Notes: generated by a model not told the origin, from the sequence alone. DNA of 64,000 bases from an uncultured Acidobacteriaceae bacterium (GCA_963789625.1 CAWBLK010000015.1:55589-119588); one strand, 5' to 3'; positions 1 through 64,000 are shown, counted from the first letter of the stretch. Program-made: numbers and translations.

Positions 1-160
1 GTGCATCCAGCGCGTAGTGAATGGTGTAGCAGGCCCACGCAACTTGCCAGGCGCGGAAGTAGGGTTGCCGGCTCTGCTGATAGAGGTAGGTGAATAGCAG
101 GCACAGCAACAACGCGACGACACCTGGAATAATAACGATACTGGTGGCAATGCTATTCAT
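1..160 (-). CDS. N-terminal fragment of a membrane (possibly sensor) protein; gene continues past the left window edge
   Basis: Minus-strand ATG at 160..158 opens MNSIATSIVIIPGVVALLLCLLFTYLYQQSRQPYFRAWQVAWACYTIHYALDA with a clear hydrophobic helix. The frame stays open to position 1. It is below the 60-aa cutoff of the ORF track. Confidence 0.35.
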   Translation of the reverse strand, partial: MNSIATSIVIIPGVVALLLCLLFTYLYQQSRQPYFRAWQVAWACYTIHYALDA

Positions 161-363
161 GAGTGGCGAAGACGCCTGGTAGATTCTGGGTCAGCGGCGT
201 TGGAAGAATCTAATAAGATGAATGTTTTCACAGCCGGGGGTGTGAACACAACAGGATTTAAGTACACTGTACCCATCCTAGAATACTTAGAATCAGCCAC
301 TTACTTCAGAAATCGTTTTCCGGGCTGGCTTGACGGTGCTTTTCCCGGCCCATACCATCGGAC

Positions 364-1893
364 TTGGCTCGATCTATCGTCCCTATGCCTGATTCCACTC
401 ACTCCAAGTCGTCCGCGCCGCGCGTCCGCTTCGCGCCTTCGCCCACCGGGTTTCTCCACGTAGGCAGTGCCCGCACCTTCATCTTCAACGGGCTTTATGC
501 TCGCCACAACGGCGGCACCATGATCCTTCGCCTCGATGACACCGATGTCGAGCGCAACACCCAAGCCTCGGTCGATTCCATCTTCGACGGCTTGAAATGG
601 CTGAACCTGGGCTCGGGCGGCATCGGCTGGGACGAAGAGTACAAGCAATCCGAGCGCATTGACCTGCACCGCAAAACCGCATGGGCGATCTTTGAGAAAG
701 GCCTGGCCTATCGCGACTTCACTCCTGCGCACACCGGCGACATAGAAAAATCCGGCGCGCAGGGAACCTGGCTGTTCAATCCTGGCGCGCGCGAACTTTC
801 GCGGGAGCAAAGCGACCGCCGTGCTGCAGCCGGGGAGCCGTTTGCCTTGCGTTTCCGCGTGCCCCGCGATGGCGGCGAGTCAGTTCGATTTACAGATGCG
901 GTTTACGGCGAGCAGGTGAAGGCCGCTGCCGATATCGAAGACTTCGCCTTGCTCCGCTCCGATGGCATGCCCACGTACCACCTTGCATCCTGCGCCGACG
1001 ACGCCGACCTGCGAATCTCCCACATCATCCGCGGCCAGGATCACCTCTCAAATACTTTCAAGCACGTGCTCATCTTCGAAGCCGCTGGCTTTACTCCGCC
1101 GCAGTTCGCACACTTGCCGCTGTTGGTTGCACCCGACGGCACCAAGCTTTCCAAGCGCCGCCACGGTCCGGTGGTTAGCGTTACCACCTATCGTAATGCC
1201 GGATTTCTCTCTGAAGCCTTCATTAATTTCCTCTGCCTGCTCGGCTGGTCGCCCAAGAACGACCGCGAGAACATGTCTTTGCAGGAACTTACCGATGCAT
1301 TTTCGCTCGAAGGCATCAACCGTTCGAACGCGGTCGTGAACTTCAAGGAGCCAGCGGCAACCCCGGAGGAAACGTTCGATCCGAAGGCGATATGGTTGAA
1401 TGCGGAGCACATTCGTGGTTTGCCAGTCGAAGAGTTGAGTGATCGGCTGCTGCCTATCGTGCGCAGCGCAGGCTTCGACGTTGCACCCGAAAAAATGTTG
1501 CGCATCACGCCGCTGATCCGCGAGCGCATCAAGCTGCTGCGCGACGTACTTACCGCCGCCGACTTCTTCTTTGTGAGTGAACTATCTCCCTACGATCCAG
1601 CCGAACTCATCCCGCAAAAGGGAGACACTGCTATGGCGCTGAAAGTTCTTTCGCGGGCCGAAGAGGTGCTGGCCGATGCCGAATTTAAACATGATCCGCT
1701 GGATCGGGCTCTGCGCGCCGCCGCCCAGGAATTGGGAGTGAAGGCGGGGCAGATGTTTCAGCCTATCCGGGTCGCCGTGTGCGGACGCAAGAATGCACCG
1801 CCGCTGTTTGAGACGCTGGAAGTTTTGGGGCGCGAGACGGCATTGGCGCGGATTGAGCAGGCCATCGAGAAGATCGAACCCGCCGGCGTTTGA
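364..1893 (+). CDS. gltX: Glutamate--tRNA ligase (GluRS)
   Basis: 509-aa ORF with the class I signature [21 protein letters not shown] (HIGH region) and [10 protein letters not shown] (KMSKS). GluRS-type body ([30 protein letters not shown]). The true start may be a few codons downstream. Confidence 0.9.
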
Positions 1894-1929
1894 GCTCTAG
1901 ATCCGCCGCCTGCGATAAGATAAAGAGTA

Positions 1930-3829
<1,900 letters not shown>

Positions 3830-3930
3830 CTAACTCCGTACGCATTCCGGCCCCTAACATTTCCCACCCCGGCGCAGTCTAAAACCGCATTATGATATCT
3901 CGTCCAGCTTGCAGTATCTGAGGTCCTCGC

Positions 3931-4852
3931 ATGAATCTGCATTCGTTAATTACTGCCTTCGTTGGAGTCCTGCTCTTCGCGTTCTCACGCACGGCATTCT
4001 CGATGAGCATCGCCGCCATCGTGCTTTTTCCGATTGCTCTGTGGGCCGTGAAGTCGGACCTTTCGCACGAGCGCGGCCTCGACAAGATTGTCGCCTTGAG
4101 CAACCTGTGTTTCGCGCTGCCTCTCGCGGTCTTCGGCGCGGAGCATTTCTCCGCCGCCGCAGGCATCATGCAGGGTGCCCAAGTTCATGCCTTGGCCGTT
4201 GTTTTGGGCGTATTTTGTGGGCTTCGCGTTGGTGGCCGCGTCTTTGAGCATTGCCACGAAAATTCAGGTGCGCTGGTCCGGACTGTTATTCGGCGCATGA
4301 TGTTTCTTTTCGTAGCAATGATGGACATGCCGGGAACACTCGCCGAACCTCAGAACCGGATTAACTGGGTGCTTCTGTTCCGCGAAATGTCGTTTGGTGC
4401 TGGCGGATGGATTCTTGCCGGAAGTGCAATGGCCGGAAAGGACGGGCTGGCAAGCAAGCTCATCATGATCGGCCGCATGATGATCGGCATCGCCGCAATA
4501 TTTTATGGCGTCGAGCACTTTCTGCACCCAGCTGAATGTCCCGGCGTTCCGCTCGAAAAATTGATGCCCGCGTGGATTCCGGGTCCCAGGCTCATCGCCT
4601 ATCTGACTGGCGCAATTCTTCTGGTTGCGGGAGTATGCATTCTGCTGGCGCAAGAAGACGCGGATGGCGGCAACTTATCTCGGCACCTGGATTGTTCTGC
4701 TGGTGGTATTCGTCTACGGGCCGATCCTGATTGCGTCGCTTTTGAACCCGAGCACGGACGTTAAAGTTGAAGGGATCAATTACTTTTTCGACACGCTGCT
4801 GTTCGCCGGAACGATTCTCGCGCTCGCCAGCGCGACGCCCCACACCGATTAA
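3931..4852 (+). pseudogene. Polytopic membrane protein of unknown function; frame broken about three times as assembled
   Basis: Three pieces join into one continuous multi-helix protein: ORF 3931..4764, an unlisted frame-2 stretch from 4175 (VPKFMPWPLFWAYFVGFALVAASLSIATKIQVRWSGLLFGA), and ORF 4625..4852 (KTRMAATYLGTWIVLLVVFVYGPILIASL). Frame changes lie at GGG 4173..4175, at ~4297 and at ~4648..4651. Confidence 0.45.
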
Positions 4853-4911
4853 AGGCTAGTTATGCACGTGCGGGCTCTGCGCGGGGTTGGCGTGGTGCTC
4901 GGGCGGTTCCT

Positions 4912-5467
4912 TCACGACCTTGATTTCAAACTCACAGGCAAGGTTTTCGGCGGATAGCAGGCGGCGTTGTCACAGGCTTGGTAGCGCAGCACGCCGTGCA
5001 TTTGGTATTTTCCGGGAACGACCGAATGCAGCGGGTGCACCGCGACCGCAATGGTGAAATCTCCGCTATAGACGCTCAGCTTTTCATCCGGCGAAAAAGG
5101 AAAACTCGCATCTTCGCCGGCAGGATATGCAATCTTTCCCAGAACGATGTCCGTCGGCAGGTCCATCTTTCAGCGCGGTCGGAATCAGAAATTCCGACTT
5201 GGGCGTGTTGGAGTTGATGTGGTAGCCCGCAGGGACGCGAAAATTCAGATCTACCATGGTCTGCTGTGCGCGCTGCGCCGTGATCAGCGGCACCGCGCCG
5301 AAGGTGAGAGATGGGGCTTTGCCTAGAGTCTGCGCGGATAAAGGATAGGCGGCTGTTAGAAGAACGACTGCCAAAAAAGCGAGAGTCGGAAGAACAAGCC
5401 TGTCCCACCGCAACCGCCCCAAGTTATGAGTGCGGAGATTTCGCGGCTTGGTTTGGTGGTCGATCAT
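4912..5467 (-). pseudogene. Secreted DsbD-N-terminal-like thiol:disulfide interchange domain protein; one frameshift as assembled
   Basis: From ATG 5467: signal anchor LVLPTLAFLAVVLLTAAYPLSAQ, then ...HINSNTPKSEFLIPTALK. After a frame change at TTT 5168..5170 it continues in ORF 4912..5166 as DLPTDIVLGKIAYPAGED...LRYQACDNAACYPPKTLPV (paired-Cys motif). No stop separates it from the upstream TlpA-like frame. Confidence 0.45.
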
Positions 5468-6161
5468 CGTGTGGACTGAGGTTTTTCCCAAAGTCGAAGT
5501 TTCTAAGATCGAAGCCTGGCTCGTCGCAGGCCGGGTTTCGAGCGCCTTCTTGATTGCGTCTTCGATTTCAGCTTTGCCCCTCAGTCCGATAATCTTATCC
5601 ATGATTTTGCCGTCGCGCGTAATTACGAAGGTTTCCGGCAACGCGGGAACGCCGCCGTATTGATCGCCGACCGAATCCTTGCCAATCAGAATGGGATAGT
5701 TCACGCCCATATCCTTGGCGAACTTGCTGATGTCTTCCTTGCTGGCATCGTCCATGGCGACGCCGACGATCTGCAGTCCTTGCGAGGCGTACTGATTCTG
5801 AAAGTCGACAAACCAGGGCATCTCGATTTTGCAGGGACCACACCAGGTCGCCCAGAAGTTAAGCAGCACGGCTTTGCCGCGCAGGTCGGAGAGACGCATG
5901 GTTGAGCCGTCGAGCGACTCCAGAGAGAAATCCGGAGCAAGAGTTGCTCCCGTCATGTGAGCCGCGCGAAGCCGCGTCCGGATGCCGCACCTGGTGATAA
6001 CCGAAGTAGAGCATGAGCGCAACCACGAGCGCGACCACTACAAGCGCGAGAGGGCTGCGCGTGCCTCCGCCCGAAGATTTCGGGGGATCAGCGCTGGGAG
6101 GAATGCTTTTCGAAGCCGACGGCTGAGGGATAGAAAATTCTTCTGGATTCTGTGGTTCCAT
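5468..6161 (-). pseudogene. TlpA/ResA-family membrane-anchored thioredoxin-like thiol:disulfide oxidoreductase; frameshift between anchor and Trx domain
   Basis: ATG at 6161 is preceded by an AGGAG Shine-Dalgarno site. N-terminal anchor SPLALVVVALVVALMLYFGY lies in the frame of ORF 5859..6230. The frame changes at ~5960..5972 into ORF 5084..6022, which carries AVLLNFWATWCGPCKIEMP (CxxC thioredoxin motif). The 3' end is uncertain. Confidence 0.7.
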
Positions 6162-6235
6162 TTGCAAACTCCTATCAGTGCAACAATTCGTAAAAACAGA
6201 CTGCTCTATTTTTCCACTAAACTTTCCCAACTACA

Positions 6236-6958
6236 CTACAAAGCAAAACGGTTCAGGAAGGAAAGCCAGTTCGAAATCAAAGTAAAGCGGCCGATCACCA
6301 GCAAGATTCCCAGGCCGATCAGCAGAGCGCCTGACGCCACTTCCAGCGCGTGCATGTGCGAACGGAAGCGGCTATAAAATTTCAGAAAGCGCTCCATCAA
6401 AAGCGATGTCAAAAGAAACGGCACGGCCAGCCCGAGCGAATATACCGCCAGTAACAGAATTCCTTTCACCAGCGTATCTTGTTCCCCGGCAATGGTCAGG
6501 ATTGTAGCGAGGATGGGACCGAGACACGGAGTCCAGCCGAAGGCGAATGCGAAACCGATCACGAATGCGCCGATCGGAGTGCTACTGCCCTTCACGCTAT
6601 GCAGGCGCGCATCGGTGTAGAGCGCTTTGATCTTGAAAATGCCCGTCAGGTGCAATCCGAAAAGAATAATAACGACGCCCGCAATCCTGGCCAGCGTGTG
6701 TTTGTAAATGCCGAGCAGCTGGCCGACCTCGGTCGCCGCGGCTCCGAGCACGATAAAAACGATACTGAAGCCCAGAATAAATCCAATCGAGTTCACCATC
6801 ACCCGCCGCATCAGGTGCGCTTGTGGCGCCTTGAGCTCTTCCAGTCCGGCGCCGGAGATCAGCGAGAGATATCCCGGCACCAGAGGCAGCACGCAGGGCG
6901 AGAGAAACGAAATGAGCCCGGCGAAAAAGGCGGCTAGCGGCAGTGGAAGGCTCGTCAT
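6236..6958 (-). CDS. ccdA: Cytochrome c biogenesis / thiol-reductant transporter CcdA (DsbD transmembrane-domain family)
   Basis: 240-aa polytopic protein with LSPCVLPLVPGYLSLISG and FGWTPCLGPIL, the two conserved Cys-containing helices of CcdA/DsbD-beta. Confidence 0.85.
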   Translation of the reverse strand: MTSLPLPLAAFFAGLISFLSPCVLPLVPGYLSLISGAGLEELKAPQAHLMRRVMVNSIGFILGFSIVFIVLGAAATEVGQLLGIYKHTLARIAGVVIILFGLHLTGIFKIKALYTDARLHSVKGSSTPIGAFVIGFAFAFGWTPCLGPILATILTIAGEQDTLVKGILLLAVYSLGLAVPFLLTSLLMERFLKFYSRFRSHMHALEVASGALLIGLGILLVIGRFTLISNWLSFLNRFAL

Positions 6959-7104
6959 GTGTCCCTAATATTGTACCTGTCCTGTCGTTTCTGGTTGTCT
7001 TCTTCTGCCAAGCCGCTGGCAGACCAGCCCATCTCCATAAGACGCGCGGTGGCCGAATTAGTTTCGCAGCCTAGGGTAGTGGCTCAGTCTGAACGGTATT
7101 ACAG

Positions 7105-7204
7105 TTTGTCATTCCGAACCGGCGTTCTTTGCCGGTGAGGAACCTGCTGTTGGCGGACCAAAGCAGATTCCTCGCGCGATAAAACCGCGCTTCGGAATGA
7201 CAAA
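7105..7204. repeat. MITE-like palindromic element (GTCATTCCGAA ... TTCGGAATGAC family)
   Basis: Perfect 14-nt terminal inverted repeats TTTGTCATTCCGAA (7105..7118) and TTCGGAATGACAAA (7191..7204). Nested inverted repeat GAGGAACCTGCT / AGCAGATTCCTC. The element is intergenic. Confidence 0.7.
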
Positions 7205-7237
7205 CTTATCAAATTGAGCCCGTGTCCGAACTTGATT

Positions 7238-8278
7238 TCACTTTGTGGCTGGCACGGGAGCGGCATCAATGGGTGTGGCTTCCGGGGCGGCTTCGGCCAA
7301 GGCTTTTCGCAGGAAGCCGGGCGAAACGGTGGCGTTGAGGAGGGCGCGTTCGCCTTCCTGCTTCACCTGCACGCTATCGAAAAAAGCTTTCACGTCGGCA
7401 TCAGGGCCTTGGGTGCCGATGGAAGTTTCGGCGGCGTGGGTGAGTGCGACGAAAACGCTTACCTTGTCGACGAGGGCGCGAGCCGCGTCGGAAGAGTCGG
7501 TGAAGGCCTCGGCGCGCAAGTGAACCGAGTCCGGCCGGAGATGAAGCGGGCTGAGAAAACTTCCGGAAGCAACGATGGTGGCAGGCGCGCCGAAGAGGGT
7601 GCTCCAGACACCGGTTGCCTCGGAAGTGGAAGGCTCAACGCGCGCAACCAGCCAGGCTAGGCTGCCAAGCTGCACGTGCTTGTAATACTGACGCAACAGT
7701 GCCGGGCCTCCAAAGGGAGAAGCCAGCCGCTTGGAGCGGTCCACGATGCCTTCAATGACCGCGGGATCGTCATGGTTGGAGGCGGCCACCGAGTCGGCAT
7801 TTAGTACAGCCACACGCAATGACCTGTTTTCCACCAGAACCGTGAAAATGTCGACGCCGTGATGGTTCTCGACTGATTTGGCGATTTGCCGCAGGTAGTT
7901 AGTAAGCCGCTCGCCGTGAAATTTTCCTACCAACACTTCGGAGAATCGCGGCTCGGGAGCGGCGCCGCCAGTTCCGCCGCCGGGCCATTTGGCCGGATAG
8001 TGGATTGCGAAGGCGGCTTCATCGAGATCGCGCTCGAACTGAAAACCGGTTTCGCGGATGAAGCGTTCATACTCGGGATCGTGGCTGACGGCAGGAAGTT
8101 CTTTGCCTGCGTTCACGTGCCGCGCCCAACTGAGATCGAGATAGAAGAATGCGTCGGCCCCCGGCAGCAACCGTGCGGGCTCAGGCGGAGCATGTTTTCT
8201 GAGCTGGACAGCAAGAGTTACTGCGGCGGCGACGATCAACACCGCTGCAACAATGGGGAGGGTGCGCCTAATTCGCAT
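7238..8278 (-). CDS. Membrane-anchored hypothetical protein
   Basis: 346-aa ORF with the N-terminal anchor LPIVAAVLIVAAAVTLAV. I recognise no catalytic motif. Confidence 0.5.
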   Translation of the reverse strand: MRIRRTLPIVAAVLIVAAAVTLAVQLRKHAPPEPARLLPGADAFFYLDLSWARHVNAGKELPAVSHDPEYERFIRETGFQFERDLDEAAFAIHYPAKWPGGGTGGAAPEPRFSEVLVGKFHGERLTNYLRQIAKSVENHHGVDIFTVLVENRSLRVAVLNADSVAASNHDDPAVIEGIVDRSKRLASPFGGPALLRQYYKHVQLGSLAWLVARVEPSTSEATGVWSTLFGAPATIVASGSFLSPLHLRPDSVHLRAEAFTDSSDAARALVDKVSVFVALTHAAETSIGTQGPDADVKAFFDSVQVKQEGERALLNATVSPGFLRKALAEAAPEATPIDAAPVPATK

Positions 8279-8378
8279 GGAATGCGGTCAGGGCTGAAAT
8301 CATAACACTGTACGGTGGGCGTGTCAGAAGTTAGTACCCTCGAAACCGCTCGGACAAAAGTACAGTATCCGCACGCAA

Positions 8379-11135
8379 TTACTTCTTCAACTCCGCCGGC
8401 CAGTTCGTGAGCAACTGGAGCGGAGCCTGGGTTTCTTCTTCGGCATGGTTGATGAGCAGGCGCTTGCCGTCGGCGGAGGCGTCGAACGAGATGCCGATTC
8501 CGGGCGAAGTGGTATTGAACAGGCGCTGGGGCGTGCCGACTTCGACTTCCGATCCTTTCACTGCGACGGGGCAAGAGAAGAAATCATTGGTAACATTTTG
8601 ATAGAAAAGTTCCTTTCCGTCGGCGCGCCACGCCGGATACGCCCCGCCGTTCGAAGATACCTTCCATTTGCCTTTTCCTTCGGGGAAGCTGGTGATGTAA
8701 ATCTCCTGCACTCCGGATTCGTCGGAAACGTAGGCCACCCAGCGGCTGTCAGGCGAGACTCGATAGCTATAAATGTTCGACTGCGAAGACGGCGGCTGCA
8801 CGATCGCAACCGGTTTGGCGCCTCCGGCAACGGGCACGATCCAGAGAGAAACCATTTTCTCGCCTTCGCCCCAAACATAAGTTAAGTACTTTCCATCGGG
8901 CGACCATGCAGGATAGTGATAGTTATTCTGCTCGGCGATCAACACTTTTTCGGCTCCGCTGCCATCGGCGGCCTTGGAGCGAATCTCGACATTGCCTCCG
9001 CCTTTGGCCACCCGTGCGGAGAACATGATTGTTTTGCCGTCCGGCGACCAGGTTGGTTCCTGAACGATCTGCTGGTCGAAGGTAATGCGGGTCTTGGTCT
9101 TGCGCTCCAGGTCGAGCGTCCAAATGCCGGTGCCGCTGGCGAACGCCACCCGCTTGTTATCGGGCGAGAGATGCGCATCGATGATCGTGCTCTCTCCCGG
9201 GTCGAAATCGGCAAGGTCTTTTCCCGAGCGGTCAAACCACGCCAGGCTACTCTTCGCGGAGGCGGCATTGCCGAGTTGGTAAACCATGAGCCCGTTTTGC
9301 GACACAGCGAAAATGCTGCGCCACACTCCGACATCGTCGCGGAGGTTGTTGAATAGCGGAACCGCCGAGCCCGACAGCGTGCCCGATTGTGGATCGAACG
9401 GTTGGGCGACTAGAGCGGTGTTGGCGCGGTAGAGCAGATAGCCGGAAGCGTATTGCGCCGCGGAATCGCTGGTGACGATCTGCCGAGTCTCCGAATTGTC
9501 CACCGATCCGAAATAAATCCCGTTCGCTCTAGGATCGCTTCCGGTGTGGCTGGTGGCGATAAAAAGAAAATGTTTACCGTCGGGCAGAAACCAGGGCCAG
9601 CGATGCGTGTCGTGTTTGCTCTTCTCAATCAATGTTGCCGGCTCAGCGGAGCTGCCCTGTGCGCTCACTTTCAACAGGGAGCCGATGTAATCCGGAGCGA
9701 ACACGATCACGTCGTTGGCGCTCCAACTTCCGCCGCGTGAGTTGGGAGCGTCGGCTAACACTGACACAGGACCGCCGGTGGCTGCGATCTTCGCCAGCTT
9801 GCCATTCGCGAAGAAACCGACGTAGCGGCCGTCCGGCGACCAGAACGGATGCATCGCGTTCTGCGTGCCCTCGAGCGGCAGCGCAGTGTCGCTATTCAGC
9901 GGACGCACCCACAGCATCTTGCTTTCACCGGAGTGAGCGACGAAGGCCAACTTGTCGCCCAGCGGGGAAAGCACAGGCATGCCGCCGGCGTCGCCGGTGG
10001 TGTCCAGGGAAAATTTGTCTGGCGGCGGAATTTCGGCGTGAAGGGAAATAGAGTCTGCGGAGGATTTCGCCCAGCGGTAGCCCGCGAATCCGGCGAGCGC
10101 GATCAGAAGCGCCGCTGCTGCCGCTGCCCATGACTTCTTGAACTGCGGAGATGCCTTCTCCGCGTCGGACGATGCTTCGGCGGTCGTCGACTCGCCAACC
10201 CAGCGCAAGTCCATCGCAAGATCGTGCGCGGATTGCATGCGGTCGGCGGGATCTTTGGCAAGGCATGCCCGCACTACGCGATCGAGCATAGGTGGAACCA
10301 GCGGCTGAATCACGCTGATCGGCTCCGGATCTTTTTCCAGAATGGAGCTGAAGACGCTGAGTTGCGATTTCCCTTCGAAGGCTCGGCGGCCGGTGATCAT
10401 TTCGTAGAGAACGCATCCGAAGCTGAAGAGGTCGCTGCGCGCGTCGGCTTCCGCTCCCTGCAGAAGCTCGGGCGCCATGTACTGAAAGGTTCCGACGATC
10501 GAACCCTTCTGCGTGAGTGGAGACACAGCTGCCGTCAGCGATGCAAGATTCATGGTCGGCGTAGACGGGGTGAATGCTTCGACGGCCTTCGATGCGATTG
10601 TGATTTTCGGCTTCGCTAAACCAAAGTCCATCAGCTTGGCGCCCGCCTTGGTCAGCATGATGTTCGCCGGCTTCAAGTCGCGATGGATGATGCCGTGTTG
10701 ATGCGCCTTATCCAGAGCTTGCGCGATTTCCGTTCCAATCTTCAGAACCTGCTCGATGGGCAGCGCGCCTTTCGCCAGGCGCTCGGCGAGAGTCTGGCCC
10801 TCGAGATACTCCATGACCAGGAAGTTGGTGCCGTCCTGCGTGCCGATGTCGTATAGCGTGCAGATGTTCGCATGTTGCAGCGCGGAAATGGCTTTGGCTT
10901 CGCGCTCCATGCGCTGCTTCAATTCCGGGTCCGAGGAAAGATGTGCCGGCAAAACCTTGATGGCAACGGTGCGGTCGAGCCGCGTGTCCTTGGCGCGATA
11001 GACTTCTCCCATGCCGCCTGCGCCGAGGGGCGCGAGAATTTCGTAGGGACCGAGTTTGGTACCGGCAGTGAGAGCCATGGGTCGCGTCATTATAGCGTTA
11101 GCGGAATCAGAGGCCGTGTTGAAGTTATGTTTCAT
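8379..11135 (-). CDS. Ser/Thr protein kinase with C-terminal TolB/PD40-type beta-propeller
   Basis: Hanks kinase motifs GAGGMGEVYRAKD, HRDLKPANIML and DFGLAK. A single TM segment (AAAAALLIALAGFAGY) is followed by repeated SPDG-type propeller units (WSPDGRY, LSPDNKRVAF, WSPDGKTIMF, WSPDGKYLTY, VSPDSRWVAY). Start chosen at MKHNF (11135); the ORF is open to 11198. Confidence 0.85.
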   Translation of the reverse strand: MKHNFNTASDSANAIMTRPMALTAGTKLGPYEILAPLGAGGMGEVYRAKDTRLDRTVAIKVLPAHLSSDPELKQRMEREAKAISALQHANICTLYDIGTQDGTNFLVMEYLEGQTLAERLAKGALPIEQVLKIGTEIAQALDKAHQHGIIHRDLKPANIMLTKAGAKLMDFGLAKPKITIASKAVEAFTPSTPTMNLASLTAAVSPLTQKGSIVGTFQYMAPELLQGAEADARSDLFSFGCVLYEMITGRRAFEGKSQLSVFSSILEKDPEPISVIQPLVPPMLDRVVRACLAKDPADRMQSAHDLAMDLRWVGESTTAEASSDAEKASPQFKKSWAAAAAALLIALAGFAGYRWAKSSADSISLHAEIPPPDKFSLDTTGDAGGMPVLSPLGDKLAFVAHSGESKMLWVRPLNSDTALPLEGTQNAMHPFWSPDGRYVGFFANGKLAKIAATGGPVSVLADAPNSRGGSWSANDVIVFAPDYIGSLLKVSAQGSSAEPATLIEKSKHDTHRWPWFLPDGKHFLFIATSHTGSDPRANGIYFGSVDNSETRQIVTSDSAAQYASGYLLYRANTALVAQPFDPQSGTLSGSAVPLFNNLRDDVGVWRSIFAVSQNGLMVYQLGNAASAKSSLAWFDRSGKDLADFDPGESTIIDAHLSPDNKRVAFASGTGIWTLDLERKTKTRITFDQQIVQEPTWSPDGKTIMFSARVAKGGGNVEIRSKAADGSGAEKVLIAEQNNYHYPAWSPDGKYLTYVWGEGEKMVSLWIVPVAGGAKPVAIVQPPSSQSNIYSYRVSPDSRWVAYVSDESGVQEIYITSFPEGKGKWKVSSNGGAYPAWRADGKELFYQNVTNDFFSCPVAVKGSEVEVGTPQRLFNTTSPGIGISFDASADGKRLLINHAEEETQAPLQLLTNWPAELKK

Positions 11136-11367
11136 GGAACCACCGCTAGGGCGCCGAATCAGGTGCCAATGAGTCCTCCGTCCAGAATCCTCTCGCATGG
11201 ACGGTGTTTGCAGCCGGGTCGTCCATCGCGTTGCGGAAATTGCTGGTTAGTTCGGCTTCTACCTCTCGCTCTTGTCTATTTATATTAACTATGGTTAACT
11301 GATAAGAATAATCCCTCGTTAATGTATCGAAGCGGGAGAAAACACCTGGGGCAAATGATGAGGAATC

Positions 11368-14300
11368 ATGACGTGGGCAGTTAATCTTGCTTTTCTTGTG
11401 TTGACCGTGGCATGTCTCCTCCCAGTGGGGGCACTGGCACAAGGCGAAACGACGAGCGCTATCGTTGGCGAAGTGAGGGATGTGACTAACGCAGGTGTGC
11501 CCGGCGCCACTGTGACGATCACCAATCATGAGACAGGTCTTAAGCGCAGCGCCAGAACCGATGACGCAGGCCGGTTCAATTTCCCACAATTAAAGCCTGG
11601 CGCCTACTCGGTCAAAGTGGAAGCTCTGGGTTTCGACTCACAGCAAAATGACAATGTCATTTCGGGTTTGGGCCAGAAGCAAACCGTGGATTTCACGCTC
11701 AAGATCGCTCGATCCAATGAAGGGGTGGAGGTAAGCGGTGAAGCCCCGCTCATCAACCCGGAAAATGCAAACACTTCCACCACTCTGAATGCGCCGGCGC
11801 TGGAAAATCTGCCGAATCCGGGCGGGGACTTGACCTACCCTTTGCAGTTCTCTCCTGGAGCCCTCATCAATACAGCGGGCAGCAGCAACGACTTCGTCGG
11901 CGGCACCAACGGGTACGGCAACGTGGAGTTTAACGGCTTGCCGGCCCTCTCAAACGGCTACATCGTGGACGGACTGGAAACCAACGACCCGCTCACCAAT
12001 CTAAACAGCGGCCTTTCCACAAACCTCGTCCTGGGATTGAATTCGATCTCCGAAGTGACCGTCAACACTCTTTCCTATTCCGTGGATCAAGGCCGCTATG
12101 GAGCCTCACAGATCAATTATGTAACCAAATCAGGCACGAATCAGTTGCACGGAAACCTTTACGAACTGTGGAACGGCGCGCTGCTCAATGCAGCGGACTA
12201 CTTCACCAACGCGACCCCAGGAAATCACAAGCCCGGATCAACCGTGAATCATTTTGGAGGCAGCGTGGGCGGGCCGATTGCGCACGACAAGCTATTTTTT
12301 TCTTTGACAGCGAGTGGGTGCGGATCGCGCTGCCCATCGTCACCCCAGAGGCGATCGTCCCAAAGTGCGCGCATTCCAAGCAATACGTTCTGGCAGAAAC
12401 TATCCGGCCGCAGTCGATCCCGTTTTATCAAAAGATGTTCTCGCTCTATGGAAATACCAGCGGCACACCCACCGCGATACTTGGCTGTCCGCTCGCGGCG
12501 AGCGAGGGTTGCGCCAACCGGCAGAGCGTTTCGCACTCCAGCGACGACCACGAGCAGGTGCAGACCGTCCGCGTCGACTACAACATCAACCAAAAAGATA
12601 CGACCTGGTTTCGTTTTCAGGCGGACACCGGTGTACAAGCAGCCTACACCGATCCCATCAACTCTTTGTTTGATGCTGTGTCTCCTCAGCCTCTCTATTC
12701 GTTTGCTGCAGGGCATACGCACGTCTTCTCGCAAAACCTCGTGAACTATTTCAATCCCGCATTCTCCTGGTACGAAAGCTTGTTTGGGCCAAATGACTTT
12801 CAGAAAACACTTTCGGCTTTCCCGATCGTATTGCAGGGCAGCGGCGCGAATCCCTTCACGCCCATCGGAGGGCTGGACAACACCTGGGTTCAAGGCCGGC
12901 GCGCATCACGGTTTTTCATCAATGACAATCTCGCCTGGAGCCATGGCGCTCACGAACTGCGGTTTGGAACCAATACCCGCATCTTCCGCCTAAACGACTA
13001 TGATTTCGATGAAGGCACGGTTCCGACCGTCACCTACGCGAACTTGCGGCAATTTATCCACGGAGTGGCGAATACCGCATCGGAGACATTCCCTTCGGAC
13101 CCCAACGAGCCCTTCAACTTTCTCAATCTCGATCTCTATGCGCAAGACACCTGGAAAGTGACTCGCAAACTGACCTGGACGTTCGGTGTGCGCGATACCT
13201 TCAACTCCAATCCGCTGAATCCGCACGATCAAGTCGCCCGTCTTAGTGGCTCTTTCAGCACCATTTCGCATGATGTCAATCAACCGCCGAACGCAACCAT
13301 TCAAACGCATCTCGGCCATCTGTTCTCGTCCACACCGCTGGCCATTCTCCAACCAAGAACAGCCATCGCGTGGCAGTTCGAGCCGAAATCTGTTCTCCGC
13401 ACCGGCTTCGGGATTTTCAGCGACATCCTGCCGGGCAGCGTGGCCGACCTGATTGGCATGAACCCTCCGTACGATAAGACGTTTCAAGGAGGACTTCTCG
13501 GCACCGTGGGCGGCGTGGCAATCGCGCCCGGAGTGCCCAACAGTGCCGTTGATGCAACTATCGCGGCAAATCGGCTTTTTACTTCGGGATTTCCAGAGGG
13601 CCAACTCTCATGCGCATCTCCCAACGCAGATCCCACAACATGCCTTCCGCCAGTTGCAATCACAGCCGTTCCCGACGGAAAACTCCACGCGCCCTACTTC
13701 ATGGAGTGGAGCTTTGGAATAGAACGTCAGTTCGGAACGACGGCCAGCTTGCAGGCGCAGTACGTCGGCACACGCGCGGTGAACCAGCCATACTCAACCC
13801 AGGTCAATGGCTACCAGACCGTGTGCAAGGGCTGTTTTGCGCCATTCCCCTACCTGCAGCCAACCGATCCACGATTCGGCGCTGTGACGCAATTCTCCAC
13901 TGGTGCGAACAGTCACTACAACGGCCTTCAACTCACCGCCATGAAGCGTCTCGGCCATGGCTTGCAAGGGCAGGTCAACTATACCTTCAGCCGTTGCATG
14001 GACACAGTCTCGAATGGCGGCTTTCTGCAATTCTCCGCGGGAGGAATTCTATCGCCGCTGCCGGGAGAATTGGCACGCGACTACGGTCCCTGTGATTACG
14101 ACATCCGGCACAATCTCAACGCGCAGTACGTGTATCAGGTGCCGGTCAAAGTGCGGAATCATTCTCTCGGCTATGCGCTGAATGGCTGGCAAATTTCTGG
14201 AACAGCGTTTTGGCATAGCGGAGTGCCTTTCTCAGTCGTGAGCACACCCTATTCGGCAACCAACCCCGGTACCGGCCAGGAAGAGGGAATTGTGCAGGGA

Positions 14301-14786
14301 AGTGGGCCGGAGTTCGCCAGTGTTGTTCCCGGTGTCTCGCTCTACCGGCATCATCCGATTCCGGATGTCACCCAGCCGGGAACGCTTCAGTGGCTCAATC
14401 CCGATGCTTTCATGTCGGCCGTCGATCCCGCCAGTGGTCAGTGCTACGGCGGCGACAGGCCGCAGAATTGCCAGTTCGGAAACCTGGAGCGCAACTCCGT
14501 GCGCGGGCCTGATTTTTTCTGGAGTGACTTTTACCTGACAAAATTGTTTGCCTTGACTGAGCATGTGAAGCTGCGGTTTGAGGGCCAGTTCTTTAATGTC
14601 TTCAATCACCCGAATTTTGCCCTTCCAAGCGTGGTGCAGGCGGGAATCCCAGGGCAACCGTCCACCCAAGCTGGATTCGGAGCGCTCACGTCCACGACTT
14701 CCCCGCCCACCGGCTTGCTCGGCGTGGGCTTGGGCGGCGACAGCACTCCCCGCATGATCGCCTTTCAGGCGCGGTTGGAATTCTGA
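11368..14786 (+). pseudogene. TonB-dependent outer-membrane receptor with N-terminal carboxypeptidase-regulatory-like domain; frameshift in a T7 run
   Basis: Signal peptide, then GEVRDVTNAGVPGATVTITNHETGLKRSARTDDAGRFNFPQLKPGAYSV. ORF 11368..12744 and ORF 12168..14786 join as ...GGPIAHDKLFFF/DSEWVRIALP... at T-run 12295..12301. The C-terminus ends ...AFQARLEF (terminal aromatic residue typical of beta-barrel OMPs). Confidence 0.75.
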
Positions 14787-15018
14787 ACATCCCAGGAATA
14801 GATCCACCCGGGCAGCGGGTCGCGATTTCACTTTTGCAAATAGATAACTAAAACAGGCGATGTCTGCCAAGAAAATCGATCAGAGATATTGATAGAAACG
14901 CGCATCCAGTGCGCCTTTTGGAGGTAAATCACGCGCAATACGAATTCATTTAGTGCATAATGTACGCCCATTTGTTTTGGTGGAACATCAAGCCATTGTC
15001 GACGAAAAAGGGAGGGTA

Positions 15019-16287
15019 ATGATGCAACATGAAGCTGGCTGTCGCGCTTGGGCGCGACGCGCTACCGTGATTCCTTTTATTCTTTTGTCCTTATTTGTGT
15101 TTCTTGCAATCGTGTCTCAACCGGCACAGTCGCAAACCTACAAGATCATTCACAACTTTACGAACAAAGGCAGCGATGGGGCGACTCCTTTTGGAGGGCC
15201 AGTCCTCGATCACGAAGGGAATCTTTACGGCACGACGTATACGGGAGGGATATATGGCAGCGGAAGTATCTACCGGCTTTCGCCCAGCTTCTTCTCCTGG
15301 AAATACACTTCGTTGTACAGCTTTAAGGCTGGAACGGATGGAGTCGGACCGGCTTTCGGTACTTTGGCTCTGAGCCCCGACGGCAATCTGTTCGGAACTA
15401 CCGAGGGAGGAGGATACTTCGGCACCGACTTTGAAATCTCTGCCTCTCAGGGTGGGGAAGTTCAGATTCACCGGTTTGGCATCGGCAAGGATGGAGCTCA
15501 GCCGATTGGCGGCGTGGTCCTTGATTCGGCAGGCAATCTTTATGGAACCACCAGCTTGGGTGGCGCCTATGGGAATGGCACTGTCTATATAGAGAAGCTG
15601 TCTGGCGATACGTGGACTGAGAAAACGATCTACAGCTTCATGGGTGGGAACGATGGCGAGAATCCGCCGGCAACCGTGACGCTGGATGGTCACGGCAACA
15701 TTTATGGTACGACCTCTCTTGGTGGTGCGAATGGCGATGGCGTGGTGTACAAACTTTCGCGCACCGGTTCCGGCTGGAAGCAGACCGTTCTATATACCTT
15801 CCAGGGTTTGTGGGACGGCCAAAATCCAGTTGGAGGCGTGGTTGTGGACCAGGCGGGCAATCTGTACGGCACTACCTTCGACGGCGGCGATAACGGCGGC
15901 GGCACAGTGTACGAATTGTCGCCTTCCGACGAAGGCTGGAGCTTTACCACGCTCTACAGCTTCACCGGCGGTTATGGCGGACCCTACAACAAACTCACAC
16001 TCGTCAATGGAAACCTTTACGGCTTTACCGAAGCCGAAGGTGCGAATGGTTTCGGCTCGGTATTCGAGCTAACTCCAGCAAATGGCGGCTGGACCTTTAC
16101 CGACCTCCACGACTTCGCCGGTGGCAGCGACGGCGCGCAGCCTTACGGCAGTCTGGCCGTGGATATTGATGGATATATTTTTGGCACAACCAACGAGGGC
16201 GGAAGCGACAACCAGGGTCTCGTGTTTGAGATTCATCCCGTGAAGCATGACGCGGTTGCGCGAAATTTGCCCGTTGTGATAACTTAA
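15019..16287 (+). CDS. Secreted GloVer-type tandem-repeat (beta-propeller-like) protein
   Basis: A GGAGGG Shine-Dalgarno site precedes ATG 15019, followed by a signal peptide. There are about eight ~50-aa repeats of the form YSF.GG.DG..P.GGV..D..GNLYGTT..GG..G.GTVY.L. Confidence 0.7.
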   Translation: MMQHEAGCRAWARRATVIPFILLSLFVFLAIVSQPAQSQTYKIIHNFTNKGSDGATPFGGPVLDHEGNLYGTTYTGGIYGSGSIYRLSPSFFSWKYTSLYSFKAGTDGVGPAFGTLALSPDGNLFGTTEGGGYFGTDFEISASQGGEVQIHRFGIGKDGAQPIGGVVLDSAGNLYGTTSLGGAYGNGTVYIEKLSGDTWTEKTIYSFMGGNDGENPPATVTLDGHGNIYGTTSLGGANGDGVVYKLSRTGSGWKQTVLYTFQGLWDGQNPVGGVVVDQAGNLYGTTFDGGDNGGGTVYELSPSDEGWSFTTLYSFTGGYGGPYNKLTLVNGNLYGFTEAEGANGFGSVFELTPANGGWTFTDLHDFAGGSDGAQPYGSLAVDIDGYIFGTTNEGGSDNQGLVFEIHPVKHDAVARNLPVVIT

Positions 16288-16356
16288 CTAATTGTCCCGG
16301 ACATGTGGAAGGGATCAAGGGTCTGCTTGTGCCCGAAAGGGTGCTTGTCCCAGCAT

Positions 16357-16432
16357 GCTGGCGTAGCTCAGGCGGTAGAGCACCTGATTTGTAATCAGGG
16401 GGTCAGGGGTTCAAATCCCTTCGCCAGCTCCA
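16357..16432 (+). tRNA. tRNA-Thr (anticodon UGU)
   Basis: Cloverleaf folded by hand. Acceptor GCTGGCG/CGCCAGC, anticodon stem CCTGA/TCAGG with loop TTTGTAA, T-loop GGTTCAAATCC, encoded CCA. Confidence 0.9.
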
Positions 16433-16736
16433 GCATATGCGTACCAAAGTCCGGAAATGAAATTCAAGTAGCGAATTTCCGGCAGACAGCAGGACTCGGC
16501 AAGTGGCGGCGCAACAGGTTTTTCCAACGCACTCCATTCGGAAGCATTCCGGCGTGTAGTGATCTTCGCGCGGTAAGCCGTAAGCGCGATTCTTGGTTTC
16601 CCTGGTTTGCGAAAGTCTGATTTCCGAAAGTCTGGTTAGCGAAAATGATTGCTGGACCGGAAGTAGAAGTGTGCTGCTTCGGTCCGCAGTTCGCGGGATT
16701 GCCTGCTGGAACGGTGGCTGCACCCGGCGAGTTTTT

Positions 16737-16825
16737 GCACAGGTGGGTGAGTGGTTAAAGCCAACAGACTGTAAATCTGTCCCTCCTAGCGAGGTACGAA
16801 GGTTCGAATCCTTCCCTGTGCACCA
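16737..16825 (+). tRNA. tRNA-Tyr (anticodon GUA), class II with long variable arm
   Basis: Acceptor GCACAGG/CCTGTGC, 3-bp D stem, anticodon stem ACAGA/TCTGT with loop CTGTAAA, variable arm CCTC..GAGG, T arm GAAGG TTCGAAT CCTTC, encoded CCA. Confidence 0.9.
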
Positions 16826-16910
16826 GATTGAGTTTTGCGGTAGCGTCGGTCTCTGGCCGGCTAGCCGCCGGGACGGAGGCGCTACTGTCGCGAGCGGTTT
16901 GGGCGGGATT

Positions 16911-17090
16911 ATGAGTCGCTTGGCCATGGCGTTGATTGCGTACGCGGTTCTGGGTGCGCTAGCTTTTGCGACGTTGAGCGATTTCCGCATCCGTTCGCTG
17001 ACGCTGTTGATTCTTGGACTGTTCGCTTTTAAGAGCTGGATGCACCGGAAAGAAGTGCTGCACCCGGATGGCAAAAGCGAATCGGATTGA
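16911..17090 (+). CDS. Possible 59-aa two-helix membrane peptide lying between tRNA genes
   Basis: ATG 16911 to TGA 17088..17090 encodes MSRLAMALIAYAVLGALAFATLSDFRIRSLTLLILGLFAFKSWMHRKEVLHPDGKSESD. It is the only protein-like part of track ORF 16593..17090, the rest of which overlaps tRNA-Tyr. Confidence 0.35.
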   Translation: MSRLAMALIAYAVLGALAFATLSDFRIRSLTLLILGLFAFKSWMHRKEVLHPDGKSESD

Positions 17091-17164
17091 AAGGTTTGAG
17101 CTGAAAGCTGATGCTTGCCCTGAGCTGTTAGGCGAAGGGGCTTAAGAGCTGACAGCTGTTTTAG

Positions 17165-17240
<76 letters not shown>

Positions 17241-17298
17241 GAGATTTGAAGGGTGGATTTGCTGAGGGCTGACAGCGGAAAGCTGACAGCTGGGTTTC

Positions 17299-17373
17299 GC
17301 GGGAGTAACTCAGTGGTAGAGTCACAGCCTTCCAAGCTGTTGGTCGCGGGTTCGATTCCCGTCTCCCGCTCCA
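17299..17373 (+). tRNA. tRNA-Gly (anticodon UCC)
   Basis: Acceptor GCGGGAG/CTCCCGC, anticodon stem ACAGC/GCTGT with loop CTTCCAA, T arm GCGGG TTCGATT CCCGT, encoded CCA. Confidence 0.9.
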
Positions 17374-17405
17374 TGGATCTAATGAAGGTGCGGTTCTAAA
17401 GCGAG

Positions 17406-17756
17406 ATGACGGTGGGCTTCGAGCAGGCGACGATTAAGATTGAGAAGCAGCAGGAATTTGCCAGGCTGCAAGCCGCTGTGGAACAGGCGTTCTTGCCTGA
17501 GAAGGCGGAGCGATTCCTGAAGCTGCTGAATCGCAAAGGAATTCGCGTTCGGGAGTTCGATCAAGTGCTGGCGGCCCGCGCGCTGGAAGATGCTCCGGGT
17601 GAATCGCGAGCTGGCTCAGATGTGAATGCGCAGCAGTTGTATCAGGCGCTGCCGGTTTCGGATCAGGCGCAGATGCGCGAGTTTTATCTGTCGAAACTGG
17701 AAGGCATCGACGTTGCGCTGCGGCACAAGTTTAAGAAGTTGTATCAGTATTACTAG
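17406..17756 (+). CDS. Hypothetical helical protein (116 aa) embedded between tRNA-Gly and tuf
   Basis: Clean ORF with coding-like, charged helical composition (…QQEFARLQAAVEQAFLPEKAERFLKLLNRKGIRVREFDQVL…). No family recognised. Confidence 0.45.
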   Translation: MTVGFEQATIKIEKQQEFARLQAAVEQAFLPEKAERFLKLLNRKGIRVREFDQVLAARALEDAPGESRAGSDVNAQQLYQALPVSDQAQMREFYLSKLEGIDVALRHKFKKLYQYY

Positions 17757-17760
17757 TAGC

Positions 17761-17846
17761 GTAGCGCCGGCGTCTCGCCGGCAGCAAATCTAGAAATTAC
17801 GCGGACGTAATGTTCGCAAGAAATGCCGGCGGGACGCCGGCGCTAC
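17761..17846. repeat. REP-like palindromic element (GTAGCGCCGGCG family), complete pair
   Basis: Arm GTAGCGCCGGCGTCTCGCCGGCA (17761..17783) and arm TGCCGGCGGGACGCCGGCGCTAC (17824..17846) are reverse complements with one mismatch. Confidence 0.75.
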
Positions 17847-17877
17847 AAATATTTGAGTTAGGAGCTAGAGCTGATTT

Positions 17878-19067
<1,190 letters not shown>

Positions 19068-19083
19068 GGAATGAATTTGTGGA

Positions 19084-19145
19084 GCGGGCGCCCTCGCCCG
19101 CTTTGCATGCAGCATCGATAAAGGCTCGCGGGCGAGGGCGCCCGC
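19084..19145. repeat. GC-rich 18-nt perfect inverted repeat downstream of tuf (possible terminator or REP)
   Basis: GCGGGCGCCCTCGCCCGC (19084..19101) and GCGGGCGAGGGCGCCCGC (19128..19145) are exact reverse complements. Each arm is itself near-palindromic. Confidence 0.6.
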
Positions 19146-19172
19146 GCCACACGAGCAGTATGGAGTTTTGAA

Positions 19173-19325
19173 ATGCCCCGAGAAATTGTTACATTGCAGT
19201 GCGGTGATTGCAAAGAGCGGAATTATTCGACGACCAAGAACCGGAAGACGACGACGGAACGGTTGGAGTTCAAGAAGTTCTGCAACCGTTGCCGCAAGCA
19301 TACGCCGCATAAAGAAGTGAAGTGA
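19173..19325 (+). CDS. rpmG: 50S ribosomal protein L33
   Basis: Hand translation gives [50 protein letters not shown] (50 aa, CxxC...CxxC zinc form). It sits in the canonical position between tuf and tRNA-Trp/secE and is too short for the ORF track. Confidence 0.85.
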
Positions 19326-19365
19326 GCCGTTTAGCGGGGGTGAGCGTAGCGGGAGCCCGCATGGC

Positions 19366-19401
19366 GTCATCCTGAGCGTTCTTTGCGAAGGATCTCAGGA
19401 C
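19366..19401. repeat. Short palindromic repeat of the GTCATCCTGAGCG...GAAGGATCTC type
   Basis: GTCATCCTGAGCGTTCTTTGCGAAGGATCTCAGGAC with inverted TCCTGAG/CTCAGGA. Related in its terminus to the GTCATTCCGA elements at 7105, 49187 and 57066. Confidence 0.45.
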
Positions 19402-19409
19402 AAGGGAAC

Positions 19410-19485
19410 AGGGGCGTAAGCTCAACGGTTAAACTGTCGGTCTCCAAAACCGAACTTGGGGGTTCGAATCCCTCCGCCCCTGCCA
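19410..19485 (+). tRNA. tRNA-Trp (anticodon CCA)
   Basis: Acceptor AGGGGCG/CGCCCCT, anticodon stem TCGGT/ACCGA with loop CTCCAAA, T-loop GGTTCGAATCC, encoded CCA. Confidence 0.9.
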
Positions 19486-19528
19486 GAATTTTGGAAGGAT
19501 GCTGGGAAGCGGTCAGGACAGGAACAGT

Positions 19529-19798
19529 ATGGGAGTGGAAACGAAGAAGATGGCAAACTCAATTACAGCCGCTGGCGGCAGTTTCGGAGAGCAGATTAAG
19601 TCCTGGCCGGAGCGTGTTAAGACGTTCTACAACGACGTGCGCACGGAGATGCGCAAAGTTACCGCGCCGTCGTGGAAAGAAGTGCAGGCAACCACTGCGG
19701 TGGTGGTGGTCACGGTGGCCCTTTTCGGAGTGTACTTTTACATCATCGACGGAGTGATTACTAAGGCGGTCGGCGCGTTGTACAGCTATTTCAAGTAA
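19529..19798 (+). CDS. secE: Preprotein translocase subunit SecE
   Basis: Canonical position before nusG. Contains ...FYNDVRTEMRKVTAPSWKEVQATTAVVVVTVALFGVYFYIIDGVI, with a single C-terminal TM. The start is ambiguous among ATG 19499, 19529 and 19550. Confidence 0.75.
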   Translation: MGVETKKMANSITAAGGSFGEQIKSWPERVKTFYNDVRTEMRKVTAPSWKEVQATTAVVVVTVALFGVYFYIIDGVITKAVGALYSYFK

Positions 19799-19949
19799 GC
19801 AGTAGCCCCAAGTCGGGCAATAGAGCGGCAACCGGAGTTTAACTTGATCATGCAGGACGAAGAAAAGAACGAAGCTGCCGCGGGCGGGGAGCAGTCACCC
19901 GAGCGCGGAGGGCGTTGCCGCAACCGGCGAGCCGCCCCGCAACCCGAAC

Positions 19950-20477
19950 ATGAAGTGGTACATCATCCACTCTTATTCCGGGTTCGAGCGCAAGGTGAAA
20001 GAGTCGCTGGAGTCGCGCGTCGCGGCTTTTGGCTTGCAGGACAAGATCGGCAAAGTGCTGATCCCGACCGAGTCGGTCACCGAAGTGCGAGGCGGGAAGA
20101 AATATACGTCGGAGCGCATGTTCTATCCCGGCTACGTGCTGGTGGAAATGGACATGGACGATCACGTCTGGCATGTGGTGAAGTCCACGCCGCGCGTAAC
20201 CGGTTTCGTGGGCACGGGCCAGCAGCCTACGCCGCTTTCCGACGAAGAAGTGCAGCACATCGTCTACAAAGTCGCCGACAGCCGCGAGAAGCCCAAGTTG
20301 AAAGTTAAGTTCGAGAAGAACGAAACCGTTCGCATCTCGGAAGGTCCGTTCGCAACCTTCACGGGATTGGTGGACGAAGTGAATGAGGATCGCGAAACAC
20401 TGAAAGTCATGGTAACGATTTTCGGCCGCTCGACGCCGGTTGAGTTGGAGTTCAACCAGGTGGAGAAAGTGGCGTAG
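19950..20477 (+). CDS. nusG: Transcription termination/antitermination factor NusG
   Basis: [21 protein letters not shown] (NGN domain) and the C-terminal KOW motif [40 protein letters not shown]. Confidence 0.92.
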
Positions 20478-20634
20478 TGGTTTTGGGAAGGGCCTGACTT
20501 CGGTCGGGCCGTTAAGAAGCCCGCACGAAACCGGGTTTCAGCCCCTGAGGGGGATTGGATTGTGTTTCGAATTATTGAGTTCGCAGATGTTGAGCCGAAA
20601 ATCCTAGACTCTCACTGCTGACGGAAAAGACATC

Positions 20635-21066
20635 ATGGCAAAGAAAGTTACAGGTTTCGTAAAGTTGCAGATCGCGGCGGGCAAGGCGACCCCGGCGCCT
20701 CCGGTGGGCCCGGCACTCGGCCAGGCGCAGATCAACATCATGGAGTTCTGCAAGCAGTTCAACGCCCGCACGAACCAGAAGGAAATGGAAGGGCTCATCA
20801 TTCCGGTCGTGGTGTCGGTTTACAGCGACCGGTCGTTCACCTTCATCACGAAGACTCCGCCGGCCTCGATTTTGTTGAAGCGCGCCGCTGGCATCGCCAA
20901 GGGATCGGGCACGCCCAACAAAGATAAAGTCGGCAAGGTGACGGTGAAGCAGGTGGAAGACATCGCGAAGCAGAAGATGCCGGATTTGAACGCCGCATCG
21001 ATTGACACTGCGATTAAGAGCATTCGAGGCACGGCGCGGTCGATGGGCATTGAAGTGGTTGGGTAG
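20635..21066 (+). CDS. rplK: 50S ribosomal protein L11
   Basis: [44 protein letters not shown]..., the canonical L11 N-terminus. Confidence 0.95.
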
Positions 21067-21110
21067 CGCGGCCGTCTCGGCGGCCATTGCCGGCCAGAGG
21101 CCGGCGCTAC
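21063..21110. repeat. Degenerate REP-like element (GTAGCGC...GCGCTAC) overlapping the rplK stop codon
   Basis: GTAGCGCGGCCGTCTCGGCGGCCATTGCCGGCCAGAGGCCGGCGCTAC has the same termini as the 17761 and 23104 elements. Confidence 0.5.
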
Positions 21111-21179
21111 AAGTTTGCAGTCGAAAATAACTACGGCTCACCAGAATAACGATGAGCGGTGGGAGACGAGGAAAGCACA

Positions 21180-21887
21180 ATGAAAAAAGAAGGAAAGAAT
21201 ATCGCTAAGGCGCACGCATCAGTTGAGAAGCGTCCTTACACACTGCAGGATGCGGTTCCGCTTCTGCAAAAAGTCAAATTCGCAAAATTTGACGAAACCG
21301 TCGAAATCACTTTGCGGCTGGGAGTCGATCCCAAGCACGCCGACCAGATGGTGCGCGGAACGGTCGTTCTACCGCATGGTTTGGGTAAGTCGAAAAAAGT
21401 TCTGGTCATCGCCAGCGGTGACAAGATCAGAGAAGCGGAAGCCGCGGGTGCTGATTTCTTCGGCGGCGAAGAGCTGGTCGAGAAGATCACCAAGGAAAAC
21501 TGGACCGACTTTGACGCGCTCATCGCCACTCCCGATGTGATGAAATCCGTTGGACGACTCGGCAAGGTTCTCGGTCCCAAGGGCTTGATGCCGAATCCGA
21601 AGACTGGCACGGTGACTGTGGACGTGGCCAAGGCGGTGCAGGAAGTAAAGGCCGGTAAGGTTGAATTCCGTACCGATAAGACGGCCCTGGTGCATGTGCC
21701 GGTGGGAAAGATTTCGTTCACACCCGACAAACTGATCGAGAACGCGACGGTGCTGATCACCAGTGTGATCAAGGCCAAGCCATCAGTGGCGAAGGGCAAG
21801 TACATCAAGGGCTGCACGCTGAGTTCGACCATGGGGCCGGGGATTTTGCTGGATACGGCTCCGATTGAGACTGCGGCCAAGGCGTAA
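21180..21887 (+). CDS. rplA: 50S ribosomal protein L1
   Basis: [12 protein letters not shown]...[34 protein letters not shown]...[12 protein letters not shown] 21180 follows a GGGAGACGAGGAAAG Shine-Dalgarno region; the track ORF opens at 21159. Confidence 0.93.
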
Positions 21888-21895
21888 TAGTAATT

Positions 21896-21933
21896 GCCGG
21901 GCTGCGCCCGGCGGACGGGCAAGAGTGCCCGTC
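21896..21933 (+). promoter_or_regulatory. Twin GC-rich hairpins in the rplA-rplJ spacer (candidate L10 leader / attenuator)
   Basis: GCCGGG-ctgcg-CCCGGC (21896..21912) is immediately followed by GACGGGC-aagagt-GCCCGTC (21914..21933), 30 nt upstream of the rplJ ATG. The function is inferred from position only. Confidence 0.3.
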
Positions 21934-21962
21934 CCCACACGAAATCATAAGAGGAATAAGCA

Positions 21963-22517
21963 ATGCCAGTTACTAGAGCACGAAAGAAGGAACAGGTCGA
22001 GAAGTTGAGCGCGGACCTGCAGAACGTTTCGAACGCCGTCGTGGCCACCTACAGCAAGCTGACGGTGGCTCAGGACTACGAGCTACGCAAGGCTCTGCGC
22101 GGCGCGGGCGCGAAGTATCAAGTCGTGAAGAACACGCTGGCCGAGCTCGCGGCGAAGGGTACCAAAGTCGAGGAAGGGTTGAAGAACCTCACCGGCGTCA
22201 CCTCGATCGCCTACACCACGGGTGATCCTGTGGCCATGGCCAAGGCGCTCACCAAATACGCCAAGGACACGCCGGAGTTCACCTTCAAGGTGGGCGTGGT
22301 CGAAGGCCGCGTGATCTCGATCAAAGAGATCGAGGCGCTGGCCAGCATGCCGTCGAAGGAAGAGCTCTACTCCAAGCTGCTGTTCCTCATCAACGCTCCG
22401 GCGCAGCGGCTGGTGACGGTGATGAATGCCGTGGGGCGCGATGTCGCGGTTGTCCTCGGCCAGGGCGTGGAGAAGGGCAAGTTCGCTGGCGACGCACCTG
22501 CTGAAGCGCAGGCTTAA
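21963..22517 (+). CDS. rplJ: 50S ribosomal protein L10
   Basis: 184-aa ORF between rplA and rplL with L10-like sequence (...[21 protein letters not shown]...[13 protein letters not shown]). Confidence 0.9.
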
Positions 22518-22520
22518 TAG

Positions 22521-22541
22521 CCGACGGGACGCCGGCGCTAC
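22521..22541. repeat. Solo arm of the REP-like GTAGCGCCGGCG family
   Basis: CCGACGGGACGCCGGCGCTAC lies directly after the rplJ stop and is nearly identical to arm 17826..17846. Confidence 0.5.
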
Positions 22542-22713
22542 AAGTTCGGGACTGTGAGAGTCGTCCGAAGAGGTTTGGTTATCACGAGGTCAGGGGTTGC
22601 GCGGTTTTGATCCGGGCGTTGTCTGGCGCCGGGAAATGAGCCAGACGCACTGGAAACCCGGCTAAGGATAACGAAAGCAAGCAAATTCATAACTCGAAGA
22701 GTGGAGAACTAAC

Positions 22714-23097
22714 ATGGCAGATTTACAACAGATCGAAGATTCAATCGTAGGCTTGTCGCTGCTGGATGCGGCACAGCTGGTGAAGAAACTCGAAGCGCGG
22801 CTCGGCGTATCAGCAGCAGCGGCAGCCCCGGTGATGGTAGCCGGCGGTGGCGCGGCGGCAGCTGGTGCGGCTCCGGCCGAGGAGAAGACGGAGTTTACCG
22901 TCGTCCTCAAAGAAGTCGGCGCCAACAAGATCAACGTGATCAAGGCCGTCCGCGAAGTCACCAGCCTGGGCTTGAAGGAAGCCAAGGAGTTGGTGGATGG
23001 AGCGCCCAAGAGCATCAAGGAAGGCGTTTCCAAGGACGAAGCCGAGACCATCAAGAAGAAGTTCACCGAGGCTGGCGCCGTCGTCGAAGTGAAATAG
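22714..23097 (+). CDS. rplL: 50S ribosomal protein L7/L12
   Basis: Ala-rich hinge [24 protein letters not shown], then C-terminal domain [56 protein letters not shown]. Confidence 0.95.
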
Positions 23098-23103
23098 CTT
23101 TTC

Positions 23104-23194
23104 GTAGCGCTGGCCTCTGGCCGGCAATCTCGAGGGCATCCTCGCCGAAGGCGGCGAGGAGTTGCCGTGAGAGCCGCCGGGACGGTGGTGCTAC
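23104..23194. repeat. REP-like palindromic element (GTAGCGC family) with internal hairpin, downstream of rplL
   Basis: Arms GTAGCGCTGGCCTCTGGCCGGCA (23104..23126) and GCCGCCGGGACGGTGGTGCTAC (23173..23194) flank the hairpin CCTCGCC-gaaggc-GGCGAGG. Confidence 0.6.
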
Positions 23195-23557
23195 AAAATT
23201 ATTTACGTTCTAGTTGTGAAGCCGGGGCGGTGGTGTTAGCATCTATATAACACCGCTTCTCCTGGCCTCACTCAAACGCGGGCGAGACCCGCAGGGAAGC
23301 TTGGGCACTGTTCCGTGGGCAGGCGGAACGGAAACGGCCGAAGGAAACTGGCGCGAAAGATACAAATCAAGATTGGCGAAACGCCTTGCATGGCGTCTGC
23401 GGGATATCTTGTCCCTGCAGGCGCCCCGTCGTGTTTTCCGGCATAAACAGGTTCGTAACAACGTCTTAGCAGCGCGGCGCCCAGGGGCGCCCAACATTCT
23501 GCAAACCGCGGGTAATCGCAGCGCACGGCTGCGCCTGACATTTGGGAGTTCTTAACG

Positions 23558-28021
<4,464 letters not shown>

Positions 28022-28185
28022 GAAAAGCAGTTGCCAGTACAGCGCTGACAGCGGCACTGGCGACGCTGAAGAATTCTGAAGGAACGTTTCGCAGGGCATA
28101 GGCTCTCGGCCACTGCGAAACATAAAACTGGCACTGGAAGCTGATAGTTGGCAGCTGCCTTGAGAGCAGGAAGCGGAGGAACACC

Positions 28186-32373
<4,188 letters not shown>

Positions 32374-32389
32374 GCCAAACTACAGTAGA

Positions 32390-32440
32390 CTTCGGGGGCG
32401 AACTTAGTTGGACAAACCGTTCGCCCCCGAAGCCGTTTTT
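32390..32440 (+). terminator. Rho-independent terminator after rpoC
   Basis: 14-bp stem CTTCGGGGGCGAAC / GTTCGCCCCCGAAG with a 15-nt loop, followed by CCGTTTTT. Confidence 0.8.
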
Positions 32441-32549
32441 GGCTACTAACTAACCGATGCACGCAAACCCACAGCGATTGCACTTCGAGGAACCTTCTGA
32501 ACTTCCTTGTTTGCGTCCCGCCCCTTCTAGCCCTAAGCTATGGCCAGCG

Positions 32550-33431
32550 ATGCTTCGCTTCTTTCGCCTTTTGCGGCTGGCTTTCTGGCGTGCCTTTCAG
32601 CACGATGCCTTTTCTATTGCCAAAGCCTCCGCCTATTCCTCGATTCTTACTTTCTTTCCCGCGCTGCTGGTGGTGGGATCGGTGCTCGCTACGTCCCGCA
32701 AAGGCGCACCCTACCTGCGCGAAGTCTCCTATGCTTTGTCCCGCATTTTGCCGGCGGGCAGCAACACGGCGATGAATTTTCTACGGGACGCGTCTCAGCG
32801 GCCGGTGAGCCTGCTCGTCACGGCATCGCTGCTAACCCTGTGGACTGGCTCCGGCGTGATGATCTCGTGGATGGAAGGTTTTCGCCGTTGTTATGAACTG
32901 CCGAAAATCTGGGGCTTGGTGCAAGAGCGGATGATTTCGTTCCTGCTGGTTATTTTCGCCCTTGTTCCCATGACATTTTCCACGCTGCTGGTTGCCTTTG
33001 GCAGCAAGATCGAAACCACCATTCTGTTTTACACGGCCCACGAATTCAGCGCCTATATTCTGCTGATGTGGACCTGCCTGCGCTGGCTGATTGCCACTCT
33101 TACCAGCATTGCGGTGATTGCGCTCATCTATCACCATGCAGTCCCGCGCACGCAGCCCTGGCACAGCGTAATCCCGGGCGCAACGCTGGCCACGGCTATG
33201 TGGTTTTCTTCGACGCTGCTGTTTGGTTTCTACCTGCAACACTATGCCGATTACAGCCTCATCTACGGCTCGCTCGGAGCCGCCATCGCTCTCCTGGTCT
33301 GGATGTATATGGTTTCCCTGGTCATCCTGGTGGGCGCAGAATTCAACGCCATGCTGTTCCCGCGGGCTATGCTGGGAAAAGAGTTGACCGCGATCAATCA
33401 TGTGAGGGTGGAAGCGCGCCAGGCGAATTAA
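32550..33431 (+). CDS. YihY/BrkB-family inner-membrane protein
   Basis: FSIAKASAYSSILTFFPALLVVGSVL and the C-terminal YGSLGAAIALLVWMYMVSLVILVGAEFNA are typical of the YihY family. ATG 32550 was chosen; the ORF is open from 32457. Confidence 0.7.
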   Translation: MLRFFRLLRLAFWRAFQHDAFSIAKASAYSSILTFFPALLVVGSVLATSRKGAPYLREVSYALSRILPAGSNTAMNFLRDASQRPVSLLVTASLLTLWTGSGVMISWMEGFRRCYELPKIWGLVQERMISFLLVIFALVPMTFSTLLVAFGSKIETTILFYTAHEFSAYILLMWTCLRWLIATLTSIAVIALIYHHAVPRTQPWHSVIPGATLATAMWFSSTLLFGFYLQHYADYSLIYGSLGAAIALLVWMYMVSLVILVGAEFNAMLFPRAMLGKELTAINHVRVEARQAN

Positions 33432-33652
33432 GGGCCCTGCAGAAAAACTAGAATCCGCCGATCTTCCACTTATCGTTCATTTGTCTATCATTCATTTATC
33501 GGCGGACAAATTCCAGATGAATACCATCACATTGTTTCGTTGGCACTCGTGCAGATTAGAACTCTCAAACAAATTACAATAGTCTTCTCTAAATATTTAA
33601 GAACCACGGAACGCAACCAACTTTAACTGAATAGAGCCTCAGTCTGGAACGA

Positions 33653-35218
33653 ATGAAACTAAGCAAGCCAAAACACTCGATAGAAGCTTCCCTCGGAGAT
33701 GCTACCCCACTATCCCGCGCGCCGGGCGGAGTTCCCGCCGGCCGCCGCGCCAAGATCATTTGCACCATCGGTCCGGCCTGCCACTCTGAGGCGGCGATGC
33801 GCGACCTGCTTCGCCTCGGCATGGATGTTGCACGCCTGAACTTTTCTCACGGTACGCACGAGGACCACGCGCGCAACATCGAGCGCCTGCGCCAAGCTGC
33901 CGAAAAAGAAAATCGTACAGTTTGTATTCTGCAGGATTTACAAGGCCCCAAAATCCGCACCGGACGCCTGGAACGCCACGAACCCGTGGTGGTGAAGAGC
34001 GGTTCAACGTTGTTGATTACGCCGCGGGATATCGCCGGAACAGCGACGCGCATTTCCACCACCTTCCAGGATCTTGCCGGCGAAGTCAGCGTTGGAGCAC
34101 GCATTCTGCTGCGCGATGGTCTCATCGAATTGCGAGTGAGAACGCTGCGGGGTAAAGACGTAATCTGCGACGTGTTGAACGGCGGAAGCCTGGGCGAGCA
34201 TCAGGGCATCAACCTGCCGGGTACGGCGCTGTCGATTCCCGCGTTAACCGAAAAGGATCGCAAAGACCTTGAGTTTGGCCTGAAGCACGGTGTGGACGCA
34301 GTTGCGCTTTCCTTCGTGCGCACCGCGGCCGACGTAAACATGGTCAGGCAAATTGTGGCCGGCCTGGGTTGCGATACTCCTCTTATCTCGAAGCTGGAAA
34401 AGCCGCAGGCCATCGACAATATTGAAGAAATTCTGGAAGCGTCCGACGGCATCATGGTGGCTCGCGGCGATCTGGGTGTGGAAATGGCGCCGGAAAAAGT
34501 TCCGGTCATTCAGAAGCATGTAATCCGCCGCGCCGCAGTGTGGCGCAAGCCGGTGATCACGGCTACGCAGATGCTCGAGTCGATGATCGAAAACCCGCGG
34601 CCCACGCGCGCCGAAGCCAGCGACGTAGCCAATGCCATCTTTGATGGTTCTGATTCCGTCATGCTTTCCGCCGAAACCGCCAGCGGCCGCTATCCTCGCG
34701 AGGCCGTCGCCATGATGGCGCGCATCGTGGTCGAAGCCGAAAGCAACATGGGAGACTTTACTTCCACCCGTCGTCGCCGCGACCGTCACGGCCTCTCCGT
34801 AGCCGAGACCATTTGCGAATCCATTGCGCACGCCGCGGAAGACCTGCCCATGGGCGCGATCGCCGTTTTCACCGAAACCGGCAACACCGCTCGCATGATT
34901 TCGAAATACCGTCCGCTCGCCGCGATTTATGCCTTCACTCACAATCCGGCTGTAGCGCAGCGCACGCATCTTTATTGGGGTGTGCATCCCATAAAATGCG
35001 CGCAGGCGCTTTCCACCGAAAACATGGTGGATGTCGCCGAAAAAGAATTGCTGGGCCGCCGCTCGCTTAAGCCCGGCGACGTGCTGGGAGTGGTCGCAGG
35101 CACGCGCCAGGCTTCCGGTTCCACCAATTTCATGCGATTGCATACGGTCACGCCGGAAGAGGTGGGAGCGGCTGCTCGCTCCACTCGCAAGCGCGCGCCT
35201 ACCCGCCAAAAGCTATAA
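33653..35218 (+). CDS. pyk: Pyruvate kinase
   Basis: RRAKIICTIGPAC, VARLNFSHGTHEDH, GPKIRTG, IISKLEKPQAI-like LISKLEKPQAIDNIEEIL, MVARGDLGVEM, ATQMLESM. The true start may be downstream. Confidence 0.92.
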   Translation: MKLSKPKHSIEASLGDATPLSRAPGGVPAGRRAKIICTIGPACHSEAAMRDLLRLGMDVARLNFSHGTHEDHARNIERLRQAAEKENRTVCILQDLQGPKIRTGRLERHEPVVVKSGSTLLITPRDIAGTATRISTTFQDLAGEVSVGARILLRDGLIELRVRTLRGKDVICDVLNGGSLGEHQGINLPGTALSIPALTEKDRKDLEFGLKHGVDAVALSFVRTAADVNMVRQIVAGLGCDTPLISKLEKPQAIDNIEEILEASDGIMVARGDLGVEMAPEKVPVIQKHVIRRAAVWRKPVITATQMLESMIENPRPTRAEASDVANAIFDGSDSVMLSAETASGRYPREAVAMMARIVVEAESNMGDFTSTRRRRDRHGLSVAETICESIAHAAEDLPMGAIAVFTETGNTARMISKYRPLAAIYAFTHNPAVAQRTHLYWGVHPIKCAQALSTENMVDVAEKELLGRRSLKPGDVLGVVAGTRQASGSTNFMRLHTVTPEEVGAAARSTRKRAPTRQKL

Positions 35219-35227
35219 TCGCGGAGC

Positions 35228-35518
35228 ATGCCGCAGGAACACCTGTCCGTGGCGATCTGGGAGCCGCTGCCGAACATGGAGGAGCCGGCGCTCGCGACCA
35301 TCCGCGAACTCAATGCCATCGTCTCCCGCAAAGGATACGGCCGCGATCTTCTCTACCGCAGCGGCGAATCTCACTACATGCTGCTTCGCTATTGGAACTC
35401 CGAAGAAGCTCGCCGCTCAGCCCTGGAAGATCCCGACCTGCTTCGCTGCTGGGCGAGATTGGGAAATGAAATTCAAATTCTGAAGGTCTACGAAAAGCTG
35501 GAGGAAGTCGGGCTGTAG
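35228..35518 (+). CDS. Small ABM (antibiotic-biosynthesis-monooxygenase)-like ferredoxin-fold protein
   Basis: 96 aa containing ...HYMLLRYWNSEEARRSALEDPDLL..., resembling the ABM-domain pattern. Weak, motif-level call only. Confidence 0.4.
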   Translation: MPQEHLSVAIWEPLPNMEEPALATIRELNAIVSRKGYGRDLLYRSGESHYMLLRYWNSEEARRSALEDPDLLRCWARLGNEIQILKVYEKLEEVGL

Positions 35519-35528
35519 AAAGTCCATT

Positions 35529-36227
35529 ATGTCCACCGAATCCAGCCCGCAGGTTTTCACCGATGTCTCTTTAGACCCGTTCGTGCGCGGACTCCTGCAT
35601 CGTCCTATCACGTCCAACGGCAACGGACTCGTTCTGACTCACGGCGCGGGATCAAATTGCCAGGCTCCGCTGCTGGTTGCCTTAGCGGAGACTTTCGCCG
35701 ATGCAGGTTTCACCGTGCTGCGCTGCGATCTCCCCTACCGTCAGGATCGGTCCTTCGGCCCGCCGGGGCCTGGCGATGCCAAGCGCGATCGCGCCGGACT
35801 GAAGAATGCGGCCGTAGTGCTCAGTAATATTGTGCGCGGGCGGATTTTTCTTGGCGGCCATTCCTACGGCGGACGCCAAGCCAGCATGCTATGCGCCGAA
35901 TTAGCTGAAAAATCCGCCACGGAATCCCAGAAGTTGGCTGCTGGCCTGCTTCTTCTGTCTTATCCTCTGCACCCGCCGCGCAAAACCGAACAGCTGCGCA
36001 CGCAGCATTTCTTCCATCTGCAGACTCCGGCTTTGTTCGTCCAGGGCACGCGCGATCCTTTCGGATCGATCGCGGAAATCGAGCAAGCTTTAAAACTGAT
36101 TCCGGCGAAGACGAAGTTGCTGACGGTCGAAGGCGCAGGTCACGATTTAGGATTAAAAGGAAAAGCGAAACGGGGAGAATTGACAGAGAAAGTACTGGCG
36201 GAATTCCAAGTGTTTTTCAAAGATTGA
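35529..36227 (+). CDS. Alpha/beta-fold hydrolase (dienelactone-hydrolase-like)
   Basis: Nucleophile elbow FLGGHSYGGRQAS, plus the downstream acid and His regions GTRDPF and GAGHDL. Confidence 0.65.
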   Translation: MSTESSPQVFTDVSLDPFVRGLLHRPITSNGNGLVLTHGAGSNCQAPLLVALAETFADAGFTVLRCDLPYRQDRSFGPPGPGDAKRDRAGLKNAAVVLSNIVRGRIFLGGHSYGGRQASMLCAELAEKSATESQKLAAGLLLLSYPLHPPRKTEQLRTQHFFHLQTPALFVQGTRDPFGSIAEIEQALKLIPAKTKLLTVEGAGHDLGLKGKAKRGELTEKVLAEFQVFFKD

Positions 36228-36292
36228 TTTCCGCTTTGTGATCCGTGTAAATCCACAAAAATCCGTGGCTAAATAAAACCCGTGGCCACAGC

Positions 36293-37114
36293 CTAATTCA
36301 CCCACCCCGACTTCGTCCCACCGTTTCCCTTGCGCGGATCGTCATCCGGCGGAATGTAATTGCCGTGCTCGTCGAAGTGGACGTCGCGATCGTGTTTGCG
36401 CATGTAGACTTCAAACTTCTTTGCCGCTTTCCGCCGCTTCCATCGGTAATAGGAATTATTCAGCCCGTAATACCACTCCGAAAGCGAAAACCGTCCCGAC
36501 ATGCCGCGCGAGGGCGCAAACTTCACGTATAAATATCCAAAAAACAAACCGCCCAGGTGAGCCATGTAGGCCGTGCCGCCACCGCCGCTGATGGCGAACG
36601 CCACCGTCACGACAATCAGGATCAGCACAAAATATTTTGCCTTGATCAGGAAGGGGAACGGAATCATCATGATTTCGTTCTCGCCAAACACCATGCCGAA
36701 AGCCATCAGAATGGCAAAGACTCCGCCGGAAGCGCCTACCGTCCCACCATCAGGAGTAATCAGAATGTGCGCAAAAGCCAGAACGATTGTGGTGAGCGCG
36801 GCTCCGATCACTCCCACAAAAAACAGTTCGAGAAAGCGCCGCATTCCCCAGGCTGCTTCAAAAGTCGAGCCGAACATCCAGATGCCAAGCATGTTCCCAA
36901 ACCAATGCCAGAAGCCCACATGAATAAAGCTATAAGTGACAAGCTGCCAGATCGCGAAGTGGAATACCACGGTCCGGGGCACGAGGCCGAGATTGGCATA
37001 CACCCACTCGATACCCCCGCGTGACCCGAACGCAGTCAGCCCAAGAAAGACCGCCGTATTGATTGCCAGCAGCCAGATCACCGCCCGCGTGAAGGGCGGG
37101 AAGCTCAACGTCAT
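36293..37114 (-). CDS. Rhomboid-family intramembrane serine protease
   Basis: Six or more TM helices, catalytic GASGGVFAILMAFG (GxSG) and HLGGLFFGYLY (His), plus the upstream WHWFGNM-type motif. ATG 37114 was chosen; a TTG at 37135 is also possible. Confidence 0.85.
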   Translation of the reverse strand: MTLSFPPFTRAVIWLLAINTAVFLGLTAFGSRGGIEWVYANLGLVPRTVVFHFAIWQLVTYSFIHVGFWHWFGNMLGIWMFGSTFEAAWGMRRFLELFFVGVIGAALTTIVLAFAHILITPDGGTVGASGGVFAILMAFGMVFGENEIMMIPFPFLIKAKYFVLILIVVTVAFAISGGGGTAYMAHLGGLFFGYLYVKFAPSRGMSGRFSLSEWYYGLNNSYYRWKRRKAAKKFEVYMRKHDRDVHFDEHGNYIPPDDDPRKGNGGTKSGWVN

Positions 37115-37170
37115 TTCTCGACCGCGACTGCGCAAGATAGCACGCTCCCCTTAGCAGTAGATACCCAAAC

Positions 37171-38604
37171 TCAGCGTTCCGGCAAGGGCACCACCGGCAC
37201 GCTCTGGTGCCCCTGGGCATCCACGGCCCTCACCGCAAAGATGACATTATCCTTCGAAAGTTGCAGCGTAAAACGGGTGACATTGCCAACCTTTTGGACG
37301 TACTCCCATTCCGGACTGGTCGTGGCCCGCCATAGGACCTCGTATCCCGTCGCCAACCCTCCCGGGGACGCCTCCCAAGTGAGCGTCGAATCATTCTCCA
37401 GATCCTTCGCCAGTAGATGTACATTGGCCGGCGGCGCTGGAGCCGCTGCCAACGACGCCAGCGTGGCCGCATTCAGCCGCGCCACATGCGCTACATAGTC
37501 GAAGTCGACAAACTTCTCCAGGTCGCCATATTGGATGCCGTTCTCAACCCGCACGTTCTGGTGCTGGTGATGGAAGTCCTCGCGAAATTCGGTGAAACGC
37601 ACCGCGGCAAATCCCTGCTGGTTAAATGAATAGTGATCGCCGCCGCGCAGATACCGGTCCAACCGGAAGACCAGCAACGGCTTCACGCCTATATCGCTCT
37701 TATAGGCCCGGCCCACATCGGCGATGTAACGTGCCAGTTGCCGTGATCCGGAATCGTTCTCTCCGCCGAGTCCGCGAATCCGGCGGATCTCCTGCTCCGT
37801 GGCTGCGGCGGGCAGGCCCTCGGAAAATACGCGCACCACGGAATGATCTTGTTCCGCGCTCTTATCGCCGCCGACAATATCGTTATTCAGCACGGCCTCG
37901 AGATTCCAGCCCTGCTCTTTGGCCATTTTTTCTTTGACCATCTTCGCGAAGTGCGAGCTTCCGTTCAGCCCCTGCTCCTCACCGGCAACAGTCAGAAAAA
38001 TAATCGTCGCCGGGAACTTCAGCTTGCTCAAAACTCGCGCGCATTCCAAGCTGACCGCAGTTCCGCTGCCATCATCGTTTGCCCCCGGAGCGTCGGCCTT
38101 CACGTCGAGGTCATCGCTGGGACGTGAATCGTAGTGACCGGTCACCAGCACGATGCGCTTCGCGTTCTCCGCATCCGTGCCTTTCAATACCGCATAAACA
38201 TTGGTGATTACGGTGGGCTGAGGAATACGATCGGCAGCCGGCTCGGTGAAGCTGTCGGTCTTTACCTCCAGACAGCCGCCGCAGTCTTTGGAGTAGCGCT
38301 CCAACTCCGATTTGATCCACTCCCTCGCCGCGCCAACTCCGCGTCCGGCGGCGATCGACTCCGGGTCCTGCGCGGAAATTGTCAACCGCGTCCCGAAGCT
38401 CACAAGCTTCTCAATATTCGCCCGAATGCGTTCCGCCGAAACCTGCTGTAGCGCGGACACAATGCGGCCGTCAACAGCCATGGGCTCTATGCTGGTGTTA
38501 CGCGGATTCGATTCTGCGGGGCCCTGAGCGAGCGCTCCCGCACCGAGAATCAACACGAGTGTAATGACGAAAAAACACGATCTTCCCCTGAGCGTAGAAA
38601 TCAC
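37171..38604 (-). CDS. Secreted M28-family aminopeptidase with C-terminal fibronectin-III-like domain
   Basis: Signal peptide, then metal ligand regions VLVTGHYDSRPSD, APGANDDGSGTAVSLECARVL and FLTVAGEEQGLNGS. The C-terminus ...LTWEASPGGLATGYEVLWR... is FN3-like. Confidence 0.8.
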   Translation of the reverse strand: MISTLRGRSCFFVITLVLILGAGALAQGPAESNPRNTSIEPMAVDGRIVSALQQVSAERIRANIEKLVSFGTRLTISAQDPESIAAGRGVGAAREWIKSELERYSKDCGGCLEVKTDSFTEPAADRIPQPTVITNVYAVLKGTDAENAKRIVLVTGHYDSRPSDDLDVKADAPGANDDGSGTAVSLECARVLSKLKFPATIIFLTVAGEEQGLNGSSHFAKMVKEKMAKEQGWNLEAVLNNDIVGGDKSAEQDHSVVRVFSEGLPAAATEQEIRRIRGLGGENDSGSRQLARYIADVGRAYKSDIGVKPLLVFRLDRYLRGGDHYSFNQQGFAAVRFTEFREDFHHQHQNVRVENGIQYGDLEKFVDFDYVAHVARLNAATLASLAAAPAPPANVHLLAKDLENDSTLTWEASPGGLATGYEVLWRATTSPEWEYVQKVGNVTRFTLQLSKDNVIFAVRAVDAQGHQSVPVVPLPER

Positions 38605-38685
38605 GTCCCCTCCATCGCAAGAAATGTCAAGGCTGGCAGCGGTTCCCGCCGGATGAAAAATTTCATCATCTACAGTCCCCGCCCC

Positions 38686-38714
38686 TTGACCTCCGGCGGG
38701 GAAGAATCTAAATA
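38686..38714 (+). promoter_or_regulatory. Candidate sigma70-type promoter for the zinc-ribbon gene
   Basis: TTGACC (38686..38691), exactly 17 nt of spacer, then TAAATA (38709..38714), ~50 nt upstream of ATG 38763. Consensus match only. Confidence 0.25.
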
Positions 38715-38762
38715 TTATCAGTGGTATCTAAGGATGGTATCGAATGCGCCCGTGGAGGAGTC

Positions 38763-38960
38763 ATGGTTCTTTGTCCTGAATGTGAAACCGATCTGGATGT
38801 CGAGGAAGAAGAGGTCGACGAAGGCGAAATTGTTTCTTGCCCGGAGTGTGGCACAGACTTCGAGGTAGTGACCACCAGCCCGCTTGAGCTGAAAGCAGTC
38901 GAAGAGGGCTACGTGGAAGAGGAAGAAGAAGTGGAGACCGAAGACGGTGACGACGCGTAG
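38763..38960 (+). CDS. LysW-like zinc-ribbon protein with a poly-acidic tail
   Basis: A GGAGG Shine-Dalgarno site precedes ATG 38763. Sequence MVLCPECETDLDVEEEEVDEGEIVSCPECGTDFEVVTTSPLELKAVEEGYVEEEEEVETEDGDDA has CxxC...CxxC plus an acidic C-terminus. It lacks the terminal EDWGE of genuine LysW. Confidence 0.55.
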   Translation: MVLCPECETDLDVEEEEVDEGEIVSCPECGTDFEVVTTSPLELKAVEEGYVEEEEEVETEDGDDA

Positions 38961-39393
38961 CGCTCGCGGCGCTCGTTTCCCCGCACGGCGACCCTTCTTT
39001 TGCCTCTTGCTTGCGTTTGTCTTTTCAGCTCTGAATCCTCATGTCTTACCAGTGGCGAATGCCGTTCCCGCGGACAAGAATCTAAAACCGACGGATCCCT
39101 ATGCTCTCATTTTTGGCACGGTCTGGGGACCGGATGCTCGCCCCGTCTATGGCGTAAAAATAAATATTCGCCGCGCGGCAGACAAAAAGCCAAAGTGGCA
39201 GCTCTATTCCGATCACTCCGGCGAATTCGCCCAGCGCGTTGCCGCCGGCAAGAATGACTACGTCGTGGGAGCCGATCTCAAAGGCGTCAAGACTGCCGAA
39301 GGACATCGCTTGCATCTGGTGGAAGAGGTTCCGGTCCACGTAGAGTATGATGAACGCGTGGATATTGGCCTGCACCTCGCTCTGGACAAGTAA
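38947..39393 (+). CDS. Small secreted protein, carboxypeptidase-regulatory-like fold
   Basis: Signal peptide FFCLLLAFVFSALNPHVLPVANA, then IFGTVWGPDARPVYGVKINIRR...YSDHSGEFAQRV. Overlaps the preceding gene by 14 nt. Confidence 0.5.
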   Translation: MTTRSARGARFPARRPFFCLLLAFVFSALNPHVLPVANAVPADKNLKPTDPYALIFGTVWGPDARPVYGVKINIRRAADKKPKWQLYSDHSGEFAQRVAAGKNDYVVGADLKGVKTAEGHRLHLVEEVPVHVEYDERVDIGLHLALDK

Positions 39394-39442
39394 AGAAAAG
39401 TAAACGAAGATTCAGCGGCGAAGAGGAAAAGCCGTAGCACGA

Positions 39443-39841
39443 TTGCTCAACCACATAGCCATGACCGCTAGATCATTGATTGCTAGAGCATCGATTAAGA
39501 GCACTTTCCTTATCGCCTGTTCGCTCCTCCTCGTCTTGTCCGTAACCGCCCACGCCGGCGACAAAGATAAATCACTGGGCAAACTGCTCTTCGGCAAAGT
39601 ACTCGATCAGCAGGACAATCCCGTGGTTGGCGCCATTGTTTACCTGACGAACACGCGCACCCACGCCGTGAAGAGCTATATCGTCGGACAGGATGGCACC
39701 TACCGTTTCCCAGCGCTCTCGGCCACAGTGGACTACGAGGTCTATGCCCAGCACAACAAGGGCAAGAGCGACACCAAATCCGTGAGCCAGTTCGATGACC
39801 GATCCCAGGTCTATATCGATCTGAAGATTGATACGCGTTAA
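39443..39841 (+). CDS. Small secreted carboxypeptidase-regulatory-like domain protein
   Basis: Signal peptide, then LFGKVLDQQDNPVVGAIVYLTNTRTHAVKSYIVGQDGTYRFPALSATVDYEVYA (the CarboxypepD_reg pattern). Confidence 0.6.
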   Translation: MLNHIAMTARSLIARASIKSTFLIACSLLLVLSVTAHAGDKDKSLGKLLFGKVLDQQDNPVVGAIVYLTNTRTHAVKSYIVGQDGTYRFPALSATVDYEVYAQHNKGKSDTKSVSQFDDRSQVYIDLKIDTR

Positions 39842-39938
39842 GATCGACACGCGCTAAGATCGCCTACGGCCCGCGAAAAGTGGCTGGCCTCCATGCAACT
39901 TTTTGCCGCCACAAGGGTTCAATAGTTAAAGATGTTTC

Positions 39939-40553
39939 TTGTGTGGGAGGAGAACCTTGAAAGTATCGCGCTTATTTCACAATAAGAATCGCCGCGCTGT
40001 GGCTACTGGAACATTGTTCGCAAGCCTGATTTTGACCGCCGTTTGGGCTGTTGCTCAAGGCGGAGCCATGAGCCCTTATCAGGGCGAAGGCGATGGTGTC
40101 AGCGCCGGCGGCAAGTGGATGGAGTTCCGTTCGGAAGACAAGATGACCGGCGCGAAGAAAGTCCGGTTTGAACTGCTCTCGAACAATTATCTGCGGGAAG
40201 ACCCGGACTACAAACCGAGGGTCGAACTCGTGTGCACTAACGGCAAATACGATCACGCCTCCTTCAACCCCGGCGCCCGCCTGGGAAGCCCGGATTATCC
40301 TGGCTTCTGGGGCCAGCCGAAGATGGAGGTTTTGGTCCGCATCGATGGGAGCCACGACCATAAAGGCTGGAATTGGGAGCGCGACCGCTTCCTCTCAATG
40401 GATAAGGGCACGATCCGTGGTGCTATCGGAGCTGAGGTCTTCAATGTGGAAGTGAAGACCAGGACCGGTTACGCGATCGCAGAGTTCTCACCGGCCGGCG
40501 TGAATTTGGACGAGGTGAAGCACGCCTGCGATATCACTCCACATAAGCCGTAA
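39939..40553 (+). CDS. Secreted hypothetical protein
   Basis: 204-aa ORF with signal-like GTLFASLILTAVWAVAQG. No recognised domain. The start may be TTG 39957, after a GGGAGGAG Shine-Dalgarno site. Confidence 0.5.
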   Translation: MCGRRTLKVSRLFHNKNRRAVATGTLFASLILTAVWAVAQGGAMSPYQGEGDGVSAGGKWMEFRSEDKMTGAKKVRFELLSNNYLREDPDYKPRVELVCTNGKYDHASFNPGARLGSPDYPGFWGQPKMEVLVRIDGSHDHKGWNWERDRFLSMDKGTIRGAIGAEVFNVEVKTRTGYAIAEFSPAGVNLDEVKHACDITPHKP

Positions 40554-40582
40554 GCAAAATTCGTCGATTGCGCGCCATGAAG

Positions 40583-40613
40583 GGCTGAGCCTACTGCGGG
40601 CTCAGCCTTTTTT
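40583..40613 (+). terminator. Rho-independent terminator
   Basis: GGCTGAGCC-tactgcg-GGCTCAGCC followed by TTTTTT. Confidence 0.8.
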
Positions 40614-40746
40614 GTTGTCAGGCAAAAAATTCGTGACCTTGGCGCTGCCCGTCAGTTACTTGCGCGGCTGGCGCATCTGCTGTTTTATTGGTGTCAGTCC
40701 TGCGGTTGAGATTCTGCGGTGACAGGCAGGCGAGGACCTAATCAAG

Positions 40747-41328
40747 ATGGGCAGCAACGTAATCACTGGCGCGGCGTTTCTGCTGTTTGTGGTGGGAGTG
40801 CTGGTCTATATCGTCATCCTCTACAACGAACTGGTACGGTTGCGCAACGACAACGACCGCGCATGGGCCAACATCGATGTGCTGCTCAAGCAGCGCCACG
40901 ACGAGATCCCCAATCTCGTGGAGACAGTGAAGGGGTACATGCAGCACGAGCAGCAGACGCTGCTGGCCGTGACGCAAGCACGGGCCGCCTCGATGAACGC
41001 GGCCAGCATCACGCAGAAGGCTACGGCTGAATTGACGATGACGGTAGCGCTGCGCGGGCTGTTCGCCGTGGCGGAAAATTATCCGCAGCTTAAGGCGAAC
41101 GAAAACTTTCTCAAGCTGCAGGCGCGCATCAGCGAACTGGAAGAGCGCATCGCCGACCGCCGTGAGTTCTTCAACGATGACGTCAACACCTACAACACCC
41201 GCATCGGCCAGATCCCCGAAGTATTTGTGGCCAGCTTCATGGAACTGAAACCGCGTGCTTTCTTCAAAGTGTCCGATGAAGATCGCAAGCTGGTGGAGGT
41301 AAAGTTCCAGGGTGCGGCGGGAGCATAG
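40747..41328 (+). CDS. lemA: LemA-family membrane protein
   Basis: N-terminal TM followed by YNELVRLRNDNDRAWANIDVLLKQRHDEIPNLVETVKGY...AVAENYPQLKANENFLKLQ, the LemA signature. Confidence 0.85.
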   Translation: MGSNVITGAAFLLFVVGVLVYIVILYNELVRLRNDNDRAWANIDVLLKQRHDEIPNLVETVKGYMQHEQQTLLAVTQARAASMNAASITQKATAELTMTVALRGLFAVAENYPQLKANENFLKLQARISELEERIADRREFFNDDVNTYNTRIGQIPEVFVASFMELKPRAFFKVSDEDRKLVEVKFQGAAGA

Positions 41329-41400
41329 AATTCTTTCGTGGATTGCGTTCTTGAAGTTTCTTCTGCTCGCCAAACCAGGAGTTCTGTTAGCGTAGGAGCC

Positions 41401-41874
41401 ATGCGTCCCCAGCCCCTCATCTGTGTCACGGATGTCGAAGCCAGCAGCCGGTGGTATCAGCGACTGCTGGGCTGCCGCGGGACTCACGGCGGCAAGCAAT
41501 ATGAGCAACTGGTGATGGATGGCCGGCTGATCCTGCAATTGCACAGCTTCGAAGTCGAACATCATCACGGCCCCATCGGCAATCGCGCCGACAGACCCTA
41601 CGGCAATGGTGTGCTTCTCTGGTTCGAGGTGGATGACTTCGACGCGGTAATGCAGCGTGCCGTTGAAATGGGTGTCGAGATCGCGCGGCCTCGCCATCGC
41701 AACCCTCCCGATGATGACGACGGCGGCCCCAACCATTGGGAGTGTTGGATGCGGGTGGCGAGTCGGGGAGAGCACGAGCCTTATCAGCATCCGCGGCGAC
41801 ATACCCTACGGATTGGTGAGATTCACTGTTGGGAGGTGGATGATTGCGACCCGGAATGGCTGCTGAAGAAATGA
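41401..41874 (+). CDS. VOC (glyoxalase/bleomycin-resistance)-family protein
   Basis: MRPQPLICVTDVEASSRWYQRLLG...LILQLH...GVLLWFEVDDFDAVMQRAVEMGVEI fits the VOC beta-alpha-beta pattern. The C-terminal ~40 aa look atypical and may hide another indel. Confidence 0.5.
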   Translation: MRPQPLICVTDVEASSRWYQRLLGCRGTHGGKQYEQLVMDGRLILQLHSFEVEHHHGPIGNRADRPYGNGVLLWFEVDDFDAVMQRAVEMGVEIARPRHRNPPDDDDGGPNHWECWMRVASRGEHEPYQHPRRHTLRIGEIHCWEVDDCDPEWLLKK

Positions 41875-42004
41875 CCGTCGTGATCGCCAGCCCTGCTATG
41901 GAACCGCCGACGGTACGCTGGCAGCCCGGGCCCTTGGATCTTGGATTCCTACCTAGATGCCTGCGCCCTGACTTGCCAGCAGTAATGACAATGCTCCAAC
42001 TATT

Positions 42005-43120
42005 TCACGCCAGCAGTTTGGCGGCGTCTTTCGCGTAATACGTGAGGATAATGCTCGCCCCTGCGCGGCGAATGCTCTGCAGCGATTCCATCATCACGCG
42101 GTCGCGCTCGATCCATCCATTCCGGGCGGCAGCTTCGATCATGGCGTATTCGCCGGAAACCTGATAGGCGGCCAGCGGCAGATCGAAACGTAGGCGGGCT
42201 GCGGCGATTACATCGAGATAGGGCATGGCGGGCTTGACCATGATCATGTCGGCGCCTTCTTCGATGTCGAGTTCGATTTCGCGCATGGCTTCGCGCAGGT
42301 TCGCGCCATCCATCTGATAAGAGCGGCGGTCGCCAAATTGCGGCGCTGAGTCGGCGGCTTCGCGGAATGGACCGTAGAATCCCGACGCGAACTTCGCAGC
42401 ATAGGAAAGAATCGGCGTGTTGATGAAGCTGGCATCGTCGAGCGCGCGGCGGATGGCGGCGACCCGGCCGTCCATCATGTCGGAGGGAGCGATGATGTCG
42501 ATCCCGGCCCGGGTGAGCGAAACCGAGGTGCGCGCCAGGAGTTCAAGGCTGGCGTCGTTGTCGATTTCGAATTTGGAAACCGCGCCGGCCACGATCGATG
42601 CCAGCTCCTCAAGGACTTTTTCTTTTTCATCCTGGTTTTTGACGGCGGCCGCTCCACGGCGGGCAGTATGCAAAGCGTCTCTTGCCGCAGCTCCCAAAGA
42701 TTGGGGCGAAGTGCCCGGCTTTACGATTCCACAATGTCCATGCGACATGTATTCGCAGAGGCACACGTCGCCCATCAGGATCAGCTCCGGCACAGCACGT
42801 TTCAAGGCGCGGGCCGCTTGCTGCACGATGCCGTCATCGGCCCATGCGCCGGTGGCCACGTCATCTTTTTTTTCAGGAAGACCGAAGAGAATCACTGCGG
42901 GCACGCCCAGGGAGTAAACTTGCTGCGCCTCTTTCACGGCCTCATCCACCGAGAGGTTGAACACGCCGGGCATGGAGCGAACTTCCTTGCGGATGCCTTC
43001 ACCGGGGCAAACAAACATGGGATAGACAAAGGCGTCGGGAGTAAGCCGGGTTTCGCGCACCAGGTTGCGAAGCTGGTCGGTGCGGCGGAGACGGCGAAGA
43101 CGGGTAATGGGAAAAGCCAT
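42005..43120 (-). CDS. hemB: Porphobilinogen synthase (delta-aminolevulinate dehydratase), Zn type, with an internal insertion
   Basis: [13 protein letters not shown]..., zinc site [29 protein letters not shown], Schiff-base lysine region [11 protein letters not shown], and [12 protein letters not shown] 43120 was chosen; the ORF is open to 43177. Confidence 0.9.
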
Positions 43121-43329
43121 AGGCACCTGAGATTTCTGAGCGTGGAAATAGGCGCGGCGGCTCCACACCCAGGCCAATTCTAGCAGGGGGATGGGAGGAA
43201 AGGATTCGCCGGGATTAGGTCCAGCCCGCGGCGTTCAGCGTTTTATCAGCAGGAGGTGTGACGAAAGTAACCTGCTGAACCCCGAAAGCGGTCTGGGAAT
43301 CCCTGGTTTCTTCCATAAAATGGAGGCGG

Positions 43330-45081
43330 ATGAGTCTGTCTGGACGCTATCGCTGGTTTCTGCTCGCGGGCGGGGTGACGCTGGCATTCGCCGCGGTGTC
43401 GGTGACCGCGTCGCGCGGTCCGGTCTTGACGGCGATGGCTGACATTGCGTATTTGGTGCTCACGCTCGGTACGGGTAGAGTGATGCTGGCCAATGCACGA
43501 TCGGCGCAAGGAGCTAACCGGCGGTTCTGGGCGCTGATGGGCTCGGGCTGCATTCTCTGGGCGTGCAATCAGGCGGCCTGGGTATATTTTGAGGCCTTCC
43601 GCCACACCACTTTCCCTGATCCTTCGATCATGGATGTGTTCTTGTTCGTCCACCTGGTTCCGATGATTGCCGCCGTTGGTTTGCGTCCACATCGGAGCGA
43701 GGGCGAGCAGAAGTTTCGCGTGGGCACGCTGGATTTTCTAATGCTGCTGGTTTGGTGGGTGTTTCTATATGCCTTCGTTGTCTTCCCGTGGCAATACGTG
43801 TCGCTGAATGTGGCGGAATACGACAGGACCTTCAGTCCACTCTACCTGGTCGAAAGCGGGGTGCTGGTATTGGTGCTGGGCATTGCTGCATGGAGAGCGG
43901 CTGCTGGATGGAAGATGATCTATCTGAACCTAATGGCCGCCAGCGCACTTTATGCGCTGGCCTCGCAGTGGGTAAACCTGGCGCTGGTGCACGGAGGGTA
44001 CTACACCGGGAGTCTTTACGACGTTCCGCTTCTGGGCGCTGTGTGCTGGATGGCGGCAACAGCGCTTACAGCACGCCAGTGGCAGCCGGAAACCGCCGCG
44101 CCCGGGGACGACAACAAATGGGGCGCGATGGCCCTGCGGTTGGCGATTCTGGCGATTCTTTCTTTGCCCGTGCTGGGCCTGTGGACCTACCAATGGGATA
44201 GTTCGCCGGCGCCGGCGCGGACCTTCCGCATGTTCACCGTACTCGCGGCGATGCTTGTGCTGGGCGCGTTCGTCTTCCTGCGCCAACATATCCAGGACCG
44301 GGCGCTGATCCGGGTACTCGAAGAGTCGCGCCGCAGCTTCGAAACCGAGCAACGATTACAGACCCATCTAGTGCAGAGAGAGAAATTAGCTTCTCTAGGC
44401 CAGCTAGTAGCCGGAGCAGCAAACGAGATCGGGCACCCTCTGACGGCAATCATGGGATATTCGGAGAAGCTATGGTCGAACCAGAGGTTGACCAGCGAGC
44501 AGGATACGCTGGTCCGCAAGATTGTTCACCAATCGCAGCGAACCCGCGAACTGATCTCAAGCCTTCTGAGTTTCGCTCAGCAGAGTTCCGGGGAAAAGGC
44601 GATGGTCGATTTGTGCATGCTTCTGCAGCGCAGCGTGCAGATGCGCGAACTGGAACTGCACGATCAGAAAATTCACATCGAAACCTCGCTGGAACCGAAC
44701 CTGCCAAAAGTATGGGGTGACGGCCACCAGCTCTTTCAAACATTCGTGCAGATCGTTGAAAACGCACTGGACGCGCTCGAAGAGGCCGGCGGCGGGTTGC
44801 TTCGGGTCACTGCCGGCCGTCAGGGAGAACAAGTGGTGGTGCAGTTTTCTGATACCGGGCCTGGTATAAAAGAGCCGGATCGAGTATTCGACCCTTTCTA
44901 TACCACGAAGCCCATCGGCAAAGGCACAGGTTTGGGATTGAGCGCCGTGTACGGCGTGGTGCAGGATCACAAGGGCCTGATCACCTGCCAGAACAAAGCG
45001 GAGGGCGGCGCTCTGTTCGTGCTCGTGTTGCCCGTGGCCAGCGAGCAAGCCTCCCGCGCACTGGCGGTCGCTCAGTCGTAA
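43330..45081 (+). CDS. Membrane sensor histidine kinase (multi-TM N-terminus, HisKA + HATPase_c)
   Basis: About seven hydrophobic helices, then H-box LVAGAANEIGHPLTAIMGYSE, N-box ENALDAL, and G-boxes DTGPGI and GTGLGLSAVYGVV. No adjacent response regulator. Confidence 0.8.
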   Translation: MSLSGRYRWFLLAGGVTLAFAAVSVTASRGPVLTAMADIAYLVLTLGTGRVMLANARSAQGANRRFWALMGSGCILWACNQAAWVYFEAFRHTTFPDPSIMDVFLFVHLVPMIAAVGLRPHRSEGEQKFRVGTLDFLMLLVWWVFLYAFVVFPWQYVSLNVAEYDRTFSPLYLVESGVLVLVLGIAAWRAAAGWKMIYLNLMAASALYALASQWVNLALVHGGYYTGSLYDVPLLGAVCWMAATALTARQWQPETAAPGDDNKWGAMALRLAILAILSLPVLGLWTYQWDSSPAPARTFRMFTVLAAMLVLGAFVFLRQHIQDRALIRVLEESRRSFETEQRLQTHLVQREKLASLGQLVAGAANEIGHPLTAIMGYSEKLWSNQRLTSEQDTLVRKIVHQSQRTRELISSLLSFAQQSSGEKAMVDLCMLLQRSVQMRELELHDQKIHIETSLEPNLPKVWGDGHQLFQTFVQIVENALDALEEAGGGLLRVTAGRQGEQVVVQFSDTGPGIKEPDRVFDPFYTTKPIGKGTGLGLSAVYGVVQDHKGLITCQNKAEGGALFVLVLPVASEQASRALAVAQS

Positions 45082-45162
45082 ACGCGACTCCCGGTTGTTA
45101 ATTGCTAACTGCCAATTGCTAACCGCCATTCGCCTCTTGCCAATCCTGTAACATGAAATCCG

Positions 45163-47653
45163 ATGTCTCAGCCGCTCATCCACAACTCCGCGCGCGTGCT
45201 GGAGTTCGACGCCCTGCGCGAGCTGTTGCGCGGCTACGCCTCTTCACCGCTCGGCTACGCAAAGATCGCAGCTCTTGCGCCCTCCATCGATTCCGCCTGG
45301 ATCGAGGAGCAACAGGAGTTGACCGGGGAAGTGCGCGACTTCCGCCGCGCCGGTGGACGCTTTGAGTTTTCCGGCCTGCTGGACATAAAGGAGTTGGTAA
45401 AAAAATCCCGGATCGCAGGTGCTGTGATCGAAACCGCAGAGATCCGCGATGTCCTGCTCCTTGTGGACCGCGCCGCCGAGTGGCGCGAGATTGCTCTTCA
45501 TCCTCCCGCGAACGTGCGGACGGAGTGGCGGCGAACCCGCGCACTTTCCGAAGCCGTGCCCGACTTCACGGAATTTTTGCGCGCCTTCCGCAACAAAATT
45601 CAGCCCGATGGAACTCTGGAAGACGGTGCTTCGCCGGAGCTGGCGCGGATTCGCCGCGAGATTGAAAAACAGAGGCGCGGTATTCAGGACTCGCTGCGCG
45701 GTTATCTGCGAAAGCTCGCCGAAGGCGGCACGGTGCAGGAAGAACTGATCACCATTCGCGGCGAGCGCTTTGTCATCCCGGTGAAGATCGAGCAGAAGCG
45801 GCGTGTGCAGGGCGTAGTGCACGGCGCGAGTTCCAGCGGCCAGACGGTTTTTGTCGAGCCGCTCGAAACCATCGAGCAGAACAACGAACTCGTCCGCTTG
45901 CTCGACGAAGAGCAGGCAGAGATTCACCGCATTCTGCTGGAGATGACGCGGCGCATCGGCGAAGAGGCGGAGTCAATTCTGGCTTCGGCCGAAGTACTCG
46001 CCGAGTTGGAGCTGCAGTTCGCCAAAGCCCGCTTCGCCGAAGACTACAACTGCGTAGCAGTAACGCTGAGCGGAGATCAGCACGGCTCATGTGGGGACAG
46101 CCGCCCCCGGCTGTCCGCGAGCGAAGCTCGCTTGCTTCTGCACAACGCCCGCCACCCTCTGCTGGAACGAAACCTAAAACTCAAAAACGCGGCCGTAGTT
46201 CCCATCACGGTAGAACTCGAAGGCGAACGTCGCCAGCTAGTCATCACCGGCCCGAACACCGGCGGCAAGACCGTAACACTCAAAACCGTGGGCCTGTTGG
46301 CCTTGATGGCGCAATCAGGAATTCCGGTTCCCGCTGATCGCGCGGAAATGCCGGTGTTCGATGCTGTTTTAGCGGATATCGGCGACTATCAATCCATCGA
46401 GCAGAATCTCTCCACGTTCTCCGCGCACGTTACCAACATCGATTTCATTTCACGCACCGCGACCGCGCAATCGCTGGTGCTGCTAGACGAACTGGGTTCT
46501 GCAACCGACCCGGAAGAAGGTGCAGCTCTCGCCGTCGCCATTGCTGGGCACTTCGGTCGCATCGGCTGCATGACGGTAATTTCCACGCATCACACGTCGT
46601 TGAAGGTCTATGGCGCGAATACTTCGGGCGTGATCAACGCATCGGTAGGCTTCAACGAGAGCACGCTACAACCTACTTACGAATTAAAGATTGGAGTGCC
46701 GGGAGCGTCGGCGGGAATCAACATCGCGCAGCGTCTGGGATTGAATCCCGCGATCATCGAAGCGTCACGGGCGCGCCTCGGCACGCAAGCTCGCGATGTG
46801 GGAGAGTTCCTCGATAAGCTTCACGCCGGCTTGCGCGAGATGGAAGGCGAGCGGCTGCGTCTGCAAAAGGGCCAGCAAGATCTCGAACGCGAACAAAAAC
46901 GCTTAGCGGTTGAAGAAAAAAAAGAGCAGCAGGCCAAGATTCGCGAGATGGAGAAGAAGCTCGAGAGCGTTCTCCGCGACTTCGAATACCACGCGCGCGA
47001 AGCGGTAAATGCCATCCAGGACAAGGCCGCGGCACAGAAGCTCTCGAAAGACGCCGAGCGTCGCATTGCCAAGATGCGGCGCGAATTTCGCGAGCAGTTC
47101 GATTCCACCGTGGTGGCGCACGCCAGTGGAGCCGATCAGGACGACCCTCACGCCCAGCCGCAGGTGGTGAAGCACGTCTCCGAAGGCGACAGCGTCAAGC
47201 TGAAATCGACCGGCCGCGCGGCGACAGTCTTGCGCAAGCTGGATGACTCCCACTTTGAAGTAGCGATGGGCGCGATGAAGATGAAGATCGCGCGCGACGA
47301 CATCGCCGAAGTGTTTGCCAGCGCCCGTTCGGCGGATTCTCCGGTGAAAGCGGCGCGGGCGCGCGGAATTTCGGTGTCACTGAATAACGAAAATGAAAGC
47401 CAGAACGCAGCTTCTGAAATCAATGTGATCGGCTACACCGTCGACGACGCCACGCGCGCCGTAGAAAAATTTGTGGACCACGCATTTCTTAGCCGGACTG
47501 CCGCGAGTGCGCGTTGTTCACGGCAGCGGCATGGGCATCCTACGCAAAGCCTTGCGCCAAGCCCTGCAGCAACATCCGCACGTGGAATCCGTAGCCGAGC
47601 CTCCGCAGAATGAAGGCGGGGGTGGGGCGACGGTGGTGGAGTTGCGGGTGTAA
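45163..47653 (+). pseudogene. mutS2: Endonuclease MutS2 (MutS ATPase + C-terminal Smr domain); one frameshift just inside the Smr domain
   Basis: Walker A ITGPNTGGKTVTLKTVGL, LLDELGSATDPEEG, a long coiled-coil, then INVIGYTVDDATRAVEKFVDHAF. The frame changes at ~47485..47491 into ORF 47471..47653 (LAGLPRVRVVHGSGMGILRKALRQALQQHPHVES...GGGGATVVELRV), which is the Smr motif. Confidence 0.88.
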
Positions 47654-47690
47654 GTGAGCCTGTCAGACCAACTGTCTCACTAGGAGAGTC

Positions 47691-48296
47691 ATGGAGTTTC
47701 GTCTTATATACGACGGCGGCCTGCTTAAAGCTGCCAGCGCCAAGAATCGCCGTCCATGGGAAAAGCACGCTATTCGTAGGCAGCTGCATTCACAACTTAA
47801 AATGCTCTGGGAGATTCATCCAGCCTTGAAACACTATGCCGCACACACTGTCGAAGAACGTGGCAGGCCGCCGCAAAAGTTCCTGGACGCACTGGCCCAT
47901 ACCCACAAGAGAGCTGATACCGGGTTTATTCCCATAATCACCGAGCCAAACGGCCTAATGTGCCAATTGGATGTTCTTTTGCTACGTCCCGAAAGGCCCG
48001 GCCACTTGATCGAGGAAACTGGAGACATCGACAATCGAATGAAGACATTGCTAGATGCTCTGAGAATTCCTGAGGACGGAAATCAAATAGTACGCAAGAG
48101 CACCGACGACCCTGATCCGAACCCAATGTACTGTCTATTGCAGAACGACAATCTAATCACGGGATTCAAAGTGACAACTGACTTTCTCTTGCTTCCCATT
48201 CCACCCGATCAGGGCCAGAATTATGCGGTAGCTGTTATCACTGTCACAACGTCCAATGTCGATCCGTTTGGCTCTCCATGGGAATTACATCTCTAG
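47691..48296 (+). CDS. Hypothetical 201-aa protein with a RusA-like (Holliday-junction resolvase) acidic motif
   Basis: GDIDNRMKTLLDAL followed by LLQNDNLITGFKV resembles the RusA pattern D-x-D-N-x-x-K-x-x-x-D-A-L ... D-D-x-x-[VI]. The rest of the protein is unassignable. Confidence 0.4.
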   Translation: MEFRLIYDGGLLKAASAKNRRPWEKHAIRRQLHSQLKMLWEIHPALKHYAAHTVEERGRPPQKFLDALAHTHKRADTGFIPIITEPNGLMCQLDVLLLRPERPGHLIEETGDIDNRMKTLLDALRIPEDGNQIVRKSTDDPDPNPMYCLLQNDNLITGFKVTTDFLLLPIPPDQGQNYAVAVITVTTSNVDPFGSPWELHL

Positions 48297-48314
48297 CGTA
48301 TAATTCCCGGCATT

Positions 48315-48431
48315 ATGTGGCCGTGGCAAGCATTTGATTGGGGAGTGTTTTGGGCAATTCTGGCGGTGGCCTTTATTTGTTTCGTTGCAGCAAATCTAAT
48401 CCATCTTTTCATTTCCCGCCTAAGCGAATGA
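48315..48431 (+). CDS. Possible 38-aa hydrophobic peptide immediately downstream of the RusA-like ORF
   Basis: ATG 48315 to TGA 48429..48431 encodes MWPWQAFDWGVFWAILAVAFICFVAANLIHLFISRLSE (one TM helix). It starts 19 nt after the preceding stop. Too short for the ORF track. Confidence 0.3.
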   Translation: MWPWQAFDWGVFWAILAVAFICFVAANLIHLFISRLSE

Positions 48432-48594
48432 AGGCGTGGTAATAAGGTCTGCCTTTTCCTAGGCCTTTCAACGGGATAGCAACATATTCCACAGCTTTTC
48501 CGCAGGCGAATGCGACTGCTATATTCCCATGAGTGCCCTTCTAGCTGACAATCCAAAAGGGAGAAGTGTCGGTCACCTAACCCATCATCCATCC

Positions 48595-50562
48595 ATGCCC
48601 GCAGAAGATTTCAAAGAAGTCGTCAAGCAGCAGGCGGACATCGTCCGCATCATCGGCGACTACATCAAGCTGAAGAAGGCCGGAGCGTCGAACTATGCCG
48701 GGCTTTGTCCGTTTCACGGGGAGAAGACGCCGTCGTTTTCCGTGCACGCCACAAAGCAATTTTATTACTGTTTCGGCTGCCATGAGAAAGGGGATGTTTT
48801 CAAGTTTGTGCAGAAGATCGAGAACATCACCTTCCCCGAAGCCGTGCGGCTGGTGGCGCAGAAGCTGGGGATTCCGCTACCCAAGGCCACGTATTCGAGT
48901 CCAGCCGAGGCGCGAGATGCCAAGCTGCGCGCGCAGTTGCTCGACGCACAGGAGCGTGCCGCTGCATTTTTTCAGGAATGCCTGAAGCGTCCCGAAGGCG
49001 CGCGGGCCAGAGAATATCTGGCCGGGCGCGGATTGGATGCAGAAACAATTGCGCACTTCCGCATCGGCTACGCGCCGGATTCCGGCTTTCTCCTGCGTGA
49101 CCGGTTGGCCGGCGAATTCAGCGAAGAGGTGCTGCGGGAGAGCGGGCTGTTCTCATGGAAGCAGGAAGACAGCCGTCAGGAGACCAAGATTCCTCGCTCC
49201 GCTCGGAATGACAACGATGAGGGATTGGACCGGGTTGAGCCAACGACTAACGACCAACGACCAACGACAATCTATTCCAAATTCCGCAACCGCGTAATGT
49301 TTCCCATCGCCAACGATGCAGGAAAAATCATCGCCTTCACAGGTCGCACGCTGACTACCGACGAGAAAGCTGGCCCGAAGTATCTGAACTCTCCGGAGAC
49401 CGGAATTTATTCTAAGGGACGCGTCCTCTTCAATCTTGACCACGCGAAAGAAGCAATCCGCAAGTTGGACTACGCGATTCTGGTCGAAGGCCAAATGGAT
49501 TGCATTTCCGTTTATGCCGCCGGATTTCACAATGTGATTGCCAGCTCAGGCACGGCGTTTACCGAGATTCAGGCGAAGCTGCTGGGCCGCTTCAGCAAAA
49601 ACGTAGTGGTCAACTTCGATCCCGATACAGCGGGAGCGAAAGCCACCGAGCGAACGCTCGGCCTGCTGGTGGAAGAAGATTTTCAGATCAAAGTTCTCAC
49701 GCTGGAACAAGGATTCGATCCCGACCTATTCATCCGGCGCAAAGGCAAAGATCGCTACAGTGAAGCTCTGCGGCATTCGCAAAAGTACTTCGACTATCTG
49801 ATCGACCGCGCCCGAAGTCTTTTTCCAGCCCGCAATCCCGAATCAAAGCAGAAAGCAGTCAACTACCTGCTGCCGCACATTCAGCGCGTCCCCAGCCGAA
49901 TCGTGCGCGACGAACTCAGCCAGGAAATCGCGCAAAAAATCGGTATCGATTCAACGGTTCTGCGGCAAGAGTTGCGGCATGTAGCTTCGGAACGCTCCGC
50001 AGCCGCTGTGAAATCAACTCCCGAGGCACAAGCCACCGACGCTGAGCGGATTCTCATCCGCGCCCTGGCTTCGGCGCGGCAGATCCAGCCCGGTACCGAA
50101 CATCTTTCCGCCCGCGACGGCAGCCGTGACATTGTTAAAGAGGAAGAATTCGATCCCGCGCGCCAGGCGCAGTATGTACTGCAATCCGAAGCCCTGCATC
50201 GCGGGCTGGCGACGGAATCCTTGATCGATGCCCTGCTCAATACCGCGGCGGAAGTTGCCGATGTAATGGAGATGCCATGCTCCGAAAGCGAGCGCCGGAT
50301 GCTGGCCTCCATCCTGTTGAAGGAGGACGAAGAACTTACCGCTGAGCGCGTGGAGGGCGCAGTGCGTGCTCTGCGCCGCATTCACCTGCGGCGCAGGCTG
50401 GAACAGGTGCAGCGCGAGCTAAGCAAGCCCGGAGTCGGCGAGGATAAAGCGCTCCGGAACGAATTGCTGCTTGAAAAAGATCGGCTGAGCCGTGCGCTGC
50501 GCGATCCCAGCCTAGCGGAAGACGGGTTAAGAAATGCTCTGGGAAACCAGAAAACAGCTTGA
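48595..50562 (+). CDS. dnaG: DNA primase DnaG (with a repeat-derived in-frame insertion)
   Basis: Zinc-binding domain CPFHGEKTPSFSV...YYCFGCHEKGDVFKF, RNAP domain FRNRVMFPIANDAGKIIAFTGR, and TOPRIM motifs ILVEGQMDCIS and VVNFDPDTAG. ATG 48595 was chosen; the ORF is open from 48529. Confidence 0.9.
   Translation: MPAEDFKEVVKQQADIVRIIGDYIKLKKAGASNYAGLCPFHGEKTPSFSVHATKQFYYCFGCHEKGDVFKFVQKIENITFPEAVRLVAQKLGIPLPKATYSSPAEARDAKLRAQLLDAQERAAAFFQECLKRPEGARAREYLAGRGLDAETIAHFRIGYAPDSGFLLRDRLAGEFSEEVLRESGLFSWKQEDSRQETKIPRSARNDNDEGLDRVEPTTNDQRPTTIYSKFRNRVMFPIANDAGKIIAFTGRTLTTDEKAGPKYLNSPETGIYSKGRVLFNLDHAKEAIRKLDYAILVEGQMDCISVYAAGFHNVIASSGTAFTEIQAKLLGRFSKNVVVNFDPDTAGAKATERTLGLLVEEDFQIKVLTLEQGFDPDLFIRRKGKDRYSEALRHSQKYFDYLIDRARSLFPARNPESKQKAVNYLLPHIQRVPSRIVRDELSQEIAQKIGIDSTVLRQELRHVASERSAAAVKSTPEAQATDAERILIRALASARQIQPGTEHLSARDGSRDIVKEEEFDPARQAQYVLQSEALHRGLATESLIDALLNTAAEVADVMEMPCSESERRMLASILLKEDEELTAERVEGAVRALRRIHLRRRLEQVQRELSKPGVGEDKALRNELLLEKDRLSRALRDPSLAEDGLRNALGNQKTA
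49187..49270. repeat. Repeat-element fragment plus 4 x 7-nt tandem (CGACYAA), inside the dnaG coding sequence
   Basis: AGATTCCTCGCTCCGCTCGGAATGACAA (49187..49214) matches the right end of the 7105..7204 element (AGATTCCTCGC...GCTTCGGAATGACAA). CGACTAA CGACCAA CGACCAA CGACAAT lies at 49244..49271. Confidence 0.6.
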
Positions 50563-50751
50563 AACAAAACAGCACTTAGAACCATCTAAGTATTTAGCAG
50601 AGTTAGGGATAGCGGCGGCCAACGGGACGATTTGCGAGGCAAATGATAGACGGAGCAGCACTTATATGCTAAACTCCATAAGTTTGTGCTAGGTGCACAA
50701 CTCCGCACTGCCCCAGATTCCCACCTGTAAAGACATTACCACACGCTCGGC

Positions 50752-52476
<1,725 letters not shown>

Positions 52477-52531
52477 CTCCGCTTAGGACAGACACCGTCG
52501 TCTGCCTTGATCGCCGCTGTTTCCGCCGTAG

Positions 52532-55500
52532 CTAAACGGAGGCGGGGGGATCAGCTTGGCCATGGCAGAATCGAAGAGCGTGAACGCCACCGGCACTGTC
52601 TCCTGCGAGCAATACGGATTCATCAGACGTGGAGGCACAGCAGGTGAGTTCGACATCATTCTGAAAGTGGCATACTTCGTCCCCCCGTTCAAGATTCCAC
52701 ACAATTAACCTGTTACCGGAGCAAGACGAAGTATGTTGCCCATCCTCAGTTAGCACTGCACCATAAACATTCCCACGTGGACTCTTCAAAAGATAGAGTA
52801 CTCGGCCAGTTTACAATTCCCAGACTTGTACGGAGCCATCGCCGCCAGCGATAACTCGGCTTCCATCGGCCGTAACCGCCAAAGAGTTTATATGCCGTCC
52901 ATTCGAACAAGGAAACGTGCGGACCAGCTTCCCCGTGTCCAGTTGCGACATTTTCATTCGCGTCCCCGAAACAACGGCCAGGCCGTGTTTGCCGTCCGGA
53001 GTTATCGCAACTACATATTCCTCTGATGAGTGACGGCACAGAGTGCGCAATTTTTTCTCTTTTCCTAAATCCCACAGTTCGAGCGGACCCTCATACCGTC
53101 CGCACAGGAGCTGTCGACCGTTTGGAGTAACAGCCATCGAGACAATGTCCTCTCCCGCGAGGGCACCCAAAGTACACAGTTTTTCGTTCGTTTCCAATTG
53201 CCACAATTCTGGGGGCTTTTCTGTCTGAGTGACAATCACCTTCCCACGCGGTGCGACAGCGGTCGCCCATATGTAATCATCCTCCCCCATGCCTTCGTCC
53301 CGTGGCAACTTCAAGCTGCCTGGGTTTCCTCCTGTCCTGAGATCCCACAACTTAAGCGTTTTGTTGTCAGTGGCAATTGAAACAAAACACGGACTGTCCG
53401 GACTAGGTATGACACTAGTCACAATCTCATCGTGCCCACGTAACCTGTCGATGTATCGCTCCCTTCTCCAGATTCCATAACTGCAGGTTCCATTCACTCG
53501 AGACCGAAAGGGCCCGTCTGCAATCAGGGGTTATGGCTATAGCCTTCATGGCGATGTCGTCTTCGCGTACGCGGTGCCACTGCCAGGTCCGCTTTGCAGC
53601 CCCAGATTCAAGATCCCATATTGTGACGCTGCCATCGAACGAAGCGGAGACCGCCCGCTTCCCGCTTGGCGCGACTCCAACCGCGGTGACACAATAATCG
53701 CGGTTCACGATCTCAAGATCCAATGAGCAAAGTTCCTGCCCTGTTTCCAAATTCCAATATTTCAAGGAACCGTCGAAGGACCCAGAAACCACGTGCGTAC
53801 CATCCGCTGTTACTGTGACAGCGTTTCCCTCGTCACGATGGCCTCGGAGCGAATTCAACCATCGACGTGTCTTAAGATCCCACAATTTAGACTCGCATCT
53901 GATCCCGTCGAAATTAGCCGTCTTCCGTCCGGCGTTACGGCCAAAGCATTAATCTCGTCATCTTGTGTCTTGATGCTCGGAGTCTGTTGACCGGTTTCAA
54001 AGTCCCAGATTTCCAGATCGCCCCCGTTTGAACCGGCGATGACGCACTTTCCGTCAGGCGTGACCGTGGCGCTGCGTAGCCATCCCCCCGATCTCTGGAA
54101 TGCGTGCAGTTCGCGACCAGCGGCAAGGTCCCATGCCTTAAGATCGCCGCTTACGACGGAAACTGAGATAGCGCGGGTACCGTCTGGCGTAATCGCGACT
54201 ATGTAGGCATTGCCTGATTTCACGTCGATGCTGCAACGTTCCTGCCCGGTTTTCAAATCCCACAACTTCAACCTTCTACCGCCAGACAATGCAAGGGCGG
54301 CATCAGGAGTGATCGCGACACTTCGAACAGGCTCGCCGACTCGTATCGTCCGCTCCAGAGGATCGCCCGGACGAGCAAGGCATGACAACACAGGTTCAAG
54401 CCACCAGCCACGCTCGAGCATTCGCGCTCGGCTGAGCATGTCTTCAATGGGTCCAGATTTCACGTCATAAAGGCGTGCGACTAGCTGCTGGGTCAGCTGG
54501 TTTGAATCATTGTCGAGTACGTGAGCAGAAAGCCCAAGGGCCTCATGGACAAGACGGGCATCCTGGCCAGCTGCAAACCGCTCGAAGTCGTTGAGCAACT
54601 GCTGCACATCCGTTGCAGCGAGCTTGGCCCGTAACCAGTCAAAACCAACCAGGAGATCCTGGAGTTCACTCTCGCGCTTCGCCTCGCGAAGGTGGTATGA
54701 AACCTGCTGAAAGAAGTATCCGTCGTTTGGGCCTGAAGGCCACCCATGTTTGCACTTCAACGTGTACGCATCTAGTAATTTGTTGTGAAGCGCGATCAAA
54801 CTTGGTCCTTCGGCATGCTGGCGCACGAAGTCTCCCTGCAAGTCGTGGAGCGCCAGACGACCCCGTCTGTCGCGCCCCGCCAACGAGGCATCAACAAACC
54901 GGTCCGCAATTCCTTGCGTGGTGTCGCGATCACAATTCCAAAGTACTGCTAGAGCGGCCTCAGGAACCGGCACGTCCGCTGCAAACGCCGCGAGGTCGTA
55001 ATAGCGATCTCGCAGATCCGGCTCCAGCGAATCGACGCTGATTTGAATCGCTTTCAGCAGGCTCGGATAGCGGTAGGATGGGAACTTAAGCCGGATCTTT
55101 CCCAGATCGGCAGAACGGAACTGCCGGAGGAGAACCTCCCAGCGGTCCGGCTTGCCACGAGCCATGGCTCCGATCATTGCAACCGCCAGGGGCAGGTAGC
55201 CGCACTCCCGTATTATTTCGTGCGCGGCGACGGGCAGGCTTTCAATCGCTGTTCGGGCATACCGCGCTAGTATTTCCAGCGCTTTAGGGGGCTCCAGCAC
55301 GTCGACGCAATGCTCGAACGCCCCAAGGGCTGCCGCCACGCTTGCTTCCCGAGTTGTGAAAACGATCTTACAACGGGGCGCCTCCGCGCGAAAAGGCTCG
55401 ACAAACTGGGAGTCCCACACGTCATCCAATACGATGAGGGCTGCCTTCTCCCGCAGAATCGCCCGAAGGCGCTGGGTACTCTGCTCGGGAGTATCGAACC

Positions 55501-56284
55501 CAGTAGTGGGCTCCCCGAGCGCTCTCGCCACGTCACGCATCTGAGCGACGAGGTTCCCCGGCTCTTGACCAATGGTAACCCAGGCGATTCCGTCCGGGAA
55601 CGCGGCTTGCACCGCTTCGTCGCGGCGGCACAGGGCCTGCGCGAGGACAGTCTTACCAACTCCGCCCATGCCGCGCACTCCAGTGACGGCAACCTGACGA
55701 GCCACGTCGTCACTCATAAGAGCAGCCCGCAAGGGATTCAGCGCATCTGCGCGTTCCACGTAGCTAAGAGGCAGCGGCGGCACCGTTTCATAGTTTGTCC
55801 TGAAATAGCGTGGCTGAAGCTCGATCTTTTGACGAGCACCGATATCTAAAAGCAGCTGCCTAAACCCTTCCTGGTATGGGGTATCTTCTGAGAAATCTCG
55901 ATAATGCGCACACTCCAAATACACGGGCCGATCGGCGTCGCGCTGAACCAAGACCGGAATGACACACTTACCGTTCCGTAGCGAGCGTAGCTGCTCACCA
56001 CGGCAGACGTCCGACACAAAAGACGCAGCACTCATCAGTGCAAGCACCACATCGGACCGGTCCAGTGCCTTTTCAATCTCGACTGACCAGCTTGCACCTC
56101 CGCGAATGCGCGAAGCGTCGAGCCAAACAGAAAATCCCCTGGCGCTAAGGTCTTGTTGCAAGCGGAAAGCAAGATCTACCGCGTCTTTGTGAGCATAGGA
56201 GATGAACACCGCGCACGGTTCTGCGGCCACATCTGGGGCCGCCGAAGACCTAGCGTGCCGTTTTTTTTCCCGCTTCAGAGACAT
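52532..56284 (-). pseudogene. TIR / NB-ARC (STAND NTPase) / WD40-repeat protein, ~1250 aa; interrupted by two indels and one in-frame TAA as assembled
   Basis: TIR: AVFISYAHKDAVDLAFRLQQDLSARGFSVWLD...SFVSDVCRGEQL. NB-ARC: GMGGVGKTVLA (Walker A), LIVLDDVWD (Walker B), KIVFTTRE, GYLPLAV. Then 13-14 WD40 blades (LKLWDLKTG, LKAWDLAAG, LEIWDFETG, LKYWNLETG, VTIWDLESG, LKLWDLRTG, LELWDLGKE, VQVWEL, LIVWNLERG ...). Pieces are ORFs 53855..56284, 53427..53885, 52811..53497 and 52532..52789. Frame changes lie at TTT 53886..53888 and CCC 53461..53463; the in-frame stop is at 52808..52810. Confidence 0.85.
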
Positions 56285-56534
56285 ACTCCGCTCAGTGGTC
56301 GTCTAGCGTGAATAGACGTTAGCAGAATCGATTCTTCCAAGCCAACGTCGCACAACGGGGTGCCCATATCTCAGGTTTTCTAGACTTGGGCAGAATTTTC
56401 CCGTTCTTGGGATCGTTTCCATTTTTTTCTTAGAATTCTCTTGCCTTCGGCTTTTCATTGCTGTCGAATAAAAAAATAAGGCGGCATTCACGAATTTTCT
56501 CCGAATGCTGCCTTCTTCATTCCGAGGTAGTGGC

Positions 56535-57041
56535 ATGGAAAAGCGGAAGAACCGAACACACCAGAAAAATCAGACGCCGAAAATCGCCGACAAGAAACTT
56601 CGCGGCGAATGGGCCGAGATGGTTTTCATGACACGCGCCATCGAACTGGGTTTGCCAATCAGCAAGCCTTGGGGAGAGATGCAGAGCTACGACTTTGTCG
56701 TGGGCCGTACGCGCCACTTCGTGTCCGTGCAGGTCAAATCCACTATCGCCGAATTAGGCACGGGTTACGTCTGCACCGTGCGCGGCGGGCACAAGCCCTA
56801 CCCGCCCGGCTCCTTCGACTTTCTCGCCGCCTACGTCGTTCACGAAAACACCTGGTACATCATCCCTGAAGAAGAAATTTTGGGTCAAGACTGCGTTACG
56901 CTCTACCCGAAATCGCCGAAAGCCAAGTATGAAAAGTATCGCGAGGCGTGGCATCTGCTTGGTCTCGATGCTGACCGGCGGGGTACATCGACAGTATCCA
57001 AGGCTGCGCGGAAGAATTCTCGGCTGAGCCCGCGCAGTTGA
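56535..57041 (+). CDS. PD-(D/E)XK-fold endonuclease (PDDEXK_5 / group-I-intron-endonuclease-like family)
   Basis: KLRGEWAEMVFMTRAIELGLPISKPWGEMQSYDFVVGRTRHFVSVQVKSTI...GSFDFLAAYVVHENTWYIIPEEEI. The D...(Q/E)xK core and overall spacing match that family. A GAGG Shine-Dalgarno site precedes ATG 56535; the ORF is open from 56505. Confidence 0.6.
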   Translation: MEKRKNRTHQKNQTPKIADKKLRGEWAEMVFMTRAIELGLPISKPWGEMQSYDFVVGRTRHFVSVQVKSTIAELGTGYVCTVRGGHKPYPPGSFDFLAAYVVHENTWYIIPEEEILGQDCVTLYPKSPKAKYEKYREAWHLLGLDADRRGTSTVSKAARKNSRLSPRS

Positions 57042-57065
57042 TATCGTCGCAAGCATACACGAAGG

Positions 57066-57089
57066 TCCCTCGCTTCGCTCGGGATGACA
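57066..57089. repeat. Solo end of the GTCATYCCGA/TCGGRATGAC repeat family
   Basis: TCCCTCGCTTCGCTCGGGATGACA lies 25 nt after the nuclease stop. Compare TTCCTCGCTCCGCTCGGAATGACA at 49190. Confidence 0.45.
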
Positions 57090-57641
57090 GTCACGTCGAC
57101 GATTATTTCGTTAATTTGTTTCGGCGGGTTATTTTTCACAACGTCTAAGTTATTGAAAAAATCGAAACGCTCAATTCTCGGGCCGCGATTCGTGCGGGCT
57201 TTTCCTCAGGCTTCCACAAGCAAGTCTCATCGTCCACAGTTTGTTCACAAGAGCGAAATGTTTTTCGATTGCGGGTCGCAACATTCTGCTTCAGAGTGGG
57301 TTCAGCGAATACGTGGTAATTCTCGCGGCTTGCCGAATGATGAATGTTGGCGGAGCCAGTGGCAGACTGGCAATTCTCGAGGGTGAATTGCCGGGGGAAA
57401 ATTGGAAGCGCGCGTGAGCGCGTACCGGTTGCCCGGGCATTGCGGCCTCCTCTACAGCTTGCTCTTTGAGTGAGTTGGGCCGCTGGCCGTCGCAGGGGTT
57501 GCAGAGCGATGGTTCTCCGAATCATATTCTGCAGCCAGTGCTGGTAAAAGTGGCGCTCCATGCAAGTGTGAGTGCTGTCGGACCAGTACCGTCGTCTCGC
57601 CGCTCCTAGCGGCGGGAAGGCAAGACGAGAGATCCACGAAC

Positions 57642-57681
57642 GATGCGGCTTGGGATGGCTGGCCCGGGCCGCATTTGTTTT
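57642..57681 (+). terminator. Terminator-like hairpin with T-tract inside the non-coding gap upstream of dnaB
   Basis: ATGCGGC (57642..57648) pairs with GCCGCAT (57667..57673), followed by TTGTTTTT. There is no convincing ORF in the 600 nt upstream. Confidence 0.4.
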
Positions 57682-57858
57682 TCACGATAGATCACTCTTC
57701 CGTGCTTGACTTCTATTTCGCTGTTTGTTCTCCTACAATCTGATTCGCTAATTAGTTGCGATTGTGCGAAGTAATTCGTCGAGAAAACTTTCTGCAATTC
57801 GAACTGGTTTTCCAGAGGATGCGCCTCGCTTTCACAAGGCGCGTACGGTTAGTGTTCC

Positions 57859-59259
57859 GTGGGCGTTTCGAAAACTTGGGGAAACATAAATACTTTGGCG
57901 ACCACTGACTACAACATCAGCACACTTCCTGCGAACGTAGAAGCCGAGAAATCGATTCTAGGCGCGATTCTGCTGGACAACTTTGCTTACAACCAGGCTG
58001 CAGAGCATTTGCGGATCGAAGACTTCATGCTCGATTCGCATCGGCGGATTTATTCGCGCATGGTCGATCTGGCGGAATCGTCGCGGCCGATCGATATGAT
58101 CACGCTGATCGAGGAGCTGGATCGGCATAAGGATCTGCAGGCGATTGGCGATGTCGGCTACGTGTCGAGCTTGCTGGACGGCGTGCCGGACAGGCCGAGC
58201 ATTGAGCATTACGTCAAGATTGTGCGCGACAAGGCGCTGCTGCGCGGGCTGATTCATGCGGCGAATACGGCGATTGCGCGGGCGGCGGATCAATCGGATG
58301 CGGCGGAGGAAGTGCTCAGCGACGCGGAGGCTGCGATCTTCCAGCTTTCGGAGAAGCGCATTGGGCGCGGTTTTATGGGTGTGCAGGAGATCGTCCGCGA
58401 GTCGTTTGGATCTGTGGATGCACTGCTGCAACGCGGCCAGCGCATTACCGGACTGGCTACGCACTATACCGATCTCGACGAAATGACGAGTGGACTGCAG
58501 AAATCCGACCTAGTGATTATTGCGGCGCGGCCTTCGATGGGCAAGACGGCATTTGCCATGAACATCGCGGAGAATGCGGCGGTGGAAGATCAGCAGGTGG
58601 TGGGAGTGTTCTCGCTGGAAATGTCGCGCGAGGCGCTGTTATTGCGCTTGCTGTGCTCGCAGGCAAGAGTGGATGCACACAAGATGCGTACCGGGTCTCT
58701 GTGGCAGGATGACACGCGCAAAGTGGTGCGTGCCATGGAGCAGTTAGCGCATGCGCCGATTTTTATCGATGACACGCCGGGAATTTCGTTGAGCGAGATG
58801 CGGGCGAAGGCGCGGCGGTTGAAACAGGCGCAGGGCAAGCTTGACTTGATTATCGTGGATTACTTGCAGTTGATGACGGGCGGAAGCAAGCGGTATGAAA
58901 ACCGTACGCAGGAAGTGTCGGCAATTTCGCGCGGGTTGAAGGCGCTGGCCAAGGAACTGGGCGTGCCTGTGATTGCGCTTTCGCAGTTGAGCCGCGCACC
59001 GGAGAGCCGCGGTGGGGATCATCGTCCGCAGCTGGCGGATTTGCGCGAATCGGGATCGATCGAGCAGGACGCGGATATTGTGATGTTTATTTTTCGCGAA
59101 GAGGTGTACAAGCAGGACGATCCGGATTTGCAGGGGAAGGCCGAGATCATTATTGGCAAGCAGCGCAATGGTCCGACCGGAAAAGTACATCTGGCGTTCC
59201 TGAAGAATTGCACCAGATTCGAGACCATGGTTGAGGGTGGGCTGCCCCCCGAGGATTGA
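57859..59259 (+). CDS. dnaB: Replicative DNA helicase DnaB
   Basis: N-terminal LPANVEAEKSILGAILLD, Walker A IIAARPSMGKTAFAMN, IVDYLQLM, SQLSRAPE and RESGSIEQDADIV. GTG start. Confidence 0.93.
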   Translation: MGVSKTWGNINTLATTDYNISTLPANVEAEKSILGAILLDNFAYNQAAEHLRIEDFMLDSHRRIYSRMVDLAESSRPIDMITLIEELDRHKDLQAIGDVGYVSSLLDGVPDRPSIEHYVKIVRDKALLRGLIHAANTAIARAADQSDAAEEVLSDAEAAIFQLSEKRIGRGFMGVQEIVRESFGSVDALLQRGQRITGLATHYTDLDEMTSGLQKSDLVIIAARPSMGKTAFAMNIAENAAVEDQQVVGVFSLEMSREALLLRLLCSQARVDAHKMRTGSLWQDDTRKVVRAMEQLAHAPIFIDDTPGISLSEMRAKARRLKQAQGKLDLIIVDYLQLMTGGSKRYENRTQEVSAISRGLKALAKELGVPVIALSQLSRAPESRGGDHRPQLADLRESGSIEQDADIVMFIFREEVYKQDDPDLQGKAEIIIGKQRNGPTGKVHLAFLKNCTRFETMVEGGLPPED

Positions 59260-59681
59260 GGTTGGAGTACAGGAATCGCTGTACTTTTCCCGGGTAAGTC
59301 CATTAGGCGGCGGGAGTTGCGAGTTCGATGGCGGGCTGTGGAAAAGCTTGTGGAATTGCTGGCTGGCTAGAGAATGACTGGCAGCGATAGTTGGTGAGGG
59401 ACATGACTCCGGGATGTTTTCCAGCTCGTAAGGTCCTGAATAGTAATCAGTTAGACAATTCACTCGACATTAACATTGTTAAGCTCGGTGTGAAGGTGAG
59501 TTAATTCCGCTTTGCGGATTTGCACATTTTGGGGTCCTAGCCTTCCGATTTTTGTTCCCCTCGCGGACTAAAGCCCGGATCTTCTAGCGGGCTTTACGCG
59601 GCGCTGAAGCGCCGCTCTTCCACGTCACTGCAGGCAATTTCTTACTCTTCCTTTCTCCCCAAGACTAGGCGTTGCCTCGGT

Positions 59682-61490
59682 TCAATTGCTGTCTTCGCCT
59701 ACCTTCAAAACTGCCAGGAAGGCTTCTTGGGGGATATCGACGCGGCCGATGCGCTTCATTCGTTTTTTGCCTTCCTTCTGTTTTTCGAGGAGCTTGCGTT
59801 TGCGGGAAATGTCGCCGCCGTAGCACTTGGCGATGACATTTTTGCGGATGGCAGAGACGGTTTCACGGGCGATGATTTTCGCGCCAATCGAAGCTTGGAT
59901 CGCGACTTCGAACATCTGCCGGGGGATGAGTTCCCTCATTTTTGAGACGAGCGCTTTGCCGCGATCGTAGGCGAAGTCGCGATGCACAATGATTGAGAGC
60001 GCATCGACTGGTTCGCCGGCGACCAGGATATCGAGTTTGACCATGGGCGACTCCCAATAATCGGCGAGATGGTAATCGAGCGAGGCGTAGCCGCGGGAGA
60101 CTGATTTCAGGCGGTCGTAGAAGTCGAGCACGATTTCATTCAGCGGTAACTCATAGTGCAACATCACGCGCGACGAACTGACGTACTCAAAAGTTTTCTG
60201 CTTGCCGCGTTTGTCTTCGACCAGCTTCAGAATTCCGCCGACATATTCTTCGTTGGTGAGAATCGTGGCTAGAATCACGGGCTCTTCGATCTTCGCGATC
60301 TCGCTGGGATCGGGCCAGCGCGAGGGATTATCGACTTCGATCATCACGCCGTCGGTTTTGTAGATCTTGTAGCGCACGCCGGGCGCGGTGGTGATGAGTT
60401 CGAGGGCGAACTCGCGCTCCAGGCGCTCCTGAATGATTTCCATGTGGAGCAGGCCGAGAAAGCCGCAACGGAAGCCGAAGCCGAGAGCCACCGAACTTTC
60501 TGGCTCGAAGAAAAATGACGAATCATTCAGGCGAAGTTTTTCCAGCGCTTCGCGCAAGCGGGTGTGCTCGTGCGCGTCGACGGTGTAGAGGCCGGCGAAG
60601 ACCATGGGCTTGATTTCTTCGAAACCGGGGAGCGCTTCGAAGGCGGGGTTGGCGTCATCGGTAATGGTGTCGCCGATTTTCGTGTCGGCGACGTTCTTGA
60701 TGTTCGCGATGAGGAATCCGACTTCGCCGGCTTTGAGTTCATTGATCTCCACCGGCTTAGGGCTTTGCACACCGAGAGTTTCGGCGTCGAAGGTGGTGCC
60801 GTTCGACCACAAGCGAATTCGTTGACCCTTGCGAAGAGTGCCTTGAAAAACGCGCGTCAGGATCACCACACCGCGATAGGCGTCGAACCAGGAGTCGAAG
60901 ATGAGCGCCTGCAGACGGCCGTCTGGGTTGCCTTTCGGCGGCGGCACTCGCTTCACGATGGCTTCGAGCACATCGGGCACGCCCTGGCCGGTCTTGGCGC
61001 TGATGAGGACGGCGTCGGAGGCGTCGAGGCCGACCGCACTTTCGATCATTTCCCTGGTGCGCGGGATATCGGCGCTTTGCAGATCGATCTTGTTGATGAC
61101 GGGAATAATTTCGAGGCCGTTATTGATCGCCAGGTAGGCATTGGCGAGGGTTTGCGCTTCGACTCCTTGCGAGGCGTCGACTACGAGCAGCGCTCCTTCG
61201 CAGGAGGCGAGCGAGCGCGAGACTTCGTAGGAGAAATCGACGTGGCCGGGAGTGTCGATCAGATTGAGCTGGTAGGTCTGGCCGTCGTGCGCGGTGTACA
61301 TCATGCGGACGGCGTGGGCCTTGATGGTGATGCCGCGCTCGCGCTCGAGGTCCATGGAGTCGAGGACCTGGGCCTGCATCTCGCGCGCGGTGAGGGACCC
61401 GGTGAGCTCCAGCAGGCGGTCTGCCAGCGTGGATTTACCGTGGTCGATATGCGCGATGATCGCAAAGTTGCGGATGTGGGAGGCGTCCAT
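59682..61490 (-). CDS. lepA: Elongation factor 4 (LepA)
   Basis: [41 protein letters not shown], and the characteristic LepA C-terminal domain ...[28 protein letters not shown]. Confidence 0.95.
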
Positions 61491-61650
61491 GATTGCTGCT
61501 AACTTTTGATTCTAGCAGGCAATATTTGCTTCCCGTTTGCACCTCAGCGGCGGAAGCCCCAGTTTGATGGTGTGGCAAAGATGGGCCAGCCCCTGGTCGC
61601 ACCGGCCCAGGTTTTTCCTCGTGTCCGAACCCCAGCCACGCTCCCAGCCT

Positions 61651-62100
61651 CTAACATCCGGCGAACGCTGGCGGAGGATCTGTCTCGCCGCCGTCACAAG
61701 AGGATTCCCCGCTTACGCTGTAAAGGGACAGCCCGCCAACGGCATCGGTTACTGAGGCGAAGGCTTGAACGTAGCCGACCAGGTACACAGATCCACAGTC
61801 GGAGAGATACTGCTGATTCCCCGAGTCGGCGGACGTTTCCAGAATAACTGGTGAGACGCAGGGCTTGATTATCGTGATGGCGAACCCCTGACTGATAGTG
61901 TCGGTCTCCGTTGAAGGGCTGCAGTAGCCAACAATTGAAGTTCCCGCAGACCCCGTCGTGGAGGGCCCGTAGTTGTCCTGACAATCGGCAGGCGTGCACG
62001 CGGCGCCGTACAGTTGCTGAGAGTGTGCCCTAGGCGTGAGTGCCAAGGCGGCGAATAGGGGGAGAATCAGCATACAGAATGTTCTAGCGGTCCGCGTCAT
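61651..62100 (-). CDS. Small secreted Cys-rich protein (149 aa)
   Basis: Signal peptide MLILPLFAALALTPRAHSQ followed by 8 Cys in a Ser/Thr/Gly-rich mature part. Its ATG overlaps the upstream stop (ATGA at 62097..62100). Confidence 0.55.
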   Translation of the reverse strand: MTRTARTFCMLILPLFAALALTPRAHSQQLYGAACTPADCQDNYGPSTTGSAGTSIVGYCSPSTETDTISQGFAITIIKPCVSPVILETSADSGNQQYLSDCGSVYLVGYVQAFASVTDAVGGLSLYSVSGESSCDGGETDPPPAFAGC

Positions 62101-63622
62101 AGGGGGTTCCCGTCCCTTCGAAAAAGTAGCGGCAGAACTTGGATATTTTCAAGCGATTTAAGACCTTGGCTGAGGCTTCTAGCCCTAATCAACTCACCCG
62201 CCAGCTGGGAGGCTTGCCGCCCGGCTTCGTCTGTAATCGGCCCCGCACGCAAACGTTGCAGAACCTCAGATGCGGACTCGTTCCTCGACTCCGCCGCACG
62301 CACTTGCTTTAGCACTAGCAGGGCTGCCGATTTTCGCGCCCGAATGTCGCGGGCTAAGTGCAGTTGGTCCGGCCCCACCACCTCGCCGTCCTCGAAGATG
62401 ATCGAGTCTATCTCGACGTTGACGTCGCTCGCACCGTCAAATAAGCGAATCACCTTCTCGCTCGGGACCGATCCGACAATTCCACCCTGCCCGGACACTA
62501 CCCCTTCCGGGAAGAACGAGCCCGGGGTAACTAAGAGCCTCTTCCCAGGCGGTGCCAGCGGAAGTGGGTTGGGTGAAAGAAAGCTATGTGTGCGCAAAGT
62601 ATAGGGAACCCAAGACCCTGTCCTGTCCGACAGGATCCACCGAAAGGCCACCCCAATGATTGCCTTGTCCGTCTGGTTCGACAATACAAAGGACACCGAT
62701 CGGACGCGCAGGTGGCCTGGAGACAAATCGAAGATCTCCCCAAATGCGGGGAATTGGTCAGGGCGAAAGCGTGTCAACGACACGCGGCCCTCAGGGCTAG
62801 GTGCAAGGTGTAGTTTTGGCACGACTTGGGACTCCGACGCCCCGGGAAGAGCGTACGCGCCACGCGCCGGAAAAGCTACACTGTGACTCTCTGTATGATT
62901 TTTTGTCAGGGGCGTTTGAAAGAAGACGTCGTAGGTCAAGCGACCGTCCTTGGAGACCCCATCCCGCGCATCGGGATTCAGGGCTGCCTGATAATGGAAC
63001 CAGTTCCCGTATTGATCGAAGAAGTGCCGGTCATCGCGATAGTGCAGGCCGATAGAGTAACGCCTAACTCCGGCAGCGTGTGTAGCTCCTCCGGCTGGGA
63101 GATGCCGTCATGGTTGGCGTCAATCCAGAGCAAGAGCTTCGAGTAGACGGCGTCTCGCGAGTCGATGATCCCGTCGCCGTTACCCCCGTTCTCTGGCCTG
63201 TCAAACTCCGCCAACGCACGGTAGCCATTAAGGCAGGACGTGGCCCCGTCCGGGCATGGTGGCTGTTCCGTGACGTTGCCAAATAACTCCTTGCCGCTAT
63301 CGATCTTACCGTTGTGGTTGCGATCCAGCGCCAGAAACGCGTTGCCAGAGTCGCCGACGGTCCATGCCAGCTTAATGGGATGTCCGTCGGCCCATATGTC
63401 GAAAACCACGCCGTCGCTCGCCGAGGTTAGATGAAAGCCGCGACCGTTCGTGTCCACCAGAATGGGCGAGGGGCCTTGGTCGCAGCAATCCTTGTAGCAC
63501 TCCCCTTGTGCCCGCGCGATACGTACCGCCTGCAGCAGAACGAACGCGACGAGAAGGGTCAAAGCATTGACGCGCCACGGAAGTGATCGGAGCAGTGCGT
63601 CACATCTGTCAGATGACGACAT
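62097..63622 (-). pseudogene. Secreted protein with EF-hand/dockerin-like Ca-binding repeats and a ~270-aa uncharacterised C-terminal region; one frameshift as assembled
   Basis: A GAGGAGG Shine-Dalgarno site precedes ATG 63622, followed by a signal anchor. Motifs: CYKDCCDQGPSPILVDTNGRGF, DRNHNGKIDSGKELFG, NGGNGDGIIDSRDAVYSKLLLWIDANHDGISQPEELHTLPELGV. After restoring one T at AA 63059..63060 (plus strand) it reads on as YSIGLHYRDDRHFFDQYGNWFHYQAALNPDARDGVSKDGRLTYDVFFQ... into ORF 62097..62939. Confidence 0.55.
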
Positions 63623-64000
63623 GCCAGCCTCCTCTTCAAGTTCGAGAACAATGCACCGGAGGGCCCCAAGGGGAGAATAGTTCGGATAACATACGTCAGC
63701 TCGGATTGCTGCCTGTTGATTAATTTTGTTACGAAATCCGAACGCGAGGCTTGTACATGCCCGCTTCGGGAGCCAGCACAAACCCCTTGTGGAACATGGG
63801 AATTGATCGACGTAGCGCAGGCCCTAGTTTTTCTCTCCAACCCGGACGTGGAAACCTCGAAAACTTCGGCGGTTGTTACGAAAAGCGAAAGCGATGCGGC
63901 GGGGAAATCAGGGAAGAAAAGCCCCCGGCGGGCCCGTTGATGAAAACGCGGGCACTGCGGGATGACGCCGTTTCCGGTACAATTTCTGCGCTTGTAATTC

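Follow-up and report, generated by a model that had tools for sequence, protein, structure and literature searches.

A gene for a large TIR/NB-ARC/WD40 protein lies beside a gene for a putative nuclease, amid housekeeping genes of an uncultured Acidobacteriaceae bacterium (GCA_963789625.1, CAWBLK010000015.1:55589-119588). This arrangement raises the question of whether the two genes work together in antiviral defence, and whether the larger one still encodes a functional protein. A preliminary description of this 64,000-nucleotide stretch, hereafter the window, had proposed a two-gene STAND module located between dnaG-rpoD and dnaB-lepA. The flanks are confirmed, mutS2 being found in addition on the rpoD side: mutS2, dnaG and rpoD lie on one side of the locus, dnaB and lepA on the other. 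The features considered here are as follows.

52532-56284, minus strand: STAND gene (TIR / NB-ARC / WHD-HD2 / 14 WD40 blades), a pseudogene here (ORF pieces, Pfam, reconstruction)
55850-56209, minus strand: TIR domain (aa 26-145) with the candidate catalytic Glu, E97, in SDVCRGEQL (Pfam, AF2, Foldseek)
54569-55735, minus strand: Apaf-1-like NOD, made of NB-ARC, winged helix and helical domain 2 (Pfam, phmmer against PDB)
52535-54364, minus strand: WD40 sensor region (aa ~641-1250), 14 blades, enough for two propellers (Pfam, blade segmentation)
52479-56400, no strand: variable slot from the rpoD stop to the PDDEXK_5 promoter, the STAND pseudogene being its only cargo here (homology breaks)
56535-57041, plus strand: resident PDDEXK_5 gene, I-Ssp6803I-like PD-(D/E)XK (Pfam, homologue alignment, PDB 2OST)
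57187-57689, plus strand: conserved, non-coding structured RNA with a core of ~430 nt, not part of the STAND finding (covariation)

The longest piece of the STAND gene is an 809-aa ORF (53855-56284, minus strand) with Pfam matches to TIR_2 (aa 26-145, E 3.7e-24, 86 bits for a cut-off of 28), NB-ARC (aa 184-418, E 6.3e-37, 127.6 bits, cut-off 23.5), an APAF-1-like WHD (aa 423-486, 36.6 bits, cut-off 27) and APAF1_C (aa 497-572, 47.5 bits, cut-off 22.8), followed by WD40 repeats. The remaining minus-strand pieces (53427-53885, 52811-53497 and 52532-52789) all match WD40 in Pfam, and WD40 or beta-propeller families were found on all four pieces. Once two 1-bp indels are undone, the frames join into 1250 codons that segment into 14 WD40 blades, in agreement with the ~1250 aa and 13-14 blades estimated earlier, and a single tblastn alignment of an intact 1242-aa homologue (P0002) spans positions 56209-52550 of the window. 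The motifs GMGGVGKT, LIVLDDVWD and LHD are seen directly in the translation, which also contains GYLPLAV, quoted together with the first two in the preliminary description, and SDVCRGEQL. A phmmer search against the PDB matched human Apaf-1 (1z6t, E 1.9e-58, Apaf-1 residues 122-530). With its NB-ARC, winged helix, HD2 and tandem WD40 repeats, the encoded protein is an Apaf-1-like AP-ATPase of the STAND class.

The AF2 model of the TIR domain (pLDDT 87.5) indicates that the flavodoxin-like TIR fold is present in the gene; its best Foldseek matches are TIR domains, among them those of TRR-2, SARM1, SPARTA, AbTir and Roq1, with a probability of 1.00. Glu97 is placed in the helix 92-103 and is invariant in 22 relatives and, in a separate comparison, in 17 TIR domains. 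HMMER alignments to SARM1, Cat1 and AbTir-like TIR either end before Glu97, gap around it or align it ambiguously. The spacing in V-C-R-G-E is presumably compatible with the W-x-x-x-E pattern of SARM1, and the predicted alpha-C helix Glu would lie in a (W/V)CxxE-type motif like that of SARM1, AbTir and plant TIRs. We infer that the gene encodes a STAND-type immune or abortive-infection sensor whose TIR effector has a catalytic-type Glu, as had been suggested. The combination of TIR and NB-ARC recalls plant TNLs (Roq1, RPP1), and the TIR model aligns with SARM1, AbTir, RUN1 and Roq1. However, plant NLRs have LRR where this protein has WD40 repeats, and its NOD is nearer to that of Apaf-1 (E 1e-58 versus 1e-12 or weaker).

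The family is widespread: at E<=1e-20 there are 424 relatives, whose length is mostly 1100-1300 aa. The preliminary description could not place the combination in a named defence system. This holds for PADLOC-DB v2, in which there was no full-length match to the model of any system, Avs, Thoeris, CBASS-TIR and retron-TIR included (TIR-domain matches of at most 38.4 bits, a WD40 match to HEAT-ARM_XIII), and none of the STAND/Avs/NLR models matched at E<=0.01; matches to NCBIfam were all far below the cut-offs. Thoeris gave weak ThsB matches to the TIR domain only, and the slot at 52479-56400 has no second gene that could supply a ThsA effector (SIR2/SLOG or Macro). The architecture itself, however, is long known: TIR, NB-ARC and WD40 form a bacterial AP-ATPase/Apaf-1-like arrangement (PMC7159879, PMC13581612), and existing catalogues already list a bacterial Apaf-1 orthologue that carries a TIR effector. 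NB-ARC, winged helix, HD2 and WD40 propellers are shared with the bacterial Apaf-1/AP-ATPase STANDs, as these are set out by Leipe et al. 2004 in the account given in PMC7159879, and in PMC13581612. Compared with Apaf-1, the NOD is alike and another N-terminal effector replaces CARD; compared with the bacterial orthologues, the effector is a TIR rather than the caspase-like protease highlighted in PMC13581612, and the window copy is a pseudogene. By description, the gene also resembles the TIR-NLR of P4-like satellites, in which one polypeptide joins a TIR at the N-terminus to a STAND NTPase; that system lies in a variable defence hotspot and was shown experimentally to protect against phages (Rousset et al. 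2022, PMC9122126), but its hotspot belongs to a phage satellite whereas the present one is a chromosomal core-gene slot, and the sensor type may differ. With Avs/AVAST and bNACHT it has in common the logic of an effector, a STAND NTPase that oligomerises and a repeat sensor recognising phage proteins, while its NTPase belongs to the NB-ARC/Apaf-1 clade and its sensor is WD40, not TPR-like.

The position of the gene is informative as well. Homology to three related loci (L004, L007 and L013) ends at 52475-52478 and resumes at 56398-56472, and the gap between rpoD and the PDDEXK_5 gene varies from 100 to 6675 bp across 40 loci. In relatives, the slot carries BovA/Borvo (E 3.9e-171), a retron RT_VI (1.1e-67), a type I MTase with its S subunit, NsnA/GmrSD_N, CHAT, AIPR, a CAP12-type TIR, Mrr_cat, VapC/VapBC, and IS elements or transposases; the slot showed neither an integrase nor repeat boundaries. 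It is thus a defence hotspot, occupied by defence systems, toxin-antitoxin pairs or IS elements in related Terriglobia. The cDHS of P. aeruginosa is likewise a slot at a constant chromosomal position, bordered by conserved genes and filled with defence cargo that differs between strains (PMC10250203); here the hosts are Terriglobia and the flanks are rpoD and the PDDEXK_5 gene with dnaB.

The neighbouring ORF (56505-57041, plus strand) matches PDDEXK_5 (PF11645, E 5.1e-15, 56.1 bits, Pfam cut-off 26.1). Its start is probably M11 at 56535, giving a 168-aa protein encoded divergently ~250 bp from the STAND start, which confirms the divergent ORF of ~170 aa reported previously. The nuclease had also been called a divergent PD-(D/E)XK, and here we disagree: the structure of I-Ssp6803I (PDB 2OST) aligns with it over the full length (E 5.7e-14), including the syD...VQVKS segment, and D63, Q76 and K78 are invariant in the PDDEXK_5 alignment, so that the catalytic D...QxK is kept. 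I-Ssp6803I differs in its setting, since the gene studied here is free-standing, without a group I intron (neither Intron_gpI nor any other Rfam family matched in 52000-58200 at E<=1), and is conserved and syntenic beside dnaB throughout the lineage. It occupies this fixed site in at least 40 loci, and the order rpoD-[slot]-PDDEXK_5-[slot]-dnaB is kept in relatives whose cargo is an RT, VapBC or IS200. More than 1100 homologues were found; among the matches listed, identity is 61-99%, and relatives are mostly 60-93% identical. PADLOC labels the family 'HEase' (PDLC03700, E 9.9e-12). The PDDEXK_5 gene is therefore a conserved resident of this acidobacterial lineage and looks domesticated or long-resident rather than mobile. 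In the window, a private 1-bp deletion at 56976 swaps its conserved C-terminal tail (~20 aa).

Upstream of dnaB, covariation supports a conserved RNA structure that is absent from Rfam (no match in 52000-58200, E<=1). It is closed by an intrinsic terminator at 57642-57685.

Is the STAND gene functional? Its frames must be concatenated to yield one protein, meaning that the gene is disrupted, a point left unstated in the preliminary description. Intact relatives have 1100-1300 aa, and the frame in the window is interrupted by three lesions, located by alignment with two near-identical contigs, L001 and L015.

53885-53886, minus strand: lesion 1, a window-private 1-bp deletion (G) that shifts the frame to a stop at 53855 (three-way DNA alignment, frames)
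53461-53463, minus strand: lesion 2, a 1-bp insertion (G) at ~53463, in the window and L001, not in L015 (DNA alignment)
52811-52813, minus strand: lesion 3, an in-frame TAA at codon 1158 with loss of blades 13-14 (frame translation VWEL-stop-TGRVLYLL)

At the site of lesion 1, L001 and L015 read AAATGTGTGG where the window reads AAAT-TGTGG, and at that of lesion 2 L015 reads GAGAA-GGAG versus GAGAAGGGAG; the presence of lesion 2 in P0242 is indicated by its product of 952 aa, the same length as in L001. The TAA is common to the window, L001 and L015, the three-way alignment showing no difference there, and the L015 product stops at it. Product lengths thus fall stepwise, from 1157 to 952 and 809 aa, across near-identical contigs of separate assemblies (99.8-99.9% identity). 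Among these alleles the STAND gene has no synonymous and six non-synonymous substitutions, while dnaG, rpoD, dnaB and lepA have 12 synonymous and one non-synonymous among the same strains (Fisher test, p ~3e-4). The non-synonymous changes include W1113S, at a Trp invariant in the family, and L389F and A508T in the NOD. The STAND gene of the window is a pseudogene, inactivated by a nonsense mutation and two frameshifts. A functional gene at this place in the window was considered and rejected on the TAA at codon 1158, the +1 at ~53463 and the -1 at 53885. With just two blades missing, the 1157-aa allele might keep some activity.

It could be argued that the living organism has an intact, working gene and that assembly or sequencing introduced the stop and frameshifts as artefacts. 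Single-base indels private to the window with respect to L001 and L015 (53885, 56976, 57655) are indeed about as numerous as its private substitutions, one of them disrupts the otherwise highly conserved PDDEXK_5 tail, and related MAGs in the same collections stem from long-read assemblies, judging from contig names. The private lesions at 53885 and 56976 may have arisen in assembly; the indels of the locus lie outside long homopolymers, which speaks against this origin. Artefacts would moreover have to account for an identical TAA in three aligned assemblies, for an extra G found in both the window and L001 and matched by the P0242 product length, and for six substitutions that are all non-synonymous, one at an invariant Trp, a pattern not expected of sequencing error, and we regard this explanation as very improbable. 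Apaf-1 becomes active when its WD40 region is removed, and by analogy the 1157-aa product, or the 809-aa TIR-NOD product, in which most of the autoinhibitory sensor is missing, could be conceived as a primed effector or one of altered specificity. The first 809 codons (TIR, NOD and first blades) are without stop or frameshift in any allele, and the promoter-proximal region is conserved among alleles. Against such a role, non-synonymous changes fall in the NOD too, a TIR NADase without its sensor is more likely to be toxic or inert than of use, and successive lesions push the truncation upstream, which fits decay and not a selected isoform. A useful truncated effector thus appears to us quite improbable.

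The proposed two-gene module, in which a sensor with a TIR effector would be paired with a nuclease effector or partner, draws on the adjacency of the genes, divergent and with a common intergenic region, on the PADLOC 'HEase' listing and on the identical pairing in L001 and L015. The latter two are, however, 99.8-99.9% identical to the window and count with it as one lineage. Elsewhere, PDDEXK_5 homologues occur in none of 79 genomic loci of STAND relatives, and the STAND gene in none of 80 metagenomic loci of PDDEXK_5 relatives. Adjacency is thus confined to one near-clonal lineage, and the lack of a conserved neighbourhood is an outcome that the preliminary description had itself named as refuting the module. 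The nearest intact STAND homologue (65% identity) lies beside MFS and HTH genes, and among relatives with the same TIR fusion the most frequent neighbour family reaches at most 4 of 37 loci. The PDDEXK_5 gene holds its position beside RT, VapBC, IS200, Borvo, R-M and other cargo; it remains conserved while the STAND gene decays, and its relatives are mostly 60-93% identical, as opposed to 65% for the nearest independent relative of the STAND gene and at most 51% for the others. Across the loci compared, the PDDEXK_5 gene does not behave as a partner of the STAND gene in function, and a joint module is extremely improbable. Another possibility is that the family serves kin discrimination, T6SS-linked responses or regulated cell death in surface-attached communities rather than antiphage defence. 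Of the 37 relatives that share the TIR fusion, 4 have a fused VipA/VipB T6SS sheath gene directly downstream, an adjacency that, in this minority, hints at non-phage roles for part of the family. Multicellular-type bacteria are enriched in NB-ARC/WD40 proteins of this sort, which have been connected with apoptosis-like systems (PMC7159879; 10.1101/2020.01.06.895854). Yet the slot otherwise holds bona fide antiphage systems in this lineage, phage defence by a one-gene TIR-NLR has been shown experimentally in E. coli (PMC9122126), and bacterial Apaf-1 orthologues with WD40 sensors are discussed among the defence-associated STAND clades (PMC13581612), so that a family devoted to other functions seems unlikely.

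We consider it likely, instead, that the locus once encoded an immune sensor of the bacterial Apaf-1-like (AP-ATPase/NB-ARC) STAND class, which acted alone as a single protein and was inactivated recently. By homology, we infer for the family an antiphage role and NADase chemistry, which could operate as follows. An intact protein of ~1250 aa would use its two WD40 propellers to bind a trigger, for which a phage protein is the most likely candidate. Its NB-ARC domain would then exchange nucleotide and so drive oligomerisation of the Apaf-1 type, and the clustered N-terminal TIRs may form a composite active site around Glu97 that cleaves NAD+, either for depletion or to produce a signal; arrest or death of the infected cell would follow. 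The locus is ordinary in that it combines a broken copy of a widespread sensor, sitting in a defence-gene hotspot, with an unrelated resident nuclease.

The large minus-strand gene lying between rpoD and dnaB had been proposed, in a preliminary description, to form a two-gene STAND-type defence module with a divergently oriented PDDEXK_5 nuclease gene. Pfam searches and ORF calls recovered all the features of that description, namely the domains, the divergent PDDEXK_5 ORF and the flanking genes, which are listed here together with a structured RNA.

Features of the rpoD–dnaB interval (window positions)
Upstream flank: mutS2, dnaG and rpoD
53855-56284, 53427-53885, 52811-53497 and 52532-52789, minus strand: ORF pieces of the STAND gene (ORF calls), the first encoding 809 aa
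Residues 26-145 of the 809-aa piece, minus strand: TIR_2 domain (Pfam, E 3.7e-24)
Residues 184-418 of the 809-aa piece, minus strand: NB-ARC domain (Pfam, E 6.3e-37)
Residues 423-486 of the 809-aa piece, minus strand: Apaf-1-like winged helix (Pfam)
Residues 497-572 of the 809-aa piece, minus strand: Apaf-1 helical domain, with WD40 repeats thereafter (Pfam)
56505-57041, plus strand, divergent to the STAND gene: PDDEXK_5 ORF, the gene itself at 56535-57041 (Pfam, above cut-off)
57187-57689, plus strand, between PDDEXK_5 and dnaB: structured RNA block, core at about 57260-57685, terminator at 57642-57685
Downstream flank: dnaB and lepA

The three smaller pieces of the STAND gene encode WD40 repeats only (Pfam). 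P0002, an intact homologue of 1242 aa, spans positions 56209-52550 in a single tblastn alignment. Once its two indels are repaired, the STAND gene of the window comprises 1250 codons and 14 WD40 blades. The NOD module matches human Apaf-1 with an E-value of 1.9e-58 over NBD, HD1, WHD and HD2, far better than it matches plant NLRs. The TIR domain was modeled with confidence (pLDDT 87.5), and the structural neighbours of the model are TIR domains, including those of the NADases SARM1, SPARTA TIR-APAZ and AbTir. Glu97 (SDVCRGEQL), invariant across the family, is located in the model on the helix that follows strand C (residues 92-103), which is where TIR NADases carry their catalytic Glu. HMMER alignments to solved TIR structures either stop short of Glu97 or place a gap around it; thus, Glu97 is a candidate catalytic residue, assigned at the level of the motif. 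The family is large, with 424 matches at E ≤ 1e-20, mostly of 1100 to 1300 aa and sharing these domains, from Acidobacteriota, Gemmatimonadota, Planctomycetota and other groups. Cyanobacterial and actinobacterial relatives have the NOD and WD40 regions in common with it, the match not beginning at the TIR domain.

It is plausible that the large gene encodes a STAND/TIR immune sensor, as the preliminary description had it; the pairing with the nuclease is not supported, and at this locus the gene is not functional. Following the standard scheme for STAND immune sensors, the WD40 propellers of an intact protein would bind a ligand, after which the protein would oligomerise in a nucleotide-dependent manner. 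This would bring the TIR domains together and lead to NAD+ cleavage, with cell death or growth arrest as the presumed outcome.

Translation in three frames revealed three lesions in the gene, consisting of frame changes near 53885 and near 53463 and an in-frame TAA at 52811-52813. The latter is codon 1158 of the repaired gene and removes the last two WD40 blades. Two near-identical contigs from other assemblies carry the same locus: L015 (JGI), 99.83% identical to the window over the STAND gene, and L001 (ENA), syntenic and 99.07% identical over 20.6 kb. In the three-way alignment the L015 allele has the TAA only and encodes a 1157-aa product, the L001 allele has in addition an extra G in GAGAA(G)GGAG that reduces the product to 952 aa, and the window allele has further lost a G in AAAT(G)TGTGG, leaving 809 aa. 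The same 952-aa product as in L001 is present in a Logan assembly. The indels private to the window could be assembly errors; they are located outside long homopolymers. The TAA and the additional G are independent of the window's sequence. Programmed frameshifting or readthrough was also considered and rejected, since both frameshifts are missing from one allele and one of the two from another, which makes them mutations, and the −1/+1 pair of the window would still leave a stop at 53855. Among the three alleles, the STAND gene has accumulated 6 non-synonymous and 0 synonymous differences, among them W1113S at a Trp invariant across 22 relatives, versus 1 non-synonymous and 12 synonymous for dnaG, rpoD, dnaB and lepA together (Fisher p ~3e-4, our own calculation), which indicates relaxed constraint and not sequencing noise. 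This copy of the STAND gene is decayed and non-functional.

Other differences were noted between these contigs. The gene encoding an SPM-domain protein (window 62097-63781, minus strand) is split into two adjacent ORFs of 280 and 267 aa in the window, and into two ORFs also in L015, while L001 has a single ORF of 508 aa; a 1-bp indel at 63061 separates the window from L001 in this gene. It is a further polymorphic frameshift in the same population. Nearly all the differences between the window and L001 fall within mutS2 (window 45000-47600), which accounts for 168 of 195 of them and for a 6-bp indel, the contigs being otherwise 99.9% identical. The pattern suggests that recombination replaced this segment of the gene.

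Close homologues of the PDDEXK_5 protein number more than 1100, with 61 to 99% identity for those listed, and one of them bears the name 'group I intron-associated PD-(D/E)XK endonuclease [Candidatus Acidoferrum sp.]'. The alignment of the window protein to I-Ssp6803I (2OST; E 5.7e-14) is full-length, and the catalytic D...VQVKS is retained. Gene order in the relatives is rpoD-[slot]-PDDEXK_5-[slot]-dnaB-lepA, rpoD and dnaB flanking the nuclease gene in metagenomic loci wherever the contig is long enough. Its neighbours in the first slot differ, being a reverse transcriptase and a small ORF in L004, an AbrB/VapC pair in L007-L012 and an IS200-type transposase in L013. An HMM search of the flanks (up to 10 kb) of STAND relatives found a PDDEXK_5 homologue in none of 79 genomic loci, every positive control being detected, and none of the 80 metagenomic loci of PDDEXK_5 relatives carries the STAND gene. 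Clustering of the flanking ORFs in the 37 loci that share this TIR-NOD fusion yielded no family present in more than 4 of them. The neighbourhood expected of the proposed two-gene module is thus not conserved, and the PDDEXK_5 nuclease is not the partner of the STAND protein. The unusual conservation of this I-Ssp6803I-like homologue, together with its fixed synteny beside dnaB and its position outside any intron, suggests a domesticated or long-resident function. The window copy has lost the conserved IDxIQGCAEEF tail through a private 1-bp deletion at 56976.

DNA homology of the window to the related loci L004, L007 and L013 breaks off at the stop codon of rpoD (52475-52478) and restarts at 56398-56472. 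The variable slot, 3.9 kb long here, thus carries the STAND gene and nothing else. The distance from rpoD to PDDEXK_5 ranges from 100 to 6675 bp (40 loci) and that from PDDEXK_5 to dnaB from 610 to 4345 bp (36 loci). The hotspot comprises window 52479-56400 and the equivalent intervals of L004, L007-L013 and L095-L174, with a varied cargo in the relatives.

Cargo ORFs of the slot in related loci include
BovA of Borvo (E 3.9e-171)
Retron type VI reverse transcriptase (1.1e-67)
Type I methyltransferase and specificity subunit
NsnA/GmrSD_N
CHAT, HD-domain, AIPR, CAP12-type TIR, Mrr_cat and NucS_C-like proteins
VapBC
DDE, IS1595 and IS200 transposases

Flanking direct or inverted repeats, an integrase and a tRNA were looked for at the slot boundaries in the window and none was seen as a sign of mobile-element boundaries; the repeats that were found are WD40-coding. 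The location of the STAND gene supports, by association, a role in defence, and explains why it adjoins an unrelated resident gene. What deserves attention may be the site rather than the STAND gene, as a lineage-wide defence hotspot of Terriglobia that is anchored by rpoD on one side and, on the other, by the gene of the I-Ssp6803I-like endonuclease together with a ~430-nt structured RNA upstream of dnaB.

In blastn, most related loci match the RNA block over its full length, at 68 to 88% conservation and with sharp edges. Its substitutions show no codon periodicity, its lengths are not multiples of three and stops occur in all six frames in several relatives, from which we conclude that it is non-coding; on the same evidence, the 172- to 179-aa ORFs that public records place over it in L001, L013 and L015, in the interval from PDDEXK_5 to dnaB, were dismissed as probably spurious. 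The consensus structure derived from 24 aligned sequences has 16 helices and 95 pairs. Paired cells amount to 95.6%, versus 35-50% when the partners are slid, and compensatory pairs to 27 versus 2-10, the observed values being attained in 0 of 500 shuffles. Numerous conserved G-U pairs assign the element to the plus strand, and the 3' end (57642-57685) is an intrinsic terminator made of a GC-rich hairpin and a U-run. The existence of a structured, transcribed element upstream of dnaB is well supported.

A search of the region against Rfam 15 gave no match at E ≤ 1. The element occurs once in the window; nhmmer found it downstream of PDDEXK_5 in 68 sources and never in the loci of STAND relatives. 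In a rearranged locus, L126, its 3' part remains with dnaB and not with PDDEXK_5. This, the terminator at its end and the lack of an Rfam match led us to reject the idea that the element is an endonuclease-linked group I intron, and P/Q/R/S-like strings recognized by eye are in the wrong order for such an intron. The element, about 430 nt long, is apparently a large structured RNA of Terriglobia that has not been described before. Two TCCACAG motifs (CTTCCACAAGCAAGTCTCATCGTCCACAG, window 57213-57240, plus strand), invariant in the alignment, lie at the 5' boundary of the conserved block and resemble the core of a DnaA box; they may serve the RNA as promoter or operator, or else bind DnaA. Cumulative GC skew has a local minimum at about 56500-57000. 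One idea is that the block upstream of dnaB contains an oriC with DnaA boxes, but the skew minimum is equally well explained by gene orientation. A broader proposal, in which site-specific breaks made by the endonuclease drive the turnover of cargo on its two flanks and the RNA represents a new class of large ncRNA tied to the control of replication genes, seems to us very improbable, and any link among endonuclease, RNA and cargo turnover is pure conjecture.

Several precedents exist for the STAND protein. Bacterial fusions of TIR with AP-ATPase (NB-ARC) have been described since the STAND classification, as cited in PMC7159879, and Cyanobacteria and Actinobacteria are known to have NB-ARC or NACHT proteins with WD or TPR repeats (10.1101/2020.01.06.895854). 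Bacterial Apaf-1 orthologues having beta-propeller sensors of similar structure and swapped N-terminal effectors were reported in a 2026 survey (PMC13581612), and a single-gene TIR-NLR protected E. coli against phages (PMC9122126). Neither PADLOC v2 nor NCBIfam has a full-length model for the protein, and names from these collections were set aside as their matches are domain-level or sub-threshold only. It is thus an unnamed system, yet not new in kind. Likewise, defence hotspots flanked by core genes were already known (PMC10250203).

A separate observation concerns 4 of the 37 loci with the same TIR-NB-ARC-WD40 architecture (L016:13673-15286 and its equivalents in L038, L048 and L084), where a gene encoding a fused VipA/VipB (TssB-TssC) sheath protein of the T6SS follows the STAND gene on the same strand, about 70 nt downstream of it. 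The hosts are Solibacteraceae, Terriglobia and Gemmatimonadota.

The STAND gene matters little by itself, adding one degraded member to the catalogued bacterial Apaf-1-like STANDs with TIR effectors, and its false pairing with PDDEXK_5 is removed. It offers a clear natural example of a costly gene of abortive-infection type decaying stepwise, from 1157 to 952 to 809 aa, in one population. The analysis also identifies a chromosomal defence hotspot, between rpoD and PDDEXK_5/dnaB, in soil Acidobacteriota, which to our knowledge have seen almost no experimental work on defence, and this site may be worth searching for new systems. For a TIR-Apaf-1-WD40 protein to be tested functionally for the first time, intact close homologues such as P0002 could serve, and such data would bear on the bacterial ancestry of the apoptosome and of TNL-type immunity.
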